Positions 1-64,000 of a stretch of DNA of 64,000 nt are shown one piece after another; within the stretch, counting starts at the first letter, position 1; the number at the start of each line of letters is the position of its first letter. The stretch is from positions 14,322,001-14,386,000 of the forward strand of contig CM120641.1 in the NCBI GenBank assembly GCA_051362555.1, read 5' to 3'. This stretch comes from Lingula anatina (lineage: Eukaryota; Animalia; Brachiopoda). The notes beneath the pieces were generated by a model that was not told where the DNA came from, did not search any database, and worked only from the letters and a program-made list of their open reading frames with translations. Position numbers and translations under genes: made by a program.

Positions 1-1054
1 ACGTGGCATGTTGAATATTACATCGTATGAAATCGGTGCAGAGTCGAGGGGAAACACCTGGTACACTTAATTAAACAAGAGATTCTATAATCAAGAGTTT
101 ATTATGCTTAGCGAAGCTTGTTATTTAGCAGAAACTATCATGCACTATGTACTGTCAAGCACCAAGTACGTAAAAAATTACAATTGTACATATTGTTAAA
201 GCGTGTTTAATATCATATTACATCCACCATTTCTGTGAAAACATATAAAAAGAAGTAATTATAAATCTGTTCTATAACCATAAAAACGTCATGAAGCGTG
301 ACAGTTAGCTCATTATACGCGACTATGAACCGTATGAAAGAACCGTTCAATTCTAAAACAAAAGACTCGCCATACGAGCTCCATGAACCAGTACTAGTCC
401 AGTGACACTTGAATGTACGCACTTACGGGGACATGCGAGTTGTAATGGACGATTATAAATGGAGATATTTTTAGCAAATATGATGGGTCGACTCTATTGA
501 ATATGGAAATACTGATCAGACCACAACCAATAGCTATAAGGAGCCTTTCACTAAGCTAAGGCGCAGCGACTGTTAAACGAATTGTGCAAATAGCATTCGG
601 CATGTTTTATAGATAGACTTCAAAAATACATTATACAGACACTAGAATTATCGACGTTTCTCTCAAGGTTCATTAGATCATTTAAGCGCTTGGCAAATCA
701 TATCGGCTTTCTAGAAATTTATCACAGGCCGTGATTTAGATGTTGTCAAGACGAAAAACGACTCACGTCAAGCCAGGCAATGAGAAAGTAATTTGTTGCC
801 GCGTCACAAGGGTGAATTTCGACAAGCTATTGACAGGGAATTCAAACGGGTATTGATCTAAGTTTTCATTAATTCCTGCGTTTCTCTTGGCCGTGTGTAC
901 AGGCACAGATAAGGCAGCATTACATGCAAGACATTTCCTGCAGCCATAGATTGACATTAGAGCGCGCTCGCTGCGACATGTCGTATTATACATATGCGCT
1001 TTACAGCAGACATAGACGTTTGATTTACGTCATGTTGACGTCCACAACGTGCTC

Positions 1055-4000
1055 ATGCTCAAAGTTAATAACGAGAAACGTTTGCAGATTATGAAAACCC
1101 ATGTCCTTCGCCGGCTGAATATAAGCAACGACGGGTCTACGGGGAAAGACTGGAAGGTTTTTTTATGGGTTTGGGTGTTGACATTTACTTTTGTTTGTGC
1201 TTATATCACACCCGTGGTTTCGGCATTGTGCACGCCTTGCCCCGACACCTGCAAATGTAACGTTACGCCTGGCAGACAGTGTGACATCGACTGTTCTTTC
1301 GCCGGTTTGACCACTCTCTCCTCTGCGCTAGAATTCCCCTCTACCGAGGTCATCTTCAGAATGTAAGTATCGCTCATTGGGAATAGAACGTTTTTTTTTC
1401 TGTTATATCAACTGTGTAACCTATGGCAGAATTTCTACAAACTCATTATACTCCCTAAACTACTCAGCTACGTATGTTTTATTATAGGCGTAAAATAACA
1501 TACTGCTCTGGAGTTTTTATGCCCCCCCCCCCACCAGCTCAAATACCCCCCTTCCCAGTTCATCTCCCCGCTGTAAATATCAGTTGCAATGATTATTAAC
1601 ATAGTGTTGATATGTAAATATTGTTTTTGCCTGACACTTTTCATCTAAAGTATAGGATTTATGCGTCATGTCGAAGGTCAAGACGTTCGTTGATGTAAAT
1701 ATTCTAATAGTGTGCAGATAAGAAACGTAATTTGTAAAGGTAATTTGTGATAACACTATATTAATCTGTGCCGACAACCATGGCAGCCTTTTTCACACTA
1801 AACTGTTTCTGTTGATATTGTGATATGCGAGTAGGCTTTTCTTCCAATTTCGACATATAGTCCTTAGTTCGCCAGCCTTCATCCTCATTCTCTCTCTCTC
1901 TCTCTCTCTCTCTGAAATACCGCGTTCGTAAAACAGCCATTCATCACAAAACATCTATTTGGACGGAATCAGCGCAGCGCTGTGATATTGAAAATATGCT
2001 CCTCGAGTATGACTCTATAGACTGCGTTATTAATAAGCGCATTTCCGACAGCTGATGTATTAGTTTGTGGAGAATAATCTGGATTAGTATCAGTGTGCAG
2101 ACATCACCACGAGGGTTATATTTACAGTTCACTGATATGTATGAAGAAATATATCAAAGTTATCTTTTATTATATGTCACACTGCTGGAAATTATTCTTT
2201 ACACAGTCAATCCCCCCTCCCTCACCAAAAACGGAACAAATAAATAGGTGATAAATATTATGATAAATATGCACGCATAACACAAGACAGCTGATTAAAA
2301 TATAAGCATTAAGTTCTTTTTAAAAGTAGACATTGAATATAATTGAAAATAGCTACAATGCACATTCCATGACCATATTCGCACTGATTACAAAGCTTGA
2401 GGCCATCTTCGGTTTTCCAGATATTTAGCATTTTTCCAAAGCGGCTACTGAATCCAACAGAGTGGCCATTTTCCTATACTGATTTATTTGTTTGTTTGTT
2501 TTCGTTGTAAAATATCCAAATTAATACATCCCAACTTTGAAGTAATGATTGTTTATCGATGACAAGCGATTTGCCATTGTTTTGTACTGAAAATACAGTA
2601 TCTGTATACCACAAAAGAGATAATTACAAGTAGAGAATACAAAAATTTGTCAATGTGGCAGAAATATCCCTTGCCATTAGAAAACAGTGAATTATGTTCT
2701 TATTCATGTTGAAAATACTTCAAAATTGATAAAGAATTATTGCACTTTTACATTGTGTAAGTAAATAATATTTTTTCAATTGCATCTCTCATTCTTAATT
2801 CGATAGACGTAAACAATTTCACTTGTGATACATTTATATGAAAGACAGTTGATAAGTAACGCATTAAAACAGGAGTAAAGTATTCAACTGTCAAATATCT
2901 ACATTGGTCACTGAGTGCGGTTTCATATATAATTTACTCTGAAATCCCCCCCCCCCAAAAAAACGAATTTTATTTCTGTTTCTACCCGAGATACATCAAA
3001 AGTAGCTTATTTAGATGAAGCAACGGTCGCACTAAAAATTAGCCATTTTCTACCTTTAGTAAAATAGGTCGAACATTCACAATTAAATAGACTATTGACA
3101 TTCACAATTAAATGGACTATTGCTGTTTTTTTTTTGTTTTTTTTTGGATCGAGGCTAGCAAGACTAACAGTCTTTAAGACGAATTCGCCGTGTTTTGATG
3201 AAATCGGTTTCAGCAACTACACGTTTCACACCAAAATAAGAACATGTACGTCTGATGATAAACGGGAATGAAAAGTAGCAAATATCAGTTTGCTCAACAG
3301 ATTTCCATTTCAATACATATTTAAATGATATGTTGAAATAAAAAAAAAATCATAACGGGTTAGTAAGGGGGCGACATGAGAATAATTAGGTCGTGCAAAT
3401 AGCCGGTTCCACAATGACAAAAACTTCATTAAAAATATACTTCATAAGTCATCGTATCTGTCATTCGTGAATTTCGAATAATTAAGATGTTGTCCCCTTT
3501 GAAAATAATTTTGAACAGTTTCATTTTATTTGGCAGGTATCAGTGGAAAACACATCTATTTTGGCAACATGTACAATTTCTAAATTGTCCCCATCGGACT
3601 TTTTTAACAGTTTGTCGTAGTTAATATTGCATAATTTTGATCAAGAAACTGTACATATCTGATGACAAGACACAGAAAATGAAGCTGCCCATCATTAATT
3701 GCTACTAAGAGAAATTAAAAAAACGTTATCATATACTGACACACTGCACAATGTAACCCCCTTTAAAGTGGTTTATGTTTGGAAGTTGCTGGGCACTGAT
3801 TCTTCAGCATATCGAGCGTGTCTGCCACCGGAAATTTACTCATGTATACCTCATGATTCAAACGCAACTTTTTAGTATTTCTTTGACCAAGAGCTATTTG
3901 GCCACATCAACCTGGGTGGTGTATAAAAAAGGCACCGTGTAATTTACCGTGATTTCTGAAGCGATTTCTAAATAACGATTAATCAGACCATGATCGTAAA

Positions 4001-7000
4001 GGTCAAAGAGTGCAAAGCACCATTTTTTACATTTTACTAAAGAAGCACTGTGTGTGCTTTTTGGGGGGCAATTGATGTTTTAGTTTTAAATTGTATGATT
4101 TGGTGCATTTGATCCATCTGATAAATATGACGTTCTTATCATGTTTAAATAATTCTGTTATTCCAAAAACTAAAAATTAATCTGACTTACAAAATATCGC
4201 CATGTGGTTCTGGTTGACAGATTATAAAAGAACAACTTTAAATGGCGCCTACTTATTATTGAAAGACGGTATGTATGACATTTTATTTGAATACTCAAGA
4301 ACTTTCATGTAATGTCCGCCTTTCTGCATGATAATCGTTTGTCCGTTACACAAACAAGGTGTTTCAACTTTTTCATGTGGTTGTGGTTTACAGATTATAA
4401 ACGAACAACTTTTAATGTCCGTGGTAATTCTAGAAATGGAAGAACTTGTAATTTGCTGAGATAAAAGTCCCTTGCGGTTCATGTCAAAGAAAAAAATGCC
4501 CAGTCTACTTGATAATGTTGAATAAGAACTCGCAGGTCAAATATTTGACATGTCAAATGAACTGGTCGGCCAAACTAATCAATCTCTTTTGATTAATTTT
4601 CTTGCAATATTTGGCGCCTACTTATTACTGAAAGACAGTATGTATATCGTTTTTTTTTATACTCAAGAACTTCCCTGTAATGTCCACCTTTCTGCATGAT
4701 AACTTTTTGTCCTTTACACAAACAAGGTGTTTCAACTTTCTCTATAGAATTTAAATACTAATAGTTGTATTGTACTGATATCACTAGATGCACCGAGTCC
4801 AAAAAAACTTGCGGAAAGTGAACAGAAAACGTGTGCAGAGGCGTTTACTATAGTGATAATAGTGGAATTATCCGAGATAGCTTCGAGATTAAGACGAGAG
4901 TGGAGTCAGAAATAATGGCAGACCAACAAGCACTGTGCGACAACGAATAAAAGACGACCGAATTTATCAACTGCTATTTTTCTGGTGGTTTTCCTCTTAA
5001 CTTCCGTCGAACAACAATCGTATTGCACAATATGTTTTGGATGTCATTTTGTATTGCTTCCTAAAAGAAATTTGCAGTGCATAGAATTTGAGACATAATT
5101 AACCCCACCGGATTCTTGTAAGCTTGTTAGTTTCGTATGGCGTCATGCAGTGCCGAAGCTCGATTTCGGCTACATGTATCTCGGATGATTCCGGGATCTA
5201 GTTTATATAAAGTTTCAGTTTTACCTTTATTAAACTTTATTTCATGCCAGTTCGAAATAGCGTCTGCACAAATATTAGCAAGACCTCGCATTTCAAACAA
5301 CTGATTTAATTGATTTTGCTTAATTTGCAAATATTGATAGTAAACAGAAACCGATAAGCCTATAATAGAAATCCTATATAAATAAAACCTGTTGTCTTAT
5401 TTGGATTCCATGCAGAATTTAGTCTTAGACGGCATTCCACAAATAGACATATCCTAAGGTCAAAAGGCGTGGATCAATTTGTCTTCCGTGAAAGTTAATT
5501 TAAAAAAGAACAAAAAATATTTTAAAAGCTGAAAATGCCAGGGACTCCAGCGGACCCCAGGGATGTTTAGGTAAATATCGCATCTATTCACCTTGTCTGC
5601 GTGAAAAACCTCCAGGTCGATCGACGTCCAGTGAATCTGTTATTGGTTCAGTTTAGACTACATATGCACAGCAAATTGCCTGTAATGCACTAGGGAATCG
5701 AACCTTCTTATGGTCACTTTTTCTTATAATCATTTTCCATGTCACGTTCCAATAAGAAAAATAAAAAGTACCGAAAGATAGTGTGTAGGCCTACATGGAC
5801 ATGGCGAGAACGTAAATGTTTTTGACAGAGCAAGGGGACAAATTATTGGTGCAAAACATTACATGAAACAGAGTTTAATTTCGGTGGGCCTTATTGCCTC
5901 AGGTCAACTCCACCATATCCATTGCTTAAAAAAAAAACTGTAGAAGACGTTTTCTGTATATCAATGCTTTTTTCAATTTTGGTGGCGCAGAGATTTCATT
6001 CTATTTAAAATGAAAAGTTAAGATTATTAGGCCTATCTCTCGCCCTTACTGACTACAAGTGTGATCTGGTGCTATTTTTTTTTATTTTACTTCTGATGAT
6101 GGAGTTTGATGTTTTAAACATGACGTATTTCATTTAAATAGACCCCTAAAGTTTACCAATTACAAAATGCGTTTTATATTAATGAAAAACAAAAATCGTC
6201 CTGCACGCCTTTGCCTTTCAGGTTAATATCGAGAGTTTACTGTTTAGTGTGCTTAATTGATTCAGAGATAACCTTTCAAAATATGTTGAAAGTTCTCAGA
6301 TGAATTGTTATTTTTCATGAACCATCAGGGATTTTATTTTTATTTATTATTAAATTTTTTTAAAATAACATTTCTTTAAATTTACTTCAGTATTTAATAT
6401 AATCTTAATTTAGAAAAATATTATACCATAGTGTGAATAGGGCGTCTAATATCTTGGTACATATATGCTAAATCAATTCTATTCCTTATTTTTGAAGGCT
6501 CTGAAAACAAATTTTCTTGATACCTACTTCGATTTTGAAACAAGCACTTTCGTTCTCCCTGTTGTCTCCGTGAGATAGAGGGCAGCACCACGTACTAAGG
6601 TTTGATATTATCTTGTGACCCAATTAAATGCGTTTGCGGGAGATGCGTTTTCGGCGTAAGAACGTTCGGCCACGGTTAGTCAAGTACCATTAAATTGTGT
6701 GTTTTACATGCTTGCTAAAAGTCACCTCTTTGCTGTTGTTTTTGTAGAAGTGGAATTGATTTTGCCTTAGAAATGTGAAAAGAAAATATAACGTACTATA
6801 GTCTGAAAGATGTTACTGTTTTCACGCGTGCCTTCGTTGACGAACCCAATTTTTTATTGATGTTAAGGAGGTTAATAAAGCACGTATGTGTGTTCATAGA
6901 CGAGAACTCGACTTAAATATCGACTTGGTTTTAAGTCTTACTTCACATACCAGGAGAGCAAATTTTTTTCCCGGTAATTATTAAAACGATCCATGCACAC

Positions 7001-10000
7001 ACAAAAGATACCAGTTTTATGGATTCCCTTAGCGTTCTAGAAACAAAAATGAACTCACAAAAATGCAAGCCACATGAGGCGATCAGCTTAACCTCAATTT
7101 AACTAAAGTGTCCTCATAGGTGTACATGCACATCTAACCCTAATCAAACCACAGACTACTGACGTTTGTCCCCTACTTCCTTATCAGAATCTGCACCATA
7201 ACATACATGTACTGTATTAATTCCATTTAGAATACTCTGGTCTACCGTCCCTATAACTTAGAAATGTTGCCACTAAAATGATGTACGATACCCAGAATGA
7301 ATGTACTGAAAAGCAACATGAAGAAAAGTGAGTCATTGTACAGGTAGTTAGATTGTTGAAATATGATCTGGTATTTTAAAGTCATCAAGTCTACCCATAT
7401 GAAAAGCATGTCTTTTGGCTCAAACTGTAAATATATATTGCAAATTTTATCTACCCCAAGAAACTTCTTGGGATGTCTAGACTTTCTATAGTTTAAAAAA
7501 TTGCAAATCATGGTTGTAAAGATAAAACTAAATAATTGTAGTGATATGGTATCAGGTTTTGTATATAACTTGTACCTGAATGTTATAAAGACGAGCACAT
7601 ATTTTGATATCCAACACACATATCACTTGAGTAAACAGATCCACAGGGAAGAGATATAATGCTGTATTTGATTGAACCCTAAATAACATCACTGTAATTT
7701 CTTGCTAACCTCTATCACAGTAGTCCACTGTCTTCTTAAAAGTATTTCTTTTTGCTTTAACATAAGGGTGACTGTTTTTATTCTTATTAGATTTCCACTA
7801 AAACCAAAAAGGCTTGGGATGACTTTTTTCTAAAAAAAAAGGTAGTTTTCTTATATTAAGGATCTTTGATTTTACACAGATTTATTTATGTTCGGGTGTA
7901 CAATGTATGTTACAATAGCTCTTGTGGATCATGACTACAGAGTGTAACACACTTAGCTACCTGTAAAAACAGTTATGTGTCAATTAGGCTGGTTGTCTGT
8001 CTCGCACCAGATTGACTCAAGCTTAGGCAGCTCACTGTGTTTACCAGAAGATAAGCTGACTTTAGCCTAATTGTAAATTTTGTTTTTGCACACCTTAGGT
8101 ATCAGGACTTGATAAAGCCAGGGAGAGATAAGAACTAATTGTAATTTCTAAGTGTTGAAGCTCCATCTAGCAACTGTGTCTCTAGAGTATAATAATTGAT
8201 GATTTTGATTTTGTTGTTTGACAATTGTTAAGTAGGCATTTGGTGAAAGATTTTTTGCAGATTTAGTACTTTTCTTGTTTTGTGTCTTTGGCCAGTGAGA
8301 GTCTGTTAATCTATTGACTTTTTAGGTCTTACTTTCTGTCAAATTTTGTGGAGTCTGTTGCAAATAAATGTAGAATATAGGTATAATTATATACTACATA
8401 AAGCACATTCCCTGTCAAATGAAAAGGGAAAATTTGAAAACTAATAAAACATCCTTTACTTTTCATTTTCATTTTAGAGATTTGAGCAATAATCCATGGC
8501 ACTGTGATTGTCACTTGTTGTGGTTAAAGAAATGGCTGGACAGCTTGTCAGTCGTTACTGTCCACAACTTGGCTGGAATAAAGTGCTTCAGTCCAGACAA
8601 ATTAGACAAGAAACTACTGACTCAAGTGAAGGATGAGGAATTTATATGTGGTAGGGACTTATTTTAATCCTTGCAAAGAACCAATCACAAAATATAAAAA
8701 CCACCTAAATATTGAAGATAGATGGCAGATTTTTTTTACAGTGATTGTATGTACTGGGTATATCCAAACTTCCAAAGTATGTACTGTTATTAAATTTATC
8801 ACACTGCTGGTTGCCAGGATTATCAGAACTCTCCAAAGCAATTTAGGTATTTGTTATTTGCTTAATTCCTTCATTCTTTACTGTTGCTTTTGCTTTTCCA
8901 GTTTTGTATACTGTAGAAAGTACAGGAACTATGGTAATTAAAATAATTTCAAAACATCTCATTATTCTTTATCTATTTTAGAAGCCATTAGGAAGAAGCG
9001 GGCCACATGTGCACCATCGCCAAATCCAGACCAGTTTACAGGCAATTGTGGTGAGTGGAAGCTGAGGTGTAATATCTGATGTTCTCACCATCAGCATTTT
9101 TAAATGCTTAAAAGTGTTGATTTGATATTAAAAAATGGATATTTCATTACTGAAAGAATGACAATTAAAACTAATCAGTATGAAATATGAATATTTCTTG
9201 AATGATTGTATTTCTATTTTCAGACAAACTTGTTTTTTATATTGTAATTGAGAAAATTATGTAACTGTTTTTAAAGGAACAGCATTTTGTATTTTATTTT
9301 AAAAAACCAACAAAATAAAACAGATGCAGCAAATGATATCATTGTAACATTGTTTCTTGTAATTTTATTTCCATTTCCACTTCCAGGTAATTCTGACTTC
9401 CTCTCCTGCCTGTTGAACTCAACATCTTCTGTCACTGATCTTGTCCACTTCACCTCACTGGACTCCATCATTGACCAACCAGTGACCATTGGGTGTGAGA
9501 TCCATTGCTATGACCAGGGAGCTACCCATTGGACTGTGGTCAACACTGATCAGTGCCTGTGTGGCCATCTGACCACTCTCTCAGGATGCCTGTGTCCTGA
9601 TCTGATTCATAGCCCTGAACCAAATAGCGGAGATAATTTCTGCAGCAAACTATATGTTGGGGGCACAAAACAAGTCTTGTTGTATATAGTGGTGGATATT
9701 GCAGGAGGAAGGGCTTTGAGTCTGCAGGATGATGTGGCTTTTACTGTCAAGACAAACATCAGTCAAGTTGTGGAATATCAGTGGCACTTTGGTGACAGCA
9801 GTGACATTTTTGTGTCCCAGAACACTACTTTGTGGCACTATTACCTCGTACCAGGGCATTACAATGTCACTGTCACTTTGGTCACAGCAGGGTCAGATGT
9901 CACTGCCTGGACCATGGTGGAGGTATTTGACACTATCAGAGACACATTTTTGACATGTCCTGCAGCTGCCACAGCAGCCAGTGACATTGACATTAGGTTG

Positions 10001-13000
10001 ACAGTGGGCAGAGGAAGTCATGTTGGGGTGACTTGGAGCAGAGATGGGACTGACCTGGGAAGTAAGTAGTTGGCTCAATAGACAGCTAGGAATTTAAAAG
10101 GGGTTTTATTCTATATTTTATACATTGTTCACTGCAAAAAAATATACAACATGTCAAGGTTTCTAAAATATGTCTTGTGGCCATAAAAGAAGAAAACAAC
10201 TTTATTTTAGTTCATGCTTTGTATAGTTTTCTAGCTCAAATAACCTAGCTGAAATATGTGACATGAGAAATGATAATTTGGTATGGTGTCATTTAATATT
10301 TATTGCCACTATTACAACATATCAGTGTCATCCATCAAGTTCTGACATGTAATAATAATAATAATAATAATAATATTTATTTATAGTCTAAAATCCAACA
10401 TGTGTTCAGTAGACTTTACAAAAATTATAAAATTCAAATTGAAAGAAAAATATTGCTAATGGTTATAAGATGAAAGGATATATAAAATGGATAAAAAAGG
10501 GGAAATTTAAAACTATGACTAAGAACAGTTTTTCTTAAGAAGTGTTTTTTCAAGAATTTAAAGATAATATTGTTTAAAAAGGTGGGTTTTTAGTTACTTT
10601 TTAAAATGTCCAGGGTCCACAATTTGTCTAAGACTGATGGGTAAAATTTTCCATTCTTTTGGTGCTGCAAATTTAAAAGCTTTATCACCGTATGATACTT
10701 TATCACCGTATGACGTGTGTGTACCTACGTCACAGTACTTAGTTTCATTTACAGAAGATTCCACCAATTATGGTACAAATATACATATTAAGCCGAACTG
10801 TAAACTGTATTTGTCCATTTCAGTAACCTCTACCAGTGCTGCCACCTATGTCATAGGGACAGCAGTGTTTGAGGATGTAGTGAGTCAAGTGCAGGTCCTG
10901 AGTGGTACAACTAAGCAAGTCACCATGCTTCCTAAAACTGTTACTATTTTCCCAGGTAATTACTGATACTCCCCCAAACTGTACTTTTTGTGCAAAGTTT
11001 CTGTAGCCTGCTGTGCATCTGTAATGAATCTTTTTATGTTCCTTGTTAACTTTTCAACTACATGTACATGTAGGTTTGGGTTGTGTGTTACATTTTTTAT
11101 CATTTATATTACAAATGTCCTCATTCATGAAAAAAGGAAAACTAAGTAGTTGGCAACTATTTTAAAATAATGTTTGATTATATTTAAGAACAGTTTTTAT
11201 TTTCAAGCAATTTTAACAAACCTCGTGTTTTAGGATACTGGTTTCAGTCAAATGGAAAATTAAGGAATTGGGAATTTTATGTAGAAAGGGTAACTATGGC
11301 AACTAGGCTCCATCTCCAGGTATATAGACCAAGCTGTCCAACTGGGCAGACTTTAATACCAGCTGGTAAGTGGTGCAGAGTCGAAATGATAATATAATTC
11401 AGTTGCAACTTGACAGTAATGAACTGAAGATTGTTTTTACTATCCTTCATTTTTTTTTTTTTTTTGCTGTTTGGCTTTTTTGTACACTTAATTATACTAG
11501 TGAGTGATCAAGTTTGAGTTTATTCTTAATCTATTGGCTCATGCTAGCATTATCTTTTTTAATTAGGTATGATTAGATGGAATTTCTCCAAACAGAAAAT
11601 CACAACATATCAACTTTCCTAACCCAAAGGTGGTGAAAAAGGCATGCCACTTGGATTCAGTGCTTTGATCAGTCAACATGTCCTGTTATACACTTGTATT
11701 TCCCCATTATTTTTTAGGCTGTGATACACCATATGCTGCCTGTGTTGTATCTCCCCCCTCCTGCACATCTCAAGCCAGCTCCAACTGCTCTGTTGGAACA
11801 CAGTACTGCCCCTTGTCTCAGACTTGTAAGCCAGCCATGGAGCCTTGTAGCTGCATAACAGTCTCAGGAGTGGCTTCTTGCACTGGTAGCCATAATATTG
11901 GAAAAAGAGCAGCTGGTGATGCAGGTGTTCAAAAATTGAGAGAAAAGCGATCATCCTACAGAGAATTATATAGAGACATTTTATTAAATAAATTATGGGC
12001 TTCCAAACAGAATACAAGCATAGTTGGGACCACCGTCCGTTATGCTTCATCCAATGTAGATATTTTCAGTGCCAAAATCAACCCATCCATATCATCACAT
12101 ACACACCTTTCATCAATACACTCTTCCTATGAACGCAGGCACAGGCGTGCCGCAGCTTCACCTCCATCATTTCGTTTTCATGGAGATCAACCATTTTACA
12201 AACTAATTGGAGAAACAGTTTTGGCCTTGAACCCAGGTAGTAAGGGTCATTTCCAGGTGGCAGCACAATCACTAGAAGTGAAATCTGGAGATGTTCTGGG
12301 ATTTGAGCACGATTATAGCATTAGCTTGATAAAAAGTGAGACTGAAACCTCTTCCATTTGGCAACAAAGTAGTCTGAGTGTTGCAGGGCAATCTGTGGAG
12401 TGGACAAACATAAATGGAGCACCTCAGCATTTTAGAACAAATGCAGAATGGAAGGATGGACATGTGAGTTTTGTGAGAGCCATGTATGAAGAACTTGCTA
12501 TACACCAGGCACCTGTAGTTCTTAGAAAGGCTTCTAACTTTTCTGGAGGTATGCAATCAGTAGGGGTCAGTCTCCGTAATGGTCTCTCCAGCATCAACCA
12601 TTCTTGTATAATAGACATTCAAGAAAACATTGTCAACTTCAGATTGGTGCAGCCTTTACATAGTCAACCAGGAATATCATTAAATTCAAATGGGACTGTT
12701 GTTGTTGAAAGAAACGCTCCAAATTATTATCTCTTCAAAGTTGATGCTGGATCTAATATCACAGCCAACTGGTCCATAGATGGCATTTTGAGCAGCTTTG
12801 GATCCCATTGTCCAAGTGCTCTATCTTCCCATGTAGATTGTATTGCTTCATCTGGCACTCAGTCTTTTACTGCCAGACAATTATCATTCATTACACCTAC
12901 TAGAATAAAAGTGACAGCAAAAAACAGTATTAGTTCTCATGTATACTCAGTTGACATAGAAGTTGAAGACAAAGTTCAAGGGCTTCAGGTTTCTCGACAG

Positions 13001-16000
13001 AACACCAGAGATGTTGTGCCAAATGTAACTGAGGTATTTGAAGCTCAGATTACCACTGGCAGCAGTGTTAGCTACATTTGGACCATAGATGGCATAGGTG
13101 TAGTTGGAACAGGACAGTCTGTACAGTTAAAATTTTCAAGTTTTGGTGCTCAGGTAATCCATGTGAATGCATCTAATCAAATTAGCTGGATGAATCAGTC
13201 TTACACAGTAGATATTTTTATACACGCAGAACCAAAGAATCTTGTATTTCAAGCAGCACCAACATTGGCAGCCACTGGGGATAATGTGACTTTTATTTGT
13301 GAAGTAACAGTGAATGCCTATACCAATTTCAGTGTGATGTGGGATTTAGGAAGTGGAAATAGATCTGAGGTATCATTTTCTTCGAACAGTGCCATTGCCA
13401 TGTATCCCAGTGTGTCATACCTTTTTCCTGTATCAGGAAATTTCACTGTAATTGTTTACATATCTGATGGGTTAAAGACTGTGTCTGCAACACATAACAT
13501 AGAAGTCATTGATAGACTGACTGGACTTGACATAGCAACTCCTTCATATGTATATTTGGTAAATGATCCTGTTTCTGTTAGTGTCACTCCCATGGGAAAC
13601 CTTCAGAACGTTCAATATAATTTCACTTTTGGTACACAGCCAACAATATCAACTTCCAGTAACACAGCTTCAACCACTTTCAGTGTGAAGGGGACATACA
13701 ATATCACAGTGACAGCATACAATGGTGTCAGTTTTGTCACAGGTTCCGTTAAAGTTGGTATTCAAGAACCAGTCAAGGGGTTGTGGCTTGGTTCCAATAG
13801 CCCGACATTGCTTGGTGACACAACTGTTATTTCTGCCACAGTTATTTCAGGGAGCAATCCAACATTCGAATTTCAATTACCGGATGGGTCTCCACCATCT
13901 GTATCACAAAATTCAACTTTTTCCCACCAGTTTTCTACCCTGGGATCCTATTCTGTGTTTGTGAATGTTTCTAATGATGTAAGTTGGGAGAGGAGCAATA
14001 TAACTGTGTATGTTATTGGTGGGAATTCTCTACAGATTGTAGAAATTGAAACATCGCCATCGTGTGTTGTACCCCCTGGTTCAGTCAACATCACAGCCAA
14101 CATTGTTCACCATTCTCCAATAGACCTGTTCTACCACTGGGACTTTGGGGATGGAAATCATGTTAATGGCATAGGATTTCTTAATACAAACCATTCTTAT
14201 AATGCACCAGGATCATATGTAGTCACTTTGAATGTAACCAGTAATTTTACCAATGTGTCTCGTTCATGGGCTGTTTGTGTTCAGGATCCAATACAGTCAG
14301 TTATTCTGAAGGCTGAAGGACCCTTTTCTTTGGAAGCATTAGGAACAGCAGAAGCCAACATCTCTGTAACTGTTACTGGAGGGTTTGGGCAAAGGTTTAT
14401 ATGGAAGTATGATAGAAAGGTTGTGGAAAGTCCATCTTCAGAATGGTATGTGGTTAACTTTGATAAACCTGGTATTCATAAAATTCATCTCCGTGTTTTT
14501 AATGAGATCAATGAAAAAATTGCTACTGTAGACGTGAAAGTCTTAGAGCCAGTCAGTGGTCTTAGGGTTGTCCAGACTGGTCCAAGTTCAAATCATCTGA
14601 CTATGCATCAGCAGTATGAGTTCACTGCCATGCTCCAGCAAGGGACTGACATTACCTTCACTTGGGACTTTAATGATATCAGACCTGTGCCACTTCTAAG
14701 AGGACGTGCCATGAATCATACGTTCAGTATACCTGGCGTTTTTAATGCAACGGTTATGGCAGAGAATCAAGTCAGCAGAGCCGTGGCATGGATACAAGTC
14801 TATATTCAGGATAAGATTGCTGGGCTTACAGTTGTGTCTAAGCCTGTATATAGAATGGTCCAGATTGGAGCCAAATTGGAGTTGAGTGCTAGTGTCACAC
14901 AGGGAACAGATGTACAGTACAAATGGCAGTATTGTGACTTATGCCAGGAGATTGAATCACACCAACTGAATAAGATAGTATATTCATATAATTTGAGTGG
15001 GGTGTACACAGTGAATGTGACAGCATATAATTATGTGAGCAGCGAATCTAAGTTGTTGACTGTAGGTGTCTTTGAGTCTTTGACATCTGTTTCCATCAAC
15101 AGCACATTAAAGGATGGTAAATATGCTGGAGTAGGGGACAATGTGACTTTCTATGCCAATTCTTCACCAGTGAAAATAGGTGTGGTTTTTACTTGGACAG
15201 TACGAAAAGCTGGGACTACACTTGGACAACATACAGGAGATGTTTTGACTTTCATGTTTACTTCCATTGGACAGTACCAGGTGACCTGTGCAGGTCAAGG
15301 TCATCTGAACTCCAAGGAGGCAGACTTGATGGTGGAAGTTTTCACTCATTTTTCCGGGCTCAAAATTGTTCCACACTTTTTAGCTGTGAAGTACATGCAC
15401 AGAGCAACCTTTCAGGCAGAATTTACCACTGGAGGCAGCAGTGTACAGTATGCTTGGTATTTGCAAGACAACACCACCACAATTCCTTTACCTTTTGATA
15501 CCACCTCTAGAATGTCCCGTGTGTGTTCCCAATTGGGTCATTTTACCATACAAGTGCATGTGTCCAGTCCATTGGAAAGTGCCATTGCCATTGCCACCTT
15601 GATAGTTCAAATTCCTATCAATGGGATCAGCATTGAGACATCTCCCCCTATGCCATACTTTTCCTTAGGACAGACTGTGCGGTTCACAGTGCGTGTGACT
15701 AACAGTCATGCTGGCACAGTAAAGTATTATGTTCAACTCACTGATTATTCTCCATCCAAAGTATTTACAGTGCCAGAAATACAACACACATTTAATAAAC
15801 TGGGGACATTTGAGTTTCGAGTGAATGCATCCAATGAAATCAACACCTTTGATAGAACAGTGAAAGTGTATGTTCGACAGCCAATATCTGGGCTTGCTGT
15901 CAGCTCAGATAAACAATATGCTGCTGTGGGAGAAGCCATCTCTTTCCATAGTACTGTGATAAGTGGAACTGAAGTCAAATACAGCTGGGATTTTGGAGAT

Positions 16001-19000
16001 GGAAGTCATCTCAGCACTGTCCCCAGTAGTGTGACATATTCATTTAAGTCGCCGGGCAACTTTGTTGTCATGACAACAGCAGATAATGTGATCAGTAAGC
16101 AGAGTGAGAATGTCAGCCTTATTATCCAGGAGAGAATTGGTGGAATAGAAATCTTGGAGTGTTGTGTGAATGCCTTCCCAGTTGGCAAGCAAACAACATT
16201 CAAGGGGAGTACCAACACTGGCACTGACATGCTGTTTAGGTGAATAACTTAAAACCAAATTTCTGCAGTAATATGGTAAGATTCTCTGTGAGATATGCAC
16301 AGTGGATTTATTTTTCAAAAGAAATAGTTTTCATGGAGTGCCAGATATGCATTTTGTGATTGTCTAGATGCAAAGTTTTAACAATTCCTCTGAAAAAACA
16401 TCAAAGAGTTTTTGGCCACTCATTTGAAATATTGTTGACTAGATTGCCACTTTGTTTTTATTGTCTTTTAGGTGGACTCTTGGTAAGTTGTCAGACCCCA
16501 TAGTTCATATTGGTGCTGAGGTAACTCATATGTTCCCTGATCCTGGAGAGTACTTTATCAAATTGGAAGCCTGGAATTACATCAGCTCAAAGAGCATTTC
16601 GTCCACCATAGAAGCCGAGGTCCCAGTGGAAGATTTGAAACTGGTCCCCAGGGATTCCCTCAGCTATGTCTACCTCAATGTGACCCTTCATTTTGTAGCC
16701 ACTGTTGTAAGAGGGAGCAATGTCAAGTATCGTTGGTCATTGAATGATACAATGGATGTGACATATGATCAGACGTCTTTCAATAAAACATTTTTTAACC
16801 CTGGAATCTACTTGCTGGTGATCCATGCTTACAATAATGTCAGCTCCTTGACAGATGCTGTGGAATTTGAAGTCCATGCAATCAAGTGTGATCCTCCTGT
16901 TTTGCAAGTGGTTGGAAGTGGAAATGTGACCTCTTTGAAGTCGAGGAAATTATACATGGAAGTTGAATTGGACACTTTGGGCTGCACTTCATATGAAGTG
17001 GAATTCAAATGGATGTTCTTTTCTGAACCCAGTTGTAACTCAAGTCTTGTGACTCCAGTCAGTCTTCCTAGTAGCATAGTCACTGATGTCAGCTCACTTG
17101 GACTTCCACCTAAGTCCTTAATGTATGGGCATTACTGTGTGAGAATAACGGCCTCCTATAAGGATACATCACTGTTTTCCCAAGGATTCATAGAGCTGGA
17201 TATTGTTCCTTCCACACCCATTGCTATAATCATGGGAGGGACAGAGAGACTGGCTCCTACCACTGAGGATTATTACTTGAATGCCTTCCTCTCCTATGAT
17301 CCTGACTTTCCAAGAAGTGCACAGCCACCAATGACTTTCTATTGGGAATGTACTATGAAGGTTTGTTAGTTCTTACTTCCTCACATGTAATATTTTGTTT
17401 TTTTGTAATATTTCTATATTTCTATAGCTTTGCTGCCAGTGAAAACTTTGATTAATTCACTTTGCAAAGCATTTCGCAAACATATCTATTTTCAAGCGAC
17501 CAAAAACTATTTTGGAATGACCGCAGACCAAACAAATGCCACTTTTCCTTAATTATCATGCAGCCTTCTTAGTTTGCATTACGTCTTTATCCTTTTCAGT
17601 CTGCATTACCAGGAGCAGCCTCCTTAGGGTGTTTCTCTTCACAGACTTCAAAATCTCTGACCATACCCTCTAACACGTTAGTCCCAGATGAGACTTACCT
17701 GTTTACACTGACTATCACATCAGCTGGGAGGACTGGGACAGCAACACAGGAGGTAAGGTGTCTTGCTAACCAGAACTAGACACATTCTGCTTCAACATTC
17801 CATTATTAGGTCAATTGGCAGTTAGCTTAAATAGAAATTTATAATTGTCAGGGGCAGATCCGTAGCTATTTTCTGACAGTCATCCAAGTTATCTTTGTTG
17901 ATCCATCCTCCAATTTTAACCATCCTCCAACAGTAAAAATAGATACCTGTCAATATAAACTTGAAAATCTGACTGTCTTCTGGAAGACCCAGAAGATGGC
18001 CTAAATCCGCCCCTGATTGTAAATTTCAAGTGATTTTTTCAGTTAAGCAGAAATTGATTAAATGGTCACTTCACTGTCTGTTATGTGATAAAAGTGGGAC
18101 ACATGATCTCATACTGAAAAGACCACTTTTGATTAACATTTTTTTCGTGGCATGAACATTCTTTCTGATGATTCCTGTTCATCAGTACTACTATAAGTTC
18201 CATATGAAAAATGCCTGTTCAGCACGAAGCAGATCTGAAATCTGATGACAAACTTTACACATTACCATCATTTATACTTTCTTCGTTTCTTAGGTCAAAA
18301 CAGTAGGAGGTCCAATTCCTCTGGCCAGCATAGAGTGCTTTTCCTGTAGTGTGTCAGGTACAGACCAGATCAGCAGCAATTCTCATGTGGCCATGCTGGG
18401 TAATTGTACAAACTGTGCCCAGGGAGAGGCCATAGAGTATGGCTGGAATGTAACCAGAGAAGATGGACAACAAGTTTCACTGGATGAGAGCACCACAACA
18501 ACTGGTGCAAACAAGCCAAATTTGGTCATCAGGCGTGGTGTCCTCCAAAACAGTCAGGCACATACATTTCATCTACAACTGAAAAGTAGCAATAACATGA
18601 CAACTTATGCAAACTTGAAACTTAAACCAAACCAGCCTCCCAGACCAGGAAAATGTGGAATTTCTCCAAATGTTGCCACTGCCTTAGAAGAGAAAGTCAA
18701 TGTGACTTGCACTGGGTGGATTGACCCGGATGGAGTTGTGCAGAATTTAGTGTACAGTATCTTTGCAGAGAACTATGAGATGAATACAGAGAGATACAGG
18801 TTGTACAGAGGTGTAAAACCTTTCCAGGAGATTGTCTTATCATCTTGGCCGGGGTCTGCTTTGAGGAGGAATGAAGTTCGTTTGCTGGTTTATGTGGAAG
18901 ATGATAATGGAGGCAGAACATGTGGTCTCAATAGGTAAATTTAAATATTTAAATTTTTATCTTTAAGTTAAAGAATATGTCAATATTTCAAGTGTTAAGA

Positions 19001-22000
19001 ATGTAAAATTTTACACACATGACATTGCACTGTTATGTAAGTGTATTTGAGGAAGTTTGCAAAAGAGAAATGCCAAAAATGCACTTTTGAGGTCAGAAAC
19101 TCACAAAATCATATTTGATAGAAACACAGAAAAAAATAATTTGCTGGTCTTAATGTTTGTTAATTTATTAATTAATTTAAACTGTGGTTTTTGTGTAATG
19201 ATTCACTTTTATGCCAGCTATTATTTTGTATTTTCAGCACAGTTACCATAAATGAAGCTCCTCTTATCAACAAAACCAAAAGCGAGTACCTTTTAGAAAC
19301 AAGTAAGGATATTCTTCCCAGACTTACCACAGTTAGAAACCAAGACAGCCTCCTTCAGTACATCATTGCCCTAACTATGCAAGTCAACAAAGAATCTCAG
19401 GATGCAGAGCAACATGGTACCGTAGCAACAGAGCTTACTGTGAGGTCAAAGGTCAGGGATGAAATAGCCACTGCCATCAGCAACTTACCATTAAATACAG
19501 TGAAGGATGCGCAGGATGTGGCTTTCAGTCTACAGCAACTAACAGTAAGAAATGATAAACTGACTGGTATTATTTTGATATTGTTTATGTTAACCCATAC
19601 AGCAGAAATTGCATTGTGTTTATTGGGCAATTGCTATGAAGAGTGGGCCAACTTCATGTGTTAGTTGGGTACAATTAAGGCTGTCTATAATTATATTAAA
19701 TTGGTGAATTATGCACATATTTAGACTGTGTAACAACACAGTTAAAGTAAGATAAACATTTAACTATATCCGTTTTTTTAAAGATATTTTCACATTATAT
19801 TTTGTGGTTACAGGTTTATTTGGATGAATTTCAATCCAAGCAATGCCAAAGGTTGATAGTTCAGACTCTTGAGCGGCTTGACCAGGTTCTTCAGTCCTCA
19901 GTAACTCAAGGCATGGATAGTGATGAATTTGCCATAACATCTCTTTTAACCACTTTATCCAATGTGATTGAGGCTGCCAATTTGGCTGTGTATTATCCTG
20001 ACAAAGTGCCAGTGCTGACACCTATTGAACAAACTGTTGGGAATGGCTCCAAAGGGCTGCCCAACATTGGGGCCCAGAAGGGGGCCAGTTCTTACACTGA
20101 GGAGACACACAGGGAGTACGTGGTGGGGAGAGCATTGAAACAGACTGAAAATTTAGTTGCTGTGGTGCTTAGAACACAAGTCTTAAATGAGAAGGAAGTG
20201 ACATTGGCTGTTGGGGATATGAAAATTGCAGGCAGGAGAACAGTGGCCACTGATATTTGGCAAGAGAGAAGCACATATGGGATCAATTTTGTGTTACCCG
20301 ATAATCTTCTAGGGGACTTACAGGCAAATGATGAAGTCTTACAGATAATGTTTGTTATGCCCAAGAATCCATTTACATGGGGGTATGTTCGACCTATGAA
20401 TGTCACTTCAAGGGTGCCTGGTTTAGCTTTTAAATACCCAGATGGAAGGGATATCACTGTGAACAATCTAATGCCTCATCGTAGGCTGAAAGTTCTTATG
20501 TTTGGCTCCAGTAACCTTAACAGTTCGGCTGTGGTATTTGATGGGAGGTTGGTTGGGAGTGCTGCCTATGATCCATTACAGGACATGAAATACGTTCGGA
20601 GAAGTGTGTTGGCTGAAGATGGAGTTAAAGTGGTGTTGAATACTACAGGAATCAAGGACACTGCTGCAGCATTGCATGTACAAATAAGGTAATAATAGTT
20701 TAACAGCTGCTGCTTCAGCGTGCTAAATGATAGCTCTCTTCTCAGTAGAATGAGACCCCATTCCCAGAGACACCATTGGTAAACATGAATTGACCCAACT
20801 CATTGGGGACTCTCACTGACTGCAATCAGCTTAACTGAAGGACACGCCTCCTCCTAGCATTAAGTAGAACACAGCAAAGCTGCTGATTATTCAAAGACAT
20901 TGGAAACAAGAGGAGGCTTTAAGCTGATTGCAGTCAGCAAGAGTCCCTTCAGATTTAGGTCAACCTGTGTAGACTGATTGTGTCTATGGGAATGATGTCT
21001 AAGTGCTACATCAGGAAACTTCTTAAGTCACAGTATACATAGTTATTAATTAGTAAATAATGCAGTATTTTAACAGTTTTCTATTTACTTGTGATTTTGT
21101 TTTGTAATTCTGTTGACATTACATTAAATGTTTATATGATTTAAACATGCTAATGACTTATATAATATGACATCAGAATGGCTGGGTTCTTTTGTAGATT
21201 TACTGTTCGACCAAATATGACTGCTCCAGATAATTCTGAAAATGATGTTTTCCTGGATGCCTTTCTGGGGAAAAATTATGAGCCAACAGCATCCAAGTAT
21301 GAAGAAAAACTTAAGGTATCATGGGAAGATATGGCAAAAGGCAAGGATCACAGGAAGTACACAATCTTTGTAGAAGCAAGGTATGAAATGTTTTTCTTGA
21401 TAAGTTGGAAATTATCTTTTGGACCTGCATTTATCAGAGCTGTAGTAAAATAAAAAACATGATTGTGTAATATTATATTTTGGCTTGCTGAAAATTAACG
21501 CTTGCTCACAACATCAAAAGACTGATGGTGACTCTATAGTAATTAGGATAAATTTGGCATTAGTGCTTTCCAACAACATTAAGTTAGCTGACAAAAAAAA
21601 TTTTTCCATTGAATAATTTTTCACTTGAAGTATCTTTGATTGACTGAAAGCTCTTCTTTTGAACAACATAATGTGTGGAAAAATATTTTCTTTGCACATC
21701 TTTCAGCTATTTTAATCCCAATGCCAGCTACCAGTTGGTCCTAGAAAACAGAGGTGTTCACCATGCTGTTAATGTGGCCATTGGACTCTATGTAACAAGC
21801 TGCCAGTTTTACAATGAACTCAATAACACCTGGGACACTGGTGGTTGTGAACCAGATGCAGAATCTGTGGCAGCATGCTCAGTGTGCCTGTGCAACCACC
21901 TGACCTCCTTTGGTGCTAGTGTGCTTGTCACACCTAACGCAATTAAGTTCCAGGATTTGGCTGTAAGTGTTACAACCCAACACATTATTGTGAAGGGCTA

Positions 22001-25000
22001 TGTGCAAGAGCTGTTGAGCAAGAATAGCATTTTATTTTTGAATTACATTTCATATCTAAATGCAGATAATTCGCAAAATGAGTAATAAAATTGTTATTTT
22101 TGACTTCCCTATTTGCTTTTTTATGTTAAGGGTCACTATACACTGTATAAGTCAAATAAATAATGAAATCTCAAAAAAGTTGGATACTTTACTTTGTCCC
22201 AGCTGTACAGAGGCCTGTTAATTATACTATGGCAAAAACAACAATGAAAAAAACTGGAATATTTTAAGAACTGTGATAAGTAATTCACATGATTTTTTCA
22301 CAAGTACATACTCTGTATTTTTTTCCTTTTCAGAGACTTGATATAAGGGAGAACCCAGTAGCTCTGATAACAGTGTGTGTAGTTGGTGCAGTGTACATAC
22401 TGTGTGTGATACTAGCCAGGCGGTGGGACCTGGCAGACTTCATGAAGGTCAGCGTGGTACCATTGTGTGGAAGAGATGGTGTCTACAGATATGAAATTGT
22501 GGTTATCACTGGGAGACAGAGAGGGGCAGGTAATTACTGCACTAGAATCATAAATTTTAGGCATTTTTCTTTATAGTTTTAATATATTCTTAAAGTAGGA
22601 GTTGGGCATAGAACCCACATTATAATGCTTTTCTAAAAGTGGAAAACTATGTCTAAAAAGGCTATCGTAAAAGTGTTTTTAGTACATACTGCTATTTCCA
22701 GGAACTTCTGCACATGTTGGTGTACGTCTCTATGGAGAAAATGCCAAAAGTGAACCACAACATTTAAATCAAGTAGGAGCTTTCCAGAGGAACAGCAGAG
22801 ATGTTTTCATCATTGCGTCAGATATAAACCTAGGAGATATCTATAAACTACGCATCTGGCATGACAACACCAGTTTGAACCCAGCTTGGTTTGTGTCAAG
22901 AGTTGTGGTGAGAGATTTACAAACTAACCAGAAATACCAGTTTATACTGGACTGTTGGCTGTCTTTGGAGGCAGAGGAACCAACTATTGAAAAGGAGGTG
23001 CTGGTGGCAAGTAGGTTGAAGATTTGTGGTATTTTGTCTTCTGATGTGACCGTAGAATTATTTTTATCAGCAGTAAAATTTTATGAATTACAGAGTTTGA
23101 AACTCTACTAGAACCATCAAAAATACATATAGATGTTAGAAAATACTCTTGCAGTTAGAAGTTATTTTGTAAATTGACATTTTTTCTAATTTTTTAAAAA
23201 TCTGCTACATGATATGATATTTAAAATAAAATAAAGCTGATTGAAATTTTAATGTGTCTTTTTTTGCTAATCATGTTAAATATATGTTTATAGATGCTGA
23301 AGAGCTGAACAATTTTTCCACCATATTTGGCAGTGAGGCATCCAAAGGTTGGTCACAGCGCCACCTATGGTTGTCAACCTTCGAAAGGCCTACAGGAACA
23401 AGTTTTACACGGGTTCAGCGTGTCACCAGTTGTGTCACCTTCCTCTACACCTTTATGTGTGTTAATGCCATGTGGTACGGATTGCTCAAGACTGATTATA
23501 TAGATGTTGACTTGAACTTTGAGATGGTCTTTGGTTTTGAATATTTTTCTTGGGAAGAGATTGTGGTAGGAGTTGTTTCCAGTGTTATAGTGTTCCCTGT
23601 GAACTTGGTACTCATACAGATGTTTGCAAGTAGCAGGCATAAGGTAAGATCTGTTGTTGTTGTCATATAATAACAAAAAGCGTTTATTCTTCAACAAATA
23701 TCTGTGCACAGGGACATAACTTTTCTTGAACTGATGGTAGTTTGAAAGTGCAAATCCAACAATTTAATAGTACTTATCCTTTAAATCTGTGATGTCTTTT
23801 TTATATAGATTAAAGTTAATGCAATTGGGTGAGTTATATACTAACTTTATACATACATTATCAAGCTTACAAGATTGGACAAGAAGCCACAGACTGCTCA
23901 GACCATAGAAATAGAGGCTATGTGTGAGATGGACTCTCAGGGAGGGAGTTTACTGGAAAAGAAGGGAAGAATAGCACCACCTGACATACTGCAGTTGGGT
24001 GATAGGGAAAGCACAGTGGACTCTGCACAGGTCAGTTCCACCCCAGATTTTAAATCATATCTTGTAATATATTTTTTTTATATGAAAGGTTTGTTTTCTC
24101 CAGCCAAATTGAATGAATGGCAATGGTGTTTGCCTTACCTCTGTACAGACATTTTCAACTGCTACTTGTCTGCTGTCTTCCCCAGAGCTGTTGTCCTTGT
24201 TTGACTATTAGCTGGAGACTAAGATGCCATTCTCATAGATTTTAGATCGATCTATCCCTGTGGGGAGTCTCACTAGATTACTGTCAGCTCAGCTGGCTTA
24301 AGAGTCTGTCCCTCCTACTAAAAGCTGTAAGGGGGTAATTAACTATGGTGCGCGCTCGGCTGACTGCAATTTAGCGTGAACCCCCAGGGAGTTAGGTCGA
24401 TCTAAATCCAAATCTCTGGATCGATCTAAATCTCTGGGAATGCACCCTAAGTCAAAATGACATTATAGACTGGACTTTGCCTTGCTGACCCCTACCCCTT
24501 CTATCTCGGTTCATAAAGTCAATGCATTCATCCTTATTATAGACTAAATTAAAGATTCAAGCATCTTACTCGGTTTTTTTTTCATATAAACAGGCCATTG
24601 GACCCCTAAGAAGAACAAATGGACAGTTTCGCTTGAAGCGTGAAGTGAGTGTAGATGACAGCTGGAGGGACACAGACTCTGGAAGTGGGATATACAGCAA
24701 CAGGGATGATAGCTCTGTCAGGGTAGGTATACCAAACACAAAATGCCTTTCATGAATGTGCCCTTTTTTCTGTTTGCAAAGATCTGACAGCTTGCGATCA
24801 GGTCTATAGTTGTTTTTATTTTTTATCTGGTAATAAATATGTCTTGAAACCTTAAGTTTTATCCTTTTTCTTTATTAACTAGGTATCAGGCATCACTGGA
24901 CTAAGCATTATACATTATATCTTGTTTTTCATAGAGCAATTGCAATCATGACAAAATGTGGGCGTCATATGAAGGTATAATGAGTTGGCCAGACGGCATT

Positions 25001-28000
25001 CCAGGAGATCATGTGACCAGTGGGGGCTCCCTGAGAGGCAAACCCTCTTATATGCCTCTTGAAAAACTAAAGGTATTGAATGGTGATTTGATCATATGGT
25101 TTTATGAAAGTTTAAACAGATGACTATTAACTATTTATGATGTTTGTTACATATATGAATTATTCATTTTATGTGTTTAAGAGGGATTGGTAGCCTTAAA
25201 TTTTGAAATGAAGCATATAAAACATTTAGATTAAAAAAATGAATATAAGTTTTCTTTGTTTTTTCATCAGGAAGAGCCAGAAGAAACTGAAGAAAACGAA
25301 GTAGACAAAAATATTCTTAAAAGGTACACCATGTCAAAATTTTATCAGATGTTGTATGCTGACAGCAGATAAATTGGAGTGCTTTGGAAAAAATGTTACT
25401 GTGTTGAAAAATTCTCAACTCCAATAATGATTTTTTTCAGTTTGTCTGTATTATTTTTCAGGACCCGTCCTGTCCAGAGAAATAGCAGCAACAGGCTCCC
25501 TCCCAGAGATGAGGCACAGCTGCCAGAAAGTGAAAGGTGAAAGAACTGCCATCATTCAAACTTTTAAGAGCTCTTTTTACTGTACAGCAACACATATAGC
25601 ACGAAAATTGTTCAGTCTGCTTCAGCTGTGTACCTTCAGTAATTCAAGCACTTTCGACTGTAACAAAATTATGTGTATAATATGCAAGTTATCAGTTATC
25701 ATTTTTTAAATTTTCAGCAGACCTGGGGCTCCTACCCCAGCAACCATTCATCGTAAAAGCTGGGACCAGATCACATGGCCTTCAGCTAGGTCCAGGTCCT
25801 CCAGTCTAAAGAAACAGAGTAGTATTGAAACATTTGAAAGCAGCTCATTTGGTCAGAGTTTACGCTCTCATGCTATTAGGTCACTGGGTAAGTATTGCAC
25901 TGCTCTTACATTTGTATATTTTTTCTTACACAAATAATGTTCATCCTTTATGAATGGACATTAAAAATTTTAACATTAAAAAAATTCATTTTTTTTTCCA
26001 TATTTGATATACATTGTTTTGTTTTATCTATTGGATTAATTATCAAGCAAAACTGTCACATGTCAAAGACAATAATATATATTCATGACTTTGAAAACTG
26101 TAATTATGATCACAGAAGAAAATCATTTCATGACATGAAAAAGAAAGAATACCATAGCCTCTATCATGATAATCTTGAAATAAAAGGAAAAATAACATTG
26201 TGACTACTTTTTCTTTTTAGGTCGCAGCATGTCTACCCCATACATTCCTGCCCTGCCCTCTGGAAGAACATGTCGTCTGCCTCACTGCTGTATCTACCTA
26301 GCCTACCTTTTGTGCTTTGCCCTGTCTGGCCTGTCCATACTGGTCATACTGCTGTATGGACATAAGTTTGGAAGAGATGTTGCACTAAGGTGGCTAATCT
26401 CCCTAGCATTTAGTTTTGTTCAGTCAGCTTTCATAACAGAGCCACTTAAGGTTAGTGGAGTGATTTTTCTTGATAGGCTTTATTGCATAACACACACACA
26501 CATGGACTTTGACCAGCATACCCAAACAGTTTTTTTTCAACTGAATGTCTACTAAATTGATAAGTGATTGAATGATAAAATTTTTTGTTACCAACATTTT
26601 ATTATTTCAGTCATGATAGGTAAATTTGTCAACACTGATAATTTTAGTGATATACTTTTCTTTGGTTAAATGGCATAATACCCTCTTATTGCACAATCAG
26701 TATTACTGACAACACTATTACCTTTTTTAAAAATATTTTTTGTAGGTAGTTTTTATAGCACTTTTCCTAGCTGCAATTAGCAAGAAACATGATCCAACTG
26801 AAGAAGGGAATCTTGAGGTTCTGCCAACAATTGAAACCAATGAAAAAATAAAGGTAGAAATTGTAATTTGTAATGTATTACACTGACAATATACCTACAT
26901 ATGTAGGTAGTGCACAATTGTGCCACTATCCCACAGAGTGAATCCTAGCTTACTGCTGCACTTTTGTTTTCATTTGATTTATAATTATTTACTTGATCCC
27001 TCTAACAGGTAATCATACCATATTTTCAACATAGAAGTAGGGAAGGTCAGTTAAATTAAAATTTAGGTTTGTAACAGTAAATTTGTTGAGTGGTTTTACT
27101 TAGAAAATATTATGGTACTTACTGGGGTATTTGTTCATTTTTCTCAGGATGTCAAGTTTAAGCCTGTGAGTGGGTTTGCATTGATCCAAGCACAAGAAGA
27201 GGCGCAGAAGAAAAAGCGTATTCATGTCCTAATCCGGCAAACAGTAGTATACTTTATCTTCTTTTGGTTAGTTTTGGTCATAAATTATGCTAATCATGAC
27301 CAAATGGCTTACCACATGACTAGAGTCTTGGATGTTGCTTTTGTGAAGGCTTCTTTTGGGAGTGCAAGGGAATCTTTTTCTAATATCACAAGGTATGTAT
27401 ATGTGCAAGCATGGAATAAGATATATATTTGCACATGGAATGAAATATGATTTAATAAATAAATAGATGAATAAATGAATACATATGCAACTGTATGAAG
27501 GAATAACAGATGGATAAATTGGCAGTGAATAGGTAAATAAGTGGAAGCTATCATACATGAAATTATTGATTTTGTCTTTTTTATGTGTATGTTGAAAGAA
27601 ATTTCTTATTATAGTGTGGAGAAATTTTGGCAGTGGGCAGACACTGTACTGGCTCCAAGTTTGCAAGGCATCAATTTGTATGAGGAAGAGTTTGAAGGCC
27701 ATTTAATTGGTAATGTGCAGATGGTTCAGGTCAGAAACAAACAAGGTAATACTGTGCCCTATGCTTTGACACTTTAAGTCAGGCAAAATCAACAAGTTGG
27801 TTAACATCCCACAATTCTGTGAATAGGGTAGATAGACAACATTTAATTTTGATTTTTTAAATATGTATTTAAGTACCAGTCTCTGTAAGAATCAGAAAAA
27901 TAACATAGGGGCATTGGAACATGACCCTCCCAGATTTTGTTTTCTTTTAATTTATTGTGAAGAACTATGCTAAAAACTAATAAATTGAGCCCGAAAAGTT

Positions 28001-31000
28001 GCATATTTAAAATAATTTATTTTTTAGAGCGTTTTATATTTAAGCCTGAAATTTTTCTCCCATATGCTTTTCTATATAAAATGTTCAGGTAACCCCATAT
28101 TCACTGACAAATAACTCGTATGGCCGACGTAGTTATGTAAGATGGCTATACAAGATGTTTACAGCATATATTCAGGTACCAAAAAATGAAATAAAATTTT
28201 TTTCAAAACACAAAATGGTTAAATTACATTAAAAACAATCAACGCTAAAACTACGCGAAAAAGACCATCTGCGCATGCGCAGTAGCGGTGACTGCTAAAC
28301 TACGAACTCCTTCAGATGTAAATAAATTGAATTAAGGTTATTCATCTCATGAAATGGATATTTTTTGGATAAATGGCACTTGTTTTCTGGATTATTTATT
28401 GCTTGGATTGTTTTTATGCTGACTGGTGTGAAGTATTTGTTTCCGCACATCGTTTTTTTTATATACAACATAACTAATTTTATCCAAGATGGCGGGAGCT
28501 CTGATTGCCGTCGGTTTCGTATGTGGAAGGAGAATGCACACAGTTATTTATTTACGGCATGATATGCAATTTTTCATAAATTACCCACAAGAAAGGACTG
28601 GTAGAACTTTATGGTCGTAAATAATCGGCACTACTAACTACGGATATCAAGAAAACTACCATGTACATGTACCACTGTGAAAACCTCGTCTTCTCCCTCA
28701 CGTGCCGCTGCCGTTAATATCCGGTATAATCGACAAATAAGTAAAGCACTGTCAGTTACTATACTCTAAATTACAGTCAGTGTTAACTTTGATACAGGCT
28801 TTCTAATAAAGTTTTGATGTTCAACGTGAGTTTGTGTTTGACGGCTATTTACTGCTTGAGTATGGTCTACCTCCAATTTAAAACAGCGCCCTGTAAGGCC
28901 CGTCGTGCCCTCTCAGGTACTTGAAGTCGATAACAGAACAGATTACTTGAATACTTAATATATACAGTAGAAATTGGTACTCATACAAGTGGAAGAGATT
29001 TCTAGTTCTTCACAACCAGGATTCTAAATAAAAAACTTGTAAAATAAAATAGACATGTAAAAGATATCTGTCAATAATAATATTCTTATATGGTGCCTTA
29101 CGTGCTACCTCAAGGCGCCTTACAATAATATAACTAAAATCATTAAAAAATCACTACAATATTAAAATCTGAAACAATTGGAAACCATTTAAAATTAACA
29201 CTACTAAAAACATTATATATATATATATATACCTAAGAGATATAGACAGATTTAAAAATGTGAGTTTTAAGAAGGGATTTAAAACTGTCAAAGTCGTCTG
29301 CTTTTCTAATAAAATTTGGTAAGGCGTTCCATAATTTGGAGGCATAGATTATAAAAGCCCGATCTCCATAACTTTTGAGGCACCCCTTCTCTAAAATAGA
29401 CTGTTCTAAAATAAGGTCATTCTCAGAATTAAAATGTGTGGACCGCCTTGGTCAGTTAAAACAGATAGGATCAGATAAATATAATGGTCCTTGTGTATGT
29501 ATCGCCTTAAAAATAATACAAATACAAGCAGCCAGTTTTATCCTTTCAGAATGGGAGTGATATGGTGTGTACTATTGCACTTTATTTGACAAACCAGTCT
29601 TGCAGCTCAGTTTTTCTCGGAAAGATATAGCAGTACATTAGATTTTCAGTCACAAAAAATACTAAATGAGAAAACAAGTTAGCATTACTTTATAAGCCTT
29701 GATAATCATGCTATTTGTATTAAAGACTCACCTAATCAAGTCCTGCTTAGTATAATGCTCCCACAGTTTTGATATCATAAAGTCTGTGTTATCCATACAT
29801 TTTTCTCATATTTCTTTACTGAAAACTAGCAGGTGACCTAACTTTACTCTTTACATTAAAATTGTAAATAGTAACTTAAATAGGGGAAATTATCATAATG
29901 ATACTTTCTACCTGATTGTAACATGCCAAATTAGTCCTCGGTGTTGAGGCAGATGTTGGACTAGTCAAAATGTATGATCATGCATGATTCTCGAGACAAA
30001 ATGCATCAAATACTATCATGTTGAGGCACCCTTAACATTGATAACTGCTTTGCTTTGATATCACAACTTCTAACAGTGTAGCTGGTTACCAATGGACTTT
30101 ACCTACAACAAATATTCTTACAAATAAGTTGTATACCAAAAGAAAATTAGCAAAATTAATAAATTATGAACATTTTAGGGCAAGGAGCATGAGGGAAAAT
30201 ATATATTGGTATTTTAAGTTTGTGACAAAAATGCTGAACACCATAACAAATATTCATATAATTTACTACTATGTAGAGAAGATGCCTCATTTTCTTTCAA
30301 ATAAGAAAGACTAAAAACATGTTTTAATTCACTGTGACTTGTTTAAAATATATTCATATACAATTAAAAGAATCAAATAAAAATGTTAACTAATCTGGGG
30401 TGGGCACTGCTAAATCCATGCACATTATAGATAGTAGTTTATGGATAGGGGAATTTTTTTCCTGGACAGTGGTAGAAGGTCCACAAGAGATTGAAACTGA
30501 AGCTGAGACTGGTAGGAGATATTTCTCAACTATTGGATGTCAACCAAAAGAAAACCACCACATTGCTGTTATTGTATGACCTTGAAAGATTAACACCCAT
30601 TGTCCCACTGTGAAAATTCATCATTTTAAAGTTTTTTTTAAAGATCACAAAAATATTTACCTGTGTGCTTTTGACTAAATCAAGTTATTTAGCAGGACAC
30701 AAGTACAAAATTTGTATTTGAATCCATTTTTAAAGCAGAAATGGCGAAAAATGGAAAATTTGGTTGACGCCATCTTGAATTGTGAATTTAAAAATTTGCA
30801 TTTTTTTTTTTTAATGTTTGAAAAAAGATTTTTTTATAATATTAACTCAAAACATTTACTTATAATGTATGACAATATTAGGTGGGTTTGGCCAGTCTAT
30901 GAAAAATGTATTTAAAAATGGCAAAATTTGGGCATTTTAGCTAAAATTTGAAATTTTGGAAATCTGCCATTTTTAGAGTTGTTTTTCTAAATTTTTAGGA

Positions 31001-34000
31001 CTGTTTAATATATTAAGTAATATGCATTTGACTAAATCAAGATATAATATTTAGCAGGATACTAAAATGAAATGTGTGTTTTATCCATGCTTGTTTAGTT
31101 TAAAGCAGAAATAGAGACATTTTGCCATTTGATTGCCGCCATCTTGGATTAAGAATTTTAAAATTTGAATAATTTTTTGAAAAATGTGTTTGAAAAAAAT
31201 TTTATTTTTGATTAAAACAGTTCAGTATATGTACTTCCTTATGTAATGTATGTCAATAATAGGTGGCTTTGGCCAGTGTATGAAAAGTGTATTTGAAAAT
31301 GGCAAATTTGGGCATTTTAGCAAAATTTTGAATTTTTGAAAATTCCCCATTTTCAAAGTTATTTTTTTAATTTTTAAAGGCCAGCAAAAAATGATATTTT
31401 TTATGTTTTTCAATTAATCAAGATTTGGGATTTAGCAACATACAAATATAAAATATGTGTTTAACCATGTTTGTTATATTTAATATACACAAATATGTAA
31501 AATGTGCAATTTGGTTGCCGCCATCTTGGATTAAGAATTTTAAAAATTGAATAATTTTTTGAAAAATGTGTTTGAAAAAAATTTTATTTTTGATTATAAA
31601 AGGACAGTACTTGTACTTTCTTATGTAATGTATGGTGATAATAGATGGCTTTGGCCAGTCTATGAAAAATGTATTTGAAATTTGCAAATTTGGGCATTTT
31701 AGCAAAAATTGGAATTTTTGAAAATTCCCCATTTTCAAAGTTATTTTTCTAATTTTTAAAGGCCACCAAAAACATTTATTTATATGTTTTTAGTTCAAAT
31801 AGGATATGATATTTAACAATGTCTGAAAATGAAAAATGTTTATTTATCCACATTTATGGTTTTTTTAGCTCAAATATAGCTGAAATTGAAATTTTGCAAT
31901 CTGGATTCCGCCATCTTGGGTGAAAAATTTTAAGTGCTGTTACCATGGCAACCGAGGGTGATTCAAACAAACCAATATCCATTATGTTGGTTTGGGGCTA
32001 TAATGAACAAATACACCAATTTTCATCAAAATCTGAGAGGGTCATGTGCCACCCTATTCTGAACCTTACAGAGACTGCTACTTAAAAAGGAAACAGGCAT
32101 TGCAGTTTATATTTAATGTCAGTTGTTCATTTTTGACTGGGAAGAAGTATAAGATCCACATTGTGGTGGATTTTTAAGCATCAAAACAACAACATTAAGA
32201 TTTTCCATGGATCAGTTGGAAATTTTTTCCACTTACCAAACTAGTGCCCAATGCATTATTTCATTCAGAAAAAAGGAACAAAAAAATCAGATTTCCTCAA
32301 ATTTTGGGTGGGTCATGCAGGGAATCAACTTATCAGTTTTGACTGGCTTTGCTATATGTGTCAGTTCTGTAAAGCCTGACAATTGAATTATTTTGTGTAA
32401 CAAAAACAGAAACCTTTATTATTCACAAAGCACTTTATCCACTGTTGGTATTTTAATGACAAATTGAAATTTACACACTTTAGAAGTATGAAAACGGTGT
32501 CCCAACAAGTTGTTTTTATCAATGCTTGTAAGGTAGAAACACTGGGTAAAGCATATAAAAGACAACTATGAGATACATGAATGTGATTATGACATAAAAA
32601 ACAGAACCCTTTGACTTTTATTGCAGCCACCTGTGAAATACGTCAAGTGTTTCCAGCCCTTCACCTTTCCACTTTTCCTCCTGGTGGTTGCTATAGAGAC
32701 GGCTCATGGGCAGAAGACATGGTGGATTATAGGGAAGAATGGAAGCAAAAGAGCAAAAATGGAACTAACTGGAAATACTTTTCAGCTGATGAGATTGACA
32801 GGTGTGATAGTTATTTTATTTTTTAAGAAAAGCGTTTTTAAAAGTTAAAAAAAACATTCTTACACATAGATATGTATTGCAGGTAAAAAGTCAAAAATAT
32901 TGATATGAAGAAAAAAAACAGGATAAGAAAATTGCTCTGCCTTTACCTAGCTACATGGACAAATTTTGATCATGGAAATATATTTGGAAATGAAATATAA
33001 CCACACAAAAGCAAAAATTGGAAAGTGTTGAGCATGAAATTATCTGTCCTTAGTTATCAACATTTAAACTTATACACCTTTTGCTTTCTTTTCCAGCTTG
33101 CCACTTATGGGTAGGTTACAGTGGTATCATGGTGGCGGTTATGTACAGACATTACAGCATGGAGACAACAAAACTCTCAATGACACTTTGACACAGACAC
33201 AGTGTCTCAGGGACCATAGTTGGTTAGATGAAAGGTAGAAGTCTTTTATCATTACAGTGTTTTAGAAGTAAAATTTAGAAACATGTTTGTATGTTCAACT
33301 TTAGAATAATTATGCTTTATGTTTTATGTTAAAATAAATAAGCCAACACCAAAGAAAAAATCTTGTCAAACAAAAATGGCCTGCCTTAAGGTATGAAAAA
33401 TTGTCATTATTATGTATGAATATAAAAAATAGCAATTTAAAGAATATCAGAAAAGTTGATATTGGTAAATGAAGAAATTCACAGCTGCCCTTTTTCTTTT
33501 TCAAAAGTCAGCAAATATCATTTATTAAAATAACATTCTGTTTTGCATTTTTTTCATGTTACAGGACAAGAGCTGTGGTAGTGTACTTCACTGTTTATAA
33601 TGCAAATCTGAATCTGTATTCAAGTGCCACATTGTTGGTGGAATTTCCTTTGGCAGGTAAGGTATTGTTTTAGCAAATGATATTGTTTGAGCAGTGTTAT
33701 TAAAAAGAATATGTATCTTTATATGATGTGTGATATTTAGTCTGAAAAAAAAAAAGAAAAGTAATTTGAATTGACTGCATCAAAATTTATGTAAAATTTT
33801 CATTGATGCCTTTTGAAGTAAGTTTTTAGAGTTTTTTAATTGCATTTAATTTTACGCTCCTCGCTCTGTACATAATTTAATGATGAGAAATTATAACCAT
33901 TATTGCAAAGAAGTTATTACTTCTTAAAAGTTCCATTATGCCTCGGCTTGCCAGCATGTTATATCATGATTACTTCCAGGTTCTGCTGTAACTAGCCATT

Positions 34001-36865
34001 GGATTTCAACCCATAAATTACAGGTGTTCAGTGCTGATCATATTGACCCTGTTTTGGTCATACAGGTAAGATGCCATGTACTGGTCAGTATGTTCCTGTC
34101 CAATGTCTCATCAAGTCTCAAAATAACATAATGCACATGACCAGGTATACATGTACCTTTGTTTATTGTGGGCAAAAGTATTGTTATTATCCCTTTAATT
34201 AGTTTTGGTCAGGGTGTCTGACTTTGCATCTATTCCCTTAATCTAGTATAAGTTAATACTGATACACCTGTAACTAAAATATTTATTTGCTATATCTATT
34301 CATATACCTAATTTCAGTGTCTCATGGGTGCTGTGCTTCTATACCTAATAATCCATACTGCTGTGACTCTAAAACAGCAAGGTTGCTCCTACTTTACATG
34401 GTTTTGGAATCTGTATGAGGTGGCAGTGATACTAACAACATCAGCAGCATTAGCTATGTATGCATACAGCCTATACTTTAACACTGGGGTGGTTGACCAA
34501 AGTGACCAGAAGTTTGATGTTGGGTTAAAAATCCACAGAGCTTCCTTCTACAACTGCATGTTGACAGATCTGAGTGCATTTCTTCTATTTTTATTATGTT
34601 TAAAGGTATTTTTGTTTTTGAATTTTTTATGCTTTTAAACTGTAATTTAACATTCCTCTTTTACTTTCATTAAGAACTGTTCGAACTATTAGAGTTGCTG
34701 TCTTTTTACCCATTTGTAGAGTATTTATGTAATAATCAGATAGTTTTTTCTATTTGATTTTAAGTGACAAAATAAGCTGATTCAATAAAATCATATTGTT
34801 ATTAGTAATTTATTTTATTAAAGCATACATATATATTTTGCCCAGCTAACACGGCAGTTCAGATTTGTGAAGTCCATGGCAGTGTATGGGAAAACCCTAA
34901 ATGAGGCAGCAACTTACATTATGGGTTGCTTTATTCTCTTGGTGATATTTTTGATCAGTTATGCAGCATTAGGATACCTGGTAAATGTTTTACCTTTTTA
35001 ACTATAGATAATAACTAATGTACTTGTTAATGGATGTGTGTTTGTGTAATTCATTTTACCTTACCAAAAAAGTGTAATTTCTAATAATTTTTTATTAATA
35101 ATTTTATGTTTTCACCATGAAATACAACACTGTCTTACCTTTTGCAAAAGAAATATATTTTATCTAAAGTTTGTTTCCTTTTCACACAATTGTTTTATAT
35201 GTTTATTATATTCTCTTAATGAATGCATATGAGTATTTTATGTTTACTTTCTTTTCATTTAAGTTTTTTTTTTTTTCAGTTTTTTGGCACCACAATGTCA
35301 GAGTTCTGTTCCTTCTCCACTTCCCTTCTCACCCTCATAGCAAGTATCAGAGGCCATAACAACCTTGACCATCTCTATCAACACCAGCCATATTTCACAG
35401 CCATTTTCTTTATCTCCTTCAATGTGGTCGTACATGGTTTTATTGGAGGTTTGATAATGGCGACAGTGCTAAATATTTTCAAGGGTGTCAGGGCACAGAT
35501 CTTTTACAGAAATACTCTAGATGTGCAGGACTATGAGCTGGTTGATTTCATGTTGAAGAGATTTAAGTTGTTAATTGGAATAACCAAACCAAAGCCTGTA
35601 AGTGTATGTATATGGTGCCATGAATTTTGAAAAAATCGGACAAAGATATTGCAAAGAAAATTAAATAATTTTGTGTCTTGTACTATGATAATCACTTATA
35701 ATTAGGTAAAGACATTTATGGAGTATTTGATACATGTATTCAACTTGAAAAAATAAAAGAAAATTTTAATCTTAGTTTCAGAATGTTTTAATGAGAAAAT
35801 TACACATGGCTCTTTTGTCTTTAAATTTACTTTCATCATTTATTCCAGGCATTCAGAAAAGTAAAGTTTCAAGGCATGCTGTCCATCTCTAGTCGTAGCA
35901 CTCATTCCAGCTACTCCTGCCGCCCTATCAGCCATGAGTCAGGCTCCAGCTGGGATTGGTTGACAGAAGGCAACCTGGACAGAGAAGCATCCACCATATC
36001 CAAGGCATCCATTGGAACAATGGACAGGACATGGGGACAGCTTTTGTCTAAATTTGAGCAGGTGAGACTCAAAAAATGGGTAAATAGTTTTTTTTTCACA
36101 GCTGATTAACAAAGAGCATTTCTGTATGTAGTTGTCTCAAATTGGTGTCTAAGATTAGAAAATATCCACATTATGCACAAATCATTTTCTTGCAGAACAC
36201 CATAGATGATTCTTTTATCTGCCTTTTAGTTGTAGTCATATGATTTTATGTAAATGCTGTAGCATAAATTATATGTTCACACAATAGAATTTTTTGGTAA
36301 AGAGCAAAGTATCTCAAATGCTTACAAATGCTTATTTCAGGTGGTTACTCTAGACAAAGATGAAGCAGAGTTGGACCGACAGGTTGCTCAGCAGTTATCA
36401 AAACCCAGAGCAAGAAGAGACTCCTTTAAAAACAATGATAATACAAAGCAACAACAACAACAAGTCTTTATGGGTGCCAGACAAGTATCAGAACTCTCAC
36501 GAAAGTCAGAGATTTCAAAAAAATCCAACTGGTCTGCTATGTCAGCTACATCTTGGTTAATCAAGAACAGGCAACATCCCAAGGAAAAGTCACTCCCAGG
36601 TACTTCACAGAGAGATAACAATTTTTCAGAGGCTCGGAAATATGAATACAGTAGAGGAAATACCTCAGGTTCCCTGCCTGCTAGATACAATAAATCAACA
36701 ACACCTCCTCAAGGGGTTTCTATAACCCCTCCAATCTCTGCCACAGAGAGGGGCATGCTGGGAAGGAGAAGCAGACGACCAAGTAGTGATCAGGGTGTAA
36801 GAGGGGGAGATGTGGCTCCACCAAAACAATCAAGACGACATGTGTATGGAAAGCCAGCCTGGTAG
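1055..36865 (+). CDS. PKD1: Polycystin-1 orthologue (LRRNT/LRRCT, WSC-like, many PKD repeats, REJ, GPS, PLAT, TM/TOP region, coiled-coil tail); multi-exon
   Basis: Frame-consistent exons: 1055-1362, 8478-8650, 8982-9050, 9387-10061, 10824-10955, 11234-11365, 11718-16239, 16472-17360, 17600-17752, 18294-18934, 19238-19544, 19814-20688, 21198-21380, 21707-21962, 22334-22529, 22702-23010, 23294-23643, 23866-24030, 24594-24722, 24935-25072, 25271-25323, 25462-25536, 25718-25887, 26221-26450, 26746-26853, 27148-27392, 27615-27745, 32627-32801, 33097-33234, 33565-33656, 33980-34065, 34318-34605, 34846-34980, 35280-35597, 35849-36061, 36341-36865. Motifs: CPDTCKC (LRRNT), NNPWHCDC (LRRCT), WDFGDG PKD cores, GPS CLCNHL|TSFG, PLAT (IWHDN), FTRVQR, SWPD, YHGGGY, C-tail FRKVKFQGM (human FRHKVRFEGM). 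Start ATG could be 1055 or 1091. Confidence 0.93.
1889..1913. repeat. (CT)n microsatellite
   Basis: Directly visible. Confidence 0.95.
4201..4740. repeat. Interleaved direct repeats (A-B-A'-spacer-B') in PKD1 intron 1
   Basis: A = CATGTGGTT..CAGATTATAAA..GAACAACTTT (4201, 4375); B = ~128 bp GGCGCCTACTTATTA...CAAACAAGGTGTTTCAACTTT (4244, 4613). Confidence 0.85.
10351..10713 (-). mobile_element. 5'-truncated L2/CR1-type LINE fragment with (TAT)n tail
   Basis: Minus-strand SYGDKAFKFAAPKEWKILPISLRQIVDPGHFKK*LKTHLFKQ; (AAT)n on + strand at 10351-10374; TTTATCACCGTATGA duplicated at the truncation point. Confidence 0.8.
11718..16239 (+). CDS. PKD1: Giant (~4.5 kb) PKD1 exon encoding a Cys-rich segment and most tandem PKD repeats
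   Basis: ORF 11678-16243; acceptor tttttag|GC at 11717/18, donor TTTAG|gtgaat at 16239/40; repeated W-x-F-G-D-G / G-x-Y-x-V-x-V-x-A-x-N-x-V-S units. Confidence 0.92.
17849..18015. mobile_element. Short hAT-like MITE with 5-bp target duplication
   Basis: CAGGGGCAGAT...ATCCGCCCCTG termini; ATTGT on both flanks (17844-48, 18016-20). Confidence 0.75.
20754..20999. mobile_element. Old Harbinger-like MITE, family copy 1
   Basis: GACCCCATTCCCAGAGACAC...GTGTCTATGGGAATGATGTC; internal inverted CTGACTGCAATCAGCTTAA / TTAAGCTGATTGCAGTCAG. Confidence 0.7.
24223..24447. mobile_element. Old Harbinger-like MITE, family copy 2
   Basis: GATGCCATTCTCATAGATTT...AAATCTCTGGGAATGCACCC, flanked by TAA/TAA. Confidence 0.7.
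29075..29625 (-). mobile_element. L2/CR1-type LINE 3' fragment nested in the TIR element
   Basis: Minus-strand translation gives decayed ORF2 C-terminus AARLV..HITPIL..KSYGDRAFIIYASKLWNALPNFIRKADDFDSFKSLLKTHIF, followed by a TGTAAGGCGCCTTGAG..AAGGCACCATATAA 3' end and a TAT-rich tail. Confidence 0.8.
30660..31930. repeat. ~380-bp tandem subterminal repeat (~3.3 units) inside the TIR element
   Basis: CGCCATCTTG recurs at ~30768, 31137, 31519, 31909; TTTGGCCAGT, TTTGGGCATTTTAGC and GCCATTTT/CCCCATTTT recur in register. Confidence 0.9.
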
Positions 36866-38387
36866 CATTTGTAAATGTGCTGCTAAAGGAAATGGTACTG
36901 TGTTCCTGCAAGGATAAGTGATGAATATCAAAACTAGAAAGAAACTGAAATTTTATGGCGCTTCAAAGTGAGAAGATGCCAGTGTATTCTTTATAAGCAT
37001 GGCTTATGGATCACTTAATTTAAGCAAGTGCCATATATTTTAAGTCAGATTACAGTTGATTTTCAGTAAATTTTAAAACCATACAAAATACTTGGCATAT
37101 TTTTGATGAATATTTTTTATAGTTGACTTATTCATATATTAAAATGAGTTCAAATATTCTTTTCACAAAACCTTTGATGATTTGTATATCCCGTCGTGCT
37201 TTATTATAGATACTTTTTTTATTGCATATCGTTGTGTCATATTATTTAGAGAATTCCTGGCTGGACCAGAGATCTGAGTTGAGATTTGTAAATATTAAGT
37301 TTTATATATTATATTTTAATAGAATAATATGGAGTATTTTAATGAACTGTTTAATAATATTTACTTCAGGTTTGGATGATTGAGATGAAAAAAATATATT
37401 GAAATTAGGGTTTTAAACTGAAGAAATTTCATTTTTCCCTAAACATATTTATTGTTTATGTTATGTCACTGTGAAAAGTAAAAAATTACAGTGTACAGAT
37501 ATGTTTCAAATTTTGATTTATATTTTTACTGTTCATATTTGGCTATACATAGGTAATATTGATGAATTATTAAAAAAAAAGTGCTAAACATATTGTCATG
37601 GAAAATGTATATTTTTGTAAGTTAGTGCTTTATGAATGTGATTGTACACATTGTAAATTGTTAAGGCATCAATATAAATTATGACAAATGACCATGGAAG
37701 CACAGCTTTCATGCTCCAAATAAACATATTAAATAATGGTTTTGCAAACTGTCCTTGTATTTTTTAACTTTAAAAATCATTTAATGTTACCAGATTCAAA
37801 ATGGTTATGTAGATCTACTCAGCTAATGCCCCCTAAGTTTGATATAACATGCACATTTTGTAACGATGCCCAATCAACAAGTTGTTCACGTACAAGTAGC
37901 CAACATTCAAATTAATTTATATGCTCATCAGTTGCTTTGTGTAAAATTTGGTACCAAGGATGTAAGAATTTGACCAAAAGGCTTAATTTTAAGATTGAAA
38001 AAATTGGAAATGAAGAAATTACATATTTTTAATGCAACAAACTCGTTGTATGCACATGACCAACATTTTACAAAGGGCCAAGGGCCTTTTGTCCTTCAAC
38101 TTGACAGACTTAATTTTAGGTGCAGGTCTATTTAAACCTGTCATTGTCCTTGGTGTATATTTTAAAAAAAATTCAAGAATCATCATGATACCCCTCCATA
38201 TATGAAAAACAAACAATGAAGACATTTCATTGAAATTATCTTCATTTATATCCAGTGAAGTTGTTGGCAAAATGAAATGAGACAAGAAGTATTCTCAATA
38301 ATCATAATTAGGGCTGATCTGCAATGTATTCAGAAAGTCTTACTTGTCCTTCAAAGCATTAATTGAAAGTCCAAAGTCATTAATCGA

Positions 38388-41300
38388 TTATCTAGAAGAG
38401 CTGGAAGACCTAGGTGTCCTTTTGACAGCAGATTTTACAGAAATTACTTTCTTCGTGTTTTGTTTTGAGCTTTTTACTCCTGTACCACTCTTGGTCTTTT
38501 TTGTTTTCTTTACAGTAACTGTTTCAACCAGATCCTCTCCAGTGGCATTTGCAGGTTCTTTTCTCAACTTTTTAGTGTTCTTTTTCTTTGTGGACTCAAT
38601 ACTTGTTTTTGTGGTAGGACCTTTAATAGTTTTGGAACTTTTCCCCTTTTTCACAGTTTCTTCTGCTTTCTCCTCAATGTTCTCAGATTTCTTCTTTGAT
38701 TTTTTAATGGGCGGAGGTACATTTTCCTCCTGAGCTGGTTTATCAACAACATCCGATTTTCTCTTTTTCTTTCCTTTCTTTACATCACTTTTATTCTGTC
38801 CATCTGATTCCTCTGGGATAATTTTGACCACCCCATGTCTTGTCACCTTGACTTTTCCCTCCTCAACAGTGGTGACATCTTCAGGTTCATCTTCCTCAGG
38901 TTTGGGAGGTGGAGATGGAAGAATCACCTCATCTGCAGTTCCTTTTAATAACAAATCAATTGAGGGTGCAAAAAGGCTTCCTAGACCTAACATATCTAAG
39001 GTTTAAAACTTTAAGCAAAGGCACTCAACTAAATTAGTTAAAAGATAAACCATTTTTTCACCATTACACAGCCATTTTTACATTATAATATTTATCTGCA
39101 ACAGAGATAAACTCGTTTAACCTCCATAATGACATGTTATGTCAGACAAACAGAAAAGGAATTACAAGCCCCAAAAGAAATCATTCAGCTTGTGCATAAC
39201 ATGACATCTAAATATCCTTGTTTACCTTGTTTTAATTTTCTTTCATGGTTTGTTTTGCCTTACCTAGTGACACATATATAGGAAGTGCTGGAGATGTCTC
39301 GGTCTTCACATGCATGCTTCTTATGTTGTTAACACCTCCAGGTATTGCTTGTGCGAGTGTTTTGGCAGCTGCCATGATATTTTCTGTTAACTCATCAAGT
39401 GTCATGTCACTGTGACCAACCTTAGCCATGCTGTATTGATGTAAAATGGAAAAAGGCCAGAATATTTGACTAATTATGGTTCTACGACCTGATTTTTTTT
39501 TTTTTACTTCCGCTTTAAAACTTCCCATCACTTCTTTTAAAAAATATTTAACTCTCATAAGTAATTTAAAATATTTATTCATAAGTAACAATGAAATATT
39601 TTAACTAATTCTTAAAAATGATACCATAGTATAAATAGGATCATTATGTCATTGAAACATTTCAGATAAACAATTAACTTTGGCCATTTCCATATTATTA
39701 CCCACCTGTTTGACCCTCGACCACTGATGATACACTGTGTATTATTCACTGCTTTGTTCACCTCCTGTTTCAGATCAGTGGCATTCAAATTTACCTGCAC
39801 TGGATGCCTATAAATAACACAATATCACATTCATAAGCATCAATTTTCAATTATAAAACATTACAACAGAGTGCAGACTGAGTGCTTATCAAATAACCCC
39901 AGTTCTAGTGCATTTCTCCTCCACTGGGTGCTTTAGTAGCCATTCCCTCAGTCTGGTAGTCTCTCTTTTAGCAATTATCAAGGTAGCCTTTATATTCTCT
40001 AAGTTCTGCCCTATTTTTTATTGTATATCTTACTAAAAATACAGTAATCAATATGAAGTAAAATTTTACATATAAAGCAGGTGGGAAGTTTAGTATAATA
40101 TAGTGACAAAATAAATTAAAAGTGTGATCTTCTTCTTGTAATAAAATTCTACTACAGCGGTTTTTGCAATAGGTCCTTGTAACAACTACTCATCTGGAAT
40201 AACAGCTTGTTTTCTTACCTCTTTCTTCCATAAAAGGCCTTTCCAAGAAACCCAGGTAGAAGTCTCAGTATTCTCTCATCTGCCAAGAATATATCAAATC
40301 TGTTGGAAAGACTTTTCTTGGCTTCAAATGGCTGATATTCCAGTTTAAGCTGCTTTAAAGGAATTATCTGAAAAAAATGTTACAAAATATTTTAATAAAA
40401 CAAATTTTTGCAGGAAAGGTACAGAAAACATACATGATTATTTAAAATCATTTAGGTCAATTTGGTACTGGATGAACACTCGGTAACAAATCACCTTTCA
40501 AATCTTTGAAATAAGAATTAAAACAAGCTCCTTGTGGGAACACTATGCAAAATTCATAACTTTTAAAATTTTATTTCTTTAAGTGTACCTCAGAAACACA
40601 CTTGACACCTTTACTTTGCAGAAGTTCTTGAAAATGCCTGACAGTAGGTCCATATTCTCTGTTTTTCTTGTCCAAATCTTTCACAAACAGGCACACGTCA
40701 GTTGTCTCACTGGTTATAGGATGACTGAGTGGACTGATGTTTTAAAAACCAAAATTATTGCAAGGTAAACAATATATAATCATAAATGATAAAAATACTA
40801 TTTTTATAAGATTGTCTCATATCTAAGTTTAAATGTAAAAATAAATACATCATCCTCACCTAATCCGGAATTAAAAACATACATGATTCAATAAATACCT
40901 TGAATATAAATATTTCAATGTAAAAATGATGGAACAACCTTTAGAGTAAGCTTACATGTAACAGGGTATTATTGTATGTTTTGAGTTAAGAAGGCTTATA
41001 CCAATGCGTTTACTCTCAGAGAAGATAATCCTTGCATATCTCACATTTAACTTTCTTGTTTATATGTCCATACTTACATCTTGATAATTTTGTTCTTCAC
41101 CTTTGGTATCACCTTGAACGTCAGCTGCAGCTTAACACTGTCAGCTTCATTAAGAAGTAGGTTGGCACCTTTCTTAGAAGCAAATGTCTTGATTGCTGAG
41201 GCTGCCTTTTTCACCTAAAAATGGTTATGTACAAAGTAATTGTACTGGCACTATTACTACTAGCACTACAAGCTGTGTACAGTGGCGTCTTACAAATCTG

Positions 41301-41510
41301 CCTCATTTTTCGCCCTTACATGCTGGATCTACGTATCTATACATGTAAATGCCGAGCATGTAAAATTAAAAATCGCCTCTGTGAAACTGATGTTAGCAAC
41401 TACCTTGCTGCACATTAGCTATGCAAAAAAAAATCACAAAAGTACCAAACATAAATAAACGTAAACTAAACAAGGCAACACACCTGTGCTTCATCTAAAT
41501 TCAGAGCCAT
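38388..41510 (-). CDS. RSL1D1: Ribosomal L1 domain-containing protein 1 (nucleolar; Lys-rich C-tail)
   Basis: Exons 41484-41510 (MALNLDEAQ), 41078-41214, 40589-40733 (DVCLFVKD), 40219-40367 (LKLEYQPFEAKK..FDIFLADERI..LGKAFY), 39706-39807 (HPVQVNL), 39264-39430 (KVGH..NIRSMHVKT..ALPIY), last exon ~38940-38388 Lys-rich (acceptor position uncertain). Confidence 0.9.
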
Positions 41511-41584
41511 TTCGGAAAATACAACCATAATCAGGCAATCATGTGAAGCCTATAACAACACTACTAAAAACCACGCGGCTCCTC

Positions 41585-41608
41585 CCGGAAGTGATCATAA
41601 CCGGAAGC
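41585..41608. promoter_or_regulatory. Tandem ETS/GABP motifs in the RSL1D1-PLD3 bidirectional promoter
   Basis: CCGGAAGTG (41585-93) and CCGGAAGC (41601-08), 75 bp from the RSL1D1 ATG and upstream of the likely PLD3 first-exon donor AAG|gtaagt at 41858/59. Confidence 0.6.
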
Positions 41609-41892
41609 ATGTGGACTGTGGCAGTCACGGGCTCGAGTTTTTATTTTAAACAAAATTACTCAAACACAAATAAACAATCAGTCCGACTGCATACATCCAA
41701 ATATCGATGTTTTATTGAACATAAAGCACATTTCGCATCTTTATAAAACTTTTAAAAGAAATCCTACTTCTGGCTAGCTTCATTGCTACAGGTGGGAAAG
41801 ACGATGCGATCACAACAAGGAAATGCTACTGCATCATGTGCATGTGATGTCAACTAAGGTAAGTTTTGTCAATTGGGATAACCACTGAAAAG

Positions 41893-41927
41893 TACTGAGA
41901 ATATAAGTATACTGAGAATATAAGTAT
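41893..41927. repeat. Two-copy 17-bp tandem duplication
   Basis: TACTGAGAATATAAGTA twice in PLD3 intron 1. Confidence 0.85.
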
Positions 41928-42269
41928 TTTTGAATCAGTTCACATATATCATCAAAAGCTTCTTTGTTTGACATTCGTGTGTAGTAATTTATCGTCAATC
42001 ATTTGAGAAATGGCCAACACTATTTTGACAGATTTCCAGTGCTCAGGTGATCATAATTATAACGCCAGTGATTCACTCAAGTTGCTTTCAGAAGTTTATT
42101 TTTTAATATTTTCAAAACAGCGAGTAAGAGAATAGAATTTGTATATGTATTTCAGTGAATTTTCCACCATGTCAGGACTAATTAAGTTAGAAATTGGCAC
42201 CAATCTAAAAACTGTCCAGACAAACCAGTAAATAAGCCCCATCATTCAGGCATTGAAGATACTCAAAAG

Positions 42270-45200
42270 ATGGACAACTACAAGCTGAATATAGCTGTTT
42301 TACTATTGGCCGTGGTGACAACTGCATCTGTTTTTTCTGCTTTCCTGGTCATCTATAGACATTCACCTTCTGCGTCTGTCAACCACACATGTAATGATCC
42401 ATGCAGGTAAAATATTGCTTGATAAAAGGGTGACTTAAATCATTTATTGACAATTTGATAATATTAGGATCTAATTATTGCTGAAGCACATTTCACTTTC
42501 ATTTCATGATGTGAAGATTGTTAGATTTGGCTAAGGAAATAATTGCTTTATGTCATTTTCATTTATTCTTCTTTTTTCCCCGTTGACCATCACTGTTACT
42601 GAGGACATATATGGTACAAATGTACATCTTTGTTGCCATAACATGAATTAAAGTATATCTTTTTTTCAGATTCTCCCTCATTGAAACCATTCCAGAAAAC
42701 CTCACTTACAATGGAACAAGTTTGAACCATCCTTCAATTTATGAGAGTTGGATGGAGTTGATAAGTGCAGCTAATGAGAGCATTGATATTGGAGCATTTT
42801 ATTTTACTCTACAGGGCAAAGATGTTATGGAAAATCCAGATCCTTCAGCAATCAATGTAAGGGATTCTTTTTCAATGTTTCAAAGTTATGAAGTACTGAA
42901 ACATGATACATGTATGCAGAAATTTTTTATTTTTTGTCTGTCAGTTACATTTCTATTTTCTGCCCTACAGAGAATTTGCTATGAAGATGTTAAAAGATGT
43001 TGAAATTGATATTCACTTTAAACCATGTGATAAAATTTTTAAAGTTTTTTTGATGAAAAACACAATGGTAATATTGTACTAACTTACTGTAGGGTGACAC
43101 AGTGTTCAATGGATTGAAAGATGCTCTGACAAAGAGGAAGCTGAAAGTGAGGATTGTTCAGTCCAAGCCAACTGGTGTAAGTCAGGGAAATGACACTGCT
43201 GTTCTGGGTCAGCTAGGTGAGTGAAATGGAAAAAATGGATTTAAGATAAGATATTAGATTAATTTAGGGAAATTGTGGCTTTTAACATTATTAGAAAGTA
43301 ATTATAATAACTGGTTTTAAAGTGAGTTCATGTCAGCATAATATGAGAAGTTGTCAAAATGTTTTTTCATTCTCAATGCTGTCAACAGCTTGAATTGACT
43401 TCCATAAATTTTTGTTCTCTAATTAGGTGCAGATGTTAGAAGCATAGACTTCCCTAAGCTTGTTGGAGCAGGGATACTACACACTAAACTGTGGGTTATA
43501 GATAATAAACATTTTTATGTTGGAAGTGCCAACCTTGACTGGAGATCTCTTGCTCAGGTGAACTTGTGTTACTACATATAGCCCATTCAGCATAATGCCA
43601 AACATGTCACCATAATGTTTCTGCAAGACATTTTTATAACATTGTTAAAACCTTTTGTATAACATTTTAAAAACGTTTTCTTGAAATATTATAATAATGG
43701 TTTAAAAGCATTTTTAAAAATGTTATTCAAAAAACCATACAAAACCATGTTAACCATGTTAAAACTGTACAAAATCATGTTATAAAAACATTATAAATGA
43801 CATTTTTATCACATTTGTGAAAACATTTTAATAACTTTTTAAAAACATTTTTGTCTTAACTTTCATCTTTAGTTCAGTTCTTAACACGTCAATTTATATC
43901 ATTTTGAACCGTTTTTATTGACATCTTTTACATTTTCCTGTAGGTGAAAGAACTGGGCACAGTCACATATGACTGTCCCTGTCTTGCTGCAGACATAGCT
44001 AAGATATTTGAAGCTTACTGGGCAATGAGTGCACCAGATGCTGAGATACCATCCCCATGGCCAGACAACTATGATACTATATATAACAACAGAACCCCTG
44101 CAGAAGTGAAGTTGAATGGGAAAGACCAGGCCATGGTGTACTTATCTGTAAGTCCATATAATCTTTTATGCTCCATAGCATTTCACTCATGATTAATCCA
44201 AAAGGTTTTTCAAAGGTCCACTTTCTATTTCACTATGCAATGGGGGTATTTCTTTTCATAATCTGCTGATGCCCATAGCATGTGGAGTTTACTAGAAACT
44301 TAACAAAAATTGTTAATCCATTTTCTTAGTATTATACATCAAAAGAATAATTGCAGATATCATATACACAGTATGAATAAAATCATATCTATTTAAGGCT
44401 TCATTCACATGCAATGTCTATTTTCTAAATTCTATTTTCTATTCGCGGTATGTCTTATGATCACGGTCTGTGCCCTGAATATCCCGCGGCATAATTACTG
44501 GCAGCGCGAGCCAGTTACTATAAGTTACTTTAAGTAACTGGCTCGCGCTGCCAGTAATTACGCCGCGGGATATTCAGGGCACAGACCTTGATCATAAGAT
44601 ACCGCGAATAGAAAATAGAATTTAGAAAATAGACATTGCATGTGAATGAAGCCTAAATGAAATTGATCATTTCAGAGCTCCCCACCTCAGTTCTGCCCTG
44701 CAAGTCGTACCACAGACATTGATGCTATTCTAGATATCATCAACAAAGCTCAGAAATTTATATATATTGCAGTGATGGATTATTTTCCCACTACGCTGTA
44801 TCTCCATCCCAACAGGTATTCACATTTCAACTAGCTGCCATGTTTGGGCTCATTTCCATTGAAACTATCATTCTATTAAGACCAATCCAACTCTGAAAGG
44901 ACTCACGCTGAATGCAATCAGATTTACAGATTAACACGTCTTTCTGCATGAGTCCCTGTAGAGTTGGATCAATCTACATGGAATTATTTAATTGGGAACG
45001 AGCCCTTAGAAGGTATAATGTGTGATGAAGGTTTCTTACTAAGGGATTTTAATTGCCAGTTATGTATTGTGCAGCCATTAATGGCTCTGTCTGTTGAAGA
45101 AGTACATGTGAAACTGAAAAACCAGTTACAATTTGGACCTCATTAGTAAAATTTTAATTTTGGAGTTAAATGTTTTTTTTTTTCAATTTACTCTGAGGTT

Positions 45201-47169
45201 TGCTAAGTACATATGCATGCAAATAATATTTTTTGTAATATAAAAAGTTATAAATACTGTATATTAAGTAACTAATTTCTGCTGTCATTCTCAAATGATT
45301 TTTTAAAATGTTTACTTTTATTCTGGACCCTGGATGCACTGTGATTAATTTCTCTCCATCACTGTATCATGCTTTCTTTACACATTATGTTTATATTCAA
45401 TAGCCTGGTTTGTGATAGACTTTGCCCTGGGAATTGCTACAATTTGTTTACATGTAATCTTTTTTCCCCAGAGCCTGGTTTGTGATAGACAATGCCCTGC
45501 GAATTGCAGCATATGAGAGGAATGTTGAAGTGAGAGTGTTGGGCAGTTGGTGGAATCACACACAACATTCTATGCCATATTTCTTGGAGTCCTTGAAATT
45601 ATACAGTAGACATATTCAAGTGGTAAGTAATCTGCCCATGCTTCTCACTCCAGCTTAATTGTATTTGAATGATTTACTCTGTGTCTGGATATTTTGCCGT
45701 CAGCTGCATCTTTTGTTACTATTAATGTTGCTATTGCAATTCGTGTGCAGTTTCTTGAATTTTTTTACTTTTAAACACAGAAGGAAAAGCCTGTAACTTA
45801 CTATTCTCAAACTTACAAGAATGATTCTTAGGACTAATAAATGACTTTAGATAAGAAACCAGCGTGATTGGATGATTTCTCTTGTTTTGGTAGAGTAAAG
45901 CGAAATCAATAAAACAGTGGAATGAATTCAATAGCATTGTGTACTTACGTAGTTTATATAATATTTTATCTAATTGTATGCGAATGATAATTACCTTACT
46001 CAAGGTTTTTCAACTTAGTCTTGATATATGCAAGTGTGAATTTTACTTGCAGAAACTCTTTGAAGTTCCAGCCTCAGTAAAGCAGGCCAAGATTCCATAT
46101 TCTCGTGTAAATCACAATAAATATATGGTCACAGAGAATGTGGCTTATGTAGGTAAGCGTGCTGGGTTTTGTGTGCACAAACCACAAGAAGGGGGGGGGA
46201 ATCCTCTTTTGCATATTTTTTTACTGCCTGTAAATTCATTTTAAGAAATTGAGAATGAACCAATACTTTAACCTAAAAGTTTGATTATTTAAATAATCAA
46301 ACATTTAAAAATAACAGATTTAAGCTCAAGACAGATTGAATCAAATCTATCTTGAAGAAGAAAATGTACATAAACACGCTGTGTTCAAGCTTATGTTAAT
46401 CTATGAGCGCATTCTCAACGAATTAAGCCAGGCTTTACAAAGCCGGTGACCTAAAAATGGCGGACGTACATGAAAGAAAGACCGCCTAATCTTTTAATAG
46501 TCTCTCCGCCTCCCCACACGTCGTCCCTGCGGGGTACAGTAATTAAATCTCGACTCTGTTCGCCATGCGGAAGCTACCTGAGAAATATTAAGTGCGCATG
46601 CTCATCAGTTAAACTCGTGGTGAAGAAAGCATGGCGGCTGAAGGCGATCGAAGGAAAAAAGCTCTTCTGTTCTATTATCTTTGAAAACAGAGACGAAAAA
46701 AGGAATAATTTGGCCCGTAGAGCAGCAATGAATCGACTATCTACGGAGATAATATCACCAGAGATATTCACGGAAATATTAATGTTCGGAGCCGAGATTT
46801 AATTACTGTACCCCGCAGGGACGACGTGTGCGGAGGCCTGTGAGAGACTATTAAAAGATTAGGCGGTTTTTCTTTCATGTACGTCCGCCATTTTTAGGTC
46901 ACCGGCTTTGTAAAGCCTGGCTTAATTCGTTGAGAATGCGCTCTATGTTTTAAACATGGTATTCCTTGATCATTTTTGTTTCACTTAATTACCCAGGTAC
47001 TTCCAACTGGTCTGGCGACTACTTCATTGACACTGGAGGCATAGGGTTCATTGTCAACCAGACTTCAAATTCTGCCAACAGTTCTATACCACAACAGCTG
47101 AAGGCCATATTTGACAGGGACTGGAATTCCAGTTATTCTCATCCTGTTACAGACCACATGAAAATATAG
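42270..47169 (+). CDS. PLD3: Phospholipase D3/D4 family 5'-3' exonuclease, type II membrane protein
   Basis: Exons 42270-42406 (TM, CNDPC), 42670-42856, 43093-43216, 43427-43557 ([18 protein letters not shown]; first HKD), 43944-44147, 44676-44815 (SSPP..YIAVMDY), 45472-45622, 46053-46152 ([11 protein letters not shown]; second motif), 46997-47169 ([17 protein letters not shown]). Confidence 0.92.
43610..43855. repeat. Degenerate short-motif array (AAAACATT/ATAACATT/AATGTT), probable decayed transposon subterminal region
   Basis: Many AAC(A/G)TT and AATGTT motifs in both orientations. Confidence 0.5.
44397..44653. mobile_element. Near-perfect palindromic MITE, PIF/Harbinger-like
   Basis: GGCTTCATTCACATGC...GCATGTGAATGAAGCC, ~120-bp arms with few mismatches, TAA on both flanks (44394-96, 44654-56). 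Confidence 0.92.
44846..45005. mobile_element. Old Harbinger-like MITE, family copy 3
   Basis: GGGCTCATTTCCA...TGGGAACGAGCCC; internal inverted ATCCAACTCT..GGACTCA / TGAGTCC..AGAGTTGGAT. Confidence 0.65.
46405..46943. mobile_element. MITE with ~150-bp TIRs and 3-bp TAT target duplication
   Basis: GAGCGCATTCTCAACGAATTAAGCCAGG...CCTGGCTTAATTCGTTGAGAATGCGCTC; TAT at 46402-04 and 46944-46. Confidence 0.92.
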
Positions 47170-48393
47170 TTGTTGACAGCATTGATTGAGATATCATTTG
47201 GCTGAAATATTTCATATTGTAATTAGTGACGGTTGCAATTGACTATGCAAGAATTCTCATATCCTAGATATCCTGAAATTTTTACTTATTACCATGGCCA
47301 GTACAGGAACTTCAGATAATCCAAAAACAGTTCATTGAGGTTGATAATTGGAACTCTTTCCTTGAATATTCTATAAAAACAAGCAATAATCGTTGGTAAA
47401 AAATCCCTAATCAAGAAGCAGTTGCAGATAATCTCTATTTTTTTTGTATTAAACAAATTTGATATTGTTTTATAGTTTCCATCTCAGGGTGAATGATGGG
47501 ATGCAAATTTAATATTTTTAACAGATAAATAAAACATGTATTGTGAATTGTTTGTCATGCTGTGTAGCTTTGATTGTTGATGTATATAATTATTGTGTAA
47601 ATTGTGATTTTGTTTGGCTTTGTTTAAAATTGTTTACATCAAGGTTGTTAGCAGATGGGACCTCATAAAAAGGCTGGACCATAAAACTTTCACTACTAAT
47701 AAAAAATTTACACTGTAATCTGTACTTTTTGTTTATTCATTCTATTGAGTCATTTGAAGTATAAGGTATATTAGGACCTGGTGTAAGAGTCCAAACTGTT
47801 TACCTACTGTGTATCTGCATCCTTCCCAATGTACGGGGTCTGGATGGTAGTTTGATTTTGCAGCATATGTACAGTTTCTTCTTCTGTAATTTCTACTTAC
47901 ATGGATACTCAGAATAATATATATTTTTTATAACTACACTGAAGAATGGAGCTTAAATTTCGATTGCTAAATTTTTAACAAGTGGAAAGGGAGGCAGATA
48001 TTACTTTCCTTGGGACAGGCAGCTGTGAGGCAAAAGGGGCAAAATGTTGAGAGAAAAAGATCTGAAGTGATGGCATATGTGTAGGAATTAGCAAAAGAAG
48101 TGGCAATATGAACACAATAAAATCACAGGAGAGAAGAACTCCACGTGTTAGAAAATTAGTATCTGGAGAATTTCATCAATGACACAAAATGACCATGGCA
48201 TTATTTGAAGCATTAATGAAATGTTTAGTTTATTATTTCCCAAATAATCTTTTTTTTTTCACTTAAATGAATTCACCACATGAATTCACCATTTTCATTC
48301 ATCTCTATTTTATACAGCTTTGGTTAGTTTGCACTCCTTGTCTTTGGTATTTAAAGAAGCAATGTTTTAATATTATGGAACATCAAAATTGCA

Positions 48394-48460
48394 GAGTAAT
48401 CCCTTAACAAATGATTTAATACTGTGAGAGTAATCCCCTAACAAATTATTTAATACTGTG
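48394..48460. repeat. Two-copy ~33-bp tandem duplication
   Basis: GAGTAATCCC.TAACAAAT.ATTTAATACTGTGA twice. Confidence 0.85.
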
Positions 48461-48890
48461 ATGTGTTTCACTTTACTCTGCAAGTACAAGCACCTTCATT
48501 TAATAACAGCTACTTATATCATAGATGATTAAAAATAAAGTATATATCAAAGTAATTTAATAAGTAGATAAAATTGCAATATAATATGAATTAATACTAA
48601 TGTTGTTTGACATTTCAAACATGAAATACATACCGGTAATTTCCCATCACATTAGTTTTATAATTCAATACAAGTTTTACTTAAATCAATGTTAATAGAG
48701 TTAATTTCATAAATAATAATCCAGTAAATATATGAGAAGTTACAAATGAGTTATATATGACCACTTCATAAGGAAGACTAGAATTTAGCTGTATGTCAAA
48801 AATTAGTCACCTGCTTTTTTCACAGATTTGTGCCATACATGATCCTTAAAGCCAATATTTCAGAATCAATTGAGCAATTTTTCAACTTAT

Positions 48891-49266
48891 TCATGACTTC
48901 TTCAGTGTGAGATAAATTGCTTTCAACCACACAGAAACTGCCACAGCCCCAGCATCTGGCTGGGTTTGTAGGTCTTTGCTGACATAGCTAGCACGGCCAG
49001 CACGGGCTGTCATGTTTGCAGTGTCTGCTGCTGCCTGTTCTGCTGCCTGCAAGAAAACATTCATAATGCTGGTGACACAAAAGATTCCTTTTGAAATGAT
49101 AAAATATGAACGCTGACTTCATATAACTCTAGTACATACTAAATCAAATATCAAGTTTCCTAATAAATAAATAAATAAATTCATTAGATGTAGCTCCTGA
49201 GTGAAACTTGGAAATTCATCTTGGTTAATTCATACTTCTCTGCCTTCCCCACTTTCTCTACTCCCC

Positions 49267-49317
<51 letters not shown>

Positions 49318-52300
49318 ATATGGCCAAACTATGTACAAGTGTAATAGCAAAATACCTTCACTGCAGTTTCAAAGGCATCTATTGGAGATGAGCTGGACAA
49401 ATTAGCCACAAGAGTATTGTAGGCGGCATTCATGGAGTCGAGCTAAAATAGATATATATATTACTGATTACATTGGTACAAGATAAAATGCAATCATTTT
49501 GTTTTATCTTGTGTCAATAAAAATCTTAAGTGGAAGTCATAAGTACAATTAATATTCACACTTTTTTGCCCTTTTCATTTAGCGAGGGTGGCAATAAAGT
49601 TATTCTGGGCCTAATGTGGAAATTAATCTATTCAAACCTCACCACTGTATCCCAACTGCATAACATGTATAGTATTTCCACATCCCATGCTTTTTGACAG
49701 CTGCTGGGGCCCTGTCCCTATTTACTCTGTTTACATTAGATATGATCATGTATGTTATATTTTAGCTATGCAAAATCAGTCCAAATCATTAAAGAAAATG
49801 GCCTACCATAGTCCTATCTCCTGGCTCTGCCCCACCATATCTGAAATGAAAATATAGAGCCAATCTAGGAATACATTGCAGAAAAAGAAAAAATGTTCAA
49901 GTACAGCAAATTTTGAAACACAACCCAGTCTGAATTTTGACAGAAATTTCATGTCAAGAATTATTTATCAAAATACTAATTGAAATTGCCTACTTGGAGA
50001 TAGCCTGCATGCCTTTTTGGAAAGCTGAACACCACCCTGTAGCACTAACGTCATGAGCTACAACTGCAGCAGCGGCTGTCACAAACAAGCTGTACATCTG
50101 AAATAGTTTGTGTTAATAACTTTCAATACTTTGAATTTTAAGCTGCATGGAAATGCAGTTTCCTTCACTGTCAATGTTTTAGCAGTAACAATTGGTAGAG
50201 CAAAGTCCTTCCTTACATAAAATGAAAAACACATTTTATGCAAGCAAGCATGCACACAAACTTCCTTGTAACTTACAGCTCCAGATGAGCCTCCCATCCA
50301 TCTTTCCACCAAGCATGCTAAAGACAGGAGCAGGTTTTGAGGGTGTGTAACTGGAAGACCTGGGGATGTCTCAGTGCCTAGATACTTCAGAATTCCTGAA
50401 AGTCAATTTCATTTCATTTTCTTTGAATCTATTTTATTACAGTACTTTCTATGCTTCTCTGTTTCACCTCTCATGTCATATCTTACTGTAATGAATTTTC
50501 TGCTACCTTAAATCCAACTTCAATTGAATACTTTTTACTTCTTCACCTTCAGCCCCAGCCTTGAGTGTTGAGCCACAATCTCCATCTCCTGTCTGGGAGT
50601 CCAGCTGGTTCAGGGAGCTCTCTTGACTTATCAGTGTCTCACATATTGCCTTGAGGATACTGTACAGCAACTTTCCTGTATCTGTAAGGGTCCATTTTTA
50701 TTTAATCAAACCAATAATATTAAGTATGATACATTGTATAAGGATACTTGTATCAACTACTGCTACATGTGAGTCCAGTATAACATATTGCAATATTCAC
50801 TGTAGAAAATTATATGTATATTTTTATATTTTTATATATTTATCACGATCATTCAGTAACATGTTTGTTAAAAAAAGTCCAGTAATGTGAACATTCACTG
50901 TCTTGCATTCTAGTATTCAAACATTGAGCACATATTTACTACAGGTGATCTATTACAAGTGATAAAATTAATTAGGGGTGGTGAAACTGCTAGTTCAAAA
51001 ATGGACAGCATATCAGGGTGACAATAAACAAAATCTCTTGCCTGCATCCACAGTGAGTCCTTCCCCACTGGTCACTATCATATCAGACAGGTCAGCATCG
51101 TCGGCTGGCATTCTCTCTGGGGTTTCTCTATTGGTCATACCTGGTGCAAGGAATGGGGGTGACCAGCCAGGAGCACTGGTGGCGGCATCTATAAGAAAGT
51201 GAATATATCAAATTGTAGATATGAAAAATTTTTTAAACAGTTTTTTTTTTATAATTATTTGGCATAATAATTTGGTAGTCAATTGTTGAAATGACAATTG
51301 CACAAACATTGATTTGTGAATGCTTATGAAAAATAACTTCTTTTATACGACATAATATAATATAAATAATAGTTAAATTGATTTTGTATATTAACATTTA
51401 TTACATAAATAGGGATCTTACCCAAGCATTTGGCTCTGACATCATTAAGGTGCATTACAGTGACGATGACACCTGCCATTTCTAAAGATGTCATAAATGA
51501 CCCACAGAAAGCTCTCTGTACCAACACACCCTTATTTTCTAGAACACATAAAAAACATATCGTAATCTATCTTCAATCTTATCCAAAATGCTATCAATGA
51601 GAAACATGAGAACAATTTGCTCTATCTCATACACAAGTTAATACAGTATATCATTATGCCAAATCATAATTTTTTACACATGCAAGAAATACTTTATTAC
51701 CTAAACTACGAATTACTTCCCCTGCCATTAAAGTTAGCTCCAACACAGATGTTCCACCAAGGTTGTTAACAAGCACTGCAACTTTGTCTCCTAATATGAT
51801 GAAAAAAGAAGAATATTTTTCATTAAATTAAAAAAGTAAGGTTGACAATCAATAATAAAGGTATGGATTTTAGACATAAGTGACAGTAAATTATACTGAA
51901 CAATCAAAAGTCAAATTCTTTGAGAAATTCTGTGAATCATTAGAACTACATGTATAGTTAATCCTATAATCCATGACTTCAATATGAATTTAATAATTGG
52001 ACATTTACCTTTATTTATGTCAAGATGTGTGCTGCTGTTCTTGTTGGTCATGTGGGCAATCATAGCTTCCACTGTTTCCTTGGCTGTTAACATCTAAAAT
52101 AAAGATTTATTTGTGAGAAAAATGTTAATTAAATATTTTCAACTGCTTACAACATTTCTGTTCAGAAAAATATTTATACCACTTAAAGCTCACCTTCAGA
52201 AAGATTTACTTATTGATACAATCTAAAGCATACCTTCATTCTCTTCACCCCTGCTTCGCCATGGACTCCTGAATACCATAGGGAAAACAATTCAGAATTA

Positions 52301-55300
52301 TCATAAAAATTGAAAAAAAAAATCCTTGATAATCATGACCTCTACCATATCAAAAAATATTAACTTAGAAAAGACATCTCAGAAACACACAGATCTAACT
52401 GTATACTTTTATAACCATGGAAGAATACACAGTACCTAAGCCAAGTTCCATCTCATCTTCTCCAAGCTGAAATGTAGGTCCCTGACCAGGAAGGCTACAT
52501 GGAGACAAGGCTATGCCAATTGTACCTTCAAAATAAAGCTACTTTTTATTAGTCCCCCTGTCATAAAATCCAACTAAAAAGAAATATGGCTTTTGATTTA
52601 GTCAGGCAAGAAATGTTAAAACAGCAAAAGGCTGTTTCAAAACTAATATTTCAATCTGACCAACGGGAACATCCAACATCAGTTATACATTTGGAATTAT
52701 ATTTGGCAATAAAACCATAAAGTTTGTGAATTAATAGTAAAAATATACAGAAATGTAACTAAACAAACAAAAGTAGTTCCGTACTACAAGGACTCACTAA
52801 AATAAAAACATAATGTGAATTTAATAAGTTCTGTAACTTTTACATTACCTATCCCTTAATTCAACCTTTTAATTATTTCCATCCACACCCCCCTTTTTTG
52901 TGATCCAGGCCATGTATAAAATTTTTAATATCAACTATTAAAACAATAATGATTACTGAAAAACTTATTTACCCATATTTTGTGTTGCTTCAGTACATAT
53001 GCTAACAATTTCTTCCAGTGGTCTTCCCTCTTCAGCTAGGGCCCCTGCAAGCTGTGATAAATACCAGTATTTAACAAGATTACCATGGTCAAATTCCTCA
53101 CCAGTTCAGACAAAGCTTCTAAATGTAACAGACACAAAAACCTAAGGCATTTTAAAACCATATCTGAGTGTCAAAGAAAGAAGCTTAATCCCTGTAAACT
53201 TGAATTTTTAATCAGGATGGTAAAAATCAAAGCCCTGCATATAATTTATTTTGCTGACAGTTCAAAATCTCAGAAAAAAATATATATCACAAAAGCATAA
53301 AGAACTGACTTAAGGTATTTTGAAACAAATAATGCAAGATAATGTAAGCTTTTTTTCTGTTCCATAAATATAACTGGCTGTAATCCATTTCAAAAAGTTA
53401 CGTATATACAAGCATAAGGAAAGAAACCTATTTCCATATTGGTAAATCATCCGTTATAAAAATTTGAATTCATTTTAAAGCTAAGGATGATTGCAAGCCT
53501 ATGGTCGTTATTTTCAACTATAAGGAATTCCTGGATGATAAACATTTATCTTTTCATCATGTGATAATGATCTGCTCTGGAACAATAATTATCACAAAAT
53601 TATAACAAATACTCAGTGAACTAAAATTCTATCTATTGGATGGGTGAAATACAGTGCAAACTGGTTGTTTTCCTGTCTGTAAATATAAAACCCACTAATA
53701 AAAATACATATGGTACATCAACCACAAAATAAAAAAGTGATAAGTACCCAGTACCAAGTCATATAGCAGATAGGTGGAATAAATAAGGTTTTTGAAAACA
53801 CACTTTAAGACTGTTTTTCCCCACTTCATTAAACATATATGATAAATTAATTAAATATATTGATGAATGTTGAGCAGAGCTCTATGAATCTGCCTTTAAG
53901 CCCCTAGCTGACATCAAGGTTGTATCTATTATGAAACGCATAAGCATATATGTAGTGTCAAACAAGTACCTTATGCAGAAATATAGTTCCACCTAACCCC
54001 CTTCTTCCAGCAGTTTTATCATGTGAAGTTAGAGCACAGTCCTCCCCTATTACTACCATATCCACTTTTATTCCTTCACTTTTCCCTCTTTCTGCTGCCA
54101 GGCCAAAGTTGATCCTGTCCCCAGTGTAGTTTTTCACAACCAGCAAAACACCACCTACACATCAGAGGTTATGATTCCAAATGAAGCAAATATTAGTGGG
54201 CAGAATTGTTAATCTATATAAAACCACCACCAGTATTCCTCAAAACAAAACAACCTGCCAACTGCTTAGTAAATGAGCACTTGTTTATGCCATAGCCAAA
54301 AAGACAGAACCAAACAGTTCGATTTTCTTATCTGTTTGTTTCTTTTCTAATCAAATAGCTAGATTTTATCAGCCTAATTTTCTAAATTTTATTATTATTC
54401 TTTTTTACAAATCACAATGAAAATTAAATTGAAAAAATATATATCTAATCATTGTCTTACTTGAGACAAAACTTTCCCACTGGCCAAAATGCTGCATGTA
54501 ATTGTTTGAAAAACAAGTCAACAAACAGGTAGGCAGGTCATATTTGAAATCAAGTGATAATCAAATGTAGCAGCCATGTTTTGTTCCAGCATGAGGAAAT
54601 AATACCTTCCACGTCACAATAAATCCACACATTCCTCTCCTCCCAGCTGATTTATCAGCACTTGTCAAAGCGCAATCCTCTCCCACTACAACCATTTTAA
54701 TGTTAATGTTTTCTCTCTTGGCTCTCTCAAATGCAATGCCAAACGTTAGTCTATCACCAGTGTAGTTAGCAACGCACAGTAACACACCTCCTGTGCAAAT
54801 AAGGGGCAGTTAAGATTTTTTAAAAAGAGTACATTCTAGTATGTGCATAGTGACAGGAGAGAATTTAAATGATATGAAAGCATGGTATGATATGTGGAAT
54901 TTATGTTAAGAAACATTGATGTAAAATAGCATAAGGGAAAGTTAAGGGTTATCAAAATGTAAATTTTTATAGTTATCAAGTCATTAGACAGATAAAAAAA
55001 AATTGTTAGATTATAGCAAAAGATAACAATAATGGAATAACTTGTGTTGTTAGACAAAAATCATGTACAAAATGCAGTACTAGTAGATGTTTTGTAAAAA
55101 CACCTAAGATTCAATATAGTAACTGATAATTATTAGTATTTGCTAATTAACAAATCAATATTATTCCATTATTATTCCTGCAAATAAAACATTGTGCAAA
55201 GCATATACTTTTATCCCATCATAAGATTTCTATGACTGTAAGCATATTTTTCCCTTTGCACACCAACTTGATCAATAAAAAACTAAAACTTATCAAATTT

Positions 55301-56107
55301 GCTTTCTTAAACCAAAAGAAAAAAGCAAAAAGATGAACAGAAAGACAATGCTAAAATAAGCCAAGTGCCTCATCTCAATACAAAACTGAGAGTACTTACA
55401 CATTTATGCATGTATTTTCCCTACCTTTGTTTCCTTTTCCTACTGCCCTGATTCCTGCCAATATGCTGTTTGGTGGAGGAGAGGCAAATACTGCTCCACA
55501 TACTGCAGCACTCAGCATACCACGGCCCACGTAGCCTATACACAGGAAAAACAACTACTAGTATATATGTTTTATACAAAGCATGTTAAAAATCATTTGA
55601 AAATGTATTCCTTTCCTCTTAATGATAACATACTAAGTTCATATATAAAAATATGACATCTGACAGGGTCTAAAAACTTTTATAGAGATAAAACCAAAAT
55701 AAATTCTTCACCAAATCTAGAGCAGGTCCTAAAATATTTACACATCTAACACATAAACAGATAATTTTTTTCATCATACTCAGCCCTGACAATTGTGATA
55801 TGCAGTACCACACCTAGAGCATCCAGAAAAATGTACTAAAAGGCAATCCACAGGATAGCTAGGGGGGATGTCTGCTGGCTTTGCTGCCACTGACTATACC
55901 TGGATGTGCTGGTTCATGACCAGACCCTCCTCCAGAAATTACAGCAACTTTCCCAGATGCTTTATATTCTTCAATGTCAGACCTGACCACAACTCGATGG
56001 CCTTGTAAAAGTCTAGCACCAGGATTGACAGCAACAAAACCTTCCAAGCTATCATCAACACATCTTTCTACTGTGTTGATTAGCTTTTTGCCCTTTGCCT
56101 GAGACAT
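48891..56107 (-). CDS. TKFC: Triokinase/FMN cyclase (dihydroxyacetone kinase, DhaK+DhaL fusion)
   Basis: Exons 55900-56107 ([11 protein letters not shown]), 55425-55535 ([20 protein letters not shown]), [54606-54790 or 53970-54154], 52973-53051, 52436-52525, 52234-52268 (GVHGEAG, catalytic His), 52009-52093, 51701-51790 (VNNLGG), 51422-51538 (FMTSLEMAG), 51042-51188, 50547-50681 (GDGDCG), 50277-50395 (MGGSSGA), 49994-50097, 49807-49840 (GDRTM), 49356-49442, 48891-49046 (AGRASY, PDAGA). Confidence 0.93.
49262..49316. repeat. poly-C run followed by (CA)n microsatellite
   Basis: Directly visible in a TKFC intron. Confidence 0.95.
53970..54154 (-). CDS. TKFC: TKFC alternative exon B (canonical VKNYTGD...TIFLHK)
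   Basis: 185 nt; acceptor gtgtag|GT, donor AAG|gtact; matches the family consensus KNYTGD-x-NFG. Confidence 0.9.
54606..54790 (-). CDS. TKFC: TKFC alternative exon A (variant VANYTGD...FIVTWK)
   Basis: 185 nt; acceptor tgcacag|GA, donor AAG|gtatt, branch-like CTTAAC upstream; open frame homologous to exon B. Confidence 0.85.
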
Positions 56108-58015
56108 TTTCTCTGCAAAATATAAAGAATTATTTTTTAAAAACACAGTAATCACTAATAACCTGCAGATAGAGTATTCATGCCTATTGACTGTAAGCCA
56201 ATATACTGTACATGCATATGTGGTATGTCAAAATAAGTTATTTTTGGTAATAAAGAATAACGAAAAGCAGCAGATTTTGAGTTTGTTTAGATAAGTTTTA
56301 TTTCAAAACATATATTCGAATAATATAAATAATCTATAAATAACAAGGCTGTGACATGAGAATGATTTAAATGATATGCTCACCATCAAATAAATGGTCC
56401 TGCAAATAGCTGGTTCCACATTTAAAAAAATTGTCATCAAAATAAAAACTTCATTAAAATTAAATAAAAGTAAAAAGTCATCACATCTTTCAACTTTGCA
56501 TTTTGAACTTCAAATAATAATTTCAGTATTGAAAAAGTCATCTAAAAAAATCCAATTAATTGGGCAGCGAACAATCAGCAAAAAACACATCTGAGACATA
56601 CATGTACCTACAGTATTCACATGTACTAGTAGTATGCCTTTTTATAATGGAGGATAATACAACCATATGCATGTACAGGTATTATGTTTCAGTGAGCATG
56701 TAATAAGTTTATGATTTAAAAAATTTAATAATATTAAACTGACAATGCATGTATTAAAATACATTTCAACAAAGTTCATATTAAATTGTGTACTGGAAGT
56801 ACACCTTTTCAATATGATATGGGGTTTTGTATATAAGTCTCAATTTAATACAATGCATGCTTTGTCACATGTCATATTCACACGAAAACCCAAGCCAGAT
56901 GTGCAAGATCATTCATTAATCGCTCCATTTTATTTACGCTTGTTATGAAAATATGCTAAAGTGTCTAAGATACATGTGAAAAGTTTCAGCAGATTAAAAT
57001 AAAAACCATGCTAGCTAAGAAACACACCTGCCCGAATCAACACAAGAGATCCGCGTTTGCTTCAAGCTGCATGCAAATATCTTTCTCACTGCTCCCTTGA
57101 CCTACATCGAGGCCCATAATAGTTCAAGGCATTTCCTTATCTATGACACGTATAGCCTAAGTGATATAACCCAGCGAACCGAAACTCTTCTCGTACCTGC
57201 TCTTTACTATTTGGAGATTCATTTGAAACAGACGTGGAGCAAATGCTGAAATGAACACCTTTTTCATAAAACTTGGACAAATAAAACGATATGCTCTTCC
57301 AAAAATAAATCAAATATTATTCAGCGAAAAAGAAATGTCATTGATGCAAATTATTGTAAACTAAGTGAAATTCTATAATAATTTGATTTAATAAAAATTA
57401 GAAGTATTGAAACTAATAAAGTAACGTGGTGCAGCTTTGTAAAGAGCGTCTGCATGAGTCGGTCAAGTTTTTAAGTTAATGAAATACAAAGTACCAGTAA
57501 ATTTCATCATTTGTGATAGATAACACGTTTGGTAAAGAAAATGAGATTTTTTTATCGCACTGTGCTCTAAGTAAGCCACTTCCCCTGTAGTAACGTGGGT
57601 ACAAAATGGAATAGTGCATGCGTACGAGTCTGCAGTGATAGACTGACCGTAAGTACTGGTATTGCACAACGTTACCAAACAGGCAAGAATATTCAAACGT
57701 TAAAACATAGCCAGTCCTTTTGTGCCACGGTTTTACTATGAGTATGTTGTATCTACAGTAGTTGGTAAGTTGAAGCGCACAAAATTTAAATGATTTAAAT
57801 GGGATGTGGCACTAAGTATTTTTACTGTTACAGCTGTACATGTACTGTACCAATGGCGGTACATTTCAAATATTACATACGCACACACACACACACACCA
57901 TATGGTGTACTCTGTGTAAAGTGACATTTTTCCTTTCATTACAGTTCTTCTTAAAATTATACTTCATTTGTAAATTTTAGTTATAAAAGCCCAAAATCAA
58001 GACAAGTGAGTGGAA

Positions 58016-61000
58016 ATGAATAGTGTTAAAAGGAGAGGAGGCCGTCCAAATCGTGGTGGTGGACAGAAGGCAGCCAGAGGTAGGGGAGGCAGTGGTGGAA
58101 GAGGAAAAAGAGGTAGAGGTGGAGGAGGTGGCCACGTACCAAGAGAGAAAGGTGGTGCTGGAATTAGTCTGGATGATTATGAGGACTTTAGTGTCACCAG
58201 CTCAGGTGCTCTAGGAGGAGGAGGAGGAGGTCATTTCACCAGAGAAAAAAGTGCTGCACCAAACTGGACTACAAATGATAATTTTTCAGGAAGGGGAGGA
58301 GGCAGAGGACGTTTCAGTGGCGGGTAATAAAGTTTCTGTTCTTAAATTGAATGTGAAAATGTCAGTGCATTTACCAAATCATTGACTAGCATTTGAAATA
58401 CAAAAATGTAAATCATAATGTTAAAAAGAATTGGGTTTAGCTTTGAAAAATGGCTTACAAATTTTCCTGTGATTATCAGTAATTTCCAAATACTTACTGC
58501 CCATGACTCTTTTAAGTTGTGAGCAAATGCAGAAACTTTAAACTTGAAATACCAGTATACCTTGGCACTTATGGGCAGTAGCACAGGAAATGTAAAGAGA
58601 ACATCAGAACATAAAAAATAATGAACTTTTGGTTTACTTTTCTTTTTTGAATAGGCAAATTACTGCACAGTACTAGCATGCCATTGCATGGAAATTATGG
58701 CTGTATTTCTTGTTAATTGTATTTATTTCAGAAACTTTCCTATCAGAACCAAAGTCCCAATGCAAAAACTCCACATGAGCACAGAAAATCAGGATTTGGT
58801 GAAACAGGCACTGCTGGAGTTACAAGGAGACAATGAAGATGAAGAAAGGTATATATTACTCACTGGGTATATCAGAAGATCAAATGTGAAATAGTTATTG
58901 CTGTATTTCAAGGAAGTTGAGAAAGTGGTCCAGGTGAAATAATGTACAATTCTGCCAAGCAGAAGATGTTACTTTGAGTCTCTGTAATATTTTAGTATAT
59001 GATGTTTAAAAGTACAATGCTTTATATCACATATTTTTAAAAAAATGTTCTTTTCAAATCTTGTATGGGTTTCAGTGATGCTATCTTGGAATATAAGGAT
59101 AAAGATCTAAGAACTGCACAGCAGTACTGGATGACAGATAATAAATTGATGGTTGAAGGTGCTACTCAGTTTACTGAAGAAGAATCAGGGGAGACAGAAT
59201 TTGAGCAGGCAAATAAATATGCCCTAAACAAATTGATGAGGTAATTTTTTAGAGGCAAGATCATTTTGGGAATTTTGATTGTTTGGTTTACTGATTCAAT
59301 CAGTTAGATACACCAAGTACAGTTATTTCTCATATTAATGAAATGTAAACTCCCAGTTTATTATGAATGCTAGTGAAGGAATTGATTGTTGTTTTAAAAA
59401 AGTCCCAAATACTTTTGCATTGCAGTTATGGATTTGATAAATCCAGATGCCTTGAAGCCTTGACAGATAAAGATGGAGATGTGGGCAGGTGTTTGGAGAG
59501 TTTAATATCTGAGCTTGATGAAGATGACCTTAACAACATGGAAGGAGAGGAAATGCCATTAGAAGAACTTGAAAGTGAACGCCAAGATGAAAAAATGGCT
59601 CTAGAGGCCATATATGGAAATGCCTTTTGTGAGAGGATTCCAAAACAAGTGTGGACAATTGATTTAGACTTGGATTTTATTAAAGAATACTATAGGACCA
59701 TTCAAGCAAGGAAAATGCCTGAGACCAGAAAAAAATACAAAATAAATGTGGATCCTGTAGAAAAGAAACCATGCCTTTACTTTCAAAGGGGAAGCTGCAA
59801 GTATGGTAACAGATGTCAATACAAACATGCAAAGCCTGAAGGTGACAAACCTGCCTCCAATCCACATGCAAATTTAGAAGAATTAAATAAAGATGGAAAA
59901 AGTAAATTTCAGTTGGAAATTAGATTTCCAAATGGAAATTTGTACCCACAACAACCTCCAATTCTTGCAGTATCTACACAGTTTAAGGAAATGCCTGGCT
60001 ATATGTTGTTAAATATTACAAAAAGACTTATGCAGGAGGCAAAAGAGGTTGCTGATACCGGTGCTCCAGTTGTTTTTTCACTTGTAAGTTTATTAGAAAA
60101 CGAAAGTGAAATGCTAGATGTTCTTTCACAGCCGCCCCTCGAACTCAGTCTGCCAAGTGTAAAGCAAAAAGGTAAGCCTGAAATAGATCCTAGTCAAACA
60201 ACAGAATTGGGTGATCTTGAGGAGGAAGAGGAAATTGCTGATTTTGAAGAGGAAATGGAGAATCCAGTAACAATGGAACCTGAACACAAAGCAGAGGCCA
60301 ACAAGAAACCTGTCAGACAAGAACCTCAAAGATTGGATCCTCATAGGGTGAAAAGGGAAAATAATAGAATTCGTGAAAAGTTCAAGAGAGCACAGGTACA
60401 GTGATATCTTAGTTTATGTGGATTGTAAGCCACTATGTCTGAAATTTGCTTATATTCTTTGAAAATTGCAAATGTTTCAAGATAACTACATGTACATGTA
60501 CATGCACCTCCTTAAACATGAATATGTTAACTGAAAATTGTTCTATAATAACTTTTTTGTATGTCAGAATTTGCCAGCTTACAAAAAGATGCAGGCTATA
60601 AGGAAAAACCTTCCAGCCTGGGAGCAACAACATGAAATCCTCAAAGTCATTGCTGAAAACCAAGTGGTAGTGATAAGTGGAATGACAGGGTAAGTTTACT
60701 TGCATGTTGTTGCAGTCTGAGTAAAGCTGATATAACCAGCAGCTGTGTAATTTGAAAAGATCATTTTGTTGAATTTGGTATGGTTAGCGGTACTACTTAC
60801 AAAGGGTGTAACTAGTTAGTATAAAATGCTTTTTTTTTTACCAAAAAAAAAATATTTGGTCTTTTTTAAGTCAGTTACACTTTTTAGCAAACTGAATTGT
60901 GTTTCACATAAGATTTTTTAAAAATTGCTTTACCCCTAGCTGATTTGGTAGGCGTGACAGTCGTTTAATCCTCTTGAGCTGATAGCAATTTAGCCTGAAC

Positions 61001-61671
61001 CCCCAGGGAGTTAGGTTGATCCAGATGGATCGATATAAGTATGGGAACCCAGTCTAAGATGAAATTCAGTTAACTTGACACAGATTTCTACTCACAGGGG
61101 CAACAGTGCTTAGACTGCTATCCCTTTGGTCATTGGATTTACCAAGACTGCTGCATGAATTAACAGACTTGGTTTAGCCCACTTAAATAATCCATAGTAT
61201 ATACACTTGCTTAACTTTTAAGAGACACTTAACTGACAAAGCTAAACCTCCAAACAAAATGTTAAAATATTAAGTATGCACCTTTTTTTCCTCCATAAAC
61301 CATAGATGTGGCAAGACAACCCAAGTTCCACAATTCATACTGGACTCCTACTTAAATGCCAAGTCAGCAGACATGTGCAATATTATATGTACCCAGCCCA
61401 GAAGGATATCTGCCATGGCAGTGGCAGAGAGAGTGGCAGAAGAGAGAGCAGACAGGCTAGGGGGCATTGTAGGATACCAAATTAGACTTGAGAGTGTTCA
61501 GGTAATTCCATTATGAAAAGTGCATGTCTGAAAACATGTAAAGTTTCCCCCCAGGCTCATACAATATTTTAAGTTAGGATACTTTAAATACAACTCTCAA
61601 TCTGATGTTGATGTTGATTCTTCAAACAGTGTTATATTTTCCAGCCTTTTTTGTAATATTTTTTGTAATAT

Positions 61672-61746
<75 letters not shown>

Positions 61747-64000
61747 TTACAAAAGTGAAATTTTATGGATAAGGAATCATATTGTTTTATTTAGAGACCC
61801 TTATAACCATCTTCAAGGCTAATAACTTTCTCTTTTGTTCCAGTCTGCCTCTACCAGATTACTGTTCTGTACCACAGGTATTTTACTGCGGCGTCTGGAA
61901 GGAGATGGTCTTCTGGAAGGTGTGTCACATGTTATCATTGATGAAGTACATGAAAGAAGTGAGGAAAGGTAAGATATTAATTGTTTTATTTGATAAAATT
62001 ACCTTGTTAATGATGCTTGGGAATTAATTAGTGACTATGATTGACTGTGTACTACTGTAATTAGACAGACAACATTACTGAACTTGACTGACATACATAT
62101 ACTAGTAAAAATCTGTTTTGATTATGTGACTATGATTTATGAATACCTTTATAAAATTGTTTTACAAATGATAGTTCTCACTTCTGCTCTGTTATCTGGA
62201 AATGTTTTGGTTCCAAGAAATTATTCATATTACTGTTTTTATGTATCTCTTCCATATCACTAGTATATAAATACATGAATGAAGTAACTTGACAAACATA
62301 ATATGTAGGTTGATTGATATTGATATTTTGACAAATTGCTGTTATTAATGGTAAATCGAAGTGAGAATTAATATGAATTTTTTTTAACCAATACGTAATG
62401 AAATACAATGTATATTGCAACAAGCACTGAAATATAATATGGCCAAACTATAGGGATAATAAGTTGGGAATGAAAGGATTTTGTGGGGTTGCAGAAAGGC
62501 TAACTATAATTATTGCATGAAGCTACTGGTATTGCATCTGTGGAGCATTCATATTGCTTTTATTGTTTTTAGTATCATAATATATACATGGTAAAAACCT
62601 AAAAAAAAAAAAAAGAAAAAAAAAAGAAACAGCACATTCAGAACTACTGAACCAAAAGATTTCTTGGTAGACTGAAATTGCCATCATGGTTTTGCTATTA
62701 TAGTTTTTATTGATACCCAATTCAAAATGGCAGCTCTTAAAATTGTTGCTGGTTGCTGAATACAATTTTCTTCCAGTCTTTGACAATTTTATCAGCCATG
62801 ACCAGCAAAACCAATAGTTTCTTCATGTCTGATGAAATGTCTATTCTTCCAGTGATTTCTTAATGATGGTACTGAGGGATATGCTACCACACAGGAAGGA
62901 TTTAAAGGTGATCTTGATGAGCGCCACTCTAAATGCAGATCTTTTCTCATCCTACTTCAGTCTATGTCCAGTTGTGCACATCCCAGGTGTGTTTTGTTTG
63001 AATAACTAATTGCCATTACTTATATTACTTAAATGCATATATGATAAATAATGTGTAAAAATGTTTATAAGTGCAGAAATAAGGTTTGTCAAAACCATTA
63101 CCTGTCTAAGTATTAGAAAAAAATTCATCTGTGAATTCATATGGATAATTGATTATTTCTGACTGTTTCAGGGAAAGCTTTTCCTGTTGACCAGTATTTC
63201 TTGGAAGATGCTATAGAAATGACTAAGTAAGATTCAAGTTAACAGACTCTGGGATGTATGAATAGAAGAAGAGTGCTTCAAAAAAGTTAATAACATTTAA
63301 AAATAAACAGGAAAATCTTAAGGTGAATTAAAAAATAAAAACTAATTTTTTTACTTAAAAGCAGCAATTTAAAATTACCCAATAGTCTTATTTTGTAATA
63401 TTTCCCTGTAAAGCTAACACTGTTTTGGTGCATGTTTTAGATTTGTGATGGATGAGACTTCACCCTATGCCAAACCCCGAGATGTGATGAGAAAACTGCA
63501 GACTGCTGAGAGGGAAGAATTCAGTAGACTCAAGGGACATGATGGTTTTTCCATGCAAGACCTGGAGGAGGCAGCCTTTGATGTGCCAGGAAATATGAAA
63601 GCTGCCAAGGATAGTGTTGATGATGCTAAATTAACTGTGAGACAGCTAATTTTGAGATATCCAGGTAGATATCCTGAATACATGTAAATATTTTGCCACA
63701 TATTTTTAATGTGTTCTTTCCTGTAGACATATTGTAGCCCTTAAATACATAATTGTAACATTTTGAAAAAGATGCACTGGTATGTTTTAAACCTAATTCT
63801 TGCATGTTTGATAAAAATGTATATAATTATATGAAAGCTCTTACCATGGGCTATTTTGAGGATTGAATTTGCACCTGATGGTTTATTATATGGTTTATTA
63901 TATTGCTTTCAGACTACAAAAAATCAACAATCAGGAGCTTGTCATTGATGGACTTTGAAACCATTAATTATGACCTAGTAGAGAATGTACTTGAATGGAT
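58016..64000 (+). CDS. DHX57: DExH-box helicase 57 (RGG N-terminus, UBA, RWD with CCCH zinc finger, helicase core); 3' part beyond window
   Basis: Exons 58016-58323 (RGG-rich), 58732-58848, 59076-59240, 59426-60395 ([11 protein letters not shown]; C-x7-C-x5-C-x3-H; YPQQPP), 60568-60689 + 61306-61501 ([27 protein letters not shown]), 61844-61968 (DEVHER), 62853-62986 (LMSAT), 63172-63226, 63441-63664, 63913->64000. Confidence 0.92.
60972..61054. mobile_element. Right-arm fragment of the same MITE family (copy 4)
   Basis: GCAATTTAGCCTGAACCCCCAGGGAGTTAGGTTGATC closely matches 24366-24402; ends GGGAACCCAGTC|TAA. Confidence 0.65.
61671..61748. repeat. (TATT)n microsatellite
   Basis: Directly visible in a DHX57 intron. 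Confidence 0.95.

Follow-up and report, generated by a model that had tools for sequence, protein, structure and literature searches.

Two tandem copies of exon 3 in Lingula anatina TKFC encode isoforms that may differ in their sugar pocket

The triokinase/FMN cyclase gene (TKFC) of the brachiopod Lingula anatina carries two homologous tandem copies of exon 3, A and B, and the swap between them changes a set of three residues in the encoded kinase: Lys114, Thr163 and His167 with exon B; Ala, Phe and Trp with exon A. The gene lies in the window (the whole stretch of 64,000 nucleotides of DNA analysed here) and its features are given in Table 1. Judging from sequence comparison, we see about an even chance that the two isoforms have different sugar pockets, the one without the lysine (Lys-less) probably being a kinase for a four-carbon (C4) ketose of the erythrulose type. 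The reading of B as a triose kinase and of A as a form opened for a four-carbon ketose draws on the loss of this residue set, on Lys-less genes at bacterial loci and on the bacterial kinase LerK. Among the alternatives raised in the initial annotation of this DNA, specificity for a larger sugar has the most support from these comparisons.

Both copies are bounded by AG and GT and run from phase 1 to phase 0 in one open frame each. Inclusion of both exons leads to a stop at amino acid 175 and omission of both to a stop at amino acid 113. This agrees with the initial annotation, which had described a homologous pair of 185 nt exons with intact splice sites, in which inclusion of both or neither shifts the frame and a KNYTGD active-site segment is exchanged for ANYTGD; both segments are present in the sequence and in the RefSeq isoforms. 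The copies encode the same residue in 40 of 61 whole codons (41/62 counting a split Gly codon) and are identical at 116 of 185 nucleotides (63%), with 42, 50 and 23 matches at the first, second and third codon positions (61 each). The proportions of differing synonymous and non-synonymous sites are 0.72 (pS) and 0.27 (pN), giving Jukes-Cantor (JC) values of 2.4 for dS and 0.33 for dN and a dN/dS of approximately 0.14, with synonymous sites near saturation; comparison of the introns flanking A and B found no similarity. Given the 23/61 identity at third positions, the excess of pS over pN and the unrelated introns, the duplication is an old one, and both copies have since been held under protein-level constraint; the two exons are under purifying selection between them. 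No other doubled TKFC exon was found by tBLASTn within the window.

Table 1. Features of the L. anatina TKFC locus, in window coordinates
Feature	Position	Strand	Basis
TKFC (triokinase/FMN cyclase) coding region, 16 exons per isoform, 593 aa with exon A or exon B	48891..56107	-	frame, TIGR02361
Constitutive exon 2, upstream of the pair, donor AAG/GTAGGG (slash at the exon end)	55425..55535	-	frame, RNA
Exon 3A, Lys-less copy (ANYTGD ... GFIVTWK), minor in the RNA runs examined	54606..54790	-	sequence, RNA, RefSeq X2
Ala114 codon replacing the family Lys	54768..54770	-	sequence, alignment
Phe163 ... Trp167 codons replacing co-varying Thr163 and His167	54609..54623	-	alignment
A-B intron, 451 nt, ordinary GT-AG, branch-point-like motifs 42-58 nt from the 3' end	54155..54605	-	sequence
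Exon 3B, canonical copy (KNYTGD ... GTIFLHK), major in RNA	53970..54154	-	RNA joints, RefSeq X1
Lys114 codon	54132..54134	-	sequence
Constitutive exon 4, downstream of the pair	52973..53051	-	frame, RNA
His227 codon (GVHGE), hemiaminal-forming His, common to both isoforms	52261..52263	-	alignment; role from human His221 (PMC13663913)

The pair is already in RefSeq as predicted isoforms, unremarked in the literature searched. XP_023931485.1 (isoform X1) corresponds to exon B and XP_023931486.1 (isoform X2) to exon A, which is a 100% match to 'triokinase/FMN cyclase-like isoform X2 [Lingula anatina]'; the two models share 572 of 593 residues and all 21 differences fall inside the swapped segment. 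RefSeq also holds a second, nearly identical Lingula TKFC locus, XP_013395583.1 (rows P0016/P0001 versus P0017), with only a B model in the cluster, which is probably an uncollapsed haplotype. Elsewhere in the gene, intron 10 (51041-50682, minus strand) starts with a GC donor (GCAAGA) that is required by the frame. The neighbouring genes are a phospholipase D-like gene (Pfam PLDc_3; approximately 43900-46250, plus strand), tail to tail with TKFC, and a helicase-like gene with RWD and CCCH domains (58000-64000, plus strand), head to head with TKFC, which we take to be DHX57-like.

Both exons match positions 83-143 of Pfam Dak1 (E-values 4e-23 and 1e-19), and both isoforms have fused Dak1 and Dak2 domains (Pfam, TIGR02361). 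Scores against TIGR02361 are 581.1 bits for isoform A and 597.5 bits for isoform B, above the curated cut-off of 574.95; isoform A scores higher with TIGR02361 than with PRK14479 and is 96% identical to canonical TKFC. It resembles the ATP-dependent dihydroxyacetone kinases and human TKFC (TIGR02361) in its Dak1-Dak2 fusion, its catalytic His, Thr and Asp and its PDB 1un8 fold.

In an alignment of 61 exon-3 rows, Thr163 is present in 31 of 31 Lys-type rows versus 8 of 30 Lys-less rows, and His167 in 27/31 versus 3/30. The Tyr-Thr-Gly-Asp of the motif and His227 are kept in all 61 rows; in the Lys-less rows His227, Thr117, Asp119 and the GSGHEP motif are invariant or nearly so, and the residue in place of the lysine varies (A, T, P, I, S, M, L or G). 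An AlphaFold model of isoform A (mean pLDDT 92.5) has the DhaK fold, like PDB 1un8; residue 114 ends a strand (109-114), and residues 163 and 167 lie one turn apart on a helix (162-175). The three residues may be in contact, and in isoform B a Lys-Thr-His contact would close one side of the sugar pocket. The lysine is present in all five distinct solved DhaK chains whose alignment was inspected, and the residue numbers of the motif fit the PDB chains (E. coli K104/D109; C. freundii K109/D114). It is presumably a substrate contact in DhaK domains; no statement of its role was found in the literature searched, which missed most subscription papers. For the human K domain, PMC13663913 describes triose bound on His221, with Thr112 and Asp114 of the motif catalytic or proposed to be catalytic.

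Relatives were compared through protein annotations only, giving 27 isoform or same-cluster pairs. Eleven of these, from a brachiopod, a nemertean and nine bivalves (Lingula, Lineus, Mercenaria, Ruditapes, Mya, Dreissena, Pecten, Ylistrum, Mytilus californianus, M. trossulus and Sinanodonta), differ solely in the exon-3 segment, and in all 11 the Lys of one form is matched by Ala, Thr or Pro in the other. A twelfth pair, from Mizuhopecten, differs in the segment and at the N-terminus, and 15 pairs have no type difference; with Mizuhopecten counted, a Lys/no-Lys isoform pair is annotated in 11 species besides Lingula. A Pinctada gene model contains both segments, the Lys-less one first, in the same order as in the window. 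Between related bivalves, the Lys-less exon is 93, 98, 100 and 79% identical versus 87, 91, 94 and 72% for the rest of the protein. In these annotations relatives retain exon A in undecayed form; its absence or decay there, with dN/dS near 1, was named in the initial annotation as something that would refute the idea.

The two forms also occur as separate genes, in nine pairs selected because each gene has one form: Haliotis (two pairs), Crassostrea, Saccostrea, Babylonia, Gigantopelta, Patella, Branchiostoma and Amphiura. Among the matches listed, vertebrate and cnidarian rows are all Lys and tunicate rows all Lys-less; an insect-type query, which favours its own type, returned Lys in none of 106 new matches, with one unread. 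Beyond what the initial annotation noted, the change is a three-residue set (Lys114, Thr163, His167), and bilaterians have retained both forms, either as alternative exons or as separate genes. Several other sequences were recorded: isoforms of the Haliotis Lys-less gene (P0040/P0181, P0182/P0183) differ only at amino acids 296-332, likely a second K-domain exon swap; Elysia, Lymnaea and Biomphalaria (rows P0077, P0084 and related) have Thr for Lys yet keep Thr163 and His167, and Diadema (P0122) has Thr for Lys, keeps Thr163 and is placed within the Lys-type echinoderm group, all of these likely being separate losses; and a plant model, Eleusine coracana (P0124), has two DAK copies with ANYTGD in the second, which may be a mis-joined exon.

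In a tree of the 61 exon rows from which the Lys column had been dropped, the two types required seven label changes versus 20.6 when labels were shuffled. Mollusc Lys-less exons and genes clustered with two unnamed rows (support 83/84), and the Lineus pair grouped together (95/75). The oyster Lys-less exon joined the bivalve Lys-less exons, and a tree built from the protein outside exon 3 placed the two oyster genes, Lys and Lys-less, as sisters (SH-aLRT 100). Given that the oyster genes are sisters outside exon 3, the exon pair was likely split by gene duplication in oysters. The rest-of-protein tree also grouped nine deuterostome Lys-less genes (96), separately from those with Lys. In comparisons between phyla, Lys-less exons resemble one another no more than they resemble Lys exons. 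In AU tests on the exon alignment, a single clade of 27 Lys-less rows, from which Elysia, Lymnaea and Diadema had been dropped after tree inspection, was not rejected (p 0.166), and Lingula A and B as sisters was rejected (p 0.0098); in a quick tree built after removal of the Thr and His columns as well, the Lingula pair (0.43) and a clade of all 30 (0.33) both escaped rejection, and these tests on 61 rows are compatible with one origin or with several.

Bacterial paralogues show the same loss. Among six plasmid loci hand-picked from 50 listed rows, seven of nine DhaK-like proteins are Lys-less, and all seven also lack Thr and His; as in exon A, an aromatic residue is often present. One of these genes (L003) adjoins rpiB, tpiA and transketolase genes and another (L001) adjoins pdxA; the two Lys-type proteins sit in a dhaK/L/M cluster. 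A setting of the rpiB/tpiA/transketolase type has been tied to erythrulose use by a dihydroxyacetone kinase (PMC5992420). LerK of Mycolicibacterium smegmatis phosphorylates L- and D-erythrulose, according to PMC10733421, and lerK as given in its supplement, translated by eye, reads FGNYAGD at the motif. Like isoform A, LerK is a member of the DAK family with no Lys before NY.GD (Gly in LerK, Ala114 in exon A); it differs in having Gly and not Ala, Thr, Pro or Ile, in its NYAGD and GHYP variants, and in being a distant bacterial paralogue. The likeness is at most convergent, and on its profile score and fold isoform A is assigned here to the ATP-dependent DAK family, not to LerK.

Under the preferred reading, an old tandem duplication would have given TKFC two copies of exon 3, likely spliced one at a time; exon B, with Lys114, Thr163 and His167, would make the canonical triose kinase, and exon A, with Ala, Phe and Trp, a minor second isoform whose opened pocket is predicted to accept a larger ketose, e.g. 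erythrulose. In animals, erythrulose may arise from ascorbate breakdown or polyol turnover. Later gene duplication, in oysters and likely in gastropods and deuterostomes, would have left one form in each copy. Some observations count against a C4 ketose as the substrate: the variable replacement of the lysine fits lost constraint as well as a gained substrate; insect and tunicate matches are all Lys-less, so that this form may still do the triose job; and the Elysia and Lymnaea forms lose Lys but retain Thr and His.

It is possible, though in our view somewhat unlikely, that both isoforms act on trioses only and that the Lys-less form, with another Km or another ratio of dihydroxyacetone to glyceraldehyde, is a tissue-tuned isozyme as KHK-A is beside KHK-C. 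The catalytic motif residues are all kept, both isoforms pass the cut-off for glycerone kinase (581 and 598 versus 575 bits) and insects and tunicates have only Lys-less matches, all of which would fit such an isozyme; the loss of the same Lys, Thr and His in bacterial paralogues of non-triose gene clusters, and in LerK, argues against it. Human KHK is a close parallel: KHK-A and KHK-C are mutually exclusive isozymes of a fructose-pathway kinase made with alternative exon 3, the swapped stretch lying by the ligand site (PMC11332825 and PMC9741552), and they differ chiefly in affinity for sugar, as assayed (PMC11332825). KHK differs, however, in having a PfkB fold and in conserving the contact residue of its swapped stretch, whereas one TKFC copy loses a residue that is conserved from bacteria to vertebrates; and the KHK isoforms have been assayed, whereas TKFC isoforms A and B are known from sequence.

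We think it improbable that the isoform without the lysine has little or no kinase activity and serves another purpose, such as FAD cyclase activity, the sensing of trioses (as in DhaQ) or the binding of proteins by the K domain. Changes in this domain can abolish kinase activity but leave the cyclase intact, and the human K domain on its own inhibits MDA5 (PMC13663913); the variability of the residue in place of the lysine would also be consistent with such a role. Retention of His227, Thr117, Asp119 and the GSGHEP motif in the Lys-less rows speaks for a working kinase, however, and lineages with only Lys-less matches would otherwise have no triose kinase.

The use of the two exons was examined in seven of nine raw RNA runs carrying the same species label (all except X5 and X6), of each of which 6-30% was read, giving 6 to 90 reads a run at the locus; joints were listed from three reads up, and exon 4 was covered in four runs. 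Exon 2 was joined to B by 9, 2, 0 and 35 reads in runs X1, X4, X7 and X2, and run X3 had 22 loose ends into B, making 68 reads in all; B was joined to exon 4 by 5, 1, 1 and 7 reads. No exon A joint reached the three-read threshold in the seven runs, and none of the four low-depth runs covering exon 4 had a read from A to exon 4. In the depth bins of run X7, two reads start their exon 2 part at 55424 and break off their A part at the acceptor, the pattern expected of an exon 2-A joint; two reads cover 54074-54152 and 54604-54674 (150 letters), the pattern expected of an A-B joint. Both reads of each pair begin at the same position, which makes a single exon 2-A-B molecule likely; this sole spliced exon A molecule, as read from depth bins and not from a listed joint, would be the frameshifted form. 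The remaining A reads run into introns in runs X2, X3 and X7 or, in one case (run X8), lie wholly within exon A. From the exon 2-A-B molecule in X7 versus 68 exon 2-B reads, the A splice sites appear to work and A is rare in the RNA sampled; the productive A-only form was not seen in these seven low-depth runs. The strict mutual exclusion proposed in the initial annotation may hold in RNA, where B is spliced on both sides, but for A the junction to exon 4 was not seen in the four runs covering that exon and only exon 2-A-B could be deduced. An A-only mRNA may be made in some tissue or stage.

Differences between reads and window were synonymous in 2 of 2 cases in exon A, 5 of 5 in exon B and 4 of 6 in constitutive exons. 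In runs X7-X9, reads over 52900-55600 are mostly 90-99% like the window and, near 53944, show a divergent intron allele, as from a more distant population under the same label. Two reads of run X9 (54605-54467) cover the A-B intron and end exactly at the exon A donor, with unmatched letters beyond, which could be a lariat or an allele difference.

As mechanisms of exon choice, steric exclusion was ruled out by the A-B intron, which at 451 nt is too long, and minor-spliceosome exclusion by the GT-AG ends, given the splice-site consensus of that spliceosome. RNA pairing between introns was compared with shuffled sequences for seven region pairs, and six were no better than shuffled. The seventh, 54281-54252 with approximately 53772-53742 (minus strand), lies either side of exon B and pairs at -29.8 kcal, with one of 60 shuffles as low, which is not significant after seven tries; among 15 adjacent intron pairs, which are unequal in length, this pairing around exon B is the lowest. 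It would loop out B and is a lead only. Nonsense-mediated decay is a likely backstop and would remove transcripts with both exons or neither.

The RNA data bear on a further alternative, which we consider quite improbable, that Lingula exon A is no longer used alone and is included atop B as a leak or as a poison exon, leading to mRNA decay and lower TKFC. The one apparent spliced A molecule also contains B, no read joins A to exon 4, and at the second RefSeq locus (XP_013395583.1) the cluster shows B alone. Exon A nevertheless keeps its frame, its length and its conservation at the protein level, none of which a poison exon needs; RefSeq has an A-only isoform in Lingula and ten other species, and read depth at the locus was low. 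An assembly or annotation artefact (a collapsed allele or pseudo-exon), which the predicted status of the RefSeq isoforms might suggest, is very improbable and largely refuted by the 63% nucleotide identity and unrelated introns, by reads from other animals that span exon A and its flanks, and by the same pair in three phyla.

The initial annotation knew of no described mutually exclusive exon pair in this gene family, and we likewise found no earlier account of one in the literature searched, which missed most subscription papers, although RefSeq lists the isoforms. For human TKFC, the splicing described in the available parts of PMC11506722 and PMC13663913 concerns the last intron only; the terms 'mutually exclusive', 'invertebrate' and 'mollusc' have no occurrences in a 2026 review. 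The pair resembles the tandem duplicated exon substitutions of PKM, PFKP and ACOX1, in which homologous exons of the same length differ at one or two ligand residues, and in which after gene duplication each copy retains one exon (PMC9741552, with no mention of TKFC in its main text); it differs from them in being absent from vertebrate matches and present in lophotrochozoans.

The isoforms are a natural controlled experiment: they agree at 572 of 593 positions, and exchanging B for A takes away a group of residues conserved all the way from bacteria to vertebrates; a comparison of A and B bears on the role of the conserved lysine and on whether animals have a LerK-like tetrose kinase. Annotation draws no distinction between the two forms into which animal TKFC splits, and the gene offers an example of an exon pair that became gene pairs, in oysters and, probably, in further lineages. 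We would propose, tentatively and as a scenario that may well prove wrong, that an early bilaterian had a two-form TKFC, combining a triose kinase with an unrecognised animal tetrose (erythrulose-type) kinase on one exon switch; the switch would survive in brachiopods, nemerteans and bivalves and would have been split into two genes several times, vertebrates having lost the tetrose form and insects and tunicates having kept only that form. If this were true, most invertebrate 'triokinases' would be mis-assigned and animals would have a hidden salvage route for C4 ketoses.
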